Assembly: GCA_963818645.1 (NCBI GenBank)
Contig: CAWFTF010000024.1
Coordinates: forward strand, 61,493 to 125,492
Reading direction: 5' to 3'
DNA length: 64,000 nucleotides
DNA from: an uncultured Acidobacteriota bacterium
GTDB lineage: Bacteria > Acidobacteriota > Vicinamibacteria > Vicinamibacterales > UBA2999
In this document: positions 1 to 64,000 of the stretch, piece after piece
How positions within the stretch are numbered: position 1 is the first letter of the stretch
Layout: the number at the start of each line of letters is the position of its first letter
Made by a program: the position numbers and the translations under genes
The notes under the pieces: model-generated
Told to the model about the DNA's origin: nothing
The model's database searches: none
Seen by the model: only the letters and a program-made list of their open reading frames with translations

Positions 1-303
1 GTGCGCCTCGGCGTTCTGATCACCGCAATACCGATCGCCTACGCCTGGAATGCGTCCTTTCGCGGGTGGTCGCCGTTGCGCGATTTCGGCATCGCGTCTC
101 TCTTCGTGTATTGGATACACGTGGAGATGGTCTACGGCGTGGTGAGCTTCTGGCTTCACAAGGCACTGACTTTCGAGCAGGCCTTGCTGTCCTATATCGC
201 CTTCAGCCTTTTCCTTTATGGGCTGGTCAGACTGAAGGACCGCTTCGTTCGGAGTCCGGTGTCCCCTCCGCCTCCATCGCTCGCACCCTCTCACGGCATC
301 TGA
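1..303 (+). CDS. C-terminal part of a multi-pass membrane protein (acyltransferase/DUF1624-like), 5' truncated by window edge
   Basis: Hydrophobic segments and a GxxSLxxYxxH-type motif (FGIASLFVYWIH); runs off the window start. Confidence 0.5.
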   Translation: MRLGVLITAIPIAYAWNASFRGWSPLRDFGIASLFVYWIHVEMVYGVVSFWLHKALTFEQALLSYIAFSLFLYGLVRLKDRFVRSPVSPPPPSLAPSHGI

Positions 304-468
304 AACTCGGCTGAGTTTCGCCTGTGCGTCCATTTCTGCACAGGCATTCGACTGTGCCTGACGATTCATTCCTGCGGAATTTCGATAACTAGCGATAATT
401 CATACGTTTGGAGAGTTGCAGCGTCTCTGTGGCCGAGCTTGGCTCAGGGAGAAAGCCGACAAAACGGG

Positions 469-498
469 TTGAGATTATGGGCGACTGGCCGCTACAAT
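469..498 (+). promoter_or_regulatory. putative sigma70 promoter of the DGQHR gene
   Basis: TTGAGA-N18-TACAAT, about 45 nt upstream of ATG 545. Confidence 0.4.
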
Positions 499-544
499 TC
501 GCCTCTTCCGTGAACGGAATCATCGCAGACGGACAAATACACGA

Positions 545-1675
545 ATGATTAACGTCGCCGCCATCCGAATGCAGCAGTTCGGGGTCCGGTTCTATCAGGC
601 CTCGCTGACCGCTGGAGACATCGACAAGCTAGTGCGCTTCGAAGTGCTCAACTACGGCGATTCCGGACAACCGGTCCGTGGTGGCAACAAGAAGGCGCCA
701 TCGAAGGTCAATTGGGACCTGCTCGAACGTCGCATCGCCTCGAGCGAGAAGGCCTATCAGCGCCAGATCATCAGGCGAAAAATTGACGAACTCGTGCAGT
801 ACTACGAGCAATGCCGCCAGGCTCGCGACCTTCCGTCGATCGCGGGCGCTGTGATCATCTCGTGCGACGAGAAGCTCGCGTTCGAGCCCGTCTCTGAGGG
901 CGCGTCGATCGGCCGTCTCAAGGTGCCCGAGCGAGAGGGTATTCTGCGCGCGATCGACGGCCAGCACCGCCTGCTCGCGCTGCACGCCGACATCGACAAC
1001 ATCAAGGACGAGGACTTCACGGTGCCGGCGATCATCTTCGATCGTCTGCCGGAAGATCACGTCGTGCAGATGTTTGTGACGATCAATGCAAAGCACACGC
1101 GCCTCAATGCGTCGCACCTCGTCAGCCTGTCCGGCCGTCAGCTGTATCGCGACGACGCGTTGGCCGCGGCGCATGATGTCGTTCGGGCACTGAACGATCG
1201 CGAGGATTCTCCGCTTCACGGCGAGATCAAGCTGCTTGGCGTCGGCCACGGGCGAGTGGCACAGGCACCGATCGCGCAGGAACTGAAGAGGCTGTTCGCG
1301 AGCGACGCGTTCGGCGGGCCGCGGAAGGCCGCGGATTTCCGCGAAGAGTCGAAGAAGTTCTTCGTGAATTACTTCAAGCAGGTTTCCGTTGTGTTCGGCG
1401 TGGCGTGGAACGGACGGAAGTACAGCATCAAGTCGGCGACGGCACTTCGTGCGTTCATTCGTGTTGCACCGGATGTGGTGCGGAGGCTCGACCAGGAGCA
1501 CGCCGATCGCACCGACTATCGGGCAATTGGCCGCGTGATAGCACCCTGGGGTCGTCGAATCGGAAACGTCAGGTTCGAGAGCGAGGGCGTGTGGAAGCGC
1601 GCCGGTACGACCGTCGATTCACTTGCCCGTGAACTGAAGCTGGCGTTGGAATACCCGGAAGGGGCGGGCGTTTAG
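545..1675 (+). CDS. DGQHR domain protein (DndB/ParB-like fold)
   Basis: Contains YQR, IDGQHRL and MFVTIN motifs typical of DGQHR proteins. Confidence 0.85.
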   Translation: MINVAAIRMQQFGVRFYQASLTAGDIDKLVRFEVLNYGDSGQPVRGGNKKAPSKVNWDLLERRIASSEKAYQRQIIRRKIDELVQYYEQCRQARDLPSIAGAVIISCDEKLAFEPVSEGASIGRLKVPEREGILRAIDGQHRLLALHADIDNIKDEDFTVPAIIFDRLPEDHVVQMFVTINAKHTRLNASHLVSLSGRQLYRDDALAAAHDVVRALNDREDSPLHGEIKLLGVGHGRVAQAPIAQELKRLFASDAFGGPRKAADFREESKKFFVNYFKQVSVVFGVAWNGRKYSIKSATALRAFIRVAPDVVRRLDQEHADRTDYRAIGRVIAPWGRRIGNVRFESEGVWKRAGTTVDSLARELKLALEYPEGAGV

Positions 1676-1680
1676 GGCTG

Positions 1681-1723
1681 AAAAGAATACAGGACGGGGC
1701 GCCCGTTAAGGTGCCCCATCCTG
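1681..1723 (-). terminator. Rho-independent terminator (minus strand)
   Basis: 14-bp stem CAGGATGGGGCACC/GGCGCCCCGTCCTG with one mismatch, followed by TATTCTTTT on the minus strand. Confidence 0.7.
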
Positions 1724-1785
1724 CAAATGCCAGCCTGGCTCCCCCCAGCATTTACGGCGCCCTGCCGTAAACCACAGGCCGACCC
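1681..1785 (-). ncRNA. candidate sigma54-dependent small RNA
   Basis: Lies between a minus-strand -24/-12 promoter and a minus-strand intrinsic terminator; contains an 8-bp hairpin (1751-1771); no credible ORF. Confidence 0.5.
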
Positions 1786-1796
1786 CAAGCAAAGAG

Positions 1797-1811
1797 GCAA
1801 TGGGCATGCCG
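1797..1811 (-). promoter_or_regulatory. sigma54 (-24/-12) promoter
   Basis: Minus strand CGGCATGCCCATTGC versus consensus TGGCACG-N4-TTGC, with exact GG-N10-GC spacing. Confidence 0.65.
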
Positions 1812-1896
1812 AGCCATTTCCTTAGGAAAAATCGCTAGTGCGAGCGTTTCACGCCCTCAGGAACGTGGGAAGAATTACACGACTGTCTGCACAGTA

Positions 1897-2671
1897 ATGC
1901 GTCTCGATTTGAACGCGGATGTCGGTGAATCGTTCGGCGAGTACAAGCTCGGCCAGGACGGGCTACTGATGCCCTCGATCACCTCCGCCAGCATCGCGTG
2001 CGGCTTTCACGCGGGCGATCCCGGCGTGATGCGGGAGACCATCGCGTTGGCTCAACAGCACGGCGTAGCGGTGGGCGCGCACCCGTCCTTTCCCGACCTC
2101 GTTGGGTTCGGACGTCGTGAGATGCGAGCGACGCCGCGCGAGGTCGAAGATTTCGTCGTGTATCAGATTGGCGCACTGGCGGCGGTGGCCGCCGCCGGCG
2201 GGAATGCGCCTCCAGCACGTGAAGGCCCACGGCGCGCTCTACAACATGGCGGTCCGTGACGCGACCCTTGCGGACGCTATCGCACGCGCAACCGCCTCAG
2301 TCGATCGCTCGCTGATTTTGTTCGGACTGCCGGGCTCGGAGTTGATCGCCGCCGGCACGCGAGCAGGATTGCGTACCGCGCGCGAGGGGTTTGCCGACCG
2401 TGCCTACAGACCAGACGGCACACTCGTCCGGCGTAGTGAGCCGGGCGCCGTCATCGAGGATCAGGAGTCCGTTGTGAATCGCGCAATCTCCATGGCTCGC
2501 GATCGCGCAGTCAACGCGATCGACGGCTCGCGTGTTGCTCTCGAGGTGGAAACGATCTGCGTGCACGGCGACACGCCGGGCGCGGCAGTGCTCGCGTCAC
2601 GCATTCGGAAGGCGCTGATCGATGCCGGTGTCAGCGTTCTGCCTGTAGGTGCCGCGAGCGGCGTCAGTTAG
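1897..2671 (+). CDS. pxpA: 5-oxoprolinase subunit A (LamB/YcsF family); frameshift near 2200
   Basis: [38 protein letters not shown] and TICVHGD are split across two frames. Confidence 0.9.
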
Positions 2672-4369
2672 AGCTCATGGTTTCCGCAACGAGCACACGC
2701 CGCAGAACCTTTCCCACCATCGTCTTCGGCAGCTCGGTACGGAACTCGACGTAGGCCGGAACTTTGTAGGGCGCCAGCCGTTCTCGACAGTACGCGCGGA
2801 TCTCGTCCGACGTTGGTCGCCTTGACCACATCGCGCTTGAGGACGACCCAGGCCTTCGCGACTTCGCCTTTGACCGGATCGGGGATGCCGGCGACACCGA
2901 CCTCCAGCACCGCCGGATGCGCGGAAATGACCTCTTCGATCTCGCGCGGCCACACCTGGAATCCGCTCGTCTTCAGCATGTCCTTCTTGCGATCGACGAG
3001 GAACACGTAGCCGTCCTCATCGATGTAGGCCAGGTCGCCGGTGTGCAGCCACACCTTGCCGTCATCGTCACGACGTCGAAGTGTCTCCTGCGTCTCGAGA
3101 GGGTTGTTCCAATATTCCAGCATGTGTTGCGGCGAGTGCATGATCAACTCGCCGACTTCACCAGCGGGCTTGTCACCGACCCCTGTCTCGGCGTCGACGA
3201 TCCTGACCTCGACGTCGGGCAGCGGCAGACCAATCGATCCGATCTTGTTCTTCCCTCGCACCGGGTTCACGCAGCAGGCCATCATGCCTTCGGTCAGCGA
3301 GTACCCCTCGACGATGCGAGCGCCGGTTTTCTCCTCGAACTGCCGTTTGGTTTCAGCCATCAGGGCGGCGGAACCCGAGAAGCACAACTTGATCGAGCTC
3401 AGGTCGATCTTTCCCGCGCGCACCTCCGGATGGTTGAGGATCGCGGTGTAGAGCGTCGGCACGCCGTTGAAAAACGCCGGCTTGACTGTGTCGATCGTTT
3501 TCAGCAGGTCGTTGATGTCGCGGGGATTCGGCACGAGCGAGATCGGGTTCGGCCCGAGGAAGGCCATCGGCTGAACACCCACGTTCGCGTACACGTGAAA
3601 GAGCGGCAGTGGCAGCATGATGACGTCCACCCACGGTCTCTTCGCCGACTTCGTCCACTCGTACAACTGTCTCCCGGCGGCGACGTAGTGCCTGTGAAGT
3701 CCGACGACACCTTTGGGTGTTCCAGTCGTTCCACCGCTCGACAGGATGACAGCGGGGTCGTCGGGCCCGACGGACACAGACGGCTGGGCCGAGCCGCCGT
3801 GCGCGCGAATCAGATCGGCCATCCACAAATCTCCGGCGGCGAGCCGGATGCGATGTCCTTCTTTCTTCTCCTTGAGGATCGTGAACAGCACGCGCAGGAC
3901 GGCGGGCAGATACTCCTTGATTGACGTGGCAATCACGTGCTCCAGGCCGACAGCGTCCTTGCACGCGCTTCACCCGCTCGTAGAACGCCGTCAGCGTGAC
4001 GATCGTCTTCGCACGCGTCGCGTCGAGCATGCCCTCGATCTCGCGCTCCGTGTAGGTCGGGTTGACTGCCACCACCACAGCGCCGATCTTCCAGACACCG
4101 ATTTCAGCGATGAGAAACTGCGGACAGTTGGGAAGCAGAAGCGCGACGCGGTCGCCCTTGCGAACACCGAGACTCCACAGCGCGGCGGCGAACGCCGTGC
4201 TCGCCGCGTCGAGCTCGCCGTACGAGACGGTTCTGCCCTTGAACAGCAGCGCGGCCTTGTCGGCGTGATCGCGCGCGAGCGTGGTCAGGTAGTCCAGGAG
4301 CGTGCAGTCGGGATACGGAACGAGCGTGGCAGGGACGTCGTCGTCGTAATGCGCGAGCCAGGGCTTCAC
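2664..4369 (-). CDS. long-chain fatty acid--CoA ligase (AMP-binding); frameshifts near 3955 and 2810
   Basis: [29 protein letters not shown] and [12 protein letters not shown] motifs across three frames. Confidence 0.9.
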
Positions 4370-4392
4370 GCAGGGATTCTACAAGGCTCTGC

Positions 4393-5345
4393 CTATCCGA
4401 CCAGCATCGATAGCAGCGCCTTCTGCGTGTGCAGGCGATTTTCCGCCTGATCGAAGACTACCGACGCGGAGGAATCGATGACATCGGACGTGACCTCTTC
4501 GCCGCGATGGGCGGGCAGGCAGTGCATGAAGAGGGCATTCGGATCGGCCGCGGCCATCAGCTCGGCGTTGACCTGGTAGGGCATGAAGATACGACGTCGG
4601 GCTGTGGCCTCAGCCTCCTCGCCCATCGACGCCCACACATCCGTGTAGACGGCATTGACGCCTTCGACGGCGCGTCGTGGATCGGAGAAGAGCCGAACCG
4701 TTGCGCCATCTCGCGCGATACGCCCAACCTCATCGACGACGGAATCAGGTAACTCGTAGCCGGAGGGAGACGCCACGTGAACGGTGACGCCGAGCATGCA
4801 CGCCACCTGGGCGAGTGACGTCGCGACGTTGTTGCCGTCGCCGACGAACGCGATTGTGCGGCCGCGGCAATCGCCCCATCGCTCACGCAACGTGAACGCG
4901 TCGGCGAGCGCCTGGCACGGATGCTCTTCGTCGGTGAGCGCGTTGATGACGTGCAGGTCGCGCCCGGCGGCTGCCAGCGTTGCGGCTTTCTCCTGGGCGA
5001 ACGTGCGAATCACCAGGGCGCGAACCCATCGCTCCAGGTTGCGCGCGATGTCCTGAAGAGGCTCGCGCGTGCCTTCTGCCAATGCGGCCGGGAGATGCAG
5101 CGTATCCCCGCCCAGCTCGCGAATCGGCAATCTCGAATGTCGATCGCGTGCGTAGCGATGGCTTTTCGAACAGCAGCGCGACGTGCAAGCCGGCGAGTGC
5201 CGTCGCCAGGCGGCGCCTGGCGTCCGAGCCGCCGGTCGGCCTTCATCTGTGCCGAGACTCGCAGCAACCGGTCGAGATCGTCTGGAGACAGATCGAGGAT
5301 CGATAGAAAGTCCTTGGCGAAATGCGGCGGCGCAGAGCTATCCAT
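4393..5345 (-). CDS. argF: ornithine carbamoyltransferase; frameshifts near 5200 and 5128
   Basis: KDFLSILDL, FEKPSLRTR, HPCQALAD, GDGNNV, HCLP and QAENR; last gene of the arg operon. Confidence 0.92.
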
Positions 5346-5398
5346 TTTCCCAGACCCTTCGACAGGCAACCGGCGAAGACGCAATCGATCGCGTCGTT

Positions 5399-6637
5399 TT
5401 ATGTTCGATACTCGCCGTTGATGCGCACGTACTCGGCGCTGAGATCGCATGTCCAGATCGTCGCGGACTGATGTCCACCGGTGCCCAGGCTGACCTCGAT
5501 CTGGATGTCCTTGCCCTTCAAGTGCTCCGCCGCGCGCGGCGCTGCGTCGTCATGCGGCAGCCCATTCTCGAACAGGAGAATCTTGCCCACATGCACGGTG
5601 GCACGCTGCACGTCGAACTTCACGCCCGCGCGTCCGGCAGCCGCGACGATGCGACCCCAGTTCGGGTCCGCGCCGTGAACGGCGGTCTTGACCAGCGGAG
5701 AGTTGGCGATGGTGCGCGCAACCTGGCGCGCCTCGTCGATGGTCCGCGCGTCGCGGACTTCAACGCTGATCAACTTCGTCGCGCCCTCGCCACCGCGCAC
5801 GATCCCGAGCGCGAGCTCTCTCGACACGGTGAGGAAGGCTTCGATGAGAGCAGGATAGAGCTCCTCGTCGACCGTGACACCGCTCGCGCCTGACGCCAGG
5901 GCAAACAACGAGTCGTTGGTCGAGCACTCGCCGTCCACGGTGATGGCGTTGAATGTATCGCGTCCGGATTCGCGCAGCGCGCGATCGAGCAACGCCGGAC
6001 TGACGCCGGCGTCAGTCGTGAGGAAGCCGAGCATCGTGGCCATGTTGGGCTCGATCATGCCCGAGCCCTTCGCGGTGCCGCCAACCGTAAACGATCCCCG
6101 CCCTGTCTGGACAGTGACCGCGTACTCCTTCGGAAACGGATCCGTCGTCATGATGGCGCGCGCAGTCTCGCTGCCCTTGCCACGGGCGAGTGCGCCGACC
6201 GCACCGGCTATGCCGGTTGAGACGCGATCCATCTTGAGATTGACGCCAATAACGCCGGTCGATGCCACGAGCACTTCGCTCGGATCGCACGCCAGCGCCG
6301 CAGCCACATCGGTGGCCATGCGCCCGGCATCCGACATCCCCTGGTCGCCGGTGCAGGCGTTGGCGCAGCCGCTGTTCACCACGATCGCTCGCGCGACGCC
6401 ACCGGTCCGCGCGAGATGACGCTTCGAGATGAGCACCGGCGCCGCCTGCGCGAGGTTCGTCGTGAAGAGTCCGGCCGCAGAGGCGGCCGTATCGGCCGCA
6501 ATGACGGCGAGATCGAGCGCGTTGGCTTTGGCCTTGATCCCACAGTGAAGCGCGGCCGAGCGAAAGCCTTTCGGCGCCGTGATGCCCCCTTCGGTGGGGG
6601 TGATCGTCAGATCCCGAACGGTGATTGCCTCAGGCAT
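5399..6637 (-). CDS. argJ: glutamate N-acetyltransferase / ornithine acetyltransferase
   Basis: NSGCANACTG, IMTTD, KGSGMIEPNMATML, STND, GEGATK and SPLVKTA. Confidence 0.96.
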   Translation of the reverse strand: MPEAITVRDLTITPTEGGITAPKGFRSAALHCGIKAKANALDLAVIAADTAASAAGLFTTNLAQAAPVLISKRHLARTGGVARAIVVNSGCANACTGDQGMSDAGRMATDVAAALACDPSEVLVASTGVIGVNLKMDRVSTGIAGAVGALARGKGSETARAIMTTDPFPKEYAVTVQTGRGSFTVGGTAKGSGMIEPNMATMLGFLTTDAGVSPALLDRALRESGRDTFNAITVDGECSTNDSLFALASGASGVTVDEELYPALIEAFLTVSRELALGIVRGGEGATKLISVEVRDARTIDEARQVARTIANSPLVKTAVHGADPNWGRIVAAAGRAGVKFDVQRATVHVGKILLFENGLPHDDAAPRAAEHLKGKDIQIEVSLGTGGHQSATIWTCDLSAEYVRINGEYRT

Positions 6638-7217
6638 GTGTGGAGTGGGCAGGCACGCGCGACGACTGCATGCGAATGAGCGGCAACATCACCGCGTACT
6701 GCCCGCAGTGGCGGAACTGAGCGCACGTGCGGCAGTCGGCCTCGATCTTTTCCGGCACCCATGTGTGCGGCACGATCGAGAACCCCAGCTGGACGAAGTA
6801 ACCCGGCGTGTGGGTGAACGCCGTCAATGATTCGAAGCCTGATGCGAGCGCACGCTTTTCGAGCTCCCGCACCAGACGTCGGCCAACCCCGCAGGAGCGA
6901 ACGCCGCCTGCTACCACCAGGGAGCGCACCTCTGCTACCCGCCGGCTCAGAGGCGCCAGATCCGCACAGCCAACCACGCGCCCGTCCTCAACCGCAACGA
7001 CGAAGCGAGCGATGCGGGCGGCGATCTCGTCGCGGCTTCTCGGGAGCAGCCGTCCTTCGATCATGTGCTCGGACACGAGTCGATGGATGGCGTCGACGTC
7101 GGCGTCAGTCGCGGCACGCACGATCGACTCGACGTCGACTTCGTGCTCGACGACGCCGACCGAGCGCGATGCCGATCGGGACTTCATTTTCTGAATCTCG
7201 ATCACTGCTGTGCTCAT
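6630..7217 (-). CDS. short GNAT-type amino-acid N-acetyltransferase (ArgA-like)
   Basis: LLPRS..EI, AEVRSL, FVQLGF and KIEADCRTC..F..C; located inside the arg operon; own ATG at 7217 overlaps the argD stop (ATGA). Confidence 0.75.
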   Translation of the reverse strand: MSTAVIEIQKMKSRSASRSVGVVEHEVDVESIVRAATDADVDAIHRLVSEHMIEGRLLPRSRDEIAARIARFVVAVEDGRVVGCADLAPLSRRVAEVRSLVVAGGVRSCGVGRRLVRELEKRALASGFESLTAFTHTPGYFVQLGFSIVPHTWVPEKIEADCRTCAQFRHCGQYAVMLPLIRMQSSRVPAHSTHA

Positions 7218-8429
7218 GCGTGCACCTCGGCGGGGACTGCCGCCAGAACGGCATCGAGGATGTCGATCCCGGCATCGAGTCTCCGCTGCGGTGATCGTCA
7301 GTGGGGGAAGAAGCCGAACGACCTTCTCGTTCGTGCGATTCACGAGCAGTCCGCGCTCGCGCGCCAGATCGACGACCGCCGTGGCATCGACGCGGAGTTC
7401 GACTCCACGCATCAGCCCCGCGCCCCGCACCTCGACGATGACCGGGTGCTTGAGAGCGAGCGATCGAAGACGCCGTTCCAGGTGATCGCCGACCGAGCGC
7501 ACGTGATCGAGCAGGCCGCGCTCCATCAGTTCTTCGAGGAAGAACGACGCGGCGCGAGTCGCGAGCAGGTTGCCACCGTAGGTGGTGCCGTGGTCGCCGG
7601 TCGAGATCGTCTGCGCAACTTTCTCCGAGACCAGAGCGGCGCCGACCGGTACACCAGAGCCCAACGCCTTTCCGACTGACACCAGCGCCGGTTCCCAGCC
7701 GAGTGCCTGGAAGTGGAACGGGTGCCCGGTTCGACCGAGGCCGGTCTGCACTTCGTCTGCGATGAGCAACGTTCCGGTGCTGCGGCAGACGTCGGCTATC
7801 GCGTCGGAGAACGCGCGGGGCAGCGGGCGAACACCGCCTTCACCTCGGATCGGTTCCGCGATGATTGCTGCCGTTTTGTCGCTGACCGCCGCGTACAGCG
7901 ATTCGGGGGAATTCGGATCGACGAACGTGACGGGCCCGAGCAGCGGCGCAAAAGGCGTCCGATAGTGTTCGTCCCATGTCACCGAGAGCGCACCCATCGT
8001 GCGGCCGGCGAACGCATTCTCGATGGCGACGAATCCCGTGCGGTCCTTGACGCCCAGCGTGTGCCAATAGCGGCGCGCGAACTTGAGACACGCTTCGTTG
8101 GCCTCTGCGCCGCTGTTGCAGAAGAACACGCGGGACATCCCCGAGAGCTTCGCCAGGCGCGCCGCGGCCTCCGCCTGATACGGGTGGTAATAGAGGTTCG
8201 ACGTGTGCAGTAGCGTGTGTGCCTGGTCCGCGATTGCAGCGGCGAGACCCGGATGCGCATGTCCGAGTGACGCAACACCAATCCCGGAGACGAAGTCGAG
8301 GTACTCACGGCCATCGACGTCGTAGAGACGCGGGCCCTTGCCCTTCACGAACGCCACCGGCTGACGACGGTAGGTGTGGAGGACGTATTGGGATTCTCGC
8401 GTCTGTATGCTGTCGAAGGTCGTATTCAT
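7214..8429 (-). CDS. argD: acetylornithine aminotransferase; frameshift near 7275 gives an apparent fusion to the next gene
   Basis: Class III PLP aminotransferase motifs NSGAEANE, IADEVQTGLGRTG, GKALG, HGTTYGGN and RLLPPL. Confidence 0.92.
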
Positions 8430-9275
8430 CGCACCACCTGGGTGCACCCTGTAAGAGGCGTTGAGGAGTCGGCCAGGGTGCCCAGCCGAGTCTTCCTGCC
8501 GTCGGCGATTACCACATCGCCGACACCTGCCTGCAGCGCGGCGCGACAGGCCTGGAGCTTTGCCACCATGCCCTTGTTCGCCGTGCCGGCTTTGACCAGA
8601 CGCGCAGCGTCGCGCGTCGTCAGTCGTTCGATCGTCTGTCCCTGCTCGTCGAGCACTCCGGACGTTCCACCGGCGATGACAAGTCGCCGCGCACGAAGCG
8701 CCGAGGCGAGATGCGAGGCAAGCGTGTCTGCGTTGACGTTCAGCAGCTGGCCGTCTCGCGTAGCGCCGATACAAGCCACTATCGGCACATAGCCACCGGC
8801 GAGCAGATCGGTGAGCAGACGTGGCGCGCCGTTGCGCACGGGAGCCCCGACGAGACCAAGATCGACGTGCTCACCAGCCACCGTGACGATCGGCGCGGCC
8901 CGCTTCATCGTCGCAACTGTGGCATCGGCCCCCGTCAGTCCGACCGGGCTGCGCGCCGGCTCGGCGCACGGCCGCGACCAGGCGCGTGTTGATGGCTCCG
9001 GCCAGAACCGAAACAACCACGTCGAGCGTTCGGGCGTCGGTGACGCGAAGTCCGTCAACCTGCTGCTTCGGGATGCCAGCCGTATTGAGCGCGGCGTCGA
9101 TCTCGCGACCGCCTCCGTGCACGACGACGAGCGACGCGTGCTGCGACAGCCGAGCGATCGCCTTGGCGATGCTGTCCAGATCCTCTGGCTGCTCGAGGAG
9201 TTCACCACCGAGCTTCAGTACCAGGGCCGGCTTCTTCGCGCTGCGCACGCGAGTCGATACGGAGGTCCGCTTCAC
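8426..9275 (-). CDS. argB: acetylglutamate kinase; frameshift near 8960
   Basis: VLKLGG, VVVHGGG, GLRVTD, LNVNAD and GMVAKL. Confidence 0.92.
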
Positions 9276-10309
9276 AGCAGGCCCGTCCGTTCGTCGAGGC
9301 CCAGCATGACGTTGAGATTCTGGACTGCCGATCCCGCGGCGCCCTTCAACAGGTTGTCGATGATGGACACGAGCACGATACGGTTGCGCTCCGTATCCAC
9401 CTTCCAGCCGATGTCGCAGAAATTGGTGTGCGCGACGTGCTTGATCTCGGGCAATGCTCCGCCCGTGAGCCGGACGAACGGCGCATCGGCGTAGGCGGCA
9501 GTGAACGCATCGGCGACCTGCTGCTCGGTTGTGCCCGGTTTCAGGGTGCCGTAGATCGTTTCGAGGATCCCACGATCGAGCGGTACGAGATGCGGCACGA
9601 AGGTGACGCTCGACCCCAGCTCCTGCTCGATCTCCGCCGTGTGCCGGTGTTGAAACACGGCATACGCCGCCACGCTGCCGTGGTTCTCCGAAAAGTGCGT
9701 GCGCTCGGACGGTGTCTTGCCCGCGCCTGACACACCCGACTTCGCGTCCACGACGACCGGACCTGTCAGCAGTCCGGCCTGATGCAGCGGTTCGAGAGCA
9801 AGGAGCGCCGCCGTCGGATAGCAACCCGGATTCGAGACGAGGCGCGCACTGCGGATCTCGGCCTGATGGCCCTCGGTCAATCCGTACACGGTTCCTTCGG
9901 GAAGGTCAGTCGTTGCGGGATACCACCGCTGACGATCGGACGCGCTCCGGATACGGAAGGCGCCAGAGAGATCGATCACTCGTGCGCCGCGCTCGAGGAG
10001 CGTTGGCGCCAGTTCCGCCGACGCTGCTTCGGGAAGCGCGAGGAAGATCACATCGGCTTCGCTCACGAGGCGCTCCACGTCGAGCGGCTGCACCGCGCCG
10101 TCCCAGATGCGAGCCAGGGCTGGCAGCGGGCGCGGCGTGCTGGTGGCGCCGGAAGACATCGCAGCCGTCAGCGTCACGCGCGGATGCCGTGCAAGGATGC
10201 GCACCAGTTCCTGTCCGGCATAGCCGGTGGCGCCGGCTATGGCGACGCGCGTCAGGACTTTGTCGGTCGCGTTCGCGCGGTCACGTTCGAGCGGAGTCGT
10301 CAGGGCCAT
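9272..10309 (-). CDS. argC: N-acetyl-gamma-glutamyl-phosphate reductase
   Basis: GATGYAGQEL, DLSGAFR, NPGCYPT, SGVSGAG, HRHTAEI and DNLLKGAAG. Confidence 0.96.
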   Translation of the reverse strand: MALTTPLERDRANATDKVLTRVAIAGATGYAGQELVRILARHPRVTLTAAMSSGATSTPRPLPALARIWDGAVQPLDVERLVSEADVIFLALPEAASAELAPTLLERGARVIDLSGAFRIRSASDRQRWYPATTDLPEGTVYGLTEGHQAEIRSARLVSNPGCYPTAALLALEPLHQAGLLTGPVVVDAKSGVSGAGKTPSERTHFSENHGSVAAYAVFQHRHTAEIEQELGSSVTFVPHLVPLDRGILETIYGTLKPGTTEQQVADAFTAAYADAPFVRLTGGALPEIKHVAHTNFCDIGWKVDTERNRIVLVSIIDNLLKGAAGSAVQNLNVMLGLDERTGLL

Positions 10310-10328
10310 CGTATCCAAGTCTAGGGGA

Positions 10329-10366
10329 AAAGAATATTTATACATTCGAATGTATAAACAGTCAAG
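10329..10366. promoter_or_regulatory. tandem ARG boxes overlapping a sigma70 promoter for argC
   Basis: AAAGAATATTTATACATT-cg-AATGTATAAACAGTCAAG resembles two ARG boxes; minus-strand TTGACT(10365-10360)-N17-TATAAA; AT-rich gap between divergent argC and argR. Confidence 0.75.
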
Positions 10367-10414
10367 TTTTGAGTTATGCTGTGCATTCGGAAGTGACGGC
10401 AGAGAGACAGCGCC

Positions 10415-10867
10415 ATGAAAGCGCGACGCCAAACCGCCATCCTCGACATCGTTCGGCACGAGCCGGTCAGGAGCCAGGAGCAGCTTCGGCGGATGATCAA
10501 GGCCTCCGGCTACGACGTGACGCAGGCGACACTCTCGCGCGATATTCGTGAGCTCGGCCTCGTGAAGGGCGGGGTTGACGGTGCCTATCAGCCGCAGGGT
10601 CGAGTCGAGGTGAACGGACATACCGCGAAGGCGATGTTCCAGCGCGCCCTCGCGTCACAACTGCGGCGCATCGATCGTGTCCAGCAACTCGTGCTCCTGA
10701 AGACCGGCCTGGGCCACGCCCAGTCGTTGTGCGCCGCACTCGATGGCGCCGAGCTGCCTGACGTCGTGGGCACTCTGGCGGGAGAGGACACGATTCTGAT
10801 CATCACCGCGGACGCGCGCCGCGCCCGGACGCTGGTCAAGCGACTCGAGGAGATGTCACACGCATGA
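10415..10867 (+). CDS. argR: arginine repressor
   Basis: SQEQL, VTQATLSRDIREL and GTLAGEDT. Confidence 0.95.
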   Translation: MKARRQTAILDIVRHEPVRSQEQLRRMIKASGYDVTQATLSRDIRELGLVKGGVDGAYQPQGRVEVNGHTAKAMFQRALASQLRRIDRVQQLVLLKTGLGHAQSLCAALDGAELPDVVGTLAGEDTILIITADARRARTLVKRLEEMSHA

Positions 10868-11751
10868 ACACGATCGTCCTCGCCTATTCCGGCGGGTTCG
10901 CCTCATCCAACGCGATCCACTGGCTGATGGAGAAGTACCCGGCCGACGTCGTCACGGTCACGCTCGACGTGGGTCAGGGCGATGATCTCGCTGCGGTACG
11001 CGCTCGTGCGTTGTCGTGTGGCGCCGTGCGCGCGCATGCGATCGACGCACGCGAGGAGCTCGTGCGCGAGTTCCTGCTGCCGTCACTGGTTCGCGGCCCG
11101 TTGAGCGAGGGACCGGGTATCGCGGAGTTCACGCGCCCCCTGATCGCGCGAAAGCTGCTGGAGGTTGCTCGCATCGAGGGTGCCTCCATCGTCGCACATG
11201 CATCGCTCGATGAATCGCTCGATGCGGCTATTCGTGCTCTGGATCCTCGTGTCGAGATCCTTGCGCCGGCGCGCGAGTGGAAGATGGACGCGACAGAGTT
11301 GTCCGGCTACGCGCGCATGCACGGAGTGCCGCCGAGACCCACGTTCGAGCCGCAGTGCCGGATCGATCAAAGCCTCTGGGGACGGATGATCAGCTTCCGC
11401 GATCTGGATGGCCGGCCGAGCGAAGCCCACCTCAAGCCGCTATCGGCGTCGAACGAGGCCGCGCAGATCGCCCTTCAGTTCGAGGGTGGCGTTCCCGTTT
11501 CAATCAACGACGTGCCGATGCCTCCTGTCGAACTGGTCGAAAGCCTCGCGCTCATCGCCGGAGGGCATGGCGTTGGACGACTCGAGAGCACCAACAACGG
11601 GCGAACGGTCGTCTACGACGCCCCGGCGGCCATGGTGCTGCATACGGCTCGCGCGGCGCTGGGTGATCGCTCCGGCGTGGTGCGTTTGTCAGTTCTCAAT
11701 GGTGGTTGCACGGTTGTCGGTCGCAGCACAGAAGTGGTGAATCTCGCGTGA
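10864..11751 (+). CDS. argininosuccinate synthase-like protein, shortened and degenerate
   Basis: IVLAYSGG, RPLIA, APAREW, IDQSLWGR, HGVGR and VYDAPAA match ArgG, but the protein is 295 aa and key motifs are altered. Confidence 0.75.
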   Translation: MNTIVLAYSGGFASSNAIHWLMEKYPADVVTVTLDVGQGDDLAAVRARALSCGAVRAHAIDAREELVREFLLPSLVRGPLSEGPGIAEFTRPLIARKLLEVARIEGASIVAHASLDESLDAAIRALDPRVEILAPAREWKMDATELSGYARMHGVPPRPTFEPQCRIDQSLWGRMISFRDLDGRPSEAHLKPLSASNEAAQIALQFEGGVPVSINDVPMPPVELVESLALIAGGHGVGRLESTNNGRTVVYDAPAAMVLHTARAALGDRSGVVRLSVLNGGCTVVGRSTEVVNLA

Positions 11752-13124
11752 CACTCTGGTCCGGTCGCTTCGATACAGCTCCCGATCCCGCCGCGTTCGA
11801 CTTCGGCATCTCGTTCGGCTTTGACCGCGCGCTCTTTGAAGACGATGTCACCGGCAGCATCGCCTGGGCGGAGGCGCTTGCCGCCGCGGGAGTATTGTCG
11901 GCTGCCGATACGACGGCCATCGTCGACGCCCTGCGCGAGATTCTCGAGCAGGGTCGTCACGATCCGTCGTGGGTCGCCGGACCAGACGAAGACGTGCACA
12001 GCTTCGTCGAGCGTCAGTTGGTCGATCGCGTCGGTGATGCGGGCCGGCGCCTGCACACCGGCCGCTCGCGCAACGAGCAGGTCTCGCTCGACCTGCGACT
12101 CTATCTCCGTCGTCGTATCGGCCTGCTGCAGCAGGCGGTCGTAAACGTCGTGGCCGCGTGTGCCGATCAGGCGGATCAGGCAGGTGCGGCGCTCATGCCG
12201 TCGTACACCCACCTGCGTCGTGCGCAGCCGGTGCTCGTCGCGCATTTCTTCCTGTCGCACGCCGCGGCTGTTCGTCGTGACTACGGGCGTTTGGTGATTG
12301 CGGCGAACGAAGCCGATTCGTTGACGCTTGGCTCGGGCGCGATCGCCGGCACCAGCTACGGCGTCGACACGAAACTGCTCGCCCGCACGCTTGGATTCTC
12401 ACGGGTCGTTTCAAACAGCATGGACGCTTCCTCGGATCGCGATTTCGTGGCGTCGTTTCTGTATGCGATTTCGCTCGGGATGGTGCATCTGAGCCGGATG
12501 GCGGAAGACCTGATCATCTTCACGGGCGAGGAACACGGGTTCTTCGATCTGTCGGACGCCTCGGCGACTGGAAGCAGCATGATGCCGCAGAAGAAGAACC
12601 CCGATCCGCTGGAGCTGGTCCGCGGCAAAACCGGCCGGGCTATCGGGCGTCTCACCGGTTGGCTCGCGACGATGAAGGGGTTGCCCGGCGGGTACAACAA
12701 GGATCTACAGGAAGACAAAGAGGCGGTGTTCGACGCCGAAGCGACATACGCGGCTTCGCTGGCTGCAACGCATGCTGTGGTTTCCCGGCTCTCGGTCAAC
12801 TCGGAGCGGTCCGGTCGGGCGGCATCCGGCTTGCTGCTCGCGACTGACGTGGCGGACTACCTCGTTTCGCGTGGCATGCCGTTCCGGCGGGCCCACGAGG
12901 TTGTGGGCGCGATGGTCAGACGACTGCTCGCAGAAGGGCGCGACTTCAGCGCGCTGAGCATGGCTGAATGGCGCGAGGCGAGCGAGATGTTCGGAGACGA
13001 TGCGCCAAAGGCGGCGACAGCGCTGGCGTCGGTTCAGGCGCGTCGCACCCCTCAATCGACCAACCCTGACGCCGTGAAGGCGGCGCTTGCGGAGTGCCGT
13101 AAATGGGTCGCCTCTCCCTCGTAG
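11748..13124 (+). CDS. argH: argininosuccinate lyase
   Basis: LWSGRF, LHTGRSRNEQV, YTHLRRAQP, GSSMMPQKKNPD and YNKDLQEDKE; GTG start overlaps the upstream stop. Confidence 0.96.
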   Translation: MTLWSGRFDTAPDPAAFDFGISFGFDRALFEDDVTGSIAWAEALAAAGVLSAADTTAIVDALREILEQGRHDPSWVAGPDEDVHSFVERQLVDRVGDAGRRLHTGRSRNEQVSLDLRLYLRRRIGLLQQAVVNVVAACADQADQAGAALMPSYTHLRRAQPVLVAHFFLSHAAAVRRDYGRLVIAANEADSLTLGSGAIAGTSYGVDTKLLARTLGFSRVVSNSMDASSDRDFVASFLYAISLGMVHLSRMAEDLIIFTGEEHGFFDLSDASATGSSMMPQKKNPDPLELVRGKTGRAIGRLTGWLATMKGLPGGYNKDLQEDKEAVFDAEATYAASLAATHAVVSRLSVNSERSGRAASGLLLATDVADYLVSRGMPFRRAHEVVGAMVRRLLAEGRDFSALSMAEWREASEMFGDDAPKAATALASVQARRTPQSTNPDAVKAALAECRKWVASPS

Positions 13125-13224
13125 GGTTTGCTTTTGGGAAATTCCGTCTTTGGAGTTACACTCAGTCGGACCTTCACTCTGATTTTCACCCACCCCGCCC
13201 TGAAGGTTGCTTCCGGGGGAGTTC

Positions 13225-13986
13225 ATGCAGCAGCGCCGGGTTCGGCTCGGTGACGTCCTAGACGACTATTGTTCGCGCGAGCGCCGCATCACGAACCATG
13301 CGGTGGTCGCGATGATCGAAGACGAGGTGAAGCAGACACGCTGCACCACGTGCGACACCGAGCATGAGTACAAGCACGCCAAAATGCCAGCACCGCGACG
13401 CAAGAAGCCTGTCGCCGCGGCAGCACTCGTGTCCGCGGAGGCGACTGAGTCGCCAACCCTGATGTCCGACGACGAAGAGACTGTCGAAGAGATGATCGAC
13501 GACGCGCCCGTACCTCCATCATCACTGGAAGCTGCGAAAGAATCCGAGGCCCCAGAAGTTGCCGGGGTGGTTGACGACGAACCCCCGGCCGAGGGGACAG
13601 AAGACGAGTGGGTTCATCGACCGCTGATTCGCGCCACGCTTCCACGACCAGAGGGGCAAACGCCTGAGCGGAAACCGACCGACTTCACGATCCGTCAGAA
13701 CAGCGGTCGGTTCGACGGCGAGCGAAATGGCAACAAGCCTCGCGGGAACAGGCCGGGTCGCCACGCTCAGGGACAAGGGCAGGGACAGTCACGATTCGGC
13801 GGCGGCGGTTCACGCCAGGGATCGGGATACGGCTCGCGTCAAGGTGGTGGGCAGCAGGGCGGCAATCAACAGCGCCACGGCGGCAATCGTCCAGGCCCAT
13901 CGTCCGGACAGCGCGGCGGACGTCCCGGCCAGGGTGGTGGCAGCAATCGGCCAGGACAAGGCCGCGGCCCCAAGCGCGGGCGGTAG
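13225..13986 (+). CDS. hypothetical protein: Cys/His N-terminal domain, acidic linker, Gly/Arg/Gln-rich tail
   Basis: DDYCSRE...H...RCTTCDTEH, followed by low-complexity segments; GGGGGAG RBS upstream. Confidence 0.7.
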   Translation: MQQRRVRLGDVLDDYCSRERRITNHAVVAMIEDEVKQTRCTTCDTEHEYKHAKMPAPRRKKPVAAAALVSAEATESPTLMSDDEETVEEMIDDAPVPPSSLEAAKESEAPEVAGVVDDEPPAEGTEDEWVHRPLIRATLPRPEGQTPERKPTDFTIRQNSGRFDGERNGNKPRGNRPGRHAQGQGQGQSRFGGGGSRQGSGYGSRQGGGQQGGNQQRHGGNRPGPSSGQRGGRPGQGGGSNRPGQGRGPKRGR

Positions 13987-14072
13987 TCCGGTTCCGGGTC
14001 GTCGGTCGTCAGTCCAGCCACATGACCTGACCGCGGGTCGAAGACTGTAGACCGAAGATCCGACCAGAGACT
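13987..14072. repeat. degenerate inverted heptamer repeat tract
   Basis: GGTCGTC-like units facing GACCGAA/GACTGTA-like units. Confidence 0.4.
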
Positions 14073-14080
14073 CCCTTTAC

Positions 14081-14854
14081 ATGACTGATTTCACTGGCAA
14101 ACATGGCCTGATCGTTGGTGTGGCCAACAAGCGCTCCATTTCGTGGGCGATCGCGCAGGCGGTCGCACGACGGGGAGCCCGATTGGCGCTGACCTATCAG
14201 GGTCGATTCGAAGAGCACGTCAACGATCTGTCGCAAGGGCTGGAGCAGTCTTCGCTCGTGCTGCCGTGCGACGTGTCATCGGACGCTCAAATCGCAGCCG
14301 TGTGTGAGAAGGTCGATCAGGAGTTCGGCGGGCTCGATTTCGTCGTGCATGGTGCCGCATTCGCTCCTCGCGAAGAACTCGAGGCGCCGTTCGTGAACAC
14401 GACGCGCGATGGATTTCGCGTGGCGCTGGACATCTCTGCGTACTCGCTCATCGCGCTGACGCGGGCTGCGATGCCGCTGTTCGAAAAACGCGGCAGTGGA
14501 TCGGTCGTGACGCTGTCGTACCTCGGGAGCCAGCGCGTGTTTCCGAACTACAACGTGATGGGCGTTGCCAAAGCGGCGCTCGAAGCCACCGTGCGTTATC
14601 TCGCCGCGGACGTCGGCCCCAAAGGGGTTCGCGTCAATGCAGTGTCGGCAGGACCGATCAAGACGCTGGCTGCTGCCGGCATCAAAGGGTTTTCAAACAT
14701 CCTGCACGTGTATCCGGATCGGGCGCCGCTGCGTCGTAACGTCGAGACGTCCGAAGTCGCAGAGGCGGCCGCTTTCCTCTTGAGTGATGCCGGCAAAGGC
14801 ATCACCGGCGAAGTGCTCATCGTCGACGCCGGCTACCACGTGACTGGGATGTAG
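14081..14854 (+). CDS. fabI: enoyl-ACP reductase
   Basis: GVANKRSISWAIA, DISAYSL, YNVMGVAKAALE and SAGPIKTLAA. Confidence 0.95.
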   Translation: MTDFTGKHGLIVGVANKRSISWAIAQAVARRGARLALTYQGRFEEHVNDLSQGLEQSSLVLPCDVSSDAQIAAVCEKVDQEFGGLDFVVHGAAFAPREELEAPFVNTTRDGFRVALDISAYSLIALTRAAMPLFEKRGSGSVVTLSYLGSQRVFPNYNVMGVAKAALEATVRYLAADVGPKGVRVNAVSAGPIKTLAAAGIKGFSNILHVYPDRAPLRRNVETSEVAEAAAFLLSDAGKGITGEVLIVDAGYHVTGM

Positions 14855-14877
14855 GCGGTCCGAGGACCTGCCTCTAC
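14851..14877 (-). repeat. GTAG-type REP-like palindrome
   Basis: Minus strand GTAGAGGCAGGTCCTCGGACCGCCTAC; similar to the copy at about 25597-25622. Confidence 0.5.
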
Positions 14878-14913
14878 AAGGACGATTTCGCCGCGGCGGA
14901 GACCCGCCGTGGG

Positions 14914-16753
14914 TTACGAAACAGCGCGATTGTCTGACGCGGCTGGCGGGTGAGACGCGGCGCGTGCCTGCACATCGCGCTTGTACATCACCTTGTTCCG
15001 ATACATACGGCGGTCGGCCTTCGCCATCAGCACTTCGTAGGTATTTCCATCGTGCGGGAACACCGCAGCACCCGCGCTGATCGAGAGCGGCATCCGTACG
15101 CCTGGTTTGGCTTCGAACACCAGGCTCTCGACGGCCTCCTGCAGTTCGAGTCTCTTGTACTCAGCCTCGTCCCAACCGCAGCCCGCGAGCACGACGAAGA
15201 ACTCGTCGCCGGCGTAGCGGACGCAGACGTCGTACGGACGAATGGCGCCACGGAGCACCTGAGCGATTTCGCGCAGCGCGCGGTCGCCGACGTGATGTCC
15301 GAACGTGTCGTTGATGTCCTTGAAGTCGTTCAGGTCCATCACGAGGAGCGACACTTCCGCGTTGCCGCGCTCGGCACGAGCGAGCTCGCGTCCAAGATGG
15401 TTGACCATGAATCGCGTGTTCGGCAGGTTCGTCAACGGATCCGTCAGCGACGCTTCATGCGTCTGCTCGAAGACGATCGCGTTGTGGATCACCGCCGCGG
15501 CCTGTTCGCACACGCGATCGAGCAGGCGGCGATGGTCGTCGCCGTAGAAGCTCGGCGTCGTGTGATACACGGCCAGCGTGCCGATGACGCGGTCCCCGAG
15601 GAGCAGCGGGCACACCAGTGCTGACTGCAGTGTCGTGGGCAGTGACGAGCCCCCGGCCTCGAGATCGCCGCTCGGGCGGGCATTGACGAGCGGGCGCCGG
15701 TTGCGTGCCACCCACCCGGTGATGCCCTGACCACCTTTCAACGTGAGCTGCTGCATCAGCTCGTAGTCGGTGCCCGTTGCGAACCGGCAGGTCAGAAGAT
15801 TCTGGCTTTCGTCGTACTGGAACAACGTGCATGCCGAGAACGGCACCAGGCTCGTCAGCTTCGAGGCGATGAGCGCCATCGTGTCCGACACACCCAAGAC
15901 TGGTGCCCATCGTCTGAGCGATCTGATAGAGCGCGTAGATTTCGCCGTGCGCGATCGCGATGTCATTGAACACCGACGACTTCGATCGATCGGTTCGCGT
16001 CGCCTGTGCGGACGTGGCATCGACCGGACCGCTCTTGCGCTCCTTGTCGGCGCTCTCCGCCTCGTGGCGAACCTGAGGCAGGACCTGAACGAACGCCTGG
16101 ACGCATCGCGGATCGAGCGCTTTGCCGGCTTCCTGCTCGATCAACGCAACGGCCGCCTCGAACGTCATCGCCTCGTGGTAAGGGCGATTCGAGGTCAGCG
16201 CGTCGAAGTAGTCGACGAGAAACAGAATCCTCGCGCCGAGCGGGATGTCGTCACCTTTCAGGCCGCGCGGGTATCCACGTCCATCCCACCGCTCGTGGTG
16301 ATTCTGAATGAGCGGTGCGACCGGGTACGAAAAGGGGACAGCCGCGATGATATCCGCACCGACCTGCGGATGTGCCTGTACCTTCTGGAACTCTTCGGCG
16401 GTCAGAGGTCCAGGCTTCGAGAGGATGTGCTCCGGCACAGCGAGCTTGCCGATGTCGTGCAACAGCGCCGCCGTACGCACCGCCTGGGTCTCGCCGGCCG
16501 ACATGCCGAGCTCTCGAGCCACTGCCGTCGCGTAAAGCTGCACGCGGCGGATATGGTTCTCGGCCGTTCCGTCCTTTGCGTCGATCGCGCGCGCGAGCGC
16601 TTCGATCGTCGCCAGGTGCAGTTCGGCCAGCTGCTCAGCGCGTCTCTGCTCGGCCCTGAATCGAGCCTTGAAGATGCGATACGCGCGCAGTCCGAAATAG
16701 AGCACTCCCCAGACTAGTGCCAGGCTAGTTAGCCAAAGCGGCGGCTGGGGCAT
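14914..16753 (-). CDS. membrane-anchored HD-GYP + GAF + GGDEF c-di-GMP turnover protein; frameshift near 15895
   Basis: One N-terminal TM; HDIGK and HHERWDGRGYP; GAF (GITGWVARNRRP, SALVCPL); TDPLTNLPN, DINDTFGH and RYAGDEF. Confidence 0.9.
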
Positions 16754-16834
16754 TACGTGCTCCTAGCGGACGTCAGCAGGGAGCCAGATGATTGTGACGC
16801 GTTTTCTCATACTCGTTCCCCCGGAGGTTTCGTG

Positions 16835-19006
16835 TTAATGCCTACCGTGCCCGACGAACGGATCAAGTTCTTCGGCCCAGAGCACTTCCTCGAGTGCTTC
16901 AGACGTGCTCCAGACGATGTTGGTGCTCCACACGATGTTGTCATCGCGGCTGGTGCTCCAGACGATGTTGTCGTCACTCTTGGTGCTCCACACGATGTTG
17001 TCGTTGGCATCACCAGCAGTGCTCCACACGATGTTGTCGTCGCGGAGGGTACTCCACACGATGTTGTCGTCGCGGGTCGCCGTGCCCATGACGATGCCGT
17101 TCTTCTGCGAGCCCCACACCGTCTGCTGACAGTTGCGTCCGGCGCAGTCGTTGCCCCACACGATGTTCTGGAGGGTGCCGGTGCTCCACACGATGTTGTC
17201 GCCGCCCTTGGTGCTCCACACGATGTTGTCGTCACCACGAGTGCTCCAGACGATGTTGTCGCCTGTGCCCGTGCTCCACACGATGTTGTCGTTGCGGGCG
17301 GTGCTCCACACGATGTTGTCGTCGCCACCAGTGCTCCAGACGATGTTGTCGTCACCACGAGTGCTCCAGACGATGTTGTCGTCGGCGCCAGTGCTCCACA
17401 CGATGTTGTTCGCAGTGCTCCACACGATGTTGTCGTCGAGCCGCGAGCCCCATACCACTCGTGCACCGGTTGATGTCTCGAGCGAGCCCCAGCGGACGCC
17501 CGTGCTCCATGCATTGCTGCCCGGGAGCGGCATGCCGCCCGTGATGCGGTAGTTGCCCCAGATGAGATGACGCGCCCACGGCACCCAGTCGCCCTGTATG
17601 GTGTCGCCCATGTCGCCGAGGGTCGTCGTCGCCGGTGACGCGAAGAACTTCGCAAGACGCACTGCGCCGCTCGCGTTCAGGATCCCCGCGCCCTGGACCA
17701 GCAAGCTGGTGCTGCTGCGAAGCTCCGCGGTGTACTGCAGAATCGCCTTGACCGCGTTCGGCGTGAGCTTCGGGTTTTCCTCGAGCATCAACGCCACAGT
17801 GCCTGACACCACCGGAGCGGCCATGCTCGTGCCGCTCAGGCTCATGTAAGGCTTGAACGCGAGGTTGAGCTGAGGCGAGCCCGACACGAGCATCGAGGGC
17901 AGCGTGGCATAGAGCAAGCTATGTGAATCCGCCACCGACTCGATTCCAACGCCAGGCGCCACGAGGTCCGGCTTGGCCTGGAAGTCGATCCACGTCGGAC
18001 CACTCGAGCTGAACTTCGCAATCGTGTCGTTCCCGCGCTGGCTGCTCGCCTCTTCGCTCGACGCGCCGACCGTTAGAACCCAGGGAGCGTTGCCGGGCGA
18101 CGTGATGCCACCCGTCTGCGTCTGTCCCTGCGTGTTCTGCCCGAGGTTGCCGGCAGAAGCGACCACGACGATGCCAGCGTCGACAGCGCGCTTCGCGGCC
18201 AGCGTGAGCGGGTCGAGCCAGTAGGACTCGAACACGCCCGCGGCAACCGAGAGGTTGATGACGCGAATGTTGTATGTGCTCTTGACCGAGATCGCGTAGT
18301 CAATCGCCGCGATCACGTCGCTCATGTAGCCGCGACCGAGCCCGTCCATGACCTTCAGGCCAACCAGCTTCGCTCCCGGCGCGATTCCCTTGTGCTTACC
18401 GCCCGAGTCGTATCCTGAGCCCGCAATGATGCCCGCGACGTGCGTGCCATGGCCGTAGTCGTCGTAGGAAATGTTCGACCACACGCTCGTGCCGTTGGTG
18501 AAGTCCTTGAAGTGCGCGACGCGCGAATTGCCTCGAGTGAGGTCGTCGTGCCAATTCGTGATGCCGGAGTCGATCACCGCCACGCCAACGCCCTTACCCG
18601 TCACGTTCATCTGCTGGCGTGCGAGCGAGGCTCCCGTCGAGAGGCCGGTCCGCTCCATCGTCGCGAAGATCGGCCGATCGAGATAGACGCCCTCGACGCG
18701 CGGATCCGCAGCGATCCTCGAAAGCTCGACGTTCTCCACTTCCGCAACCTGGCCCCTGCGGCCGAGGCGTCGTCCGGCTTCGGCTCGTTTCCCGAGCAGT
18801 CGCACGTCGCTATCGCCGTTGAACTGGATGATGACTCGAGTGCGGCCGGACAACTCGCCCGCGCGGTGCCTCAGGACCTTATCCAGCTTGTCGGCCCTGT
18901 CGCCGCTGCCACTTGATTGCGCCATGGCACTAGGGGCTATAAGCAGGACTGCGGCCACTGCCAGAAGTGCTGAGGTTGCGGTCCGGAGCGATCGTGTAAT
19001 CGACAT
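16835..19006 (-). CDS. secreted S8 (subtilisin-family) serine peptidase with a C-terminal Trp-repeat tail
   Basis: Signal peptide ending ..APSAMA; triad VIDSG / HGTHVAG / GTSMAAP; NIVWST repeats. Confidence 0.93.
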   Translation of the reverse strand: MSITRSLRTATSALLAVAAVLLIAPSAMAQSSGSGDRADKLDKVLRHRAGELSGRTRVIIQFNGDSDVRLLGKRAEAGRRLGRRGQVAEVENVELSRIAADPRVEGVYLDRPIFATMERTGLSTGASLARQQMNVTGKGVGVAVIDSGITNWHDDLTRGNSRVAHFKDFTNGTSVWSNISYDDYGHGTHVAGIIAGSGYDSGGKHKGIAPGAKLVGLKVMDGLGRGYMSDVIAAIDYAISVKSTYNIRVINLSVAAGVFESYWLDPLTLAAKRAVDAGIVVVASAGNLGQNTQGQTQTGGITSPGNAPWVLTVGASSEEASSQRGNDTIAKFSSSGPTWIDFQAKPDLVAPGVGIESVADSHSLLYATLPSMLVSGSPQLNLAFKPYMSLSGTSMAAPVVSGTVALMLEENPKLTPNAVKAILQYTAELRSSTSLLVQGAGILNASGAVRLAKFFASPATTTLGDMGDTIQGDWVPWARHLIWGNYRITGGMPLPGSNAWSTGVRWGSLETSTGARVVWGSRLDDNIVWSTANNIVWSTGADDNIVWSTRGDDNIVWSTGGDDNIVWSTARNDNIVWSTGTGDNIVWSTRGDDNIVWSTKGGDNIVWSTGTLQNIVWGNDCAGRNCQQTVWGSQKNGIVMGTATRDDNIVWSTLRDDNIVWSTAGDANDNIVWSTKSDDNIVWSTSRDDNIVWSTNIVWSTSEALEEVLWAEELDPFVGHGRH
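16904..17437 (-). repeat. intragenic tandem repeat, mostly 30-nt units encoding (D/N/G)DNIVWSTxx
   Basis: 15 NIVWST plus 1 NIVWG; plus-strand core GTGCTCCA(C/G)ACGATGTT. Confidence 0.95.
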
Positions 19007-19025
19007 ATCGGCGGCTAGCTCATGG

Positions 19026-19040
19026 GCAAGAGTTCTGCCG
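19026..19040 (-). promoter_or_regulatory. sigma54 (-24/-12) promoter of the peptidase gene
   Basis: Minus strand CGGCAGAACTCTTGC (GG-N10-GC), 20 nt upstream of ATG 19006. Confidence 0.65.
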
Positions 19041-19147
19041 TAATCCGCATGTTTGCAAATGCGATCGACTAAAAGCTTAGGAATGAGCAACTTGCGGGAT
19101 AAAATCGACGTGCCATAATCACTTCCCGATTACGAACTCAGCTAAGT

Positions 19148-19248
19148 GTGTGCGGTTTTTGCACACGGTTTTGGTTGTCAGATCGGCGTAAATTGCTGTT
19201 GCGCTTGAGATAGAAGCTCCTCCACGCTGAATGTTCCATATCGGAACA
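19148..19248. promoter_or_regulatory. two candidate enhancer (UAS) palindromes
   Basis: GTGTGC-N7-GCACAC (19148-19166) and TGTTCC-N5-GGAACA (19232-19248); both fit TGT-N11-ACA. Confidence 0.45.
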
Positions 19249-19282
19249 CGTGAACACGAAAAAGAACCCGGCTTCGGGCCTA

Positions 19283-20614
19283 TTACTCTTCTTTGCTTCG
19301 GAATGCGCGGGCCTCAGGTTCGAGGCCGTATTCCACGATTTTTCGGTAGAGGGTGCCCCGGCTGATGTCCAGGAGCCGGGCGGCTTCCTTCTTGTTCCAG
19401 GCGGTGCCTTCGAGCACGCGCACGATGTGCGCACGCTCGGCCTCAGCCAGCGTTGGCACACGCGGCGGCGCGTCGGCGGTGACCGTTGCCTGTGGGTGAA
19501 GGAACTCGATGTCCGTATCTCTGATCACCCGGCCAGGAGCTGACAGCGCAGCGCGCGACACGGTGCTCTCGAGTTCACGGATGTTCCCTGGCCAGGGGTA
19601 GGAGTGGAGTCGTGCGATCGCCTCGGGCGAGAAGGCCTTCGCATCGAGCGGGAGTCCGTTCGTTGCGCAGTAGCGTGCAATGAATCGATTCGCGAGCACC
19701 CCTATGTCTACGGGGCGCTCACGCAGCGACGGCAGCCGAATCGAGAACGCATTCACGCGGTAGTACAAATCTTCACGGAAGCGGCTATCGCGCACGAACT
19801 GATCGAGTGGCCGGTTCGTCGCGGAGATCAGGCGGAAATCCACCTGCACGGATCGCTGTCCACCCAGTCGTTCGAACCGACGGTCTTCGAGGACGCGCAA
19901 CAGCTTTGCTTGAGCGACAAGAGAAAGGTCTCCGATCTCGTCCAGGAAGAGCGTGCCGCGATCGGCCAGTTCCACGCGGCCCGGTTTGCGATCGTGTGCA
20001 CCTGTGAACGCGCCCTTCTCGTATCCGAAAATTTCGGATTCGAAGAGCGTGTCGGGCAATGCTGCGCAGTTCACGGCCTGGAAGTTTTCGGTCCCGCGAC
20101 GACTCAGTTCGTGAATCATGCGCGAGACGACTTCTTTGCCGGAGCCGGTGGGCCCAAGAATCAGGACGGAGATGTCCGACTTGGCTGCCGTGCGAATCCA
20201 CTCGAACACGACGAGCATCTTCTCGTCGCGGCCGATCATTTCGCGGAAGCGCTGAACTGACGGCGCCTGGTCCTCGAGACTGATGTCCGCGCGCCGCTCG
20301 AGGAAGGTATCGAGGAGTCGGTTGAGGACGTCGCTCTCCGGGCGGATGGCCGAAAACTGCGCCGGGCTTCCCTGAGCGCGGCCGACGATGCCGAATTCAA
20401 CGAGCTCGCGAAGGCAGTTCTCGATGTCCAGGCGCAGACGCCCGAACGTCGCCATCAGTGATTCGACTTCAAAGGCCTCGCCTGGACGCGCCGAGAGAAA
20501 GCGCAGCAGTCCGGCCCGGAGAGGGGACTGGACGAGCGAGCGAAACCTCGCCTCCTGATCCCCGTTGACGTCAGGCCTCGGCATCGTGACCGCTCGATTG
20601 GTGGCTGCACTCAT
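19283..20614 (-). CDS. sigma54-dependent transcriptional activator (bEBP) with an atypical N-terminal domain
   Basis: GPTGSGKE, ESEIFGYEKGAFTGA, LFLDEIG, FREDLYYR, WPGNIREL and Fis-type HTH (AARLLDISRGTLYRK). Confidence 0.95.
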   Translation of the reverse strand: MSAATNRAVTMPRPDVNGDQEARFRSLVQSPLRAGLLRFLSARPGEAFEVESLMATFGRLRLDIENCLRELVEFGIVGRAQGSPAQFSAIRPESDVLNRLLDTFLERRADISLEDQAPSVQRFREMIGRDEKMLVVFEWIRTAAKSDISVLILGPTGSGKEVVSRMIHELSRRGTENFQAVNCAALPDTLFESEIFGYEKGAFTGAHDRKPGRVELADRGTLFLDEIGDLSLVAQAKLLRVLEDRRFERLGGQRSVQVDFRLISATNRPLDQFVRDSRFREDLYYRVNAFSIRLPSLRERPVDIGVLANRFIARYCATNGLPLDAKAFSPEAIARLHSYPWPGNIRELESTVSRAALSAPGRVIRDTDIEFLHPQATVTADAPPRVPTLAEAERAHIVRVLEGTAWNKKEAARLLDISRGTLYRKIVEYGLEPEARAFRSKEE

Positions 20615-20747
20615 CAGGTTCTGTACCCAAGAAGACTCGTTTGGTTATCGGCGCATAGGCGTGCAACCGACAGCGGTCTTCTGCAATACGGACCTGCCTG
20701 CGTCGTGAAACAGAGACGTGAAGCGGAGGTGCTAAGCTAGCCAGGCG

Positions 20748-21878
20748 ATGCCTTACCGTGCCCCGGGCGCCGAGAAATCAGGCGCCAAATACCTCACTGG
20801 CAAAGCCATTCGCTACTATCGGCCCCGCGGAAGCGCCGACCTCCGGCACCTGATTGAGGAGGGTTTTCAGGCATTCAATGCGGCGCGGCTTGGTGAAGCC
20901 TGTCGGATTTTCACCGACAAGATGCTGCTGCCCGAGCACGACACGACTATCGCGCTGACCGTCGCCGGTGCATTGACACCCGCGGGTCTCGGCGGCTGTA
21001 TGGTCGAGCTGATGGAGCGCGGGCTCGTTGACTTCCTGATCAGCACGGGCGCCAACCTCTACCACGATCTTCACTACGCTCTGAACTTTACCCTTCACCG
21101 AGGCTCACCATTCGTCAACGACGTCGAGCTCTATGAAGAGGGCGTTATTCGCATCTACGATGTGCTCTTTCCAGCAACCGTACTGCTCGAGACTGACGCC
21201 TATATTCGCGACTTCCTCGTGCGGTGGGGTGTCGATCGACCGGTCTCTACGGCCGAGCTGCACTTCGCGCTGGGGCAGGACCTGCTGGTGAGTCACCCTG
21301 AGTGCCGGGAGCATTCGGTGCTCGCTGCGGCAGCAGCCTGCGGCGTTCCGATCTACACCTCTTCTCCCGGCGACAGCTCGATCGGCATGAACGTGGCGTT
21401 TCACGAGTTGATGAACGACAGCGGTCTCATGATCGATCCCAACAAGGACGTGAACGAGATCTGCGCGTTCATCCTCGCCGGCAAGAAGAACGGCTGCGTG
21501 ATCCTCGGTGGAGGTTCCCCGAAGAACTTTTATCTCCAGGGACAGCCGACGTTGTGGGAGGTCTACGGGATCCCCAAGGGCGGCAACGACTACTTCATTC
21601 AGATCACGACCGATCAAGTCGTCTGGGGCGGACTCTCAGGTGCGACGCCGGCCGAGGCCGTGAGCTGGGGCAAGGTCAATCCCGGTGTCCTTCCCGACAC
21701 CGCCGTTGCTTACGTGGACTCGACGATCGGCTTCCCGCTCTTCTGTGAGTACGTGGTCGGATCGCCGCGAGGCCGCCGTCCGCTCAAGCAACTCGTGCAC
21801 AAACGCGACCAGTTGGTCGCGGCGCTGCGCAAGCAGGCAAAAGAGAGCGTCGAATCCAGGGCCGAAACCAGGACGTAG
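20748..21878 (+). CDS. deoxyhypusine synthase-like protein (probable homospermidine synthase)
   Basis: STGANLYHD, DSSIG, GGGSPKNF and GGLSGATPAEAVSWGK. Confidence 0.88.
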   Translation: MPYRAPGAEKSGAKYLTGKAIRYYRPRGSADLRHLIEEGFQAFNAARLGEACRIFTDKMLLPEHDTTIALTVAGALTPAGLGGCMVELMERGLVDFLISTGANLYHDLHYALNFTLHRGSPFVNDVELYEEGVIRIYDVLFPATVLLETDAYIRDFLVRWGVDRPVSTAELHFALGQDLLVSHPECREHSVLAAAAACGVPIYTSSPGDSSIGMNVAFHELMNDSGLMIDPNKDVNEICAFILAGKKNGCVILGGGSPKNFYLQGQPTLWEVYGIPKGGNDYFIQITTDQVVWGGLSGATPAEAVSWGKVNPGVLPDTAVAYVDSTIGFPLFCEYVVGSPRGRRPLKQLVHKRDQLVAALRKQAKESVESRAETRT

Positions 21879-21896
21879 AACCCAAAGAGCCGACAG

Positions 21897-22358
21897 ATGG
21901 GTACCCTGGCGTCCGAGTTAGGCGGTTACGCCGAGCAGGTCTCGGGACAACCCAGAGTGTACGTTGACGCGAACGTGCCGGCCGGACTCGTGTCCTTCAT
22001 GCGACAGGTGCTGCGGTGGGATGTGCTCTTCGTGCTCGAACATGAAGAACTGCGACGGGCACCTGACGGTGAGCATTACCGTCTGGCGAGACAGCTTCGT
22101 CGAACGCTCATCACACAGGATCGCGACTATCTCGACGATCGCAAGTTTCCTCCTGAGCAGAGCGGTGGCGTGCTGGTGATGTGGGCGCCGGTCGAGAAGG
22201 GCCTGATGGCCCTGCTCAAGCGCGTCGATCGTGAGGTTCTCCGCCGCTCGCCGCTCGCCGACAACGGTTCCGACGAGATCGCTGACGTCCCCTTGCCACT
22301 CGAAGGGCGCAAGCTTCACGTCCATATCGACTGGGACGGAGAGAGAATCGCGCCGTGA
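21897..22358 (+). CDS. DUF5615-type PIN-like protein
   Basis: VYVDANVP ... LITQDRDY pattern. Confidence 0.7.
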   Translation: MGTLASELGGYAEQVSGQPRVYVDANVPAGLVSFMRQVLRWDVLFVLEHEELRRAPDGEHYRLARQLRRTLITQDRDYLDDRKFPPEQSGGVLVMWAPVEKGLMALLKRVDREVLRRSPLADNGSDEIADVPLPLEGRKLHVHIDWDGERIAP

Positions 22359-23533
22359 TCGTCGTCAGCGGTGGCGACCTGATTCTGTCCGGGCGCCTCG
22401 TCAGCGAGGGGTCGCTGATCATCGACGGTGGCCGCATCACGGCGATCGAGTCGCGTCGTGTCGATCCGGCAGGAGCGACGATCGTCGACGCGAGCGACTG
22501 TTACGTAGCGCCAGGCTTCATCGATGTCCACGTGCACGGCCTTCACGGACACGACACGCTCGATGGTGAGGGCGCGGTCGCGCACATCGCCGCGCTGCTG
22601 CCGCGATACGGCGTCACGGCGTTTTGCCCGACAACGGTGGCGTGCGGTCCCGACGATCTCCGCAGCGTGCTGCAGCAGGTCCGCCAGGCGAGAGTTGCGC
22701 CGGTGGCCGGATCTGCACGCGTGTTGCCGGCCCACCTCGAAAGCAACTTCATCAACCCGGAGTACAAAGGAGCGCAGCCCGCGGATTGTCTGCGACATGC
22801 GGGTGAAGGATCGCGCGATGGGGTCTACTCAGCGGCTGATGTCCTCGATGTGATTTCAGCGGGTCGTCCCGATGTCGGTATCGTGACGATGGCGCCCGAA
22901 CTACCAGGCGGTATCGAACTCGTTCGCTCGCTGGCAGCGGCGGGACATCGCGTGTCGCTCGGTCATTCCGGATCCGACTACGACACCGCGATTGAAGCGA
23001 TCGAGGCCGGAGCGCGTCATGCCACGCATCTCTTCAATCGCATGACGCCGATGACCCATCGCGCGCCCGGACTGCCGGGAGCGGTGCTGGCGCGTGAAGA
23101 AGTGACCGTCGAGCTGATCTGCGACGGCTATCACGTGCATCCCTCGATGTGCCGTGTCGCGGTGGCCGCAAAGGGGCCGGACGGGGTGATGGCTATCACC
23201 GACGCTACATCCGGAGCCGGATTGAAACAGGGCTCGAAAGCCAGATTGGGCGGGCGACCGATCGAAGTGGGAGCGCAGGCCGCCTTTCTCGAAGACGGGA
23301 CGCTGGCAGGCAGCACGCTGACGATGGACAAGGCCTTCCGGAACATCGTCACGAGTTTCGGCGGTTCGCTGGTGGACGCTGCGCTTCTGTGCTCGACCAG
23401 TCCGGCCCGTGCCCTGGGGCTGAGTGGCTTCGGCGTGCTGGCTGAAGGGGCGGCCGCCGATGTGGTGGTGCTCGACCGTGCCTTCAGAATCCTCCGCACG
23501 TTCATCGGTGGCCAGCACGTGTGGGGGGCCTGA
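22355..23533 (+). CDS. nagA: N-acetylglucosamine-6-phosphate deacetylase
   Basis: PGFIDVHVHG, HLE, TMAPE, GHS, THLFNRM, DGYHVHP, ITDA and LAGSTLTM. Confidence 0.92.
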   Translation: MIVVSGGDLILSGRLVSEGSLIIDGGRITAIESRRVDPAGATIVDASDCYVAPGFIDVHVHGLHGHDTLDGEGAVAHIAALLPRYGVTAFCPTTVACGPDDLRSVLQQVRQARVAPVAGSARVLPAHLESNFINPEYKGAQPADCLRHAGEGSRDGVYSAADVLDVISAGRPDVGIVTMAPELPGGIELVRSLAAAGHRVSLGHSGSDYDTAIEAIEAGARHATHLFNRMTPMTHRAPGLPGAVLAREEVTVELICDGYHVHPSMCRVAVAAKGPDGVMAITDATSGAGLKQGSKARLGGRPIEVGAQAAFLEDGTLAGSTLTMDKAFRNIVTSFGGSLVDAALLCSTSPARALGLSGFGVLAEGAAADVVVLDRAFRILRTFIGGQHVWGA

Positions 23534-23572
23534 ACTCCGTCAACCTGTGTCGCGTCTAAGTCGGAGCGGAGG

Positions 23573-24469
23573 TTGAACATGGCTAAGGTGAGTCCGCTCC
23601 AGATCGTCGCATTCGCGGTTGCTGCCAGTGCGGTCGCCTGCAGCGTTGATGTTCGTGGCAGCGAAGTGTCGGCGCGCGAGGAGAAACGATTCACGGTTTC
23701 CTCGGCTGAACCGGTCGAACTGAAGCTCAAAACCTTCGACGGCACCCTCGTCGTGCGATCGTGGGACAAGAACGAGGTGCTCGTCGAAATCGAGCGCCGG
23801 GCGGCCGATCAGTCGGCAGCCGAAGCGCTCGTCGTCAACCAGACACAGGACGGTAACAAGATCACGATCGAGGCTCCGACCGCTGAAAATCGCCGGAGCG
23901 TGAGCTTTGGCGTCTCGCAGTCGGTCAACTTCTCCGTGACCCTTCCACGTCGCGTCGCGCTCGAAGCGAGCACAGGCGACGGAGGGATCGACGTGTCGGA
24001 CCTTCAGGGAACGATCGATTTGAACTCGGGCGACGGCCGGATCGTTGCGGCACACCTCGATGGCCAGGTGAAGGTGCACACCGGCGATGGAACCATTCGA
24101 ATCGATCAGGCCGCAGGGAAAGTTGACGCCGATTCCGGAGACGGGTCGGTCGAGGTCACCGGCCGGCTCGACGAATTAGCTGTTCGAACAGGCGACGGGC
24201 CGGTCCGAGTGGACGCGTCAAACGGCAGCGAGATGAAGAACGACTGGCGCATCACCACGGGCGACGGTCGCATCAGCCTGAGAGTGCCGAGCGATTTCAA
24301 CGCCTCGGTTGACGCATCGACCGGTGACGGGACGGTTCGAGTGGATGGCATCGATCGGCCTCGCACCGGCGACGAATCAGAACGACGAAGGGTCGTCGGA
24401 CAGTTGGGCTCAGGAGGCGCAACGCTCCATCTTCGAAGTGGAGATGGATCTATCGATGTAACGCGGTAA
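23573..24469 (+). CDS. DUF4097/adhesin-like beta-strand repeat lipoprotein
   Basis: Lipobox-like AVAC and repeated (T/S)GDG.(I/V) units. Confidence 0.8.
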   Translation: MNMAKVSPLQIVAFAVAASAVACSVDVRGSEVSAREEKRFTVSSAEPVELKLKTFDGTLVVRSWDKNEVLVEIERRAADQSAAEALVVNQTQDGNKITIEAPTAENRRSVSFGVSQSVNFSVTLPRRVALEASTGDGGIDVSDLQGTIDLNSGDGRIVAAHLDGQVKVHTGDGTIRIDQAAGKVDADSGDGSVEVTGRLDELAVRTGDGPVRVDASNGSEMKNDWRITTGDGRISLRVPSDFNASVDASTGDGTVRVDGIDRPRTGDESERRRVVGQLGSGGATLHLRSGDGSIDVTR

Positions 24470-24497
24470 TAATCTTCCCTCCTCAGGGAGGCAGACG

Positions 24498-25593
24498 ATG
24501 AAGCGCGTTGCAGTTGCAGCCACTTGTGCCGGTCTTCTGGCCGTCGGCGTGATTCTCAACGCTCAGGCGCCGGCCCCATTCAAGCTCGGCACGTTCCAGC
24601 TTCAAAACCGCACGTTCATCGGCATCGTGGTCCGCGACACCCAGGTGATTGACTTTGCCGCGGCGGACTCGGTGATCGGCCGCGGTCGCGATAGCTGCGC
24701 CGGCGGACATGAAGCAGCTCATAGAACGCTACGACGCGGGCGTGCGTGAGCGCATCTACGCCGTCGTGAAGTCGGTGACGTCTGCGCAAGGCGCGCGGCC
24801 GGATTACGTGCACGAGCTCTCGTCGCTCAAGACGCTGCCGCCGATCATGTATCCGATGACGCTGCTCAATGCGGCGGTCAACTATCGCGAGCATGGCGAG
24901 GAAATGGAGCGACGCGCGGGTCAGCCGCAAGCCGCTGGCGCGCCTCCGCCGGGAACAGCGCCGCCAGGGACGAAGAGCGCGCCTGGAATCTGGGAACGGA
25001 AGACGGGCGACACGCGCTGGAATCCATATGCCTTCCTGAAGGCGCCGTCGGCGATCGTCGGAGAAGGTGACGCGATCCGCATTCCGAAAGGACGCACTCA
25101 GATCGACTGGGAATGCGAGCTCGGCGTCGTGGTCTCGAAGATGGCGAGCGAGGTTCCGGTTGCGCAGGCAGCGAACTACATCTTCGGCTACACGAACGAA
25201 ATGGATGTCTCGGATCGCGAAGGGCGCGGCGACAATCGCTATGGGTCGGACTGGCTGATTGGCAAGTCGCACGACACGTTTGCGCCGATGGGTCCGTTCA
25301 TCACGCCGAAAGAGTTCGTGTCCAATCCGCAGAGCCTGCCGGTGAAGTTCTCGCTCAACGGGAAGCTGATGCAGGATGCGACGACGCAGTTGATGATTCA
25401 CGACGTCTTCGAGCTGGTCGCGTACGGGTCGAGCATCATGACGCTGCGTCCGGGCGACGTGATCGCCACCGGGACGCCGTCGGGCGTCGGGTCCGCGCGT
25501 CAGCCGCCGATCTATTTGAAGCCGGGTGATCGCACCGTCTGCACGTACGAGGGTGTGGGAACGCTCACCAATCGAGTCGAGGCGGCTTCCTGA
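24498..25593 (+). CDS. fumarylacetoacetate hydrolase family protein with signal peptide; frameshift near 24690
   Basis: VNYREH, FLKAPS, DWECELG, GKSHDTFAPMGP and PGDVIATGTPSGVG; N-terminal signal in the upstream frame. Confidence 0.85.
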
Positions 25594-25596
25594 TCA

Positions 25597-25622
25597 AGGC
25601 GGGCCTGAAGGCCCGCCTCTAC
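25597..25622 (-). repeat. GTAG-type REP-like palindrome
   Basis: Minus strand GTAGAGGCGGGCCTTCAGGCCCGCCT, between convergent genes. Confidence 0.55.
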
Positions 25623-25628
25623 ACGCCG

Positions 25629-26292
25629 TCACCGAATCGGGATTTGCCGGTAGCGGGTTGGGTCCTCAATCCCCGCCTCACGGAACGCATCACGCCGCTC
25701 GCGACACTTGCTGCATTCACCGCAGTGCAGCCCATCGCGCGGGTTCATGCACGAGAGCGTCAACTCGAGTGGAACCCCGAGCTCGCGACCCAGGCGAATG
25801 ACGTCGCTCTTATGCATCTGCATGAAAGGCGCGTCGACGCGGATCGGGTGAGCGAGTCCCAGCGACATCGCCTTCGCCAGTGCGTCGAAGAAGTCCGGCG
25901 TTGCGTCAGGAAACGGATTTCCGGCGAGCGTCCCAATCGCAATACGCGAAATGCGTCGCTGCGCGCAGTGAATCGCCGCTTTGCTCAACAACACCAGATT
26001 GCGCCCCGTGAGATACACGTCCTCGTCGGGCGTGTCGAAACCGGGCGGCGTTCCTGTGAGTGCCCAGTGGTTCGCGGGGTAGAGATCCGCGACCGTGAAC
26101 GCCAGGCGGGCAATCGGTTGCACACCGCGATAGGCAGGCGTGGCGAGCAGTCGCTCCGCAAGTCGTAGTCTCCTCCGACTCCCAGGCGAGCCCGCAGCTC
26201 ACATAGATCGGATGCACCGTCGAGGCCCGAGCTTCCGAGGCAGCGAGGACCGCACTATCGAGTCCGGCCGAAAAAAGAACGCCAACTACCAA
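25629..26292 (-). CDS. queC: 7-cyano-7-deazaguanine synthase (QueC family); frameshift near 26160; start uncertain
   Basis: VLFSAGLDS PP-loop, GRNLVLL, FPDA..DF and the SC..P...HCGECSKC.ER Zn site. Confidence 0.8.
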
Positions 26293-26367
26293 TTCCCAAC
26301 TCCCAACTCCCAAGACTCCAACCCATCCCACTGTCTTTTGGGCGTTGGAAATTGGGCTTTGGGAGTT
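26283..26367. repeat. inverted heptamer repeat tract (CCAACTC / GAGTTGG family)
   Basis: CCAACTC-like units face TTGGGCG/TTGGGAG-like units between divergent queC and queD. Confidence 0.7.
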
Positions 26368-26385
26368 CTGATAAGATTACAGAGT

Positions 26386-26787
26386 ATGTATTCGGTTACC
26401 AAGCGGTTGGACTTCTGCTACGGCCACAGGCTTCTCGATTACGACGGTGTCTGCAAACACCCGCACGGCCACAACGCCGTCGTGGAGCTCGAGATTCAGA
26501 CCGACGCGCTCGACCACCGCAACATGGTGGCCGATTTCACCGACATCAAGCGTGCCATGAAAGGCTGGATCGATCGCGAGCTCGATCACCGCATGATCCT
26601 GCGCCACGACGATCCGCTCGTCGCCTCATTGAAATCGCTGGGCGAGCCGGTCTACGTGCTTGACAGCAATCCCACCGCCGAGCGGATTGCGCGGCTGCTG
26701 TTCGACATCTCGCGCGAGCAGGGGCTGCCGGTCTCGCGCGTCACGGTATGGGAGACTCCGACCTCGTGGGCCACGTACAAAGCCTGA
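26386..26787 (+). CDS. queD: 6-carboxytetrahydropterin synthase
   Basis: FCYGHRL, CKHPHGHN, DFTDIK, LDHR, PTAE and VWETPTS. Confidence 0.9.
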   Translation: MYSVTKRLDFCYGHRLLDYDGVCKHPHGHNAVVELEIQTDALDHRNMVADFTDIKRAMKGWIDRELDHRMILRHDDPLVASLKSLGEPVYVLDSNPTAERIARLLFDISREQGLPVSRVTVWETPTSWATYKA

Positions 26788-27437
26788 TTGCATTCGATCT
26801 CGACGGCACCCTCATCGATTCTCACCGCGACCTTGCAGAGTCCGCTAACCAGCTGATTTCAGAGTTGGGCGGTAATCCGCTGTCGGAAGACGCGGTTGGC
26901 GGGATGGTGGGCGGGGGAGCCGCGCTACTCGTCAAGCGCGCGCTCGACGCCGCTGGCCTCGAGCATCCAAAGGACGCGGTCGTGCGGTTTCTGGAGATCT
27001 ACGATACGCGTCTCACCAACCACACTCGCGTCTACGACGGCATCCTCGAGACTCTCAATGCTGCTCGTTCTCACGCCAGTCTCGCCGTGCTGACGAACAA
27101 GCCGCTCGCTCCGACGACGAAGCTGCTCGACGCCTTCGCGATTCGCGATCTGTTTCAAAGTGTCGTCGGCGGCGACGGTCCGTATCCGCGAAAGCCGGAT
27201 CCCGAAGGGTTGCGCGCCATCATGGCCACCGCCGGCGTGACTCCTGAACGCACGCTCATGGTCGGCGACTCGGCGGTCGACTACGAGACGGCGCTCCATG
27301 CCTCCGCTCACGCCTGCATCGTCTCCTATGGCTTCGGGTTTCGCAGCTTCAAGCGCGAACAGCTCCAGGACGGCCACTCGGTGGTCGACGATGTGAAGGG
27401 ATTGGCGAGCGTGATCGAGCGGTTTCTACTTGAATAG
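26766..27437 (+). CDS. HAD-family phosphatase (phosphoglycolate phosphatase-like)
   Basis: FDLDGTLIDS, LTNKP, KPDP and MVGDS. Confidence 0.88.
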   Translation: MGHVQSLIAFDLDGTLIDSHRDLAESANQLISELGGNPLSEDAVGGMVGGGAALLVKRALDAAGLEHPKDAVVRFLEIYDTRLTNHTRVYDGILETLNAARSHASLAVLTNKPLAPTTKLLDAFAIRDLFQSVVGGDGPYPRKPDPEGLRAIMATAGVTPERTLMVGDSAVDYETALHASAHACIVSYGFGFRSFKREQLQDGHSVVDDVKGLASVIERFLLE

Positions 27438-28907
27438 ACTGCCAAACGAGAGCGCGACGAAGAATCCGTAGAACAGTGTCATCACGACGAGCGCGACCCG
27501 GCGCCACATCGGCGGCCGCACGTGCGGCGGCAGCAGTCGAGTGTTGATGTAGAGCAGGTGCGGCGCGGCGATGACGAAGATCAGGCCGGCCACATTGGCG
27601 CCGAGTTGCAGAAGCACGATCGGCTGGGCGATGCGCATCGCGATCAGTCCCCACACGACGAGAATCGCAAGTACGGTGTAGTAAACCGCGCGAACGTCGC
27701 CGCCGCGCCATGCGCGCACGCGACGGCTTCCGGTCCAGAGAATGTCCGCAATCGCGCGCACCATCCCTTCGAGGTTGTCGAGTTGCGTCTTGAAGAGCAG
27801 CCACGCGCCGAGAAAGGCGATGATGGCTCCGACGCCTGCACCGGTCCGGGTGCCTATCGCCGACGCTAGCGCAGCGCTGATTCCCAGACCTTGAATGTTG
27901 GTGCCGCGCGGAAGGAACGTGACGTAGAGCAGCGCGGGCAGAAGCATTCCGAGGAGCGCGCCGATCCAGAAGAGACCCCATTGATCGGCCGACACCACTC
28001 GCCACCATCCGTGCCAGCGCTCCATCGATTTGGCATCGCCGGAGAACATGAAACCAGTGTGTGCGACATGCCCCTTCTCACCGGAGGCGGCTGCTGGAAT
28101 GTAGCCGGCGCGCTCGCCCATGCCGTAGCCGCGATCGCGGGCCCAGTTCGACAGCACGATGTTCACGACACCGCCCGAACCCGAGTACGCGACAAGTGCT
28201 CCGAGCAGAAAGAAGTCGGCGCCGGCTGGTAGCGGATCGAATGTCCCTGATGGCAGGTCGAAGCCGCCGAACCCGGCCACGGCTTCCAGCCACGCACTTC
28301 CGGGCACGAAGAGCAGAACGAGCACGAAGAAGCCACCGAGGATGGTGACCACGAGGATCCAGTTGAGAAGTTCGAGCGTGCGCTCGATGCGCCGGCCGAC
28401 GGTGAGGATGACGACGCAGCCGAGAAACGCCGCAACGCCGATCCCGTAGATGGCCCCGGCATCGGCAGCGACCGCCAGTCGCTTGGCGAAGAGAAAGAAG
28501 ATTGCGGCGGCGGCCGTTCCTGCCCATGCGGGCCAACCGACCTGGAGGAAGTACAGAGCCGCGTAGACCCACGCCCACAGCGTTGACGAAGGCCTCGTGC
28601 GCATGAACCCGGTGAAGACGGGCTCACCGGTCGCGAGTGTGTAGCGCATCACCTCGGTGTTGAAAATCGTCTGGAGCGTGACGGCAACGATGACCACCCA
28701 CATCAGCGACAAACCGTGCTGCACGAATGCCGCCGGGCCAAGGAGAAACTCGCCGCTCCCGATCGACACGCCGAGCGCGATCACGCCAGGGCCGACGGCG
28801 CCGATCCATTCGAGCCCGCGGGGTCTGGGTGGTTCTGGGAGGTCTGCCGCTTGCCATGGATCGAGTCCGGATCGCGCCTCGACCGGCGTCGGTGAAGGAA
28901 GTGTCAA
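27426..28907 (-). CDS. Nramp-like (APC superfamily) transporter
   Basis: GPGVIALGVSIGSGE, RYTLATGE and multiple TM segments; no DPGN motif seen. Confidence 0.7.
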   Translation of the reverse strand: MTLPSPTPVEARSGLDPWQAADLPEPPRPRGLEWIGAVGPGVIALGVSIGSGEFLLGPAAFVQHGLSLMWVVIVAVTLQTIFNTEVMRYTLATGEPVFTGFMRTRPSSTLWAWVYAALYFLQVGWPAWAGTAAAAIFFLFAKRLAVAADAGAIYGIGVAAFLGCVVILTVGRRIERTLELLNWILVVTILGGFFVLVLLFVPGSAWLEAVAGFGGFDLPSGTFDPLPAGADFFLLGALVAYSGSGGVVNIVLSNWARDRGYGMGERAGYIPAAASGEKGHVAHTGFMFSGDAKSMERWHGWWRVVSADQWGLFWIGALLGMLLPALLYVTFLPRGTNIQGLGISAALASAIGTRTGAGVGAIIAFLGAWLLFKTQLDNLEGMVRAIADILWTGSRRVRAWRGGDVRAVYYTVLAILVVWGLIAMRIAQPIVLLQLGANVAGLIFVIAAPHLLYINTRLLPPHVRPPMWRRVALVVMTLFYGFFVALSFGSLFK

Positions 28908-28959
28908 GGCCGGGGATTATAATTCGCGTCCACAGCCGCCTCGACATGAAAGGTGAAAG

Positions 28960-31156
28960 ATGAAGAAGAGCGTTCTGAAAAGCGTCTTCGTGTTCCTGGG
29001 AGTCGCTGTGCTCTCCGCCGCTGGCGTTCTCGCCGGACAGGGATCGCAGGCGGCAAACGAGTCGCTGTGGGAAGCGTCACGCGCCGGCGACACCACCCGG
29101 ATCACTGCGGCGCTCGCGCAGGGTGCTGACGTCAACGCGAAGTCCAGGTACGACGTCACGCCGCTGATCTTCGCAGCCGGCAACGGACGCCTCGATGCCG
29201 TGAAGCTGCTGCTCTCGCGCGGTGCCGACGTCAACGCACAGGACACCTTCTATCGCGGACGCGCGGCCGACATGGCCATCGCGAACGGTTATATCGATGT
29301 CGCGGTCTTGCTCGTACAGAGCGGTTCGGACGCCGACAGCGCCCTTGTGGGAGGCGTCCAGAGCAACAGCGAGGCATTAATCAAGGCGGCACTGGCAGGC
29401 AAGGTCACACGTCAGGGACTGCAATCGGCTGTCGCCATGGCCGGCACGATGAAGCGGGATTCTCTCGTCCCGCTTATCAAAGGTGCTCTCGATAAGCTGC
29501 CGCCAGAGACAGCAGCACCTGCCTTCGTCGTCGATGCAACGGTTCTTCCGAAATACGTCGGCACATACCGCGATGCCGGAAGCGGTTTGACGATGACCGT
29601 GACGCTGAACGACGGGACGCTGATGTCGCAGGTTACGGGCCAGCCGGCGGTTCGGCTGGTGCCGTCGGCCGCGGATGTCTTTCGCATCACCGAAGTCAAT
29701 GCGACGCTGACGTTCGCCGGTCGCGGCGGTCTCATCGAGTCAGTGGATCTGGTGCAGGGTCCCGCGAGCATCAGCCTCGCGCGCATGACGCCCGACGCGG
29801 CGGCGGCCGCAGCCGCCCCACTGCCTGTCGCGGCGCCATCTGCCGCCAGCCGCGTCAGTCCCTCGATCGACCGGCCCGCGTAACTGGCCCGCGTTTCGTG
29901 GCGAAGGCGCCTCGGGCAATGGCGACGGCCAGCGTGCCGTGACCGAGTGGGATGTCGCGAGTGGAAAGAACATCAAGTGGAAGACGCCGATCCCTGGCAT
30001 CGCCAACTCGAGCCCGGTGATCTGGGGGGATCGTGTGTTCGCGGTCACGGCCATCAGCAAGGCCGGCGACAACACGTTCAAGACCGGCTTGTACGGCGAC
30101 GTCAAGCCGGTGGACGACCTGTCTGAGCATCAGTGGAAGGTCTACGCGCTCGACAAAACGTCAGGAAAGATTCTCTGGGAGCGAACTGCCGTCACTGCGA
30201 CACCAAAGACGAAGCGGCACACCAAGAGCAGTCAGGCCAGCTCGACGCCGGTTACTGACGGCAAGCGCGTTGTTGCCGTCTTCGGCTCCGCAGGCGTTCT
30301 CGCCGCGTGGGACTTCAACGGCAAGGAACTGTGGCGCGTCGATCTGGGCGTCCTTGATAGCGGATGGTTCTTCGATCCGGCGTTTCAGTGGGGCCACTCG
30401 AGCTCGCCGATCATCTACCGCAATGCCGTCATCCTTCAGGCCGACGTGCAGAAGGGCTCGTACATCGCGGCATGGGATCTGGCCACCGGCAAGCAACTCT
30501 GGAAGACCGCGCGCACCGACGAGATCTCGACGTGGGGAACGCCCACGCTCGCACGCACGGCAGACGGCCGCGATGAGATCGTGACCAACGGCACGAAGAT
30601 CCGCGGCTACGACCCGGCGACGGGAAAGCAGCTGTGGACTCTCGGACCGAACTCGGAGATCACGATCGGTACGCCTGTCGCCGGCAATGGTCTCGTGTAC
30701 GTCACCGGCGGTTATCCTCCAGTGCGGCCGATCTATGCGATCCGGCCCGGCGCTGAGGGCGACATCTCGCTTCAAAAAGGACAAGACTCGAATCAGGCGA
30801 TTGCCTGGAGCAACATGAACGAGGGGACGTATATCCCGACGCCACTGCTGTACGGCGGCTACCTCTTCACTCTCAACATCAATGGCATCGTCTCGGCGTA
30901 CAACCCTGAGACTGGTCAGCGCGCGTTTCGTGGACGCGTCGGCACTGGCGGATCGTTCTCTGCCTCACCGATCGCCGCAGACGGAAGTCTGTATGTTGCG
31001 AGTGAAGACGGTGAGATCTACGTGATTACCGCTGCGCCGGGATTGACGCAGGTCGCGAAGAACGACATGAAGGAAATAGTCATGGCCACGCCGGCAATCT
31101 CGGACGGCCTGATCGTCGTGCGAACCCTGGGTCACCTTTACGGCATCGGACAGTAG
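28960..31156 (+). CDS. secreted ankyrin-repeat + PQQ-like beta-propeller protein; frameshift near 29860
   Basis: Signal peptide, GADVNA/TPLIFAA ankyrin repeats, a YVGTY domain, then NWPAFRG and WKTPIPG..SSPVIWGDRVF propeller repeats. Confidence 0.78.
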
Positions 31157-31159
31157 CCG

Positions 31160-31510
31160 TCAGCTCTTTTCGGCGCGAGTGACGTCCAGATGGAAACGGT
31201 GCAGGACGAGATGAAATACCGGCATGAACAGGAGCCCGGCGACGATGAGGAAGACCAAACCTGAGTAGAGCGCAAAGAACGCCGCGAACAGTTTGCCGCT
31301 CGACGGACCGAGATCGCCCACCGGTCCCATCCCACCGAGCAGCATTGCGGAGTTGAGCAGGGCATCGATCCAGAGTTGGCCGCTCAACACATGAAAGCCC
31401 ACCGTTCCAAGTGCCAGTGAGCCCAGCACCAGGATCAGGGCAACCAGACCCTGACGCGCAAGTCGCTGGACGAACACGCGTTTGCTCAGGAGCTTCTGCT
31501 TATTCTCCAT
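31160..31510 (-). CDS. small two-TM membrane protein resembling a potassium-channel pore module
   Basis: TM-WIDALLNSAMLLGGMGP-GKLFAAFFALYSG-TM. Confidence 0.6.
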   Translation of the reverse strand: MENKQKLLSKRVFVQRLARQGLVALILVLGSLALGTVGFHVLSGQLWIDALLNSAMLLGGMGPVGDLGPSSGKLFAAFFALYSGLVFLIVAGLLFMPVFHLVLHRFHLDVTRAEKS

Positions 31511-31511
31511 T

Positions 31512-32705
31512 TTAGAGAGACCTAAGGAACGCGAGCAGCGCGGCGCGATCGCTGTCGGCCGCGCGTTCGTATCCCCGCCGCGACAGTTCCGCCTCGTTCC
31601 CGTGACGACCGATCGAGTCCTCGAGGGTCGCCGCCGATCCATCGTGCAGGTAGGGCCTGCGGAAGCGAAGCCCCCAGAGTGCCGGTGTGCGAATCTCCTC
31701 CGGTGCCGCCACGCCCTGCGCGATGCCATCGCCCGTCCCAATGTCGTGCAGCAGGAGATCCGAGAAGAGTGGGACCTGGCGGTGATGGAAGAGCGGATTG
31801 CCGCTCGGCCCGGTTTGCAGCGACGGTGTGTGGCATGCGGCGCAGCCGATTGCACCGAACACCTGTTCGCCGAGACGCGCCGATTCGCCGACCGGACCAC
31901 GAGCGACGGGCGCCAGGAACTTCATGAAGCTGGCAAAGTTGTCGATGCCGCGACGACCGGTGCGCGGATCGCGTTTGTCCTCGATATCTGGAATCAGATC
32001 GCACAGCCGCATGCGATCGCCCGTGACGCCTACGGCGAGCTCCTGCGAGAACAGTTCGTTGGTGATGCCCATCTCGTTGCGGTAGGCGTCTGCGCCGAAC
32101 GTGAGCAGTGTAGCGTGCTGCGCCTTCCATCCGAATCGTCCGACGCGCCGTTCGCCGGTTGCGACATCGACGACGATGGCCGCGCGGCCGCTGACGCCGT
32201 CGCGATTGCGATCGACAGGATCTTCGAGCGCGAGCAGTGATTCGTCAGGAATCGCCTCGACGAGACCCGCACCGAAGAGCGGGATCGGCACGCGTCGCGC
32301 AAACACTGTGGCGTCGGCGGGGACCTGAGGCTGGCACGAGTGGCTGGGCACAGAGAACAAATGGAACAGCGTTTCGCCCGAGGGATCGAGCGCGACGAAC
32401 TCGCCGCGCGGACCTCGCTTGGCGGCGCGCACTTCGGCGATGTGCCCGGTACCTCCGACCGCCGGGACGCTGTGACATGCGCCACAGCTCGTGCCGTTAT
32501 AGGCCGGGCCCAATCCCTCGTCTGAAGTCTCGACTTCGAGAAAGTCGTCGAGACCAATTCGAAACTCTTCGAACTCCACCGGTGTCACGCCCGCTAATGG
32601 GTCGCCAGGCACGCCTCCTGGTGTTTGCGCGACGAGCAGACCGCTGAGCAGGACGATCGTGGCAACCGTGGTAGTCCGGCGCGATCCGGACACTGCACTC
32701 GACAT
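31512..32705 (-). CDS. exported di-heme oxidoreductase (DHOR / cytochrome c peroxidase-like)
   Basis: Two CxxCH motifs (CGACH, CAACH), GRFGWKA, SDLLLHD and RTPALWGL..YLHDG. Confidence 0.85.
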   Translation of the reverse strand: MSSAVSGSRRTTTVATIVLLSGLLVAQTPGGVPGDPLAGVTPVEFEEFRIGLDDFLEVETSDEGLGPAYNGTSCGACHSVPAVGGTGHIAEVRAAKRGPRGEFVALDPSGETLFHLFSVPSHSCQPQVPADATVFARRVPIPLFGAGLVEAIPDESLLALEDPVDRNRDGVSGRAAIVVDVATGERRVGRFGWKAQHATLLTFGADAYRNEMGITNELFSQELAVGVTGDRMRLCDLIPDIEDKRDPRTGRRGIDNFASFMKFLAPVARGPVGESARLGEQVFGAIGCAACHTPSLQTGPSGNPLFHHRQVPLFSDLLLHDIGTGDGIAQGVAAPEEIRTPALWGLRFRRPYLHDGSAATLEDSIGRHGNEAELSRRGYERAADSDRAALLAFLRSL

Positions 32706-32714
32706 GGAGGACCT

Positions 32715-33068
32715 CTATTCGGCGGCGATGATGACGCCGCGCATGAACGAGTGACCGGCGCCGCACAACCTGGAGCACTGGAACTCGTAACGGCCTGCTG
32801 TGGGCTGGAATGTGACCGACGCAATACCGCGTCCTCGCTTGGGCAACTCGAGATTGATGTCGGTGCCCACGATGTGGAAGCCGTGCATCGTGTCTTCGCT
32901 CGTCAGGCGAATCTCGAGCTTCGTTCCCGCTTTGACGCGAATCTCGGACGGGTTGAAGCTGAAACGCTCGGCGCTGATCTCGATGACCTGCGCATCCTGG
33001 GCATCTACCCGGCTGGCCGAACCTGCTGCAGTGACGAGAAGTACGAATGACAGGAGGGCATGTCGCAT
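32715..33068 (-). CDS. exported cupredoxin with a CuA-type site
   Basis: Signal peptide; HGF ... CSRLCGAGHSFM. Confidence 0.85.
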   Translation of the reverse strand: MRHALLSFVLLVTAAGSASRVDAQDAQVIEISAERFSFNPSEIRVKAGTKLEIRLTSEDTMHGFHIVGTDINLELPKRGRGIASVTFQPTAGRYEFQCSRLCGAGHSFMRGVIIAAE

Positions 33069-34840
33069 CAGAACCACCATCCCAGGCCGATGTTGACCGA
33101 GTTCGGCGCCTGAATCACCGTGCTGCGATTTCCCACGATCGAGTAGTCGAACTTCACGGCGACGTCGGGATCGGGCCAGTACGTTGCGCCAACAACCCAC
33201 GCGTCGCGGTCGAACTCCGGAAGGCCAACATAACCCGTGGGCATTCGGAACTGCGTGTCGAAGTTCTCGTACCTGGCGAACGTGCCGATCTCGCCGAACC
33301 GCGGATGTGAGATCACTCGATAACCAGCCTCACCGTAGAAGCCACGCAGCACCCGCGCGACGTTCGGGTTGACGCCAACGCGAATCGCGAGGGCATCGTT
33401 CAAGCGTCCCGCGTTGTCGAGCCACACCTGCGAGAACTGCCCGCGCAGCTCCAGTTGACGGCGCGAGTAGCGGGCATCGAACTCCGCGAGCGAGACAGGA
33501 ACATCGAAGACCGGCTGGAACTGGAATCCCGACTTGCCGGACCATCCGCTTGCCCCCAGCGTCAGCCCGCGAATCGCGACGTATTCGAGTCGTCCTGTCA
33601 CACCGGGCTTGCTGACGTTTGCCTCAGAGCCTTTCTGTCGGCCTTCGCGGATGCCTTCCTCGGCGGTGAACTCACCGGCGTCGAGTGGCGCGACGACGTA
33701 CACGCGATATCGCCACCCCCGGCCGACCTCGCCATGCACGCCCGCGCCGACCTCGAACCAGGTCGTCGGGATGATGAACGTGTCGTTGAAGGGGCGCTCG
33801 ACGCCGTAGTAGACCGGCGGCTCGTGGCGTTCGTTGATGATGCCGATTGGCATGAGCAGCATCCCCGCGCGGACGTTGAACGAGCGGGAGAGCAGGAAGT
33901 CGACGTACGCCTGTTCCAGTTCGAGCTCGCCTTTCTCCTCGAGACCCTCGACCACGGCATGTTCGAGCTCGAGCTCGCCGACGAAGCGAATGCGTTCGGA
34001 GAAGTTGTGCGTGACGAGCAGGACGAATCGATGGAAGTCCAGTTGCGCGTCGCTGAACTCGGGGTTGTTGAAATGGAAGTCCATGTAACCCGAGAGCGCC
34101 GTGCGTGGCTGCTCGGCTCGCGGCGTCGCCTGTGCCCACACTGGCGACGAGAGCAGAACGAGGAGCAACACATGCACCGCCTGCACGAGCAGCTTGGACG
34201 CGGCCTTCGTCCCGATCGTCAGCCTGCGATTGTTGCTGCGCCGGACGCGAACGCTATCGGCTGCGGGATCGCGCTCCTCGACCGAGATCGCCTCGCCCGG
34301 CTTCAGATTGTGGTGCTCGATGAAGCGCAGGAAGTCTTTGTCCTGATCGATGATGCGCGTGACGGTGACCTTGGTGTCGAGTGGGCACGTCAGCAGCGTC
34401 TGGAGCTTCTGCGGCTTGACGAGGCCTTCGGCGTTGGGAATTGGATCGCCGTGCGGGTCGGTCTCTGGCCTGCCCAGCATCGCGTCCATTCGATCGACGA
34501 ATCGATCGCTGACGGTGTGCTCGAGTTGTTCGGCCTCGTCGTGCACTTCGTCCCACGAGTAGCCCATCACCTGCACCAGGAAGAGCTCGATCAGGCGATG
34601 ACGACGCGTGACGAGTGCGGCGAGTTTCTGTCCGGCCTTGGTCAGTGCCACGCCAGCGTAGGGCTCGTATTCCACGAGCCCCGACTCCGCCAGCGTCTTG
34701 ACCATCGTCGTCGCCGTGCCGGGCGTGACGTTGAGGGCGGTGGCCAGCTGGCCCATCGGCAGCAGCCGCTGTGGAGGCTCCAGGCTGTTCGTGCCGATGT
34801 ATATGGCTTTGAGGTAGTTCTCGACGGTGCTCGACGGCAT
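33068..34840 (-). CDS. DtxR/MntR-family metalloregulator fused to an outer-membrane beta-barrel (porin-like)
   Basis: ENYLKAIY, RRHRLIELFL, EAEQLEH, DPHGDPIP and FeoA domain; then VLLLVLLSSPVWAQ and an amphipathic beta-rich region ending LGWWF. Confidence 0.8.
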   Translation of the reverse strand: MPSSTVENYLKAIYIGTNSLEPPQRLLPMGQLATALNVTPGTATTMVKTLAESGLVEYEPYAGVALTKAGQKLAALVTRRHRLIELFLVQVMGYSWDEVHDEAEQLEHTVSDRFVDRMDAMLGRPETDPHGDPIPNAEGLVKPQKLQTLLTCPLDTKVTVTRIIDQDKDFLRFIEHHNLKPGEAISVEERDPAADSVRVRRSNNRRLTIGTKAASKLLVQAVHVLLLVLLSSPVWAQATPRAEQPRTALSGYMDFHFNNPEFSDAQLDFHRFVLLVTHNFSERIRFVGELELEHAVVEGLEEKGELELEQAYVDFLLSRSFNVRAGMLLMPIGIINERHEPPVYYGVERPFNDTFIIPTTWFEVGAGVHGEVGRGWRYRVYVVAPLDAGEFTAEEGIREGRQKGSEANVSKPGVTGRLEYVAIRGLTLGASGWSGKSGFQFQPVFDVPVSLAEFDARYSRRQLELRGQFSQVWLDNAGRLNDALAIRVGVNPNVARVLRGFYGEAGYRVISHPRFGEIGTFARYENFDTQFRMPTGYVGLPEFDRDAWVVGATYWPDPDVAVKFDYSIVGNRSTVIQAPNSVNIGLGWWF

Positions 34841-34881
34841 TTGACTCGAGTGTAATTTGACTTTTGACAGAGAACAATATA

Positions 34882-34901
34882 ATTTTTGACTAATCAAAAA
34901 T
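34882..34901. promoter_or_regulatory. palindromic operator, likely for the adjacent MntR/DtxR
   Basis: ATTTTTGA-CTAA-TCAAAAAT next to TATAAT (34878-34883) in the divergent gap. Confidence 0.65.
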
Positions 34902-34918
34902 GACGGACGCGAGCCGAA

Positions 34919-36268
34919 ATGGAAGGTGAGGCCCCGGTTTCAGCGGCCCCGCAGGCTGGCTGGCGAAGTGTCCCCGACGCCCCGAGCCTGCGCGAGGTGC
35001 ACGGGTCGATCGCCGTGCCGCGGGACGCCGGGTTCTGGCGGAAGCTGTTTGCGTTTGCAGGGCCGGGCTATCTGGTGGCCGTCGGCTACATGGACCCGGG
35101 CAACTGGGCGACCGACCTGGCAGGTGGCGCGCGCTACGGCTACACCCTTCTCAGCGTCATCCTGATCTCGAACATGATGGCGATCCTGCTGCAGGCGCTG
35201 GCCGTGCGCCTCGGGATTGCCAGTGGACGCGACCTCGCCCAGGCCTGCCGCGACAGCTATTCGAAGCCCGTCACGATCGTGCTCTGGGTGCTCTGCGAGA
35301 TTGCGATTGCTGCGTGCGATCTGGCGGAGGTCATCGGTGCCGCCATTGCGCTGAACCTGCTCTTCGGACTGCCGCTCATCTGGGGTGTTTCACTCACCGC
35401 GCTTGACGTCCTGCTGATTCTCTTCCTGCAGCATCGCGGCTTCCGATACGTGGAAGCCCTCGTCGTTGGGCTGATCGTCGCGATTGCCGGATCCTTCGCG
35501 ATTGAGATCTTCTTCGCACGTCCTGATCCGGGCGCGCTCGTTGCTGGCTTCATCCCGCGACCGGAGATCATCACCAACCCGGAGATGCTCTACATCGCGC
35601 TCGGCATCCTCGGCGCGACGGTGATGCCGCACAACCTGTATCTGCACTCGTCCATCGTCCAGACCCGGCGATACGAGGACACGGTGGCGAGCAAGAAGGA
35701 AGCGATCCGGTTCGCGACGCTCGACTCGTCGATCGCGCTGATGTCGGCGCTCTTCATCAACGCGGCGATCCTGATCGTGTCGGCGGCGGTGTTCCACGGC
35801 ACGGAGTACGAATCGGTCGCCGACATCGGCGATGCGCACAAGCTCCTGTCACCACTCCTTGGCACCGGCGCGGCGGGAGTCCTGTTCGCTGTAGCGCTCT
35901 TGTGCTCAGGGCAGAACGCGACGTTGACCGGCACGCTCGCCGGTCAGATTGTCATGGAGGGCTTCGTCAACATCCGCCTGCGGCCATGGTTGCGGCGTCT
36001 CATCACACGCCTCGTGGCCATCGTCCCGGCGATTATCGTCGTCAGCCTGTATGGCGAGCGCGGCACTGGTGCCCTCCTGATCCTCAGCCAGGTCATCCTG
36101 AGCCTGCAGCTGCCGTTCGCGGTGTTCCCTCTGGTCAGCTTCACGAGCGACAAGGCCAAGATGGGTGTGTTCGTCGCGCCCGGCTGGGTGCGCGCGCTCG
36201 CGTGGACGATCGCCGTTATCATTGCTGCGCTGAACGTCTGGCTGCTCTATCAGACGTTTCTCGGATAG
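34919..36268 (+). CDS. mntH: Nramp Mn2+/Fe2+ transporter
   Basis: [29 protein letters not shown] and [11 protein letters not shown]. Confidence 0.95.
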
Positions 36269-36291
36269 GCCCATTTCACAGATAAACAGGC

Positions 36292-36714
36292 ATGTATCGA
36301 AGGATCCTCGTTGCCGTTGAGAACTCTCTGGCAGACAAGACAATCCTTGCGCACGTCCGTCAGCTCGCCACGCTGACGAAGGCGGAGATTCTGCTCGTGC
36401 ACGTTGCCGATGGCTGGGCGGCGCGCAACTTCGATCAGCTGAAATTGCGGGAATCTGAAGAGATGAAGGCCGATCGCGCCTACCTGGAGCGAATCGCGTC
36501 CGAGCTCACCGCGGACTCACTGACGGTGCAGTGTGAACTCGCGATGGGCGACCCGGCCAACGAGTTGATCAGGCTCGCAGAGGAGCGCAACGTCGATCTC
36601 ATCGCGATGTCCACGCACGGGCATCGCTTCTTCAACGATCTGTTGCGAGGAACGACGGTGAGCAAAGTCCGTCACTTCGTGAAGATCCCGGTGCTTCTGC
36701 TTCGAGCTCAATAA
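36292..36714 (+). CDS. universal stress protein
   Basis: YRRILVAV, GDPA..L, DLIAMSTHG and IPVLL. Confidence 0.9.
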   Translation: MYRRILVAVENSLADKTILAHVRQLATLTKAEILLVHVADGWAARNFDQLKLRESEEMKADRAYLERIASELTADSLTVQCELAMGDPANELIRLAEERNVDLIAMSTHGHRFFNDLLRGTTVSKVRHFVKIPVLLLRAQ

Positions 36715-36721
36715 GTCCAGC

Positions 36722-37159
36722 CTACCGCTCCAGCCACGGCTCGAGCGCACCCGCCAGAAACTCCAGCACCTCCTCTTCGCTCATGTCGTCCGGCCCTGCC
36801 CCGGGCTTGATCGGGCGCTCTTCGTCGATCGTGCGTGAGCCGCGCGTTCGACGGACACGACCGACGACGTGCGGCTGATCGGTCTCGGAATTGAGCGCCA
36901 GCTCGATGTAATCGTCGCGACCTGAATCCAACGACACTCGCAGCCCGCGGTTTGGCGTCGATACAGTGAAGCCGTAGCCTTCGGCACGCAGCGCGTTGAC
37001 GACCTGACGCGCGAGCGGCGCGGCGAGCTGATCGAGAAACTTCTCGTACGCCTGCTCGGCTTCATCGGCCTTCTGACGGCGCTGCTTCGCGCGATCGCGG
37101 GCGGTCGTCATGGCGGCCTGAATTCGTTTTCGGACTAGTGAGATTTCCAATGGCATCAC
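36722..37159 (-). CDS. hypothetical protein
   Basis: Clean 145-aa ORF with AGGGAG RBS; no family recognised. Confidence 0.65.
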   Translation of the reverse strand: MMPLEISLVRKRIQAAMTTARDRAKQRRQKADEAEQAYEKFLDQLAAPLARQVVNALRAEGYGFTVSTPNRGLRVSLDSGRDDYIELALNSETDQPHVVGRVRRTRGSRTIDEERPIKPGAGPDDMSEEEVLEFLAGALEPWLER

Positions 37160-37177
37160 TCCCTTTGTATCGAAGGT

Positions 37178-37429
37178 TTCGGAGGCAACGGATCACCGCG
37201 GAGCCGCGGAGACGCGGAGAAAGCCTGGCGCAAGTGGGCGCCGGCGATGGGCCAGGCGCCGCGGATCGCGGGGCGCCCAGAAACGCAAGCAGCGTGATCT
37301 GGTTTGGCTTGTGTTTCCGGGCGTCCCGCGGTCCGAGCCGCGCGTTGCGCGGCCGTCTGCGCCAGGGGTGTCATTTCTCCGTGGGTCCTCCGTGACTCCG
37401 TGCCTCCGTGGTGATCCGTTATCTCCGAA
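37178..37429. repeat. about 250-nt nested inverted-repeat element (MITE-like or structured RNA)
   Basis: Outer arms AACGGATCACCGCGGAG/CTCCGTGGTGATCCGTT with 8-9-mer repeats; inner 9-bp and 28-bp stems. Confidence 0.7.
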
Positions 37430-37442
37430 GGCTTCCGTTCTC

Positions 37443-38639
37443 TCAACCAATCACGCGCTGATCACGCAAGCGCTCGATTTCTTCGTCAGCCATCTGCAAT
37501 TCTCGAAGAATCGACACGGTGTGCTGTCCCAGCGTCGGCGGCGCGGTGCGCACAGAACCCGGCGTGTCGGACAGCTTGATCGGCACGCCCACCACCTTCA
37601 GCATTCCGGCGGCGACGTGCTCTACGGATTGGACCATCTCGCGCGCGAGTATCTGTGGATCGGCGAGCGCCTCCGGCACGTCACGGACGGCCCCGCACGG
37701 GACGCCGGCCGCTGTCAGTACCTCGATCCAATATGCCCGCGGACGCACGCACAGGATTGGCGAGAGTCGTTCTCGCAACTCGATGTGGTTGACGACGCGC
37801 AGAGGATTCGTTGCAAACTTCGGATCTTCGGGCAGCGACGCAAGACCGGCGGCCGCACAGAAGCGGCGGAACTGATCGTCGTTGCCAACCGCCAGAAAGA
37901 ACTCACCATCAGCCGTGGCGAACGTGTCGTACGGAGCAATCGTCGCGTGACGATTCCCGACGCGCCGCGATCGAATGTTCGCGGTCAGATGCATCGATGC
38001 GTGATAACTGAGGATCGAAACGACGCCGTCCAGCATACCGATGTCAACCTGCTGTCCGCGACCGGTCTTCTCGCGCGCATACAACGCGAGCACGATCCCG
38101 TGGGCGGTCAGCATGCCTGCCACGAGATCGGCGATCGCGACGCCGACGCGAAACGGAGGGCCATCCGGATCGCCGGTGATGCTCATGAGGCCACCCTCGG
38201 CCTGGACTACCGCGTCGTAGCCGGCTTCGAATCGCCGTGGCCCTGTTTGTCCGAAGCCGGAGATCGACGCGTGAATCAGCTTTGGCCGCGCATCTTTGAG
38301 CGACGCGTAATCAAGGCCGAGTCGCGTGAGCGTCCCGGGTCGGAAGTTCTCCACGACGATATCCGCCTGGTCGAGGAGACGATGGATGATCCGCCGCCCC
38401 TCGGGCCGCTTGAAGTCGAGCGCAATGCTTTCCTTGTTGCGGTTCGTTCCCAGGAAATATGCGCTCTCACCCGCGACGAATGGCGGGCCCCACGCGCGTG
38501 TCTCGTCTCCGTCGCCTGGACGTTCCACCTTGACGACGCGCGCGCCCATGTCGGCCAGGAGCATCGTGCAATACGGGCCGGACAGGACGCGAGTCAGGTC
38601 GAGAACGAAGACGCCACTCAGTGGGCCGCTTGGGGGCAT
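37443..38639 (-). CDS. class III CoA-transferase (CaiB/BaiF family)
   Basis: LDLTRVLSGPY, NRNKESIALD, ENFRPG, GFGQTGP, GYD and APPTLGQHT. Confidence 0.93.
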   Translation of the reverse strand: MPPSGPLSGVFVLDLTRVLSGPYCTMLLADMGARVVKVERPGDGDETRAWGPPFVAGESAYFLGTNRNKESIALDFKRPEGRRIIHRLLDQADIVVENFRPGTLTRLGLDYASLKDARPKLIHASISGFGQTGPRRFEAGYDAVVQAEGGLMSITGDPDGPPFRVGVAIADLVAGMLTAHGIVLALYAREKTGRGQQVDIGMLDGVVSILSYHASMHLTANIRSRRVGNRHATIAPYDTFATADGEFFLAVGNDDQFRRFCAAAGLASLPEDPKFATNPLRVVNHIELRERLSPILCVRPRAYWIEVLTAAGVPCGAVRDVPEALADPQILAREMVQSVEHVAAGMLKVVGVPIKLSDTPGSVRTAPPTLGQHTVSILRELQMADEEIERLRDQRVIG

Positions 38640-38713
38640 GCGGGCTCCATTCTAGTGACTCCCAACCTGGACCGTACGTTTCGCGTCAGAATCTGTGGAG
38701 AGGAGATCCCACG

Positions 38714-39421
38714 TTGAGGCTCGCCATTCTCTTGTTCCTCCTGTGGCTCGTGCCGTCGGCTCTTTCGGCGCAACAGACGCCAGCGACGCCGGTGGAACCG
38801 GTGGTTGTAGTCATCGGAGAAGGCCTGGTGAACGCCGTGCCCGACCGCGCCTGGATCACGATTGGCGCCGAATCGCGAGCGCCCAGTCCGCGCGAAGCGC
38901 AGCGACGCAACACCGAGTTGATGCGACCAGTGCAGGAGAAGTTGCGAAGCGCAGGTCTGCCCGCTGACGCCATCAGGACGACCGGCTACGACGTGCAGTA
39001 CGAGTGGGACTTCGTCAACGGCAAGCGTGTCGGGCGTGGATACGTCGCCCGCAACAGCATCGAGGTCAGAATCGACGCGGTGGACCGCGTCGGGGAGTAT
39101 CTCGAGATCGCCGTCGGGTCTGGCGCCACCTCGCTGAACGGCATCAAGTTCGACATGAAGGACCAGGCCAAGCTCGAACGTGAGGCCTTGCGCATGGCCG
39201 TTTCGGATGCCCGGTCGAAGGCCGAAGCGGCCGCTGCCGGCGCAGGTCGCGCCATCGACCGAATCGTGCGGATTGACGAGCAGGGAGGCGGAACCCCGCC
39301 GGTGCCGATGCCTTACATGCGCGCGGCGGCACAGACCGCGGCGGCCGACGCCGCCCCCCCGATCGCGGCCGGCCAGATCGAGATTCGTGCACGCGTCAGT
39401 CTGACCGCTGCTCTTAAGTGA
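38714..39421 (+). CDS. SIMPL/DUF541 periplasmic protein
   Basis: Signal peptide after an AGGAG RBS; V.GEG..PD.A, GY.ARN and AVSDARSKA. Confidence 0.85.
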   Translation: MRLAILLFLLWLVPSALSAQQTPATPVEPVVVVIGEGLVNAVPDRAWITIGAESRAPSPREAQRRNTELMRPVQEKLRSAGLPADAIRTTGYDVQYEWDFVNGKRVGRGYVARNSIEVRIDAVDRVGEYLEIAVGSGATSLNGIKFDMKDQAKLEREALRMAVSDARSKAEAAAAGAGRAIDRIVRIDEQGGGTPPVPMPYMRAAAQTAAADAAPPIAAGQIEIRARVSLTAALK

Positions 39422-39424
39422 CGA

Positions 39425-39483
39425 TTTCAATTCCCAATTCCAATGGAGACGATCAGTGTTGGGAGTTGGGAGTTGGGAGTTGA
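39425..39483. repeat. inverted heptamer repeat tract (CCAATTC / GAGTTGG family)
   Basis: TTCCCAA-like units facing TTGGGAG x3. Confidence 0.7.
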
Positions 39484-39504
39484 AGATTAGAATGTCCCTT
39501 TGAA

Positions 39505-40152
39505 ATGACGGCCTCGATTGACTATGCTCGCGCTCGTCGTGCGTTGATGCGTCGCGACCCGGTGATCGCGATGCTCATTCGCCAGCACGGTGAATGCGGC
39601 CTGGCCTCGTCGCAGCGGACAGACCCGTTTCATGCCCTGCTGCATGCCATCATCGCGCAGCAGTTGTCGACCAAGGCTGCCCGCACGATCGAGGGACGCT
39701 TCTCCGCGCTCTTCGACGGCGGACCCACACCCGCCGCGGTGGCGCGTGTTCCTGATGAGAAGCTTCGGGCCGTTGGCCTCAGCGGGCAGAAGCTCAAATA
39801 CATACGCGACCTGTGCGCACGGATTCTCGACGGCTCGCTCGAGCTCGACACGCTGACGGCGCTCGCAGACGACGAGGTGATTGAGGCGCTGACGAGCGTC
39901 AAAGGCATCGGACGCTGGACGGCGGAGATGTTCCTGATGTTCCGCCTGCACCGGCCGGATGTGCTCCCCGTCGGGGACCTCGGCATCGTCAAAGCCGTCC
40001 AAAGAGCGTACAAGCTTCGCGCGCTGCCCACTCCCGCGCGGCTGACGAAGATCGGGGAGACGTGGCGGCCATATCGATCGGTGGCCTGCTGGTACCTGTG
40101 GGCGAGTCTCGACGCCCGGCCGCTCAAAACGAGCAAGAACGGACGCGGCTAA
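39505..40152 (+). CDS. DNA-3-methyladenine glycosylase II (AlkA family)
   Basis: IIAQQLS, KGIGRWTAEMFLMF, DVLPVGDLG and WRPYRS. Confidence 0.92.
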   Translation: MTASIDYARARRALMRRDPVIAMLIRQHGECGLASSQRTDPFHALLHAIIAQQLSTKAARTIEGRFSALFDGGPTPAAVARVPDEKLRAVGLSGQKLKYIRDLCARILDGSLELDTLTALADDEVIEALTSVKGIGRWTAEMFLMFRLHRPDVLPVGDLGIVKAVQRAYKLRALPTPARLTKIGETWRPYRSVACWYLWASLDARPLKTSKNGRG

Positions 40153-40195
40153 CCGCTGCCGCACATTTACTCGTGCTGATGCCTGTATCTACATC

Positions 40196-43028
40196 ATGCT
40201 GAACAAATCCTACGTGAGCGTCCTCGTCGTTCTCGTCGTCGCATTGGCTGGCGTGACGAGTTGCATCGGAAAGCGAGACGCCGGCCCAGCAGTCTGCGTC
40301 GGCGTCATCCGACATTCCCAAGATCGCGTTCGAGAAGTACACGCTGCCGAACGGCCTCGACGTGATCCTGAGCCGTGACCAGCGTGTGCCGATGGTTGCC
40401 GTGAACCTGTGGTATCACGTCGGCCCTGCGAACGAAGAGCCCGGCCGCACGGGTTTCGCGCATCTGTTCGAGCACATGATGTTTCAGAGCTCGAAGCACG
40501 TGCCGCCCGACTCGCACTTCAAGCTGCTCGAGGCGGCAGGCGCAAGCGATATCAACGGCACCACCGACTACGATCGCACGAACTACTTCGAGACCGTCCC
40601 GAGCAATCAGCTCGAACTGGCGCTCTGGCTCGAGTCGGATCGCATGGGCTACCTGCTCGACAAGGTCGATCAGGCGGCGCTGTCGAACCAGCAGGACGTC
40701 GTTCGCAACGAGCGGCGCCAGAGCGTAGAGAACCAGCCGTACGGGCTCGCGGAAGAGACGCTGATTCAGAATCTCTTTCCGAACGGCCATCCCTATTACG
40801 GCAACGTCATCGGCTCTCACGCGGACATTCAGGCCGTCAAGCTCGATGACGTGAGGCGATTCTTCAAGCAGTACTACTCGCCCAACAATGCGAGCCTCGC
40901 GATCGTCGGCGACTTCGATCCCGCCCTCGCAAAGTCGCTCGTCGAGAAGTACTTCAGCACGCTGAAGCGTGGCGCGGACGTTCCTGCCATCAAGGCGGAA
41001 ACGCCGAAGATCACGTCAGAACGTCGCAAGGTTGTGAAGGCGCGCGTCGAGCTTCCTCGGGTCTACATGGCGTGGGTGACGTCGCCGATTCTCAAGCCCG
41101 GAGATGCCGATGCGGATATTGCGTCGAACGTGCTGGGCGGCGGTCGCTCCAGCCGGTTGTACAAGAAGCTCGTCTACGAGAAGCAGATCGCGCAAAGCGT
41201 GTCGGCGCAGCAGTCTTCCCTGATTCTCGGATCGGTCTTCCAGATCGAGGCAACGGCGCGTCCTGGCCACACGGTTGAAGAACTCGAGCAAGCGATCGAA
41301 GAGGAGCTGACCGCGTTCCGCTCGGCCCCTGTCGATACCAGTGAGGTCGAGCGCGCCCGCAACACGATCGAGACGAACATAATCGGCGGTCTCGAGCGCC
41401 TCGGCGGCTTCGGTGGCGTGGCCGATCGACTGAACTCCTACAACCACTATCTGGGCACGCCTGACTACCTGGCGAAGGACGTCGAGCGGTATCGCGCAGT
41501 CACCGCTGCGTCGCTCCAGTCGTTCGCGAAGGATCAGCTCACCACGAACGCACGTGTCGTGATGCACGTCGTCCCGGGTGAGCCGGAAGCAGTCGCGCAA
41601 GTGCCAACGCCACCGGCGGCCACCGCGGCACAGGCGGGCGGCGAATCGATCAACCCGGACGAGCCGTGGCGCAATCAGGTGCCGCGCGCAGGTCAGGCGC
41701 GACCGCTGCAGTTGGCGACGCCGGTATCCGCCAAGCTCGCAAACGGTCTCACGCTGATCCTGAGCGAGCGTCGCGGCCTGCCGATCGTCGCAGCCAATCT
41801 CGTGCTGCGAACGGGCAGCGATGCGAATCCGCTCGACAAGCCGGGCATGGCGAACTTCGTCGCGGCGATGCTCGATGAAGGAACAGCCAAGCGCAACGCG
41901 CTGCAGATCGCCGACGATGTGGCGAGGATGGGTGCGTCGCTGGGCACGAGCAGTTCGATGGACGCGACGACCGTCTCGGCGCGATCGCTGACGAAGAATT
42001 TCCCGGCGACGCTCGAGATTCTCTCTGACGTCGTTCTGAACCCGTCGTTCCCCGCCGAGGAGATCGAGCGCCAGCGCGCGAGCCGCCTGGCAGGACTCGT
42101 TCAGCAGCGCGACAACCCGAATCAGGTCGCCGCGCAGGTCATGGCCGCTTCGCTCTACGGCCCGAAGCATCCCTACGGATACAGCGAGGTCGGCACCGAA
42201 GCCTCGGTTAAGGCGCTTTCGAAAGATGACATGGCAGCGTTCTGGAAACAGAACTTCGTTCCGAACAACGCCGCGCTGGTTGTTGCAGGCGACATCTCGA
42301 TGGATGAACTCCGCACGATGGCTGAGAAGTCGTTTGGCGCATGGCAGGCAGGCACGCCGGCGCAACCCGCGTTGGGAGCACCGACAACGACCACCGCGAA
42401 AGTCGTAGTGGTGGACAAGCCGGGCAGTCCGCAGACGCAGGTTCGCGTCGCGAGCATCGGCGCCGCGCGATCGTCGCCGGACTTCCGTCCGATGCAGGTG
42501 ATGAATCTCGCGCTCGGCGGTCTGTTCTCGAGCCGCATCAACATGAACTTGCGCGAGCAGCATGGCTACACCTACGGTGCGTCGTCACAGTTCGCGTTCC
42601 GGCGTGCCCCGGGACCTTTTCAAGTGGCGTCCGGCGTCAGAACGGATGTGACCGGTCCCGCCGTGACGGAGATCTTCAAGGAAGTGCGCGGCATGGTTGA
42701 GCGGCCGGTCTCTGAAGAAGAACTGAAGAAAGCCAAGGACTCGATGTCCAACTCACTGCCGGGCGCGTTCGAGTCGAGCGCCAACGCCGTCAGCAACTTC
42801 TCGAACGTGTTCATCTACGACCTCGGCCTCGACTACTACACGCGCTACGCCGAGCAGGTGAACGCAGTGACGGCTGAGCAGACGCTCGCCGCCGCCAGGA
42901 AATACCTGGTGCCGGGCAGCATGATCGTTGTGGCTGTTGGAGATAAGGCCAAGATCGAGCCTCAGCTCAAGAAGCTGAACCTGGGCGCAATCGAGACGCG
43001 GGATACCGAAGGCAGGCCCACAAAGTAG
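40196..43028 (+). CDS. M16 family zinc peptidase (pitrilysin-like), exported; frameshift near 40270
   Basis: HLFEH inverted zincin motif, NGTT..DRTNY, LESDRM and a duplicated M16 half. Confidence 0.92.
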
Positions 43029-43104
43029 GTCCTCAGTCCTCGGTCCCCGGTCCACAGTCCTGGTAAGACCCACTGTGGACTGAGGACTGTGGACTGGAGA
43101 CTGA
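43029..43104. repeat. inverted heptamer repeat tract (GTCCTCA / TGAGGAC family)
   Basis: GTCCTCA/GTCCTCG/GTCCCCG/GTCCACA facing TGTGGAC/TGAGGAC/TGTGGAC. Confidence 0.75.
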
Positions 43105-43108
43105 TATA

Positions 43109-43133
43109 ATCCCGGACTAGACCAGTCGGATAT
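43109..43133. promoter_or_regulatory. IscR type-1-like Rrf2 operator at the cysM start
   Basis: ATCCCGGACT-AGACC-AGTCGGATAT just downstream of TATAAT (43105-43110). Confidence 0.6.
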
Positions 43134-44484
43134 GTCGGTTGCCACTTCCGGCCCTCTTCGAACGGCCGGCTCCGTCGTTGACCTGATCGGGAATACCCCC
43201 CTCATCCGCCTCACCAACTTCGAGGCGGGTCTGCGTAACGTGGAGCTCTATGCAAAGGCTGAGTGGCGCAATCCCGGTGGCTCCGTGAAGGATCGGCCGG
43301 CGGCCCGCATGATTGCCGACGGCGAGCGATCGGGCGCGCTGACGCACGACAAAGTGATTCTGGACGCGACGTCGGGAAACACAGGGATCGCCTACGCGAT
43401 GATCGGCGCGGCGCGTGGCTATCGCGTCAGGCTGTGCGTGCCGGAAAACGTGACGCCCGAGCGCAAGCGGATTCTGCGCGCGTTCGGGGCGGAGATCATC
43501 TTCACCGATCCGATGCAGGGGTCCGACGGCGCGATCATCAAGGCGAAGGCGCTCTATGCCGCCGAACCGGATCGCTACTTCTACGCGGATCAGTACAACA
43601 ACCCGGGTAACTGGCGCTCGCATTACGACACGACAGCGCCTGAGATTCTCGAACAGACCGGTGGCCGCCTCACCCACTTCGTCGCCGGGCTCGGCACGAG
43701 CGGCACGTTCATGGGCGTCGGCCGCAGGCTTCGCGAGGTGAATCCGTCCATTCGGCTCATCTCGGTTCAGCCCGATTCACCGCTGCACGGCCTCGAAGGT
43801 CTCAAGCACATGGAGACCGCGATCGTGCCCGGCATCTACGACCCGGCGCTCGCTGACGAAGACCTTGGCGTCAGCACCGAGGAAGCACACGAGTTGACGC
43901 GTCGCCTCGCGCAGGACGGCCTGTTCGTCGGTATCTCGAGCGGAGCGAATCTCGCAGGAGCTCTTCGCGTCGCGCGCAACACGTCGGACGCAGTGATCGT
44001 CGTGGTGTTCTGCGACGGCGGAGAGAAGTACCTCTCTGAACGCTTCTGGGATGAAGATGCGACGCCCAGGCTGACGGTTCAGCGGGATGTGGAGCAGGCG
44101 ATTCGTGCGCACGGCGCCGAGACGTATCCGAACGAATGCTGCGGCGCTCTGTACGGGCGCGACGGCGTGGTGACGGCGACGTTGGCGCTTTCGAACACGA
44201 CCGACGAGGGACCGCGACGCCGTTTCCTGGTCCGTCCGCAGGACTACGTGGCCGCCGAACGACGTGCCTCGGAGCTTGGCGCGGAGCTCCTCGGGTTCTA
44301 CCATTCGCATCCGGATCATCCTGCGCGGCCATCGCAGTACGATCTCGATCACGCGTGGCCGTTTTTCTCGTACATCATCGTGTCCGTTCGCGCGGGCAGG
44401 CCAGAGGCGATGACGTCCTGGCGGCTGCGCGAGGACCGTTCAGCCTTCGACCCGGAACGCCTGACATATGCCGAATACAATTAA
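43132..44484 (+). CDS. cysteine synthase (CysM-like) fused to a JAB/Mov34 (Mec-like) metalloprotease
   Basis: [21 protein letters not shown] and KYLS; then YPNECCG and [16 protein letters not shown] (JAMM motif). Confidence 0.85.
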
Positions 44485-45924
44485 CATTCCGACGCCGCTT
44501 CGCCCGTTCACCGACAAGAAGGAAGCCGTGGAGGTCAGCGGCACCACAGTCGGTGAGCTGCTCTCTCGATCTCACGACGCGCTACGAGGGACTCCGCAAG
44601 CATCTCTATGCCGACAACGGCAAGCTGCGGAACTTCGTGAACGTGTATCTGAACGACGAGGACATCCGCTACCTGCAGCGCGAAGCGACGCCGGTCAAGG
44701 CCGGCGACACGCTGAGCATCGTCCCGTCGGTGGCAGGTGGGGCGCCGACTACCGCGGCACCGCCCGAGACCGAGCTCTCGCCGGAAGAGATCAAGCGTTA
44801 CAGCCGGCATCTGATCATGCCGGAGATGGGCATGGACGGGCAGCGCAAGCTGAAACAGTCCAGCGTGTTGTGCATCGGCGCCGGCGGACTGGGTTCCCCG
44901 GCTGCGATGTATCTCGCTGCTGCGGGCATCGGCCGCCTCGGCATCGTCGACTTCGACGTCGTTGACTACAGCAATCTGCAGCGACAGTTGCTCCACACGA
45001 CGAACGACGTGGGGCGGACGAAGCTCGACGTCAGCGAAGGAAAAGGTCGTTGCGCTGAATCCCAACGTGCAGGTCGACACCTATGAAGAGGCGCTCTCTT
45101 CCGAGAATGCGATGCGTCTCTTCAAGGGCTACGACGTGATTCTGGATGGGACGGACAACTTCCCGACGCGATACCTCGTGAACGATGCGTGCGTGATCTC
45201 GGGGATTCCGAATGCGTACGGCAGCATCTTCCGTTTCGAGGGGCAGGCGTCGGTCTTCGCGACCAAGGACGGCCCGTGCTATCGCTGCCTCTATCCCGAG
45301 CCGCCACCGCCCGGACTCGTTCCGAGCTGCGCTGAGGGTGGAGTGCTCGGCGTGTTGCCCGGCATCATCGGTGTCATTCAAGCCACCGAATCAATCAAGC
45401 TGGTCACGGGCATCGGCGAGCCGCTCATCGGACGCTTCCTGATCTATGACGCGTTGAAGATGAAGTTCCGTGAGCTGAAGTTGAAGAAGGATCCCGAGTG
45501 CCCGGTGTGCGGCCCGAATCCGACCGTCACGAAGCTGATCGACTACGACCAGTTCTGTGGCATCGCCCCGGCTCACGCAACCGAGAACGCTGGAGGAACT
45601 GTGAGCGATTGGGAGATTACGCCGGTCGAGTTGAAGAAGAAGCTCGATGCGGGGGAGACGCCGTTGATTCTCGACGTCCGAGAGCCGAACGAGTATCAGA
45701 TCAATCGGATTCCGGGGTCGACGCTGATCCCGCTCGGCGAGCTTCCGAGGCGATATCAGGAATTGCCCCGGGACCGCGAGATCGTGGCCCAGTGCAAGAT
45801 GGGCGGCCGCAGCGCGAAGGCGATGGATTTCCTGAAAACCGTCGGGTTCACCAACGTCAAGAACCTGAAGGGCGGAATCCTGGAATGGATCGACAAGGTC
45901 GATCCGTCTCAGCCCAAGTACTGA
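44468..45924 (+). CDS. MoaD/CysO-like ubiquitin-like domain fused to MoeB/ThiF E1 and rhodanese; frameshifts near 44565 and 45030
   Basis: [26 protein letters not shown], then [34 protein letters not shown] and [13 protein letters not shown]. Confidence 0.88.
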
Positions 45925-45937
45925 ATGCCGACCGTTC

Positions 45938-45989
45938 TTGACGGGGTTTCGTAAAGGGGACTAAAATACCGACTGGAGAAGTCGGATAT
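45938..45989 (+). promoter_or_regulatory. isc promoter with an IscR type-1-like operator
   Basis: TTGACG-N18-TAAAAT overlapping ATACCGACT-GGAGA-AGTCGGATAT. Confidence 0.65.
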
Positions 45990-46000
45990 CCGGCAATGCC

Positions 46001-46502
46001 ATGTTGAGGTTGTCGAAAAAGGCTGACTACGCGCTGATCGCAATGAACCACCTTGCGCGAACGCAAGGTAGTCCCTGTGCGTCGACCAGCGCGCGTGATA
46101 TCGCGGAGCGATACGACATCCCGATCGAGCTGATGGCGAAGGTTCTTCAGCGCCTCGTTCGGACGGGACTGCTGGTATCGACGCAGGGCACGCGCGGGGG
46201 CTACATGCTCAGCAGGGCCGCCGGTGTCGATCAGCGTGGCGGACGTGATTCAGGCCATCGACGGCCCGTTTACGGTGACCGCCTGCTCGACGGAGCAGCA
46301 CGATTGCGATCAGTACAGCAAGTGCAACGTGCGCGGCCCGCTCTGGCAGATTCGAGAACGGATCGTCGCGACGCTCGGGATGGTGAGCATCGCGGAGATG
46401 GCTGCAGATAGTGAACCCGCGACCGCAGCGGCGTCGGAACTCGCCGTCGTGCGCAGGAGCGGGATACCAGCAAGCGCGGGCCACGGCCCTCGACAGGGAT
46501 GA
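46001..46502 (+). CDS. Rrf2 family regulator (IscR-like); frameshift near 46222
   Basis: [31 protein letters not shown] and C-x5-C-x5-C. Confidence 0.88.
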
Positions 46503-47719
46503 CGATGAAGCTTCCGATTTACTTGGATTACCACGCCACCACGCCGGCCGATCCGCGCGTGGTCGAGGCGATGCTCCCGTACTTCACCCAGCAGTTCGGC
46601 AACGCCGCGAGCCGCAATCACGCGTTCGGCTGGGAAGCCGAGGAGGCGGTGGAGAACGCGCGCAAGCAGGTCGCCGATCTGATCGGGGCGAGCGCCAAGG
46701 AAGTGATCTTCACGAGCGGCGCAACCGAGTCGAACAACCTGGCGATCAAGGGCGTCGCGGAGATGTACCGCGAGAAGGGCAATCACATCATCACCTGCGT
46801 CACCGAGCACAAGGCCGTCATCGATACGTGCAAGAAGCTCGAGAAGCAGGGCGCTCGCGTGACGTATCTGCCGGTCCAGAAGGACGGACGCATCAATCTC
46901 GACGAACTGCGCGCCGCGATCACGGACAAGACGATCCTCATCACCATCATGACGGCGAACAACGAGATCGGCGTGCTGCAGCCGATCGCCCAGATTGGTG
47001 CGATTGCGAAAGAGAAGGGGATCCTGTTCCACACCGACGCGGTCCAGGCGGTCGGTAAGGTTCCCGTCAACGTCAATGAGATGAAGGTCGATCTGCTGTC
47101 GCTCAGCGCGCACAAGATGTACGGCCCGAAGGGTGTCGGCGCGCTGTATGTGCGCCGTCGCAATCCGCGCGTGCTGCTCTCAGAGCAGATCAGCGGTGGT
47201 GGTCACGAGCGCGGCATGCGATCGGGCACGCTCAACGTGCCGGGCATCGTGGGCCTCGGCAAGGCCGCCGAGTTGTGCCGGCTCGAGATGGTGGCGGACA
47301 CCGAACGACTGAGCAAGCTGCGCGATCGCCTGAACGCGGGGCTTCACAAGAACCTCGACGAGCTCTACGTCAACGGCTCACTGGAGCATCGCCTGCCGCA
47401 CAGCCTGAACATCAGCTTCGCGTACGTCGAAGGCGAATCGCTGCTGATGGGCATCAACGATGTGGCGGTCTCTTCGGGCTCGGCTTGCACCTCTGCGAGC
47501 CTGGAGCCGTCCTACGTATTGAAGGCGCTTGGTGCGGGCGACGATCTCGCGCACTCGTCCATTCGTTTCGGCCTCGGCCGCTGGACGACGGAAGAAGAGG
47601 TCGACTACGTGATCGACAAGTTGACGAACGTCGTGCGCCGGCTGCGTGAGATGTCGCCGCTCTATGAAATGGTCAAAGAAGGCGTGGACCTGTCGAAGAT
47701 GCAGTGGGTGACTCACTAA
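46499..47719 (+). CDS. iscS: cysteine desulfurase
   Basis: [27 protein letters not shown] and [17 protein letters not shown]. Confidence 0.97.
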
Positions 47720-47757
47720 GGTCAAAAGTCAAAAGGTCAAAGGCAAAGGTGAAGTGA
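47718..47757 (+). repeat. short direct heptamer-like tract
   Basis: AAGGTCA AAAGTCA AAAGGTCA AAGGCA AAGGTGA. Confidence 0.5.
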
Positions 47758-47758
47758 A

Positions 47759-48190
47759 ATGGCTTATTCGAACAAAGTGATCGACCACTACGAGAACCCG
47801 CGCAACGTCGGGTCGCTTCCCAAGGACAGCGCCGACGTCGGGACGGGGCTGGTCGGCGCACCGGAGTGCGGCGACGTCATGAAGCTTCAGGTCCTGGTGA
47901 ATCCTGAGACCGGCATCATCGACGACGCGAAGTTCAAGACCTTCGGGTGCGGCTCGGCGATCGCCAGCTCCAGCCTCGCAACCGAGTGGCTGAAGGGGAA
48001 GACCGTCGATCAGGCGCTTGCGATCAAGAACACCGACATCGTCGCGGAGTTGTCACTGCCGCCGGTGAAGATTCACTGCTCGGTTCTTGCCGAGGACGCG
48101 ATCAAGGCCGCGATCGCGGACTACAAGACCAAGCAGGAAAAAGAGAAGGGCGTTCCGGCAACTGCAGGTCACGCGCAGCCGAACGCTTAA
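47759..48190 (+). CDS. iscU: Fe-S scaffold protein
   Basis: YENPRNVG, GAPECGD, FGCGSAIASSS and LPPVKIHC. Confidence 0.97.
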   Translation: MAYSNKVIDHYENPRNVGSLPKDSADVGTGLVGAPECGDVMKLQVLVNPETGIIDDAKFKTFGCGSAIASSSLATEWLKGKTVDQALAIKNTDIVAELSLPPVKIHCSVLAEDAIKAAIADYKTKQEKEKGVPATAGHAQPNA

Positions 48191-48191
48191 G

Positions 48192-48272
48192 CAACTCCCA
48201 GCTCCCAAGACGCCAACTCCCAACGCTGTTTGGGGTTTGGATTGGAAATTGGGGGTTGGTAGTTGGGAATTG
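48192..48272. repeat. inverted heptamer repeat tract (CCAACTC / GAGTTGG family)
   Basis: CAACTCCCAGCTCCCAAGACGCCAACTCCCAA facing TTGGGG/TTGGTAG/TTGGGAA units. Confidence 0.7.
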
Positions 48273-48274
48273 AC

Positions 48275-48598
48275 ATGATTGAGATCTCTGAGACCGCCGC
48301 ACGCAAGATTCAATCGCTCATGTCCAAGCAGGGCATCAGCGATGGCGGTCTTCGTGTGGGCGTGAAGGGTGGAGGCTGCTCCGGGTTGAGTTACACATTC
48401 GCCTGGGAGCGGCAGCCACGTCTCGGCGACGAGGTCTTCGAGGGACACGGCGCGAAGATCTTCGTGGACAAGAAGAGCTTGTTGTTTCTCAAGGGGACGA
48501 CGCTCGACTACGACACTGCGCTCCTGACGAAGGGCTTCGTGTTCAACAATCCGAACGCGAAGCAGACCTGCGGTTGCGGCAGCTCCTTTGGGGCGTAG
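48275..48598 (+). CDS. iscA: A-type Fe-S carrier
   Basis: GGGCSGLSY and NPNAKQTCGCGSSF. Confidence 0.93.
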   Translation: MIEISETAARKIQSLMSKQGISDGGLRVGVKGGGCSGLSYTFAWERQPRLGDEVFEGHGAKIFVDKKSLLFLKGTTLDYDTALLTKGFVFNNPNAKQTCGCGSSFGA

Positions 48599-48605
48599 CC
48601 GTTCC

Positions 48606-48677
48606 GTAGGCGGTATGCAGTAGGCAGTATGCCGGCTACGACGCACGGCCTACCGCCTACCGCTTACTGCCTACTGC
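48606..48677. repeat. inverted heptamer repeat tract (GTAGGCG / GCCTACC family)
   Basis: GTAGGCG GTATGCA GTAGGCA GTATGCC facing GCCTACC GCCTACC GCTTACT GCCTACT. Confidence 0.75.
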
Positions 48678-48687
48678 AAAGTGCCCG

Positions 48688-49434
48688 ATGACTCCCGACC
48701 CGATTCCTGCCCAGCCTGTCGCGACACTGGAGTGCCGAAACTGCGGTGCCGGCGCGCCCGTTGACGAGCACTTCTGTCCGCAGTGCAGCCGGATCCTGGC
48801 GCTCGGACGGCACGGTGACTACTTTTCGTTCTTCGGGTTGCCGCGGCGGCTTGTGATCGATCAGGCGCAGCTCGAGCGACGGTTCCGCGATTTGAGCCGC
48901 CAGTTTCACCCGGACTATTTCTACAACGCGGCGGCCACGGAACGGCTCGCAAGTCTGGAGCGGTCGTCGTATCTGAACGACGCGTATCGCGCGCTGCGCA
49001 ATCCGATCTCGCGGATCGAGCATCTGCTCGCGATCGAAGGGTTGCCGCCGGCGAAGTCGGAAGACCCGTCGACGAGCTCAGGGCAGGCGGCATCGAAGGT
49101 TCCGCCCGGGCTGCTCGAGGAAGTGTTCGAGTTGAACGAACAGCTCGACGAGATTCGTGAGTCGCGTGAGTCAGGCGGCGATCCGGCTGCGCTGCGCGAG
49201 CGGCTCGAGTCGGCGCGCAAACCGATCGACCTGAAGCGCGAGGAGCACGAGCGCGAAGTCGAAGCGCTGAGCGCACAGTGGGACCGGCAGGCAATGGCGA
49301 GTCCCGCGGAGAAACGCGCGACGCTCGACGCGCTGCGCGAGCGCTTGCTGGAACGGAACTACATCAACAACCTGTTGGCCTCCATCGATCGCGAGGCCCA
49401 GAGCCTGGAGCCGAAAGCCGAGAGCCGTGGGTAA
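48688..49434 (+). CDS. hscB: Fe-S co-chaperone with N-terminal CxxC...CxxC
   Basis: [14 protein letters not shown]-domain and [11 protein letters not shown]; isc operon context. Confidence 0.92.
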
Positions 49435-51297
49435 AGTCGTAGGAATCGATCTCGGGACGACGAACAGTCTCGTCGCGTACGTGCGCGACGGCGTGCCGCA
49501 GGTGATTCGGGACGCGTCGGGCGATGGGCTCGTGCCGTCGGTCGTGTCTCTCGGCGAGGATGGGACCTTCTTCGTGGGCCGCGAGGCGCAGCGGCGTCTG
49601 CTGACGGCTCCGTCGCGCAGCGTCTACTCGGTCAAGCGATTCATGGGCCGCGGCATCGATGACGTCCGAGGTGAAGCGGAACTGCTGCCGTTCAGGGTTG
49701 GCGGTGAAGCCGGAGGCGTCGTCCGCATCGGGCTGGACGATCGTGAGTTCACGCCGCCGGAGATCTCTGCGTTCGTGCTTCGCGAATTGAAACAGCGCGC
49801 GGAAGATCATTTCCGCGAGCAGGGTGAGTTCGATTTCGAAGTCGATCGCGCCGTCATCACCGTGCCCGCCTATTTCAACGACGCGCAACGAACGGCGACG
49901 CGCGACGCCGGCCGGCTGGCCGGGCTCGAAGTGCTGCGCATCGTGAACGAGCCGACAGCCGCATCGCTCGCCTACGGCCTCGATCGCCGCGACCGCGGCA
50001 TCATCGCGGTCTACGACCTTGGCGGCGGCACGTTCGACATCTCGATCCTCAAGGTCGAAGATGGCGTGTTCCAGGTGCTCGCCACCAACGGCGACACGCA
50101 TCTGGGTGGCGACGACATCGATCGGCTCCTCGTGGAGTTGGTGCTGCGTGAGGTCGACCGAGAACAGGATCCGTCCCACGAGCAGGGCGGGTTTTGCACT
50201 CCAGACCAGCCGAAGATATTCAGGCGATCCGCAAGGCCGTGATTGCCGCGAAGCACGATCTCACGGATGTCGAGGAAACCGAGATTCGTCTCGAATCGCT
50301 CGACTACCGGCGACGGATCACGCGCGGCGAGTTCGAGCGACTGATTCGTCCGCTTGTCGAGCGAACGATTCAACCCGTTCGTCAGGCTCTCGCCGACGCA
50401 GGCCTCGAGCCGGCCGAAGTGGACGAGGCTGTCCTCGTTGGCGGCTCGACGCGAGTGCCATTCGTTCGACGGATCGTGTCGGAGCTGTTCGGCCGAACGC
50501 CGCACAGTGAGCTGAACCCGGATGAAGTCGTGGCGCTCGGTGCTGCCGTGCAGGCCGACATTCTGATCAGCGGCCGCCGCGAGATGCTGCTGCTCGACGT
50601 CACTCCACTCAGCCTCGGTATCGAAACGATGGGCGGAGTGGTGTCGAAGATCATCCTGCGCAACTCGACGATCCCGGCAAGCGGACGCGAGATGTTCACG
50701 ACCGGCGTCGACAATCAGACGTCGGTGGATATTCACGTACTGCAGGGCGAACGTGAACTGGCGAACGACTGCCGCTCACTCGCGCGGTTCAAGCTGCGCG
50801 GTATCCCGCCGATGCCGGCGGGTCTGCCGCGTATCGAAGTGAGGTTCCAGATCGACGCGAACGGAATCCTCAGTGTCGCGGCGTCGGAGCTGCGCACGAA
50901 CATCGCGCAGACGATCGAGGTCAAGCCGTCGTACGGCCTGACGGACCAGGAAGTGGAGCGCATGCTCATCGAGTCGTTCGAGCACGCGCAGGCCGACATC
51001 GAAGCGCGCCTGCTGATCGAGGCGCGCAACGAAGGGGAGTCGGTGATCACGGCGACGGAGAAGACGCTGCGCCGGCCGGACTTCCCGGAGATCGCCGCCG
51101 CCGATTTGCAGCCTGGTGAGCACGAGAAGATCCAGTCCGCCCTCGACGCGTTGAAGCAGGTAATGGGTGGCGCCGATCGCGACGCGGTTCGCGACCTGAC
51201 ACACGCCCTCAATCACGCCACACAGCACCTGGCAGAAGTCATGATGAACCGCGGCGTTCGCGAAGCGCTCGCTGGCAAAAATGTCAAAGATGTTTAA
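49427..51297 (+). CDS. hscA: Fe-S chaperone Hsp70; frameshift near 50200
   Basis: [47 protein letters not shown] and VKPSYGL. Confidence 0.92.
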
Positions 51298-51304
51298 GGA
51301 GAGC

Positions 51305-51447
51305 GCATTCTGGATTGACTGATCTTTGATTGGTGATTCGTTGTTGATTGGGGATTGTCGATTGATGATTGGCTCGGCCAATCTCAATATCAGAAATCAC
51401 AGATCAACAGGGAATCACAGATCGAGAATCATGAAATCTCCAATGCT
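51305..51447. repeat. inverted degenerate GATT/AATC repeat tract
   Basis: GATTG-rich arm facing an AATC/GATC-rich arm; same family as 55385-55520. Confidence 0.65.
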
Positions 51448-51452
51448 TTGAA

Positions 51453-51872
51453 ATGCCCAAAGTCACCTTCATCAAGGACGGTAAGGAAACGACCGTGGAG
51501 TTCGAGCACGGCAAGCTCGAATATCAGCATCACGGGCTGCCGGAATCGTTTCTCGACGTGGCGATGAACCTCGGTATTCCGCTGGAACATGCCTGTGGCG
51601 GAAGCTGCGCCTGCACGACGTGCCATCTCATCATCCGCGAGGGAGCGCAGAACCTGAGCGAAGAGCAGGACAACGAGCTCGATCGTCTCGACACGGCGTG
51701 GGATTTGACGACGAGCTCGCGGCTCGGGTGTCAGGCGGTCATCAAGGGCGACGTCGTAGCCGAGTTCCCGATGTATACGAGGAACTACGTGCAGGAGGGC
51801 GGCGCGATTCAACTCGGCAAGTCCGAAGAGCAAGGCGATCGAGACAAGGATCGCGACGGAGCCCGGCCATGA
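51453..51872 (+). CDS. fdx: ISC-type 2Fe-2S ferredoxin
   Basis: EHACGGSCACTTCH and SRLGCQ. Confidence 0.93.
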   Translation: MPKVTFIKDGKETTVEFEHGKLEYQHHGLPESFLDVAMNLGIPLEHACGGSCACTTCHLIIREGAQNLSEEQDNELDRLDTAWDLTTSSRLGCQAVIKGDVVAEFPMYTRNYVQEGGAIQLGKSEEQGDRDKDRDGARP

Positions 51873-52072
51873 AATGGACGAACTCTGAAGACATCGGGAT
51901 TGCCCTCTTTGAAAAGTTTCCAGCGGTTGACCCGCTCACGGTCCGGTTTACGGACCTGCGCGAAAGGGTGATGGGGCTCGACGGTTTCGACGATGACCCC
52001 AAGGCATCGAACGAACCGAAGCTCGAGGCTATCCAGATGGCTTGGTACGAAGAATGGAAGGACAACCACTAG
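51869..52072 (+). CDS. iscX: Fe-S assembly protein IscX
   Basis: MKWTNSEDI..L, VRFTDL, FDDDP..SNE..LEAIQ.AW. Confidence 0.92.
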   Translation: MKWTNSEDIGIALFEKFPAVDPLTVRFTDLRERVMGLDGFDDDPKASNEPKLEAIQMAWYEEWKDNH

Positions 52073-52119
52073 GGAGGGAGGAGAGAAACCGGTAAGATAT
52101 GCCGGCCGTCTAAAAAGAT

Positions 52120-52497
52120 ATGAGCTGCCGCCACATCCTTGCTGCGGCGTTTCTGTTGTCTACGCTGGCTCTGCCTGCCACGGCGCAGGACAAGGTCGAC
52201 GTGGCCAAGCTGCCCGTCAACCTGGCGCGACTTCAAAAACAACTGCAACAGACGACAGTCCGCGACGAAAGTGTGGGGCTCAACCTCCGATATGTCGTGG
52301 ACGTGTACGGGCAGGCTCCTCGGATCGAGCTTTTCCCAAAACGCGAGCCGGGCTTGTTCACGGGCCCGCCGCCGTACGGCGCCCCGACGCACCGCCAGAT
52401 GATCGAGCAGATCACGCCGCAGGAATATCGCGCGCCCGCCGCCGATTTTTCGGCGCTCTCCCGCTGGTTCGCCGACAAGTCGAAGGACAAGAAGTAA
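52120..52497 (+). CDS. exported hypothetical protein
   Basis: Signal peptide ending ATA-Q; no family recognised. Confidence 0.6.
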   Translation: MSCRHILAAAFLLSTLALPATAQDKVDVAKLPVNLARLQKQLQQTTVRDESVGLNLRYVVDVYGQAPRIELFPKREPGLFTGPPPYGAPTHRQMIEQITPQEYRAPAADFSALSRWFADKSKDKK

Positions 52498-52507
52498 TCT
52501 AACAACC

Positions 52508-53186
52508 GTGCGGGTACTGCTCGTCGCGGCCACAGAGGCCGAGGTCAGCCCTCTTGTCGCGGGATTGGGTCGCGCCTCGGCCGTCGGGCCGAGGGTCACG
52601 CGCTATCAGGGCAGCGGTCATGACATCGACATCCTGATCAGCGGCGTCGGAATGGTGGCGACCGCCACGTGGTGTTCGCGTGTACTTTCCGCCGAACGAT
52701 TCGACGTCGCGCTCAACCTCGGTGTCTGCGGCAGCTTCAAGCCGGAGATCTTTCCTGGCGCCGTCGTGCACGTGGTGTCCGATCGTCTGGCAGAACTGGG
52801 CGCCGAGGACGACGATACGTTTCTCACGATTCAGGAGATGAACCTGCTCTGGTGATGACGAGTTCCCGTTCACAGGTGGACGACTGGTCAATGCGTCACC
52901 ACCGGTGCTCGGAGTGCTCGCCAGCATGCGAGCCGTCAACGGCATCACGGTGAACACGGTGCACGGCAACGACGACTCCATCGCTCGTGTGACGAAACGC
53001 TTTTCGCCTGACGTCGAGAGCATGGAAGGCGCAGCCTTCATGTACGCCTGCCTGATTCAAGGTGTGCCCTTCGCGCAGGTGCGGGCGGTCTCGAACATGG
53101 TCGAGCGACGAAATCGGGCGGCCTGGAAGCTCACTGAGGCGATCGCGAACCTGGGCACCGTTACCCGACAGATTCTGGAGCCATGA
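52508..53186 (+). CDS. mqnB: futalosine hydrolase; frameshift near 52850
   Basis: LLVAATEAE, SGVG, ESMEGAA, VRAVSN.VE.R.R..W; overlaps mqnD. Confidence 0.85.
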
Positions 53187-54022
53187 CCCTTACTCTTGGA
53201 TTCTCGCCCTGCCCGAACGACTGCTTCATGTTCGATGCGATGGTGCATCGCCGGATCGATCTCGAGGGACTCGACTTCGACGTGCGCATGGCCGACATCG
53301 AAGCGCTGAACTCCGCCGCGTTCGCCGGCGGTGTCGACATCACGAAACTGAGCTTCCACGCCTTCGCCTACTGCGCGGACGACTACGTGCTGCTGGATGC
53401 TGGCAGCGCGCTCGGGCGGAACTGCGGACCACTGCTGATTTCGCAGCGACCGATCTCACCGGAAGAGGTCGCGGCCGGTGACTTGCGCATCGCGATCCCG
53501 GGCAAGTACACGACCGCCAACTTTCTCCTGAGCCTCGCGTTTCCTCGGGCGACCGACAAGTCGGAGTGTCTGTTCTCAGATATCGAAGCCGGAGTGCTCG
53601 ATGGCAGATTCGACGCGGGTCTCATCATTCACGAGAATCGCTTCACCTATGCGGACCGGGGACTGAAGAAGATCATCGACCTTGGCGAGTTCTGGGAGTC
53701 CGAGACCGGTGCCGCCATCCCGCTCGGTGGCATCGTCATCAGCCGTCGCCTGCCTGCAGACGTTCGACAACGCGTGAATCGGGTGATGCGCCGCAGCGTC
53801 GAGTACGCCTTCGCGAATCGAGACGCAAGTCTGCCGTTCGTGCGTGCCAACGCGCAGGCGATGAGCGACGAGGTGATGTACAAACACATCGACCTGTACG
53901 TGAACGAGTACTCGGTTGACCTTGGGGTGGACGGCAGACGCGCGGTTGAAGTGCTCTTCGAACGAGCGAGGAACTCGGGAGTGATACCTGAAATGAAAGA
54001 GGATCTCTTCCTCAGTGCCTGA
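53183..54022 (+). CDS. mqnD: 1,4-dihydroxy-6-naphthoate synthase
   Basis: GFSPCPND, DIEALN, IHENRFTY, IPLGG and HIDLYVNEYS. Confidence 0.95.
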   Translation: MTLTLGFSPCPNDCFMFDAMVHRRIDLEGLDFDVRMADIEALNSAAFAGGVDITKLSFHAFAYCADDYVLLDAGSALGRNCGPLLISQRPISPEEVAAGDLRIAIPGKYTTANFLLSLAFPRATDKSECLFSDIEAGVLDGRFDAGLIIHENRFTYADRGLKKIIDLGEFWESETGAAIPLGGIVISRRLPADVRQRVNRVMRRSVEYAFANRDASLPFVRANAQAMSDEVMYKHIDLYVNEYSVDLGVDGRRAVEVLFERARNSGVIPEMKEDLFLSA

Positions 54023-54552
54023 ATCCACCGTCATCGAAACGGAGCGTTTGCTGCTGAAGCCTCCAACCCGGGAGGACACACAGGCGATCTTCGAGCGTTA
54101 CGCCTCCGATGCAGAGGTCACGCGTTATCTGGGCTGGCCGACGCACACGTCGGTTCAGGACACGGAAGCATTTGTCGGATTCAGCCAGTCTGAGTGGGCG
54201 CGCTGGGGCGTGGGGCCATTGCTGGCTTTCGACAAAGAGAGCGGCACGCTGCTGGGAGGCTCAGGCGTCGTGATGGAAACCGCGGATCGCGCCGCGACCG
54301 GATATGTGTTCGCGCGCGACTCCTGGGGCAAGGGGTACGCAACCGAGTCTCTTCGCGCGATGGTCGCGCTGGCGGCTGAGTGTCAAGGTCGCACGCGTGT
54401 ATGCCTTGTGCCACGTCGACCATCAGGCGTCGTGTCGCGTCCTCGAGAAATGCGGCTTTCAGCGCGAAGGCGTGCTTCTCCGGCACCTGGTGTTTCCGAA
54501 TCTGTCGTCGGAACCGCTCGACGTGTTCCGCTACGCCCGATCGCCCGTATGA
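54015..54552 (+). CDS. RimJ/RimL-type GNAT acetyltransferase; frameshift near 54380
   Basis: IETERLLL, WGKGYATE and ASCRVLEKCGFQREG. Confidence 0.85.
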
Positions 54553-54592
54553 TCGGGCCACGACATCGTCACCGGCCACGAAACGAGGGGGT

Positions 54593-55387
54593 GTGATCGT
54601 GAAGGCGCTTATTCGCCACTCGGTTGTTCTGGCACTCGTGGTTACCGCTTCGATCGTTGCGCCGGTTCGTGCGCTGGCGCAGGGCGAAGCGCTCAACACA
54701 CCGAAACGCACTGCTCCTCCTGCCGCTACACCGCGCACTCCAGACGGCAAGGTGGACTTCTCAGGCATCTGGACTCCCGACCGGAAGTTCATCTACGACA
54801 TCAACGATGCGCTGAAGCCGGGCGAGACGCTGCCGATCCAGGATTGGGCGTTGAAGGTGACGCTCGAGCGTCTGTCGAAGGACGATCCCGAAGCGTTGTG
54901 TCTACCCGCCGGCGTGCCGCGGCAGGCGCCGTATCCGTGGCGGATTCTTCAGACGCCGACGCACATGTTCTTCCTCTTCGAGGGGAACATCCACAGCTAC
55001 CGGCAGATTTTCATGAACGCGAAGCACCCCGATCCGGCAGACCTCGACCCGACGTGGTATGGCCACTCAATCGGCCGTTTCGAGGGCGACACGCTGGTGA
55101 TCGATACGGTGGGCTTCAACGACAAATTCTGGTTCGACTTCGCCGGCCATCCGCACACTGAGAAGCTGCATACCATCGAGCGCTATCGGCGTCCCAGTTT
55201 TGGCAAGCTGGAATACGAGGTCACCATCGACGACCCGGGCGCGTTCACCAAGCCATTCACGCTCTACGGCAGCCACGACTACGACTCGGGCACCGAGCTC
55301 ATGGAGTACATCTGCAACGAAAACAACCAGGACGTCGAGCACATCGTCGGCAAGGATCCGCGCAATAAGTACTCGAAGCCCAACTGA
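54593..55387 (+). CDS. exported hypothetical protein
   Basis: Signal peptide; PRTPDGKVDFSGIW, CLPAGVPR, WYGHSIGRFEGDTLVIDTVGFND and EYICNEN. Confidence 0.75.
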   Translation: MIVKALIRHSVVLALVVTASIVAPVRALAQGEALNTPKRTAPPAATPRTPDGKVDFSGIWTPDRKFIYDINDALKPGETLPIQDWALKVTLERLSKDDPEALCLPAGVPRQAPYPWRILQTPTHMFFLFEGNIHSYRQIFMNAKHPDPADLDPTWYGHSIGRFEGDTLVIDTVGFNDKFWFDFAGHPHTEKLHTIERYRRPSFGKLEYEVTIDDPGAFTKPFTLYGSHDYDSGTELMEYICNENNQDVEHIVGKDPRNKYSKPN

Positions 55388-55520
55388 TTGCTGATTGGAT
55401 GATCTGTGATTGTTGAATGCTTGTTGATTGGCGATTGTTGAGCGTTGATTGAATCAGCAATCAAGAATCATCAGTCACCAACGAATCATCAATCAAAGAT
55501 CACCGCTCAGCAATGCATTC
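55385..55520. repeat. inverted degenerate GATTG/CAATC repeat tract between convergent genes
   Basis: TGATTG-rich arm facing an AATCA-rich arm. Confidence 0.65.
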
Positions 55521-56331
55521 AGGCGCGCAGGCGATGGTCCGCGATGTCCTGCGCGACACGCGAGACGATGCGATGGAGTTGGTGGACGCCTTCGGTGAGT
55601 GATGCCGGTCCTGGCTGCAGGATGTACGACGACTTGATCTCGTAGATGTGCCCGTCGCGAACGGCGGGTACATCCTCCCATCCCGGGCGATTGGCGATCC
55701 GTTCCGGGCGCACGGCCTTCCCGCACCACGACGCGACGATGACATCAGGCCGTCGCTCGATCACGGCCTCAGACGAAATGATTCGGTCGCGGCCGAGCCG
55801 CGCATCGCGAAGCTCGGGAAAAATCGGATCGCCGCCCGCGACCTCGATCAGTTCTTCAACCCACCGGATGCCTGAAATGAGCGGGTCGTCCCACTCCTCG
55901 AAATAGACACGCGGGCGCGTTGGAAGGCGCGTGGCTGCCGCTCGAATCGAGTCGATTTCGAGCTCGAGATCGGCGGCGAGCTTGTCGCCTCGCTCGGCGC
56001 AGCCGACGAGCGCCCCTACCATGCGGACCATCTGCAGGATCTCGGCGATGCTGCGCTGGTTGAACGCGACCACCGGGTATCCGCGTTTAACCAGCTCGCA
56101 GGTGATGGTTGCCTGCAGATCCGAGAATGCCAGGATCAAGTCAGGCTGGAGCTCTTCGATGCGATCGTACTTGGCGCTGATGAACGCGGACACTCTCGGC
56201 TTGCGTCGCGCCTCTGGCGGTCGCACGGTGTAACCGGACACACCGACGACGCGATGTCCTTCGCCCAGGAGATACAGCGTCTCTGTCGTTTCCTCGGTCA
56301 GGCAGACGATGCGTGAGGGGTACCGGGTCAT
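55519..56331 (-). CDS. cobalamin-binding protein (BtuF-like helical backbone) without signal peptide
   Basis: RIVCLTEETTETLY, PDLILAFSDLQ, YFEEWDDPLIS and ILQPGP. Confidence 0.8.
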   Translation of the reverse strand: MTRYPSRIVCLTEETTETLYLLGEGHRVVGVSGYTVRPPEARRKPRVSAFISAKYDRIEELQPDLILAFSDLQATITCELVKRGYPVVAFNQRSIAEILQMVRMVGALVGCAERGDKLAADLELEIDSIRAAATRLPTRPRVYFEEWDDPLISGIRWVEELIEVAGGDPIFPELRDARLGRDRIISSEAVIERRPDVIVASWCGKAVRPERIANRPGWEDVPAVRDGHIYEIKSSYILQPGPASLTEGVHQLHRIVSRVAQDIADHRLRA

Positions 56332-56994
56332 ACGTGTCGTAGCTCGAGATCGGTCCAGACGAACGGTTCGCGTGTGACGACTTGTCCAGTCTCGAGTTCG
56401 AGTGCGTTCGCGAACATCGGCCCGGCACTCACGCAGGTGTGGAACTCGCCGTTCTCGCCGCACGGATCGACGTGTGCGGGGAGGTCGTCCAGCAAAGACC
56501 GATCGAACGCGCGTCCAGCGAAGCTGGTGTCGAGCACGCGCGTATCGATGCACGAGAGTCGCGCCTGCAGTCCCTTCTCGATCATCTCTTCCGCGAGCCG
56601 TGCGGTCGGGAGGCCCCATACGGGGAACATCGGTTCGAGGCCCGTGCCTGCCAGTCGCTCCTCGCGATAGCGCCGCACATCTTCGAGAAACAGATCGCCG
56701 AAGGCAACGTGCGTGAAGCCGTCACTGACCGCGTCGGCAACGGCGATGGCCATGCGCTCTTCGTACACCTCGTTCGGACACGGATGCGGAATGGGGACGA
56801 CTCGGAGCGGCAGTCCCGCCATGCGCGCCTGCGCGGTGAGCACGCTGCGACGGACGGCATGCATCGCGACACGGTCAACGGCCTCGTTCACCGTGGTCAA
56901 CAACCCAGCCGACCGCACTCGGATGCGTTTCGTTGAGGCGATGCAAGGCCCACGCGCTGTCCTTGCCCGAGCTCCACGAGAGAAGGATCTTCAT
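56328..56994 (-). CDS. DUF71/diphthine-ammonia ligase-like PP-loop ATPase; frameshift near 56910
   Basis: LSWSSGKDS, AFGDLFLEDVRRYRE and DPCGENGEFHT. Confidence 0.85.
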
Positions 56995-57875
56995 TTGAAG
57001 GCGCCCGGATGAAGCGCGCGCGCGAACGCCTCTGTTGCGGCCGCCAGCCGCGGGCCTGGCACGACGAGGTAGTCGCCTGTCAGCAGGTGCACGCGATGGC
57101 CCCTGACCGCCGGAACCGACGACAGCGCTGACCATGCGTCGGGTTCGGGCGATGGAGTTTTCTCGATGAGGCCTGCGGCACGGACTTCGAGGATCACCTC
57201 CGGCGCTCGCGCGAGCATCGTTTCGGTCGACGGCTGCACCGACTCGCGTGAGACGTCCGCGAACACGTTCCTGCCGCCGGCGATGGTCAGCATTTCGTTG
57301 AGAAAACCCACGCCGCCGCTGGCGTACACCTCGCGCAGTGTTCCGGGCTGCCGTTCAAAGACCAGCATCGTGCGCGGTTGCGGGCGTCCTTTGACGCGAT
57401 CGCGCACCGCGTCGAGTCGAGCCTGAAGCGAGGAGACCAGCTTGTCGGCCTCGGCGCGATGACCTGTCGCGACGCCGATGTCTCGAATCGTGTCGAGCGT
57501 CGTTGCGATGCCACCGTGGCGATAGCTGAACGTGCGGTGACCCGCTCGCCCGAGTTGCTTCTCCAGGTCGGTCTGGGAGCCGTAGACGACGACGAGATCG
57601 GGCCGCAGTGCCAGAATGCGCTCGGTATCGGGATCGATCAGCGCGCCGACTTTCGGCAACGCCTTCACCTCGGGCGGGAACTCGTCGTGGCTGCTGACCG
57701 CTACCACCTGCGACCCGGCTCCGACCGCGAAGAGCATCTCCGTGATCGCCGGGACGAGCGACACGATTCGGCGCGGTGCCGAAACGGGCACCTTGTCCTG
57801 GGCTCGCGCAGCGAGCGCGAAGACGATGAAGGCGAGCGCAACGAGTGCGATCAGCTTTTGCGCACGAGCAGCCAC
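56991..57875 (-). CDS. btuF: periplasmic cobalamin-binding protein; start uncertain
   Basis: Signal peptide, RIVSLVPAITEMLFAVG and PGPRL; downstream of the B12 riboswitch. Confidence 0.8.
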   Translation of the reverse strand: MAARAQKLIALVALAFIVFALAARAQDKVPVSAPRRIVSLVPAITEMLFAVGAGSQVVAVSSHDEFPPEVKALPKVGALIDPDTERILALRPDLVVVYGSQTDLEKQLGRAGHRTFSYRHGGIATTLDTIRDIGVATGHRAEADKLVSSLQARLDAVRDRVKGRPQPRTMLVFERQPGTLREVYASGGVGFLNEMLTIAGGRNVFADVSRESVQPSTETMLARAPEVILEVRAAGLIEKTPSPEPDAWSALSSVPAVRGHRVHLLTGDYLVVPGPRLAAATEAFARALHPGAFK

Positions 57876-58906
57876 AGGAAGAACGGCCCTCCAATCATGG
57901 CGGTCACGATCCCGACGGGAATCTCCACGGGCGAGAGGATCGTCCGTGCGACCAGGTCGCACGCGACGAGAAACGCGGCGCCGAAGAGCGCCGACGCGGG
58001 CAGCACGATTCGATGATCGACGCCGACCAGCAGGCGAACCAGGTGCGGGACGACGATGCCAACGAATCCGATCGGCCCGGCCAGCGACACCGCGGCCGCC
58101 GTTGCCAGCGACGCACTGAAGAACGCGAGACGCTGTGCGCGCGGCACGTCAACGCCGCGTGCGGCGGCCGCATCCTTGCCGACGCTGAGCAGGTTGAGCG
58201 ACGAGGGCAGCAGTGCGAACAGGCCGAACGCAACGATCACCAGCGGCAGCGACGCGATCAACGTGTCGTAGCCTCCGATGTCCAGGTCGCCCATGATCCA
58301 GCGCGCGGCACGGTAGACCTGCGCGAAGTCGGCGAGGTACTGGACGAACATGATGAGGGCGGAGAGGAACGAATTGAGCGTGACGCCTGCAAGCAGGAGC
58401 ACCGACGTCGAGATCGCGTGGCCGCGCCGGCTGGCGAGCCAGTACACGACAGCGGTCGCGGCCGCAGCGCCGACAAGGCTGGCGGCCGGAACAGCGGAGA
58501 GCGGCCCGAGCGCAAATGCCCCGCCGAAGATGATGACCAGCATCGCGCCGAGCGATGCGCCCGCGGAGACACCCAGCGTGAACGGTGTGGCGAGCGGATT
58601 GCGCAACATCGCTTGAAAGACCACGCCAGCCGATGCCAGTGCGGATCCAACGAGCGCGCCGGCCAGGACGCGTGGAAGTCTGGCGACGAAGAAGATCTGG
58701 GCGTCGACGTTCTGGTCGAACGGAATCGACGGGTCGAACGCGCGCGTCAGGCTGATCGACGTCGTGCCGACGAGCGGCGCCAGGACGCACGTGACGACGG
58801 CCAGTGTGCCGAAACCGATGATCGTCGAGGCCAGGCGGCCGCGAATCGACGCGTGTCGCACGCGGCGCGGCAACGAGGATTCGTCGGCGGAGTCGAGTGT
58901 AATCAT
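57851..58906 (-). CDS. btuC: FecCD-family ABC permease for cobalamin
   Basis: RLPRV, RNPLATP..LGVSAGA, GPIGFVGIVVPH and GGPFFLWLL. Confidence 0.88.
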   Translation of the reverse strand: MITLDSADESSLPRRVRHASIRGRLASTIIGFGTLAVVTCVLAPLVGTTSISLTRAFDPSIPFDQNVDAQIFFVARLPRVLAGALVGSALASAGVVFQAMLRNPLATPFTLGVSAGASLGAMLVIIFGGAFALGPLSAVPAASLVGAAAATAVVYWLASRRGHAISTSVLLLAGVTLNSFLSALIMFVQYLADFAQVYRAARWIMGDLDIGGYDTLIASLPLVIVAFGLFALLPSSLNLLSVGKDAAAARGVDVPRAQRLAFFSASLATAAAVSLAGPIGFVGIVVPHLVRLLVGVDHRIVLPASALFGAAFLVACDLVARTILSPVEIPVGIVTAMIGGPFFLWLLVRKS

Positions 58907-59704
58907 GAAAGCCGACCCAGCGGCACTACGGTGAGGTGGCCGGCGAGTTCATGAAGGCGAACGTCGGCCTCCACGTCGTACAACTGACGCACCATCGCGG
59001 AGGTGAGCACCTCGGATGTGTTGCCCGAGGCCAGCACCCGTCCGTGTCGCATGAGCACGAGCGTGTCGCAGACGGAGGCGGCGAGGTTCAGGTCGTGCGT
59101 CGCGATCACCATCGTTGCCGAACGCTCGCGATTCAGGCGCTGCATCAGCAGACCGATCTCGAGTTGATATCCGAGATCGAGCGAGGCCGTCGGCTCGTCG
59201 AGCAGCAACACTTCGGGCGTTTGCGCGAGGGCGCTGGCGATGATGACGCGCTGTTTCTCACCGCCGCTGAGCGCCATGTACGAGCGCTCCGCGAGATGAG
59301 AAGTCCCCGTCGCTTCGAGCGATTCGACGAGCGATGGCGAGATCGGCGGGCCCCTCCAGTTGAAGGGGACCGAGATGCGGATGGCGGCCCATCAGCGCCA
59401 TCTCGAGCACGGTGTATTCGAATGCGGGATGCGTCTCCTGCGGGACCACGGCGATCCGTCGCGCGATGTGCCGCCGCGACATCGTCGTCAGCGCGCGGCC
59501 GTCGAGCGAGACGGTGCCGCTGTCCGGCGCGAGCACGCCGGCGAGCAGCTTGAGCAGCGTCGTTTTGCCGCAGCCGTTCGGGCCGATCAGCCCGGTCAGC
59601 GAGCCACGGGCGATGCGGACGCTGACGTCACGGACGGCATGCACCGGTTCGACACTGCTGCGCCGGTTGTAGGTGTAGGAAACGCGATCGGCAACCAGGA
59701 ACAT
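58903..59704 (-). CDS. btuD: ABC ATPase for cobalamin; frameshift(s) near 59280-59325
   Basis: [24 protein letters not shown] and HDLNLA. Confidence 0.88.
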
Positions 59705-59784
59705 TCGTCTCCTCCCGGCGTCCTTCGCGCCGGAGCACCTTGCGACTCGCGCGAGCGCGATCGAAGGCAGGGACTGATAGTTCA

Positions 59785-59962
59785 GGTGCGAGGTATCCTG
59801 GCTCGCGGAGCTGCGATGATTCGATCTGCCTTCCCGAGTCCGGCGGGTCTAGACCACCTGAACTCAGTGGCGTGTGCGATCGAATCTCTCCGCTTACAGT
59901 GGCGGGACCGCGTGGGTTTTCCACCCACTTCCCTCATCTCACCCGACGGGAGCTTTCCAGCG
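59785..59962 (-). promoter_or_regulatory. cobalamin riboswitch
   Basis: Minus strand has AGGGAA..GGTG.AAA.CC, CGGTCCCGCCACTGT, GCCACTG, GGGAAGG and GAGCCAGGA.ACCT, upstream of btuD. Confidence 0.92.
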
Positions 59963-60026
59963 GCGAGTATAGCACGCTAGAATTTACGAAGGTTTTGCCC
60001 ATCCAAATCGATGGGCGCTCACTGCT

Positions 60027-61130
60027 GTGAAATCACGTTTGCAGGCGGCCGGACTGGCCGACATCAACGACAAGCTGGAGCGAGGCGACCGACTGACGCT
60101 CGAGGACGGCGTTCGTCTGTTCGATTCACCCGATCTACTCGCCGTCGGGTGGCTCGCCAATCGCGAGCGCGAGAAGCGACACGGCACGCGCACGTACTTC
60201 AACTACAACCTCCGTCTCGAGCCGACGAACGTCTGCGAAGCCAGTTGTCTCTTCTGCTCGTTCGCGCGACTGAAGCCCGGCATGGCCGAGGCCTACACGA
60301 TGTCGCTCGAGGAGGCGTGGGACAAGCTGCGTCAGCGCGCCAATCAGCCGCTGACCGAGCTGCACATCGTCAACGGACTGAACCCGGAGCTTCCGTTCGC
60401 GTACTACACGGACCTGCTGCGCGGCTTCAAACGGATTCGTCCAGGCATCCACTTGAAGTGCTTCACCGCCGTCGAAATCGCATTCTTCGCCGATCTCTAC
60501 GGCATGACCGACACGCAGGTGTTGCGCGAGCTGATGGATGCGGGTCTCGATTCACTGCCCGGCGGCGGCGCAGAGATCTTTGCCGAGCGCGTGCGTCAGA
60601 AGATCTGTAGCGACAAGTGCGGCACCGAGCGGTATCTCGATATTCATCGCATCGCGCATCGACTCGGGCTGCGTTCCAACGTCACGATGCTGTATGGGCA
60701 CATCGAGACGATGGAGGAGCGTGTCGATCACATGCTGCGCGCGCGAGCGTTGCAGGACGAGACCGGCGGATTTCAGGCGTTCATCCCGCTGGCCTTCCAT
60801 CCTGATAACAACCAGATGCGCAAGCTGCCGGCACCGAGCGGCACGGATACGTTGCGCGTGCACGCCGTGTCGCGGCTGATGCTCGACAACATTCCGCACA
60901 TCAAGGCGTTCTGGATCGCCACGGGTCTGGAGTTGGCTCAGACGGCGTTGTGGTTCGGCGTCGACGACCTCGACGGCACCGTGCAGGAAGAGAAGATTTA
61001 CCACATGGCCGGATCGGCGACTCCCGAGGGGATGACCACGGCCGCGCTGGGTCGTCTGGTTCGAGCGGCGGGCCGGCAACCCCTCGAGCGCGACACGCTC
61101 TACAACATCGTCGATAACGTCGTCGCCTAG
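60027..61130 (+). CDS. mqnE: aminofutalosine synthase (radical SAM)
   Basis: TNVCEASCLFCSF, ELHIVNG, SLPGGGAEIF, TMLYGHIE, HIKAFW and EKIYHMAG. Confidence 0.88.
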   Translation: MKSRLQAAGLADINDKLERGDRLTLEDGVRLFDSPDLLAVGWLANREREKRHGTRTYFNYNLRLEPTNVCEASCLFCSFARLKPGMAEAYTMSLEEAWDKLRQRANQPLTELHIVNGLNPELPFAYYTDLLRGFKRIRPGIHLKCFTAVEIAFFADLYGMTDTQVLRELMDAGLDSLPGGGAEIFAERVRQKICSDKCGTERYLDIHRIAHRLGLRSNVTMLYGHIETMEERVDHMLRARALQDETGGFQAFIPLAFHPDNNQMRKLPAPSGTDTLRVHAVSRLMLDNIPHIKAFWIATGLELAQTALWFGVDDLDGTVQEEKIYHMAGSATPEGMTTAALGRLVRAAGRQPLERDTLYNIVDNVVA

Positions 61131-61184
61131 CGCCACCGTGCGGCGGCTTGATCCGTAAACGCCCCGAGACGGTATAATTCTCTC

Positions 61185-61235
61185 AGGTCCAAATCCCGCC
61201 GGGCGATAGCCCAGCAACGGGGTTTGGACCTTTTT
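61185..61235 (+). ncRNA. structured RNA element / terminator-like hairpin in the nadA leader
   Basis: 14-bp stem enclosing CC-GGGC(GATA)GCCC-AGCAA, followed by a U-tract; just after TATAAT (61173-61178). Confidence 0.5.
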
Positions 61236-61247
61236 CACGTCCCGACT

Positions 61248-61265
61248 TTGCGAAAAGTTTCACAA
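61248..61265. promoter_or_regulatory. Rex-like operator upstream of nadA
   Basis: TTGCGAA-AAGT-TTCACAA versus Rex consensus TTGTGAA-N4-TTCACAA (one mismatch). Confidence 0.55.
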
Positions 61266-61280
61266 AGAGGACCAAAGCCG

Positions 61281-62438
61281 ATGGCGTCGATCATTCCGTT
61301 GCTGACCGAGTTCGAGAAGCAACACATCTCCGAGCGGCAGGCGCTTCCTGAGAAGTACCTCGGTCTCTCCGATGCGGAGATGGACGTGCGCATCGCGGAC
61401 GCCAGGCGCGCGCTCGGCGACCGGCTCGTGATCCTCGGTCACCACTATCAGCGCGACGAAGTGATCCGCTTTGCGGATTACACGGGTGACTCGTTCCGTC
61501 TCGCTCGTCAGATCGCCAGCCGGCCCGAGGCCGACTACATCGTGTTCTGCGGCGTTCACTTCATGGCGGAAAGCGCGGATGTCCTGTGCGCGCCGCATCA
61601 GAAAGTGATCCTTCCCGATCTCGCAGCCGGTTGCTCGATGGCCGACATGGCCGCGCCCGAGCAGCTCGAGACGTGCTGGGAAGAGCTCACTCAGATGGGC
61701 ATCGCCACCCAGGGCGCCGCGGGGCAGGGTGTCGTTCCGGTGACGTACATCAACTCGGCCGCCTCGATTAAGGCGTTTGTCGGCGAGCGTGGCGGCACCG
61801 TCTGCACATCGTCGAATGCGATGGCGACGTTGAAGTGGGCGTTCGCGCGTGGCGAGCGCGTTCTGTTTCTCCCCGACCAACACCTCGGACGAAACACTGC
61901 CTACAAGATGGGCATTCCGCTCGACGAGATGGTGGTCTGGGATCCAGATGAGATCTGCGGCGGTCTCGATCCCGATCAGGTGAGCCGGGCGAAGATGATC
62001 CTGTGGAAGGGGCACTGCTCCGTCCACACGCGGTTCAGCGCGAAGCAGATTGAAGCGATTCGCCAGCAGAATCCTGGCGTGCGCGTCATCGTCCATCCCG
62101 AAGTGCCGTGGGATGTGGTGCAGGCTGCGGACGACAGCGGCAGCACCGAATACATCATCAAGACGGTCACCAACAGCCCGGAAGGATCCATCTGGGCGGT
62201 GGGGACCGAGGTTCATCTCGTCAATCGTCTGGCACAGCAACTCGCACCCGGTCGGACAGTCTTGTCGCTCGATCAGTTCGGTTGTCTCTGCTCGACCATG
62301 TTCCGCGTCTCACCCAATCACCTGTTGTGGATTCTGGAAGAGCTTCTCGACGGTCGCGTCCCCAATCAGGTCACCGTGCCGGACGATCAGAAGCACTGGA
62401 ACCGCGTCGCACTCGACCGGATGCTGTCTATCTCCTAG
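61281..62438 (+). CDS. nadA: quinolinate synthase A
   Basis: ILGHHYQ, FCGVHFMAE, AGCSMADM, YINS, PDQHLG, GHCSVH, HPE and CSTM. Confidence 0.96.
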   Translation: MASIIPLLTEFEKQHISERQALPEKYLGLSDAEMDVRIADARRALGDRLVILGHHYQRDEVIRFADYTGDSFRLARQIASRPEADYIVFCGVHFMAESADVLCAPHQKVILPDLAAGCSMADMAAPEQLETCWEELTQMGIATQGAAGQGVVPVTYINSAASIKAFVGERGGTVCTSSNAMATLKWAFARGERVLFLPDQHLGRNTAYKMGIPLDEMVVWDPDEICGGLDPDQVSRAKMILWKGHCSVHTRFSAKQIEAIRQQNPGVRVIVHPEVPWDVVQAADDSGSTEYIIKTVTNSPEGSIWAVGTEVHLVNRLAQQLAPGRTVLSLDQFGCLCSTMFRVSPNHLLWILEELLDGRVPNQVTVPDDQKHWNRVALDRMLSIS

Positions 62439-62515
62439 CGATTGGAGTACGATCCTCGGTTCTAGAGGATTTCGCTCGACCAATCTGTGTCGAGACCGCT
62501 CGCTGAGGAGGACGA

Positions 62516-63112
62516 ATGGCGCACGAACTGCCCAAGCTCCCATATGACTTTGCCGCGCTCGAACCGCACATCGACGCGCAGACGATGCAGATTCATCACG
62601 GGAAGCATCATCAGGCTTACGTCACCAACCTGAACACCGCACTCGAAAAGCATCCCGATCTGCAGGGGAAGAGCGTTGAGGATCTGTGCCGCGGAATCAA
62701 CAGCGTCCCCGAGGCGATTCGTACCGCGGTGCGCAACAACGGAGGCGGACACTGGAACCACTCGAAGTTCTGGGCGTGGATGGCGCCTAATTCTGGTGGC
62801 GCGCCGACTGGCAAGGTTGCCGACGCGATCAACGGCTCGTTCGGCAGCTTCGACGCGTTCAAGGAGCAGTGGGGGAAAGCCGGTGCCGGCCGCTTCGGTA
62901 GCGGATGGGTGTGGCTGTTGAATGACGGCGGAAAGCTGTCGATCACGAGCACGCCGAATCAGGACAACCCGCTCATGGACGGCAAGATGCCGGTCCTCGG
63001 ACTCGACGTCTGGGAGCACGCCTACTACTTGAAGTACCAGAATCGCCGGCCCGACTACATCGGCGCGTGGTGGAACGTCGTCAACTGGGCCGAAGTGAAC
63101 AAGGCGTTGTAA
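62516..63112 (+). CDS. sodA: superoxide dismutase, Mn-type signature
   Basis: [18 protein letters not shown] and DVWEHAYY. Confidence 0.93.
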
Positions 63113-63117
63113 GCCAC

Positions 63118-64000
63118 CTAGTGCGCCACGACTGCCGGACTCGACTTCGAGGCGGCAGTTGGTGGCGCAACCGCCTTTGGCTCCGCCGGTCTGTGGGCGG
63201 CAGCAGCCTGCAGCCGTTCCTTCAACATCAGATCGGCATGCGCCAGGAAATCCTCCTTCGAAATCTTCCCGGAATCGACATCGGCCAGCAGGGATCGCTG
63301 TGCCTTGTACTCCCGATTTTCGATCCCCGCCTTGCTCTGGAGCATCCGCCATGCCTTCCGTCGCTCGACGCAGAAGAGCACCAGTTGACGTGAGAGCGAC
63401 CTGAATTCCAGATCGCCGTTGGCCCCCTGAATCGTGATGTACACACCGAAGTCCGGCACGTACGAGCGATGGCTCGAGACGAGGTAGCGGCGATAGACCA
63501 CATCCTGCTGCGTGATGCGGGCCAGCATGTTCTCGAGCGGAATCAGCCTGGCGAGATCATCCTGCTTCACTTTCTTCAAGTGATTCCTGAAACGCGCTTC
63601 CGTCGCGCACCAGTGCGCCACGGTGTAGCGATACGGTGCGTTCGTGCCCTTGAACCGCGTCTCGAACCAGTCCATGTCGAGAGATGGATTGCCCTTGACG
63701 TCCAGCGCCTCCTGATAGGTTTCGCCTAGCCTCGGGTTGAAGACGAACTCCGGCGCACCACGGGAGTCGCGCACGCGCTGCGCCTGCGTCAGCGCCATGT
63801 CATCGGGCACGCCGTGCTCGGGTTGACACGTGGTGAAGCACTGCAGGAACGCGGTGCCGCGGTACTCGATGCCGTCGAGGATCGCGCGGTACAACTTCGG
63901 GGCGTTCGCGATCGAGACCTGCGCGACGAACGGCGAGCCGTGACCGGCGAGGAACGTCTCTGCGACGGTCTTCTTCTCGACGTTCTTGCCTTGTGTGGCC
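63118..64000 (-). CDS. C-terminal part of a 2-oxoacid:ferredoxin oxidoreductase (PFOR-like, TPP domain); truncated by window end
   Basis: EKKTVAE..GHGSPFVAQVS..., AFLQCFTTCQPEHG and SRGAPEFVFNP. Confidence 0.7.
   Translation of the reverse strand, partial: ATQGKNVEKKTVAETFLAGHGSPFVAQVSIANAPKLYRAILDGIEYRGTAFLQCFTTCQPEHGVPDDMALTQAQRVRDSRGAPEFVFNPRLGETYQEALDVKGNPSLDMDWFETRFKGTNAPYRYTVAHWCATEARFRNHLKKVKQDDLARLIPLENMLARITQQDVVYRRYLVSSHRSYVPDFGVYITIQGANGDLEFRSLSRQLVLFCVERRKAWRMLQSKAGIENREYKAQRSLLADVDSGKISKEDFLAHADLMLKERLQAAAAHRPAEPKAVAPPTAASKSSPAVVAH

Follow-up and report, generated by a model that had tools for sequence, protein, structure and literature searches.

The closest described counterparts of the locus reported here come from several directions. 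1) MASE9-HD-GYP(-GAF-GGDEF) proteins, such as T. maritima TM1467 and S. venezuelae HdgA, display the ancestral architecture of its c-di-GMP enzyme; for MASE9, intramembrane ligand binding has been proposed (Galperin and Chou, 10.1101/2021.11.05.467447), and the main text of that paper names no ligand and does not contain the words 'protease', 'peptidase' or 'Acidobacteria'. 2) FleQ and FlrA are matched in that here, too, a sigma-54 AAA+ activator with equivalents of R144, R185 and R334 lies beside a c-di-GMP enzyme gene. 3) The Rgg/SHP and ComR/XIP systems of the RRNPP type, as presented in PMC4162386, likewise have an overlooked short ORF for a hydrophobic peptide beside a regulator gene. 4) BASS amyloid signalling, as outlined in 10.1101/2020.01.06.895854, shares the occurrence of a short beta-prone motif in the products of adjacent genes. 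5) AprX-annotated S8A subtilisin-like proteases with C-terminal domains have the propeptide and the subtilisin fold with intact triad that are seen in the protease of this locus.

The locus lies in a 64,000-nucleotide stretch of DNA from an uncultured Acidobacteriota bacterium, the whole of which we term the window (Table 1). Its minus strand carries three co-oriented genes, for a sigma-54 activator, an S8 protease and an HD-GYP/GAF/GGDEF protein, all of them as listed in the initial annotation, and the gap of about 80 nt given there between the latter two measures 81 nt. The three-gene module is thereby confirmed as real, with corrections. The gene list had missed, within the 81-nt gap, an ORF of 15 codons that has a ribosome-binding site of its own (hereafter the micro-gene). 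The 16 near-identical units ascribed to the protease are present as 16 NIVW units, but only 9 have the DDNIVWST form; and the membrane anchor of the enzyme is just what is left, the final helix, of a MASE9 sensor that has been lost. Rfam searches gave no match at the locus, riboswitches included, and among the locus genes Pfam and NCBIfam recovered neither an Rgg/ComR/TPR-type receptor nor NLR or Bell/cell-death effector domains. Contigs from RNA runs of 4 metatranscriptomes span much of the stretch, although transcription, strand and level cannot be read from them.

Table 1. Features of the locus, in window coordinates
Feature	Position	Strand	Basis or remark
Sigma-54 activator, 443 aa	19283..20614	-	Pfam, structure model, conservation in 107 loci
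Terminator-like hairpin and T-run	19265..19280	-	directly past activator stop; weak (6 sites vs 4.4 expected by chance)
Putative distal enhancer palindrome, TGT-N11-ACA type	19232..19248	.	~207 nt upstream of -24 element
Putative proximal enhancer palindrome, TGT-N11-ACA type	19149..19165	.	~124 nt upstream of -24 element
-24/-12 promoter GGCAG-N5-TTGC	19026..19039	-	conserved across clade loci
S8 subtilase, 723 aa	16835..19006	-	Pfam, catalytic-residue alignment, structure model, fold search
Tail, 15 NIVWST + 1 NIVWGN	16904..17431	-	~10-residue spacing, two blocks flanking conserved Cys pair
Micro-gene MRKRVTIIWLPADVR, 15 codons	16763..16810	-	own GGGGGA ribosome-binding site; in 81-nt gap
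HD-GYP/GAF/GGDEF protein, ~612 aa, one-helix anchor	14914..16753	-	Pfam, motif conservation, MASE9 alignment

The motif encoded by the micro-gene, whose conserved core comprises codons 1-11, resembles the Trp motif of the protease tail. A ribosome-binding site precedes it in 35 of 36 loci as against 115 of 785 control ATGs, and the peptide is kept across pairs of loci that differ at 40-63% of the four-fold sites of the activator gene. With a pS of 0.555 and a pN of 0.066 (pN/pS ~0.12, the detection pattern biasing pN low), comparison of the sequences shows purifying selection on the micro-gene at the peptide level across the clade, and we predict that the micro-peptide is made. Matches to the peptide pattern in GTDB fall at the syntenic locus in 54 of 54 cases, these loci being chosen by the pattern itself; here as in the other locus counts, related loci are not independent. 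A looser search found the micro-gene in all 30 clade loci that were fetched via the activator or the protease and were long enough. The micro-peptide lacks a signal sequence, in contrast to the tail, which has the export signal of the protease. Behind nrdJ, 10 genomes of the genus, that of the window among them, carry a stand-alone copy, and such micro-genes can therefore work away from a cassette.

Within the window's Vicinamibacterales clade, for which 41 complete loci were counted, the micro-gene is kept in all 41. Eleven of these have no protease (3 changes on the tree); in them the enzyme is mostly retained and the micro-gene start codon comes to lie 15-189 nt past the promoter; the HD-GYP domain is absent from 6 (5 changes), and in 5 loci the protease is present without it. 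The protease is thus the dispensable part (for complete activator loci in general the count is 36 of 95), the micro-gene is the element never lost in the clade, and activator, promoter and micro-gene form its only near-invariant trio. As the micro-gene stays in relatives from which the protease or the enzyme has gone, the micro-peptide is likely to be the signal of the circuit. Beyond the clade most orthologous activators have no micro-gene at the locus, and in 35 complete loci a MASE9-HD-GYP gene directly follows the activator while protease and micro-gene are both missing. Paralogous cassettes carry a micro-gene of the form ...LIIWG[ED]-stop between a Trp-tailed S8 protease and a MASE9-HD-GYP gene in 16 of 19 matches, the reversed control pattern giving 0. 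The neighbourhood check proposed for repeat-tailed S8 proteases likewise bore out the linkage to signalling genes: Trp-tailed subtilases are linked to c-di-GMP or MASE9 genes in 21 of 40 cases (7 of the 21 being orthologs of this locus) as against 0.46% of random windows. GNAT genes are also found behind related proteases, and no GNAT of this protease-linked type was found in the window's genome.

The activator combines an N-terminal ArsR/SmtB-like winged helix, in which Cys67 is invariant, with an AAA+ domain and a C-terminal Fis-type HTH; Pfam detects no receiver, GAF or PAS domain. Its structure model (pLDDT 84.5) superimposes on CzrA with a Z of 12.3 and an rmsd of 2.5 A over 92 residues, and our literature search found no paper on sigma-54 activators with an ArsR-like input domain. 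The GAFTGA loop, initially described as intact, is present at residues 201-206 (GAFTGA in 105 of 107 loci, GAYTGA in 2), as are Walker B, R-finger and sensor II. The gene occurs in 33 of 36 genomes of the genus, almost always in one copy; behind it, 86 of 95 complete loci carry an HD-GYP and/or GGDEF gene. By alignment the activator departs from the five-residue c-di-GMP signature of FleQ: it keeps three of the five, the arginines equivalent to R144, R185 and R334 (conserved in 105, 99 and 104 of 107 loci), while N186 corresponds to Met and E330 to Arg, E330 and R334 being mapped by an ungapped offset. The three arginines occur together in just 1 of the genome's 31 further activator hits. An R185 equivalent is widespread, most activators having one.

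The -24/-12 promoter and the two TGT-N11-ACA palindromes that had been noted ahead of the protease were all recovered, only 5 such palindromes occurring in the whole window. An enhancer site is present in 46 of 50 clade loci as against 3.4 in shuffles, the proximal palindrome lies at about -111 to -127 in 45 of 50, and promoter and enhancer keep a phased spacing; this conserved, phased arrangement supports the proposed RpoN control, and the palindromes are putative binding sites of the adjacent activator. Among 497 promoter-like sites genome-wide, two good enhancer sites are found at the window's promoter only, no second target with two such sites being recovered; weaker targets are possible. 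Since the conserved promoter spans 19039-19026, we place the protease start at ATG 19006 (723 aa) and reject TTG 19090, which lies upstream of this promoter. A TGGCAC near 19115, considered as a promoter, has no -12 GC.

The protease consists of a Sec-type signal (residues 1-29, judged by eye, with Ala29-Gln30 at least 90% conserved), a propeptide, the catalytic domain, a beta-rich linker and the Trp-repeat tail. D146, H186, N287 and S394 are invariant in 68 of 68 aligned homologs, in keeping with an Asp-His-Ser triad and oxyanion Asn on a subtilisin fold, and the fold search returned only subtilisins, the best match being Tk-SP (PDB 3afg). The predicted signal makes secretion likely, in the sense that a place past the periplasm is not implied. 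No Pfam or NCBIfam family matches the tail.

The c-di-GMP gene is split in the assembly by a one-base frameshift at 15892-15897. As the extra base is missing from the contigs of 4 of 4 DNA runs, the gene is intact in nature; RNA-run contigs lack the base too, and a true pseudogene or a programmed shift is rejected. The enzyme has an intact HHERWDGRGYP, an RxxH specificity motif, an AGDEF A-site and an RPYD I-site. HHE..GYP is found in 36 of 36 clade loci, HD(I/V/L)GK in 34 of 36 and RPYH at the RxxK specificity position in 33 of 36, while AGDEF with an RxxD I-site is found in 83 of 85 loci; a published list of HD-GYP natural variants includes RxxH without giving its substrate, and an AGDEF enzyme is described as active in PMC3974145. 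The protein aligns to MASE9 over the last helix only, with the outer loop almost absent; full MASE9 is present in outgroup orthologs at the same locus and in 0 of 54 peptide-pattern loci, which shows loss of the sensor. Given this loss, the adjacent enzyme cannot serve the tail as a MASE9-type receptor in cis. Elsewhere in the window's genome PF20972 has a single match, in a MASE9-HD-GYP-GAF protein on contig C15, and each of the 14 near-complete genomes from the genus has a MASE9 match at E<=0.001. In five HD-less genomes the query used recovered no relocated HD-GYP ortholog, the best hits having 42-51% identity vs 57-96% for orthologs. MASE9 gave a sub-threshold Pfam hit to an ECF S-component (E 0.01) and no match among PDB sequences. 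A complex prediction of the full MASE9 of locus L036 with 40 protease-tail residues (score 0.00, mark 0.32) counts neither way.

We consider the best explanation of these observations to be an operon for a trans-acting Trp-motif peptide with MASE9 sensors as its targets, a reading to which we give a probability of roughly 0.4 as a whole. The adjacent sigma-54 activator is likely to drive the conserved operon via the palindromes, yielding as its constant element a Trp-motif micro-peptide of 11-15 residues, of which the protease tail would be a likely exported multi-copy version that may be processed into peptides or presented intact. The two would work in trans, their targets being MASE9 sensors of c-di-GMP enzymes encoded elsewhere, the MASE9 protein on contig C15 being the candidate target in this genome. 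Expression alone of the sensor-less adjacent enzyme might alter c-di-GMP, which may in turn act back on the activator via the FleQ-like arginines. Against this we count that micro-peptide and tail would meet the membrane from opposite sides, because only the tail is exported; that the FleQ site is incomplete; that 35 MASE9 loci have neither protease nor micro-gene; and that the genome has no second two-enhancer target. A further point is that one branch carries the origin of the TIIWLP peptide, the loss of MASE9 and a G-to-S switch in the tail: the coincidence of TIIWLP and MASE9 loss is one event, and a change of target away from MASE9 fits it equally well. Possible, though doubtful, is a peptide-signalling network across Vicinamibacterales, unlike any described, in which the Trp motif, carried by micro-proteins of 8-15 residues, subtilase tails and acetyltransferase C-termini, would be the missing MASE9 ligand, the locus being a transmitter whose activator reads c-di-GMP, with the protease and the sensor-less enzyme as optional cargo.

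Other readings assign different parts to tail and peptide. It is unlikely that the tail is a beta-solenoid or amyloid-like surface or matrix domain, for which the single-copy peptide would be a seed, cap or inhibitor strand and the enzyme would be induced alongside to bring about a biofilm-type switch. The structure model makes every NIVW unit a beta-strand, identical residues would stack as ladders, a paralog's tail exceeds the Pfam cut-off of an ice-binding beta-roll (32.8 vs 30 bits), and copy number ranges from 0 to 21 among 120 homologs; however, the tail model reaches a pLDDT of only 30-56, its linkers vary from 0 to 6 residues within one tail, and the micro-gene survives in the 11 protease-less loci and would have its product in a different compartment. 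Hexapep on 16-28% of the members of Atlas neighbours is a lead only. We give little weight to the micro-ORF as a cis-acting leader that tunes the next gene by translational coupling or nascent-peptide stalling, its likeness to the tail being historical. Its stop adjoins the ribosome-binding site of the c-di-GMP gene in the window and overlaps the MASE9 start in L036, Pro-stop, a known stalling context, closes 20 of 55 distinct copies, and the GNATs behind related proteases, some of them ahead of MASE9 genes, frequently have a KAxW-like motif at the C-terminus. Nevertheless, the micro-gene persists with no co-oriented gene behind it, both in the nrdJ copy of the window's genome and in three loci where it ends the operon and fabI converges within 100-220 nt (L106, L113 and L147); its distance to the HD domain ranges from 157 to 418 nt; and a cis role leaves the 15 copies in an exported protease unexplained.

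The near-invariant trio, the absence of a receiver, GAF or PAS domain from the activator and the predicted cytoplasmic synthesis of the micro-peptide would also suit an autoregulatory loop in which the peptide binds the winged-helix or AAA domain, as SHP does with Rgg. Clade-specific substitutions, numbering 0 in the N-terminal domain and 1 in the AAA domain (44 clade vs 45 MASE9-type sequences), and the orthologous activators outside the clade, which mostly do without a micro-gene, make this even less probable than a cis leader. We rank lowest the model of the initial annotation, that the protease cuts its own tail into NIVWST pheromones sensed by the adjacent enzyme. Its catalytic residues and export signal are intact, the unit core is conserved amid variable linkers, and such proteases are tightly linked to MASE9 or c-di-GMP genes, but the linkers have no recurring cleavage motif, the protease is dispensable in loci where the enzyme mostly stays, and the enzyme has no sensor domain; in this form the model finds no support. 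The tail may still be processed for a receptor encoded elsewhere.

The trans-acting peptide operon, if correct, would bear on MASE9, a widespread sensor domain for which no ligand is known, by offering a small set of candidate ligands amenable to synthesis, and the locus supplies a defined promoter and enhancer as well as naturally occurring deletions, of protease, enzyme or sensor, by which the roles of its parts can be told apart. It also brings to light a sigma-54 activator whose input domain is ArsR-like and an 11-residue gene, smaller than the usual gene-calling limit, that is under purifying selection across a bacterial clade. Acidobacteriota are abundant in soil, and to our knowledge peptide signalling has barely been described in them.

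What is new is the system, every protein domain in it being already known; we found no description of it in searches of the openly accessible literature. Of the MASE9 domain in the MASE9-HD-GYP architecture, its enzyme has kept a single helix. Unlike FleQ and FlrA, which act on flagellar genes, the activator has replaced two of the FleQ residues, bears its ArsR-like winged helix N-terminally and has a single peptide/protease operon as its predicted target. The protease differs from other S8A enzymes in that its C-terminal part consists of 16 Trp-centred repeats that match no Pfam or NCBIfam family. As compared with BASS, to the extent described in the source cited above, there is no NLR and no Bell/cell-death effector, and the proteins sharing the motif would reside in separate compartments. 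Finally, set beside the Rgg/SHP and ComR/XIP systems as presented in the cited account, the regulator belongs to the sigma-54 AAA+ activators and has a winged helix, the peptide, at 8-15 residues, has at most a slight leader, the bacterium is a diderm, and the peptide motif recurs as the multi-copy tail of a subtilase.

The locus is real and conserved, and is undescribed as a system; its mechanism is what we infer below from comparative analysis. As the initial annotation had proposed, three genes are co-oriented on the minus strand, encoding a sigma-54 activator, an S8 protease and an HD-GYP/GAF/GGDEF protein. The catalytic residues D146, H186, N287 and S394 of the protease are unchanged in 68/68 aligned homologs, and the 16 Trp-containing units announced for its C-terminal tail were counted as 15 NIVWST and one NIVWGN. 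The predicted -24/-12 promoter with two palindromes was likewise borne out: only this promoter, among 497 promoter-like sequences of the genome, has two good enhancer sites. A pattern derived from the window and close relatives (TGTKCM-N5-KGMACA, at most 2 mismatches) recovered an upstream palindrome in 46/50 loci of the clade, i.e. relatives with a TIIWLP-type micro-gene, vs 3.4 in shuffles, with 45 of these lying at about -111 to -127; it also occurs at 13/22 promoter-like sites outside the clade. The adjacent activator probably binds these palindromes. The relatives were assigned to Vicinamibacterales (Acidobacteriota) from record titles. The c-di-GMP gene is disrupted in the assembly used, but because contigs from 4/4 DNA runs have one base fewer at this point (one of them, of 1529 nt, differs from the assembly at only 6 other places), we attribute the split to an assembly error.

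Positions of features (window positions unless a contig of the window's own genome, G000, is named)
Feature	Position	Strand	Remark
DndB-family protein	545-1672	plus	
Flanking genes (both flanks)	13207-13986, 20748-23533		
Disruption of c-di-GMP gene	15892-15897		
Micro-gene	16810-16763	minus	15 codons; conserved core, first 11
S8 protease	16835-19006	minus	
Sigma-54 promoter GGCAG-N5-TTGC	19039-19026	minus	conserved
Sigma-54 activator	19283-20614	minus	
DtxR/MntR-type repressor, apparent in-frame fusion to porin-like region	33071-34840	minus	possibly another assembly artefact
Cobalamin riboswitch	59774-59990	minus	82 bits
Paralogous cassette	L001:6967-10870 (contig C15)		
Lone micro-gene MKLIIWGE (L236)	G000:C22:3779-3805		
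Short HTH ORF and possible sigma-54 promoter	G000:C15, about 25870-26110		

The flanks show a synteny stable throughout the genus and in many relatives outside it: a deoxyhypusine synthase-like gene, DUF5615 and an amidohydrolase make up one flank, and fabI, an orphan ORF of 259 aa and argH make up the other. The activator is present in 33/36 genomes of the genus and 112/301 of the class. Among 95 complete, distinct activator loci (12 incomplete ones were left out, and the pattern scan enriches the sample for the window's clade), an HD-GYP and/or GGDEF gene lies downstream in 86 and the protease is present in only 36; 35 carry a MASE9-HD-GYP gene but no protease or micro-gene. The activator N-terminal domain was modeled with confidence as a winged helix of the ArsR/SmtB kind (vs CzrA, Z 12.3 and rmsd 2.5 A over 92 residues), and its Cys67 is invariant (107/107 loci). 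A FAD/NAD-binding oxidoreductase gene, missing from the window, follows the operon in many relatives; in L035, L156 and L160, among many further orthologous loci, it lies, mostly co-oriented, between GGDEF and fabI. Together with Cys67 this gene hints at a redox input to the activator. FleQ contacts c-di-GMP via R144, R185, N186, E330 and R334, according to excerpts of PMC11039405. Equivalents of the three arginines R144, R185 and R334 are retained in 105, 99 and 104 of 107 activator loci, and those of N186 and E330 are substituted, which makes c-di-GMP feedback on the activator plausible, if unproven.

The 81-nt gap between the protease and c-di-GMP genes contains MRKRVTIIWLPADVR, preceded by a GGGGGA ribosome-binding site. 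The core of this micro-gene was found in 30/41 loci fetched by activator or protease; of the other 11, 9 stop short of the position, 1 is a different locus and 1 an outgroup with a KAVWS type. For 36 loci chosen independently of the peptide pattern, the values are 0.555 for pS and 0.066 for pN, the latter biased low by the detection pattern, and 35/36 have a ribosome-binding site vs 115/785 control ATGs. Scanning 185,579 genomes for the peptide pattern gave 54 matches, every one at the syntenic locus. In a quick tree a branch with 98% support separates the TIIWLP loci from 6 outgroups. All 41 complete TIIWLP loci keep the micro-gene, whereas the protease is missing from 11 (3 changes on that tree) and HD-GYP from 6 (5 changes); a single-query search found no HD-GYP ortholog elsewhere in five HD-less genomes. 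Retention of the peptide is not mere inertia: it persists in pairs of loci that share a loss and in which 40-63% of the activator four-fold sites are different, and in 3 loci a converging fabI gene lies within 100-220 nt of the micro-gene stop.

Outgroup orthologs of the c-di-GMP enzyme bear a full MASE9, the multi-helix membrane sensor domain; the window's enzyme aligns with its last helix only, and MASE9 occurs in 0/54 pattern loci. The tail unit changed from NIVWG to NIVWS/A/T on the branch where MASE9 was lost; this is a single event and gives no statistical co-variation. The window's enzyme keeps its HD-GYP motifs intact and has RxxH in the specificity position, an AGDEF motif and an I-site of the RxxD form. 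The sections consulted of 10.1101/2021.11.05.467447 list RxxH as a variant specificity motif, without stating its substrate, and propose that MASE9 binds an unknown ligand inside the membrane; an AGDEF cyclase is reported active in PMC3974145.

The anticipated linkage of Trp-tailed S8 genes to signaling genes was found: 21/40 have MASE9, HD-GYP or GGDEF within 4.5 kb vs 0.46% of random windows, 7 of the 21 being orthologs of the window locus and the MASE9 profile also matching the truncated form. In 11/40 the first following gene is presumably GNAT-like (e.g. L048, L054, L055, L060, L063, L064, L068, L071); 8/22 C-termini examined have a KA(V/T/I)W-like end, resembling the KAVWG micro-genes of outgroup loci. 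In L051, L055 and L056 an ORF of 26-31 codons with a KA(I/T)WGAR end comes after the S8 gene, and then a presumably redoxin-like membrane protein. A micro-gene ending LIIWG[ED]-stop has 19 matches in 201 genomes of the order (reversed control 0), 17 after an S8 and 16 before MASE9-HD-GYP; within the genus 15/25 precede MASE9 and 10/25 sit after nrdJ. MASE9 was detected in 32/36 genomes of the genus (E<=0.001). With its paralogous and nrdJ-linked copies, the window's genome carries three micro-genes; a single MASE9 protein was detected in it. In the paralogous cassette an S8 with a NILWG-repeat tail, frameshifted in the assembly, is accompanied by the micro-gene MRRLIIWGE and by this MASE9-HD-GYP-GAF protein, the sole one detected in the genome. 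A short HTH ORF, presumably Xis/excisionase-like, and a possible sigma-54 promoter lie upstream of that S8. The lone micro-gene, with a ribosome-binding site, lies right behind the B12-dependent ribonucleotide reductase gene, a layout seen in 10 genomes of the genus.

We favor, at a probability of roughly 0.4, a reading in which the activator would drive operon transcription, the micro-peptide and exported tail would offer a shared Trp motif to MASE9 sensors encoded at other loci, and the sensor-less neighboring enzyme, once induced, would shift c-di-GMP, which would feed back on the activator. Against presentation to distant MASE9 speak the switch of peptide type exactly at the loss of the local MASE9, the different compartments for which micro-peptide and tail are made, and the many MASE9 loci with no peptide source nearby. 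That the tail is instead a structural beta-solenoid we consider doubtful, its strands being modeled at pLDDT 30-56 only. A role of the micro-ORF as a cis leader appears more doubtful still, action of the micro-peptide on the activator is improbable, and the cis pheromone model of the initial annotation we rate the least probable of all.

The openly accessible texts searched contained no description of this system. As far as excerpts of PMC4162386 go, it resembles Rgg/SHP-type peptide signaling in having an overlooked short ORF adjoining a regulator, but lacks such a receptor. With BASS systems, as presented in the consulted portion of 10.1101/2020.01.06.895854, it shares a motif common to neighboring genes, but unlike them it has no NLR or effector.

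Follow-up and report, generated by a model that had tools for sequence, protein, structure and literature searches.

A repeat-tailed S8 protease linked to MASE9-type membrane sensors, and its candidate role as a self-processing precursor of signal peptides

Introduction

In the Phr/RRNPPA systems of Bacillota, a Sec-exported precursor gives rise to a 5-10-aa peptide that is freed by extracellular proteases, with the receptor gene adjacent and sometimes with several copies of the peptide; the propeptides are 50-120 aa long, contain 1-4 copies and no protease, and their receptors are cytoplasmic and are reached after import (PMC11343458). The KEX2-processed repeat proteins of fungi (KEPs) and their alpha-pheromone precursors are secreted proteins with near-identical motifs that an endoprotease cuts into peptides (PMC6339444). 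For the MASE9 sensor domain, the ligand is unknown and binding within the membrane has been proposed (bioRxiv 2021.11.05.467447); the main text of that preprint contains neither 'subtilisin' nor 'peptidase'.

Here we describe a tailed S8 protease from the genome of a soil bacterium of the Acidobacteriota, encoded in a stretch of 64,000 nt of DNA that we refer to as the window. The conserved, undescribed module of protease, repeat and sensor to which it belongs is real; a literature search, with most subscription journals outside its coverage, found no published description of it, and most JGI-sourced homologues are annotated 'serine protease AprX'. The tailed S8 would work like Phr pheromones and KEPs, yet it fails membership of both groups.

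Results

The repeat array sits at the 3' end of a minus-strand ORF (16835-19090) of 751 aa, counted from a TTG. The likely start is the ATG at 19006 (Met29), giving a 723-aa protein; residue numbers are nevertheless counted from the TTG, and all operon features given below lie on the minus strand. The region 18920-19006 holds this start and a Sec-type signal peptide, recognised by eye from its basic and hydrophobic stretches and an AMA-Q motif; Ala57 is nearly invariant among 110 aligned sequences, and the protein is predicted to be exported. The propeptide (18671-18901) adopts a confident fold in the AlphaFold model, with ProN-Tk-SP (3afg) as the top fold match. The S8 catalytic domain (17684-18598) was assigned from Pfam (PF00082, E 1e-53; residues 165-469, 183 bits against a cut-off of 21.8), alignment to 3afg and a survey of its sites. 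The triad D174, H214 and S422 and the oxyanion Asn N315 are all present, and among 106 tailed S8s the triad His is found in 106, the Ser in 105 and the Asp in 103. Ala283 and Thr330 replace glycines of Tk-SP in the alignment to 3afg and presumably narrow the S1 pocket; site 330 is non-Gly in 95 of the 106 tailed enzymes and Gly in 6 of 11 tail-less ones.

A beta appendage (17441-17623; residues 490-550, pLDDT 76-90) with the degenerate units HLIWG, NAWST, VRWGS and VVWGS lies ahead of the array. The looser units HLIWG, VRWG and VVWG that an earlier note on this DNA had placed there are thus present, and they fold within this confident appendage on the protease. In the AlphaFold2 model, built on the 110-sequence alignment, enzyme and appendage fold and the first repeat copies pack onto the protease; residues 552-751 have pLDDT <50 and form no coil, so that the structural model proposed in the earlier note as a check returned an unfolded tail and no solenoid.

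The tail had been described as 15 NIVWST and one NIVWG in two blocks of 10 and 6 around CAGRNC, counts that we reproduced from the ORF. Block 1 (17150-17431, pLDDT <50) contains 9 NIVWST and 1 NIVWG with acidic spacers, and block 2 (16904-17065) contains 6 NIVWST by sequence count; the Cys pair CAGRNC (17129-17146) is part of a conserved insert of ~30 aa, and a Cys pair is found in 118 of 121 homologues. The period is mostly 10 aa, as claimed (11 of the 14 within-block intervals, the others being 8, 12 and 6). Tandem Repeats Finder reports a period of 30, 16.9 copies and a score of 298 for the array, compared with scores of 50-65 for the remaining arrays of the window; short arrays with a period of 7 or 14 nt occur at 26282-26313, 39458-39482 and 43072-43103. 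The tail is acidic (30 D/E versus 11 K/R) and has no Pfam or NCBIfam match over cut-off, nor a Hexapep match at E 0.1, and it matches no known family of binding or anchoring domains; a WG-type Pfam repeat was rejected as its identity after the negative Pfam search.

Cores are constant over 1739 copies in 121 proteins while the spacers drift, in agreement with the invariant core and varying spacers reported earlier. Two further claims held only in part. R or K precedes 9 of the 16 cores here, but basic residues before DD are not conserved, no spacer column exceeding 11% R among the 121 homologues, and R/K cleavage signals were accordingly rejected. Likewise, conservation had been placed at the protein level because synonymous codons differ: Val, Thr and one Ser codon do vary, but Asn is AAC in 15/15 and Ile is ATC in 15/15, and this restricted variation indicates that the copies are homogenised at the DNA level too. 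A comparison of copy number, also proposed in the earlier note, gave 9-21 copies in the 121 homologues and confirms that the array is real; in NIVWS-type homologues the period is 10 aa in 1288 of 1618 intervals, 85 of the 121 have 14-16 copies, and the tails of the NIVWST clade carry a C-terminal cap. Over 16697-17249, and again over 17358-17758, contigs from run X1 agree with the window without gaps and differ from it by one change at most (17250-17357 lies outside the listed pieces), and P0003, which is 98% identical, carries the same 15 copies. Because independent contigs agree and homologues carry the array, an assembly artefact was rejected as the source of the repeat number.

The operon runs in the order sigma-54 activator, S8 and HD-GYP-GAF-GGDEF gene, the last 81 bp downstream of S8. 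The activator (19283-20614; PF00158, E 7e-66, and HTH_8) is a sigma-54 enhancer-binding protein whose N-terminal domain (~120 aa) is unclassified. The same activator is found upstream of S8 in L032, L072-L075, L077, L079 and L080; in L216 and L220 it is immediately followed by a full MASE9-HD-GYP-GAF-GGDEF gene, without an intervening S8. A motif search predicted a sigma-54 -24/-12 promoter, GG-N10-GC, at 19026-19040 (background 0.08 per 500 nt), and the motif is also present in eight of nine relatives examined, being absent in L380. No terminator-like fold was found between activator and S8 (z -0.39), and no riboswitch near the S8 gene in the window or in five related loci. Contigs from RNA runs cover parts of the operon, a coverage that is no proof of transcription. 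Elsewhere in the window are a cobalamin riboswitch (59774-59990, minus strand; 82 bits) and, at 6630-14854, genes that by eye belong to arginine biosynthesis, together with one resembling an enoyl-ACP reductase gene, none of these genes being related to the tail.

The gene behind S8 (14914-16753) encodes, according to Pfam and alignments to L080 and L072, a membrane-anchored HD-GYP-GAF-GGDEF protein in which only the last MASE9 helix is kept: it has no match to PF20972 and aligns to the full L080 sensor from residue 224 of the latter, that is, from the last MASE9 helix onward, and it also aligns to the intact 630-aa protein of L072. An extra base at 15892 splits the gene and is absent from the X1 and X3 contigs; the frameshift is likely an assembly error and, since the base is missing from the contigs of other runs, frameshifts of this assembly are doubtful in general.

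Of 7991 candidates scored in a search with the tail, 1315 matched; where the matches listed have a taxon label, it is Acidobacteria or Vicinamibacterales. At E <=1e-40, 42 of 151 genomes from the Acidobacteriota encode the S8. With a Micromonospora seed, the figure for the seed's phylum was 30 of 151, three of these 30 being unpublished genomes that no later count includes; with a gammaproteobacterial seed it was 1 of 251, namely the seed itself. Acidobacterial cores are NIVWG, NILWG, SVVWG, RLVWG, GFLWS, QVIWT, GVLVS, GTLIA and GLTLA, with a minimum period of 6, and those of Actinomycetota are GSAWY, GARWY, GATWK and GKSWS, with a period of 5. Family tails were recorded with periods of 6 to 79 aa, 2 to 29 copies and spacers of 1 to ~80 aa, the period switching among 5, 6, 8, 10 and 12; in one actinobacterial branch the spacing of Trp is strict and the unit sequence is different each time. 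For an actinobacterial homologue, AlphaFold gave a model of low quality along its whole length (mean 49.6), in which the tail could not be interpreted. Genome-wide, a DNA pattern for Trp at period 6 was met by at least 121 stretches, mostly noise, of which at least 5 hold family S8 tails (L097, L098, L125, L157 and L165). One locus (L071:3195-19338) has eight consecutive tailed S8 genes (GFLWS, GFVWS, GFMWS) behind a GGDEF/sigma-54 protein.

Repeats without a protease were found in a single sequence, P0351, of 176 aa, with a signal-peptide-like start and NIVWG repeats. When 121 genomes of the order were searched with it, the repeats lay nearly always in long S8 frames, and those short frames that were checked proved to be frameshifted or truncated S8s. 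Within this genome, we found no mini-protein ending in a core. NIVWG-type S8s (L370-L387, L034, L037, L045, L081, L083 and L091) have a RimJ/RimL-like GNAT as the next gene, often in tandem S8-GNAT cassettes; of 20 NIVWG-type loci, 16 have a GNAT and not a sensor behind S8, and a GNAT is also found there in some Trp-less loci. There is no such GNAT in this genome.

To define the unit, we recorded where tails end. Among 149 acidobacterial tails, 23 end at most 6 residues past the last Trp, and of these 23, 10 do so at W+2, one at +1 and one at +3; the 17 actinobacterial rows include a spurious one, and 14 of them end at W+1. Tails that end on a complete unit point to a hexapeptide unit, here NIVWST, with a cut after it.

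In Actinomycetota, MASE9 is encoded behind 20 of the 21 tailed S8s and behind none of the 6 without a tail. These 27 loci were selected by S8 alone; the MASE9 profile used includes 11 actinobacterial rows, and an acidobacterial-only profile had already matched 12 of these short loci. Behind 74 tailed acidobacterial S8s, from 60 loci chosen best matches first, we found MASE9 (23), another S8 (11), HD-GYP without a MASE9 match (8), GNAT (7), a contig end (5), an activator (2) or something else (18), with L042 and L076 reassigned to 'tailed' by hand. At the genome level, S8 is present in 23 of 25 genomes with MASE9, against ~7 expected from 42 of 151 genomes with S8, although kin are not independent. 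Starting from MASE9, 18 of 40 matches lie directly behind a tailed S8 and two more <4 kb away; the other 20 have no S8 close by, 19 of them having none in ~7 kb on each side and one having an S8 at 8 kb.

The MASE9 domain is widespread (15,046 representatives at E <=0.001), and its profile has a weak resemblance to ECF S-components, which bind ligands (8 of 75 rows; 4hzu, E 0.13). Many top matches of the profile (P0363-P0405) are ~460 aa long and contain two MASE9 stretches, which leave little space for other domains. MASE9 also occurs alone, in genes of 220-310 aa that follow S8 in L036, L039, L041, L042, L056, L057, L060, L125 and L241; in L041 the next gene encodes an HD-GYP protein with terminal helices only, possibly a split sensor like that of the window. 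We found no convincing small precursor beside orphan MASE9 genes; in L213, just upstream of such a gene, lies an ORF of ~53 aa that has a hydrophobic stretch and what looks like a ribosome-binding site.

The phylogenies of S8 and MASE9 (38 pairs) share most clades, with 26 core changes on either tree. Once shared descent was accounted for, the similarity of cores did not significantly follow that of MASE9 (partial r 0.09, p 0.19; 38 pairs), and the same core (SVVWG, TVVWG) is paired with unrelated MASE9 clades.

Loss of MASE9 is characteristic of the clade to which the window belongs. In NIVWS loci, 7 of 7 visible HD-GYP neighbours are without MASE9, only one or two helices being left; beyond these seven, one locus has an unrelated gene at the sensor position and one is at a contig end. 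The sister loci L080 and L380 consist of activator, NIVWG-tailed S8 and complete MASE9-HD-GYP-GAF-GGDEF. Core Ser codons are all AGY in nine NIVWS-type genes and, AGY being one change from a Gly codon, the change of core Gly to Ser and the loss of the sensor domain look like a single event. An orphan MASE9-GGDEF of the NIVWG-receptor clade occurs in three congeners and is absent from this assembly.

The two tailed S8s of this genome differ in core, NIVWS versus NILWG. The second, on contig C15 (L031:7967-11870), contains 18 NILWG with a period of 8, is split over frames and lies ~120 bp before the only MASE9 gene of the genome (MASE9-HD-GYP-GAF; PF20972, 37 bits against a cut-off of 24.3); no second MASE9 was found in this assembly, which is 91.7% complete. 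A complex prediction for the C15 MASE9 domain with a 37-aa stretch of its cognate repeats scored 0.01 and was uninformative either way. This C15 pair of NILWG-tailed S8 and MASE9 is the best one for experiments.

Discussion

We propose that the tailed S8 processes itself and is the precursor of hexapeptide signals acting on c-di-GMP, a reading in which our confidence is evenly divided. The upstream activator would drive the operon via sigma-54, and the S8, once exported, would activate itself. The tail would then be cut after NIVWST, with Val at P4, Trp at P3, Ser at P2 and Thr at P1, and the acidic spacer trimmed off; we take Val at P4 and Ser at P2 to suit the preferences of subtilisins. Peptides ending in NIVWST would bind the pocket of a MASE9-type membrane sensor and so would change c-di-GMP levels. 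The window's own sensor cannot be the receptor in its present form and, since the adjacent sensor is without MASE9 in the NIVWS clade, either the receptor must act in trans, as another MASE9 of the same cell or of its neighbours, or the peptide has been repurposed.

The earlier note had offered two readings of the tail, cleavable cassettes and a solenoid or amyloid. The former fits best, because cores are invariant, spacers vary, tails end on complete units, the triad is intact and the family is linked to membrane sensors; the latter finds no support here (pLDDT <50, no Pfam repeat match). The main clue lies in the neighbouring genes, which the note had overlooked. Fixed cores combined with changing periods and copy numbers would be the anatomy of cassettes, and the protease-free P0351 and the acidic, unfolded tail also seem to favour a precursor. 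Several observations argue against it: the 7/7 MASE9-less neighbours of the NIVWS clade, the lack of core-MASE9 tracking, the pairing of the same cores with unrelated MASE9 clades and the constrained period and copy number. To be set against it as well are MASE9 without S8 in 20 of 40 cases, GNAT in 16 of 20 NIVWG-type loci, the drift of the actinobacterial unit and P0351 being a lone sequence without context.

More broadly, these loci might define a new signalling class in Acidobacteriota and Actinomycetota, a tentative proposal that we hold to be somewhat more probably wrong than right. One secreted polypeptide would be both protease and multi-copy pheromone precursor, its 5-6-residue peptides would be what MASE9 binds, as a membrane receptor similar to S-components whose output goes through c-di-GMP enzymes and kinases, the dozens of core types would be dialects, and the NIVWST clade would signal in trans or jam the NIVWG channel. 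In this family, the candidate MASE9 ligands can be read off as defined sequences of 5-6 residues, each from a gene next to that of its sensor, and the question can therefore be addressed with synthetic peptides. If the proposal is true, abundant soil phyla have a peptide signalling tied directly to c-di-GMP, with the protease as its own pheromone precursor; under the rival readings too, an undescribed protease-sensor module has been hidden behind the label 'AprX'.

Among the alternatives, the tail could remain uncut and serve as a multivalent binding or anchoring arm that tethers the protease to MASE9 or to a surface, brings sensors together or presents the sensor to the protease for cutting. 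Such an arm accounts equally well for the MASE9 linkage and the invariant cores; it also explains why the NIVWST clade has a Cys insert, a C-terminal cap and a constrained period and copy number, and the packing of the first copies on the protease in the AlphaFold model is in line with it. However, the tail matches no known binding or anchoring family, and an arm predicts neither tail ends on complete units nor a protease-free repeat protein; we consider it unlikely, if still a serious contender.

A beta-solenoid or functional amyloid, acting as matrix or adhesin under the control of c-di-GMP and sigma-54 and perhaps released by the protease, appears rather improbable. Hexapeptide-like features do exist in the family, in that the Trp-less L070 passes the Pfam Hexapep cut-off (40 versus 27 bits), making it the one of six acidobacterial relatives tested to meet PF00132, two more fall below the cut-off, two of five actinobacterial tails weakly match pentapeptide models, also below cut-off, and, in the Atlas neighbours of the tail, 16% and 28% of members have Hexapep. 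The period of 10 in most of the NIVWST clade and the strict Trp spacing in Actinomycetota would also suit a coil. Nevertheless, AlphaFold2 with 110 sequences produced no solenoid (pLDDT 25-36), the window's tail has no Hexapep match, the period changes within the family, relatives with 2-6 copies 11-79 aa apart presumably could not wind a coil alone, acidic spacers would oppose stacking, and the sensor linkage is left unexplained.

Very improbable, in our judgement, is that the released peptides are a product or weapon of RiPP type with the GNAT as tailoring or immunity enzyme: the frequent GNAT of NIVWG-type and some Trp-less loci would agree with this, but the genome studied here lacks it, no tailoring enzymes were noticed among the neighbours of the operon, and linkage to the sensor dominates in other loci. 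Finally, a neutral slippage array or an assembly artefact is hardly credible and largely refuted, for despite homogenised codons and an assembly with indel errors, cores stay invariant over drifting spacers, independent contigs agree and the presence of a tail tracks MASE9.

How does the tailed S8 compare with known systems? It resembles Tk-SP and the AprX-labelled S8A subtilases with C-terminal extensions in its propeptide and S8 fold, 3afg being the best match in both sequence and fold; unlike in Tk-SP, the match stops at residue 478, and no solved structure covers the appendage or the repeats. With the left-handed beta-helices of the hexapeptide type (PF00132) and with pentapeptide repeat proteins (PF00805) it shares a short period of Gly and hydrophobic residues, and Trp-less relatives score against these models, whereas the window's tail has no match, a period of 10 and no predicted fold. 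The Trp of the repeat would, moreover, fall at an inward-facing position in hexapeptide and pentapeptide folds, which we count as a difference.

Kex2 is itself a subtilase, and the cleavage sites of fungal KEPs are dibasic. Like KEPs, the tailed S8 is a predicted secreted protein with near-identical motifs; KEPs differ in being eukaryotic and cut by a protease in trans, and basic sites are not conserved in the tailed S8, in which the limit of 11% R applies to every spacer column. The neighbours of the family share the architecture of MASE9-HD-GYP(-GAF-GGDEF) sensors (bioRxiv 2021.11.05.467447), whereas the window's own neighbour keeps the last helix only. In comparison with Phr/RRNPPA systems, the tailed-S8 family has 2-29 copies fused to an S8, here as a 723-aa protease fusion and not a small propeptide; the neighbours in the window are a sigma-54 activator and an HD-GYP-GAF-GGDEF protein in place of an RRNPPA receptor gene, and the candidate receptor of the family is a membrane MASE9 protein with c-di-GMP or kinase output.

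Follow-up and report, generated by a model that had tools for sequence, protein, structure and literature searches.

A DtxR/MntR-type repressor joined in frame to an outer-membrane porin through an internal signal-like segment in Acidobacteriota

In the window (the whole 64,000-nucleotide stretch of DNA analyzed here, from an uncultured Acidobacteriota bacterium), one open reading frame of 590 aa joins a DtxR/MntR-type repressor, an internal signal-like segment and an outer-membrane porin (positions 33068 to 34840, minus strand). We confirmed that this fusion is real and conserved and is not an artifact. Its carriers are a group of soil Acidobacteria, and related genomes swap the channel behind the same repressor-plus-signal module. 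Judged by sequence, the module carries three unrelated cargos, each of which is in, or resembles, an outer-membrane barrel family. We propose that the product is probably a polyprotein that is exported by its internal signal and cut there by signal peptidase I.

A continuous frame and its two halves

The frame starts with ATG (34840 to 34838), ends with TGA (33070 to 33068) and has no internal stop. Three Pfam families above cut-off mark the repressor: the DtxR N-terminal winged-HTH DNA-binding domain (aa 3 to 64; 34649 to 34834, minus strand; PF01325, E = 4.7e-12), the metal-binding/dimerization domain (aa 67 to 136; 34433 to 34642, minus; PF02742, E = 2e-31) with conserved putative ligands, and the FeoA/SH3-like domain that is optional in such repressors (aa 148 to 220; 34181 to 34399, minus; PF04023, E = 3.5e-10; also aligned to PDB 5zr4). 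The last FeoA strand, KLLV, abuts or overlaps the internal Sec/SPase I-type signal (K216 to A236; 34133 to 34195, minus), which was recognized by its sequence features. Residues 216 to 237 read KLLVQAVHVLLLVLLSSPVWA↓Q, and the junction reads TKAASKLLVQAVHVLLLVLLSSPVWA↓QATPRAEQ, where the arrow marks the predicted cut VWA↓Q237. Beyond it lies the predicted mature porin (354 aa; 33071 to 34132, minus), assigned as a 16-stranded beta-barrel by AlphaFold2 (AF2), Foldseek and atlas clusters and ending in WWF. The initial annotation had likewise described a complete DtxR protein (HTH, metal/dimer and FeoA domains) running into a signal-like segment and a porin-like domain with a terminal Phe.

The initial annotation had also noted that no stop lies near the junction, that both alternative frames run on without a stop for more than 450 nt past it, and that an indel artifact was unlikely. 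Indeed, the last stops of the two alternative frames are at 34221 and 34256 and the next ones at 33600 and 33674. When the junction (34130 to 34200) was inspected as the annotation had suggested, DNA contigs from three public runs of different studies spanned it entirely: run X3 (33817 to 34360, 0 differences), run X4 (33800 to 35000, 8 differences, gap-free) and run X14 (33765 to 34592, 2 differences, both at third codon positions and read as synonymous). A contig of run X8 covered most of it (33817 to 34200). These runs were used in place of the top two DNA runs, since the best-matching ones could include the source sample. Contigs from the RNA libraries X15 and X18 also cross the junction without gaps; DNA may be present in such libraries. 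The bridging contigs and the unbroken frame in relatives led us to reject a sequencing or assembly artifact.

The repressor half looks intact by sequence, and both halves look functional. Its model matches the Mn-dependent repressor 5zr6 (TM 0.83), and it has the domains and fold of the three-domain DtxR/MntR repressors (PDB 5zr4/5zr6, SloR 5cvi and ScaR 3hrs; E = 6e-42), with which it also shares putative ligands and an adjacent mntH gene. Whereas those repressors are soluble and have about 215 to 230 aa, the fusion has 590. We checked 15 positions in 55 fused rows, with metal-ligand roles that we presume from ScaR/MntR; 14 were invariant or T/S-conservative. Residues E7, H81, E85, E107, H108, D128, H130 and D165 were invariant in fused and free rows, and E104 was Asp in two TonB fusions and one free row. 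The NCBIfam MntR models all scored below cut-off (best NF047407, 173.6 bits against 350; three others likewise). The fusion was the sole DtxR found in the genome (G000, 91.7% complete), which also has two Fur-family genes. The neighboring mntH and the closest structures point to Mn2+ as the probable signal metal.

The barrel, refolded with a deeper alignment, had 16 strands (pLDDT 90.3, AF2), and its sequence falls with Porin_O_P-like clusters in the atlas. Foldseek matched the model to OmpU/OmpC-type porins (E = 4e-14, TM 0.6 to 0.7). The Porin_O_P match at aa 252 to 337 scored 24 bits against a cut-off of 20.9; PF07396 covered 85 of 370 positions, barely above cut-off, and OprP ranked 46th by structure, below general porins. 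Compared with OmpU, OmpC and OprP/O, the window's porin has the same 16-stranded fold, a weak Porin_O_P match and a C-terminal aromatic residue, at 10 to 18% identity to solved porins. Such porins are made with N-terminal signals. A manganese porin has a precedent in B. japonicum, namely MnoP (PMC6011978).

We found the unbroken repressor-porin frame in 10 of 24 other genomes of the genus (65 to 89% identity; 3 of the 10 cut by contig ends). Close relatives with a stop after the FeoA domain were named by the initial annotation as evidence that would count against the fusion; these 10 run straight through. In one of the 24 (G004) the fusion is present with frameshifts, in two a stop and about 150 nt separate dtxR from the porin, and two gave no match. 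The search in independent genomes that the annotation had called for also returned protein matches, the best 120 of 4304 covering 95 to 100% of the query at 78 to 97% identity. All of these 120 end in WWF, and in 111 of the 115 among them that fit a strict pattern, Gln follows 21 residues past Lys.

The nearest named loci among the matches listed belong to Vicinamibacterales, Acidobacteriota. Among 80 named loci, mostly unfused genes from outside the order, 2 were fused, both from Acidobacteriota; in other phyla, most homologues run no more than a few residues past or short of where FeoA ends, at a KLLV-like strand. Within the order, 213 of 301 genomes drawn have a match, and most listed matches end at FeoA. 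The unpublished genomes G323 and G345 enter tallies such as this one and no other claim. Fusions occurred in eight family codes (f1, f2, f3, f5, f8, f13, f16 and f19) among 50 loci examined, a set that gives no prevalence figure, 20 having been picked because their match extended into or near the signal. The fusion is dispensable, since many relatives keep dtxR and porin as separate genes. The barrels escape notice in databases, where the named fusions are annotated solely as Mn-dependent regulators.

Several loci showed other arrangements. L018, L021, L113, L127 and L159 contain fusions with frameshifts near or after the junction, which could be assembly errors or decaying copies. Near dtxR in L137, L138, L140 and L105 lies a second DPHGDPIP-containing ORF with a FeoA-like domain at its end, a DtxR-related paralogue, and in L137 a 9-nt tandem repeat (tagaacccg-like) starts at the dtxR stop codon. 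In P0268 (383 aa), DtxR is fused to a second DtxR-like repressor domain instead of a barrel.

The internal signal and its exchangeable cargos

To describe the internal segment, 50 junctions were gathered by pattern, of which 47 remained after removal of two frameshifted ones and of L031, whose junction equals that of L005; L153, L154 and L156 escaped the pattern and are uncounted. The 47 are related and were picked for reaching into the signal, so they are neither independent nor a prevalence estimate. The distance from Lys to Gln was 20 to 23 residues in all of them, position -1 was Ala in 46 and position -3 was Ala or Val in 38. Since a small residue ahead of Gln was part of the search pattern, conservation at -1/+1 is partly due to selection, hydropathy and distance being less affected. 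The best 8-residue hydropathy was at least 2.46 (mean, 3.23), compared with at most 2.13 (mean, 0.16) in the same stretch after 27 unfused dtxR genes. Across the 47 junctions, the signal-like segment is thus conserved in length and chemistry as far as can be read from the sequences: a hydrophobic core of about 10 residues is followed by a conserved small-x-Ala↓Gln.

These are hallmarks of a Sec/SPase I signal. The segment at residues 216 to 236 differs from an ordinary signal in lacking the N-terminal position and the short basic n-region. The free porins of L012, L014 and L015 have ordinary N-terminal signals with an Arg-rich n-region; fused porins have none, and the FeoA residue Lys216 stands at the matching distance. 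A similar geometry is seen in unfused TonB-receptor homologues: 97 of 112 have the same A↓Q site, and in 88 of 94 the distance from the last basic residue to Q is 17 to 22. If FeoA is kept folded, just 16 residues without a charged n-region precede the cut, which is short; should K216 serve as n-region, the final strand of FeoA would have to detach from its sheet. The full-length AlphaFold model has pLDDT below 50 over residues 211 to 366, junction included, and is uninformative on signal placement.

Three cargos follow this module: the porin, a PF13557-like protein and a TonB-dependent receptor. The second, of about 250 aa and beginning PFEITDNSFLVEEAFNQE, is fused to the repressor-signal unit in many genomes. 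Its Pfam scores against PF13557, which we take to be an outer-membrane barrel family, are mostly weak, with two above cut-off, and 27 of 30 atlas matches fall in the PF13557-like set. The third is a complete TonB-dependent receptor, seen in P0158 (951 aa, 3 contigs) and P0271 (952 aa; 67% identical to P0158 over the searched region), both of which come only from Logan assemblies. Further long fused proteins among the 50%-cluster representatives (e.g., P0125) included many frameshifted or chimeric fragments and were not counted as new cargos.

The predicted cut site coincides with the point at which cargos change. The porin-bearing L009 and L022, which carries the second cargo, are sister genes (100/99 support); before the predicted cut they agree at 226 of 238 residues (95%), beyond it at 17%, and their DNA alignment breaks at the Gln codon. 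The L009 cargo is closer to the free porin of L015 (80% identity) than to the window's porin (63%). Furthermore, the porin-bearing repressors do not form one clade (p-AU = 5e-8), in a test on 31 of the 96 rows of the large tree that was run after the first tree had been seen. The large tree, made by a quick method, is poorly resolved, including on a single origin of the module, and L011 is in neither tree. Since the sister genes are alike up to the cut and unrelated beyond it, and the porin-bearing repressors are not monophyletic, the signal travels with the repressor. By this comparison the cargo is swapped at the predicted cut site, and the porin was attached to the module at least twice. 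The repressor-signal-porin polyprotein proposed by the initial annotation is supported; the two further unrelated barrel cargos lay beyond the single sequence on which it was based.

Predicted export and alternative readings

In the reading that we favor, the single chain would enter the Sec channel at the internal signal, and signal peptidase I, whose gene is present in the genome, would cut between A236 and Q237. The repressor would fold and stay in the cytoplasm, acting as an oversized functional n-region, and the porin would proceed to the outer membrane by means of its C-terminal WWF. A signal remnant of 16 to 21 residues would at first anchor the repressor in the inner membrane, and later trimming might set it free. 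Trimming of this hydrophobic tail is possible given an SppA-like gene and an M50 match in the genome; the latter (PF02163) is split over two frames, and the RseP model TIGR00054 gave weak partial matches alone. The M50 (RseP-like) match lies at G000:C12:190100-190571 (minus strand), and its two reading frames may reflect an assembly indel or a split gene. Both a membrane-tethered repressor and a 1:1 repressor-to-porin stoichiometry would follow from this route. The split by signal peptidase, already put forward in the initial annotation, is the best supported reading, in view of the conserved segment, the linker of about 9 residues and the exchange of cargo at the cut.

If the last FeoA strand (K216 to V219) doubled as the start of the signal, metal loading of the repressor, which involves the FeoA residue D165, could decide whether the signal is exposed to Sec, and hence whether the barrel is released. 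We regard such a metal-gated export cassette as doubtful. If it existed, a transcription factor would control, posttranslationally, the biogenesis of whichever barrel sits behind it.

The porin could instead be a second in-frame product, started within the junction and equipped with an ordinary N-terminal signal. The window's copy has GTG/TTG codons at -18, -15, -13 and -12, the last of which, a TTG, is preceded by an SD-like stretch (-9.1 kcal/mol). In 47 of 50 junctions, ATG or a near-cognate codon (ATC, ATT or CTG) stands at the Ile before GTRAASK; initiation at that point is conceivable and would yield a normal signal of 28 to 29 residues. That Ile, however, is a FeoA residue present also in unfused genes, and the TTG start would leave a 12-residue uncharged signal. 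A candidate start with an SD at -6 or better occurred in just 6 of 47 junctions, the window's copy included, and at varying positions. SD use is weak in this genome (-6 or better at 23% of 363 real starts and 12% of internal codons), so that absence of an SD is of little meaning and it is the codon test that counts. In-frame ATG, GTG and TTG are absent from -35 to -12 in 10 of the 47 junctions; GTG makes up 0.43 of Val codons against a background of 0.40, and TTG makes up 6.0% of Leu codons against 6.1%. The GTG/TTG restart considered in the initial annotation is thus not conserved, and as the full-length chain would still be produced and need processing, we hold an internal start to be unlikely. 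It is also quite improbable that a cytoplasmic or membrane protease cuts first, between FeoA and the hydrophobic segment, to give a soluble repressor and an ordinary pre-porin. The genome has genes for SppA-like and M50-family proteases, and a precedent exists in YtgC-YtgR, where an unidentified protease frees a DtxR-type repressor from its fusion with a transporter (PMC5599777). Against such a cut, FeoA and the hydrophobic core adjoin without a linker or a conserved site, the residues after KLLV vary, and many members would be left with a signal that has no basic residue.

One-component regulators of the ToxR/CadC type, in which a cytoplasmic DNA-binding domain is anchored by one membrane helix, are common (for ToxR, PMC7496328). 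An uncut chain might act like one of these, or as a trans-envelope sensor, with its barrel near the inner membrane. The junction core, however, has only about 10 residues and runs into the conserved small-x-Ala↓Gln, and unrelated, exchangeable cargos argue against signaling through the junction. In the model, the first barrel strand starts about 9 residues after Gln237, and from the geometry of the envelope a chain with this linker would be unable to reach from the inner to the outer membrane uncut; we consider this reading very unlikely. Least to be expected is a programmed frameshift near the FeoA end that yields free repressor from the same mRNA, as is reportedly known from copA/copZ. A +1-frame stop within 15 codons occurred in 26 of 47 junctions, compared with an expectation of 20.0 ± 2.8 under synonymous resampling (P = 0.023, with no correction for kinship or codon-pair bias). 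These stops are scattered over 13 positions, however, occur in 2 of 11 porin-type junctions and are absent from the window. A -1-frame stop within 15 codons was seen in 1 of 47, the junctions contained no slippery heptamer of the form tested, and a frameshift would leave porin export unexplained.

Gene neighborhood and relation to known systems

Divergent from the fusion lies mntH, for an Nramp Mn2+ importer (34919 to 36268, plus strand; NF001923, 641 bits against a cut-off of 430). Between the two genes is a palindromic candidate operator, TTTTGA-N4-TCAAAA (TTTTGACTAATCAAAA; 34884 to 34899), the only match with at most 1 mismatch in the window and in the genome. The palindrome recurs upstream of many dtxR orthologues and, with at most 2 mismatches, upstream of 7 of 32 porin loci scanned. 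In the processing scheme that we prefer, the repressor would bind Mn2+ and this box, which would shut off mntH and possibly its own operon; mntH is likely a target of the repressor. A promoter scan of the fusion-mntH intergenic region gave nothing above thresholds. By eye, TATAAT lies on the plus strand directly before the palindrome (34878 to 34883, in the stretch 34841 to 34918), and TTGTTC-17-TACACT on the minus strand, below the scan thresholds, ends 8 nt before the fusion ATG. The placement of the latter suggests a nearly leaderless fusion mRNA. Directly after mntH is a gene for a universal stress protein (36292 to 36714, plus strand), also seen in several related loci.

Downstream, the fusion stop overlaps the start (TGATG) of a gene for an exported cupredoxin (32715 to 33068, minus strand; PF13473, PF00116), which has its own N-terminal signal and a C-x3-C-x3-H-x2-M motif that we take to be of CuA type. 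It is followed by an exported di-heme oxidoreductase (DHOR; 31512 to 32705, minus; PF06537, E = 2e-45), which is likely the third gene of one operon with the fusion and the cupredoxin. The order porin-cupredoxin-DHOR is conserved across Acidobacteriota. This unit often neighbors an unfused dtxR, and thus the fusion likely joined a regulator to a gene already under its control. The unit, which often comes with the palindromic candidate operator, may serve metal redox reactions or metal uptake in the periplasm. Farther downstream, about 2.6 kb past DHOR, lies an ORF for a multi-pass membrane protein of 493 aa (27426 to 28907, minus).

If our reading is true, the fusion is a naturally occurring example of a cytoplasmic transcription factor, folded and 220 residues long, in front of the cleavable signal peptide of an outer-membrane protein. 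It bears on whether Sec and signal peptidase I can handle a signal that follows a folded, dimerizing domain, on whether a repressor held on the membrane by a signal remnant can still work, and on how amounts are reconciled when a low-copy regulator and a channel are synthesized one-for-one. In addition, three uncharacterized barrel types become candidate entry routes for manganese or other metals in an abundant, mostly uncultured soil order. A full-text literature search, covering titles and abstract openings and with subscription literature mostly outside its scope, returned no published description of a repressor-barrel fusion.

Two known systems come close. FbcH of Bradyrhizobium japonicum is said to be a single gene whose cytochrome b/c1 polyprotein is separated at an internal signal-like segment, both products reportedly being inner-membrane subunits of one complex. 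The fusion likewise is one ORF with an internal signal-like segment between two complete proteins; of its predicted products, in contrast, one is a transcription factor of the cytoplasm and the other a protein of the outer membrane, and its cargo is exchangeable. In Chlamydia trachomatis YtgC-YtgR, a DtxR-family repressor that regulates metal uptake genes forms the C-terminal part of a chain that begins with a metal-transport protein, an inner-membrane ABC permease, and an unidentified protease frees it (PMC5599777). The same source cites a membrane-anchored LacI, a precedent for a tethered repressor. In the fusion the order is opposite and there is no permease domain: the repressor is N-terminal to its partner, an outer-membrane barrel, and signal peptidase I is predicted to cut on the periplasmic side. 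By analogy, the fusion would work like FbcH and YtgC-YtgR but belongs to neither, as its order, compartments and exchangeable cargo differ.
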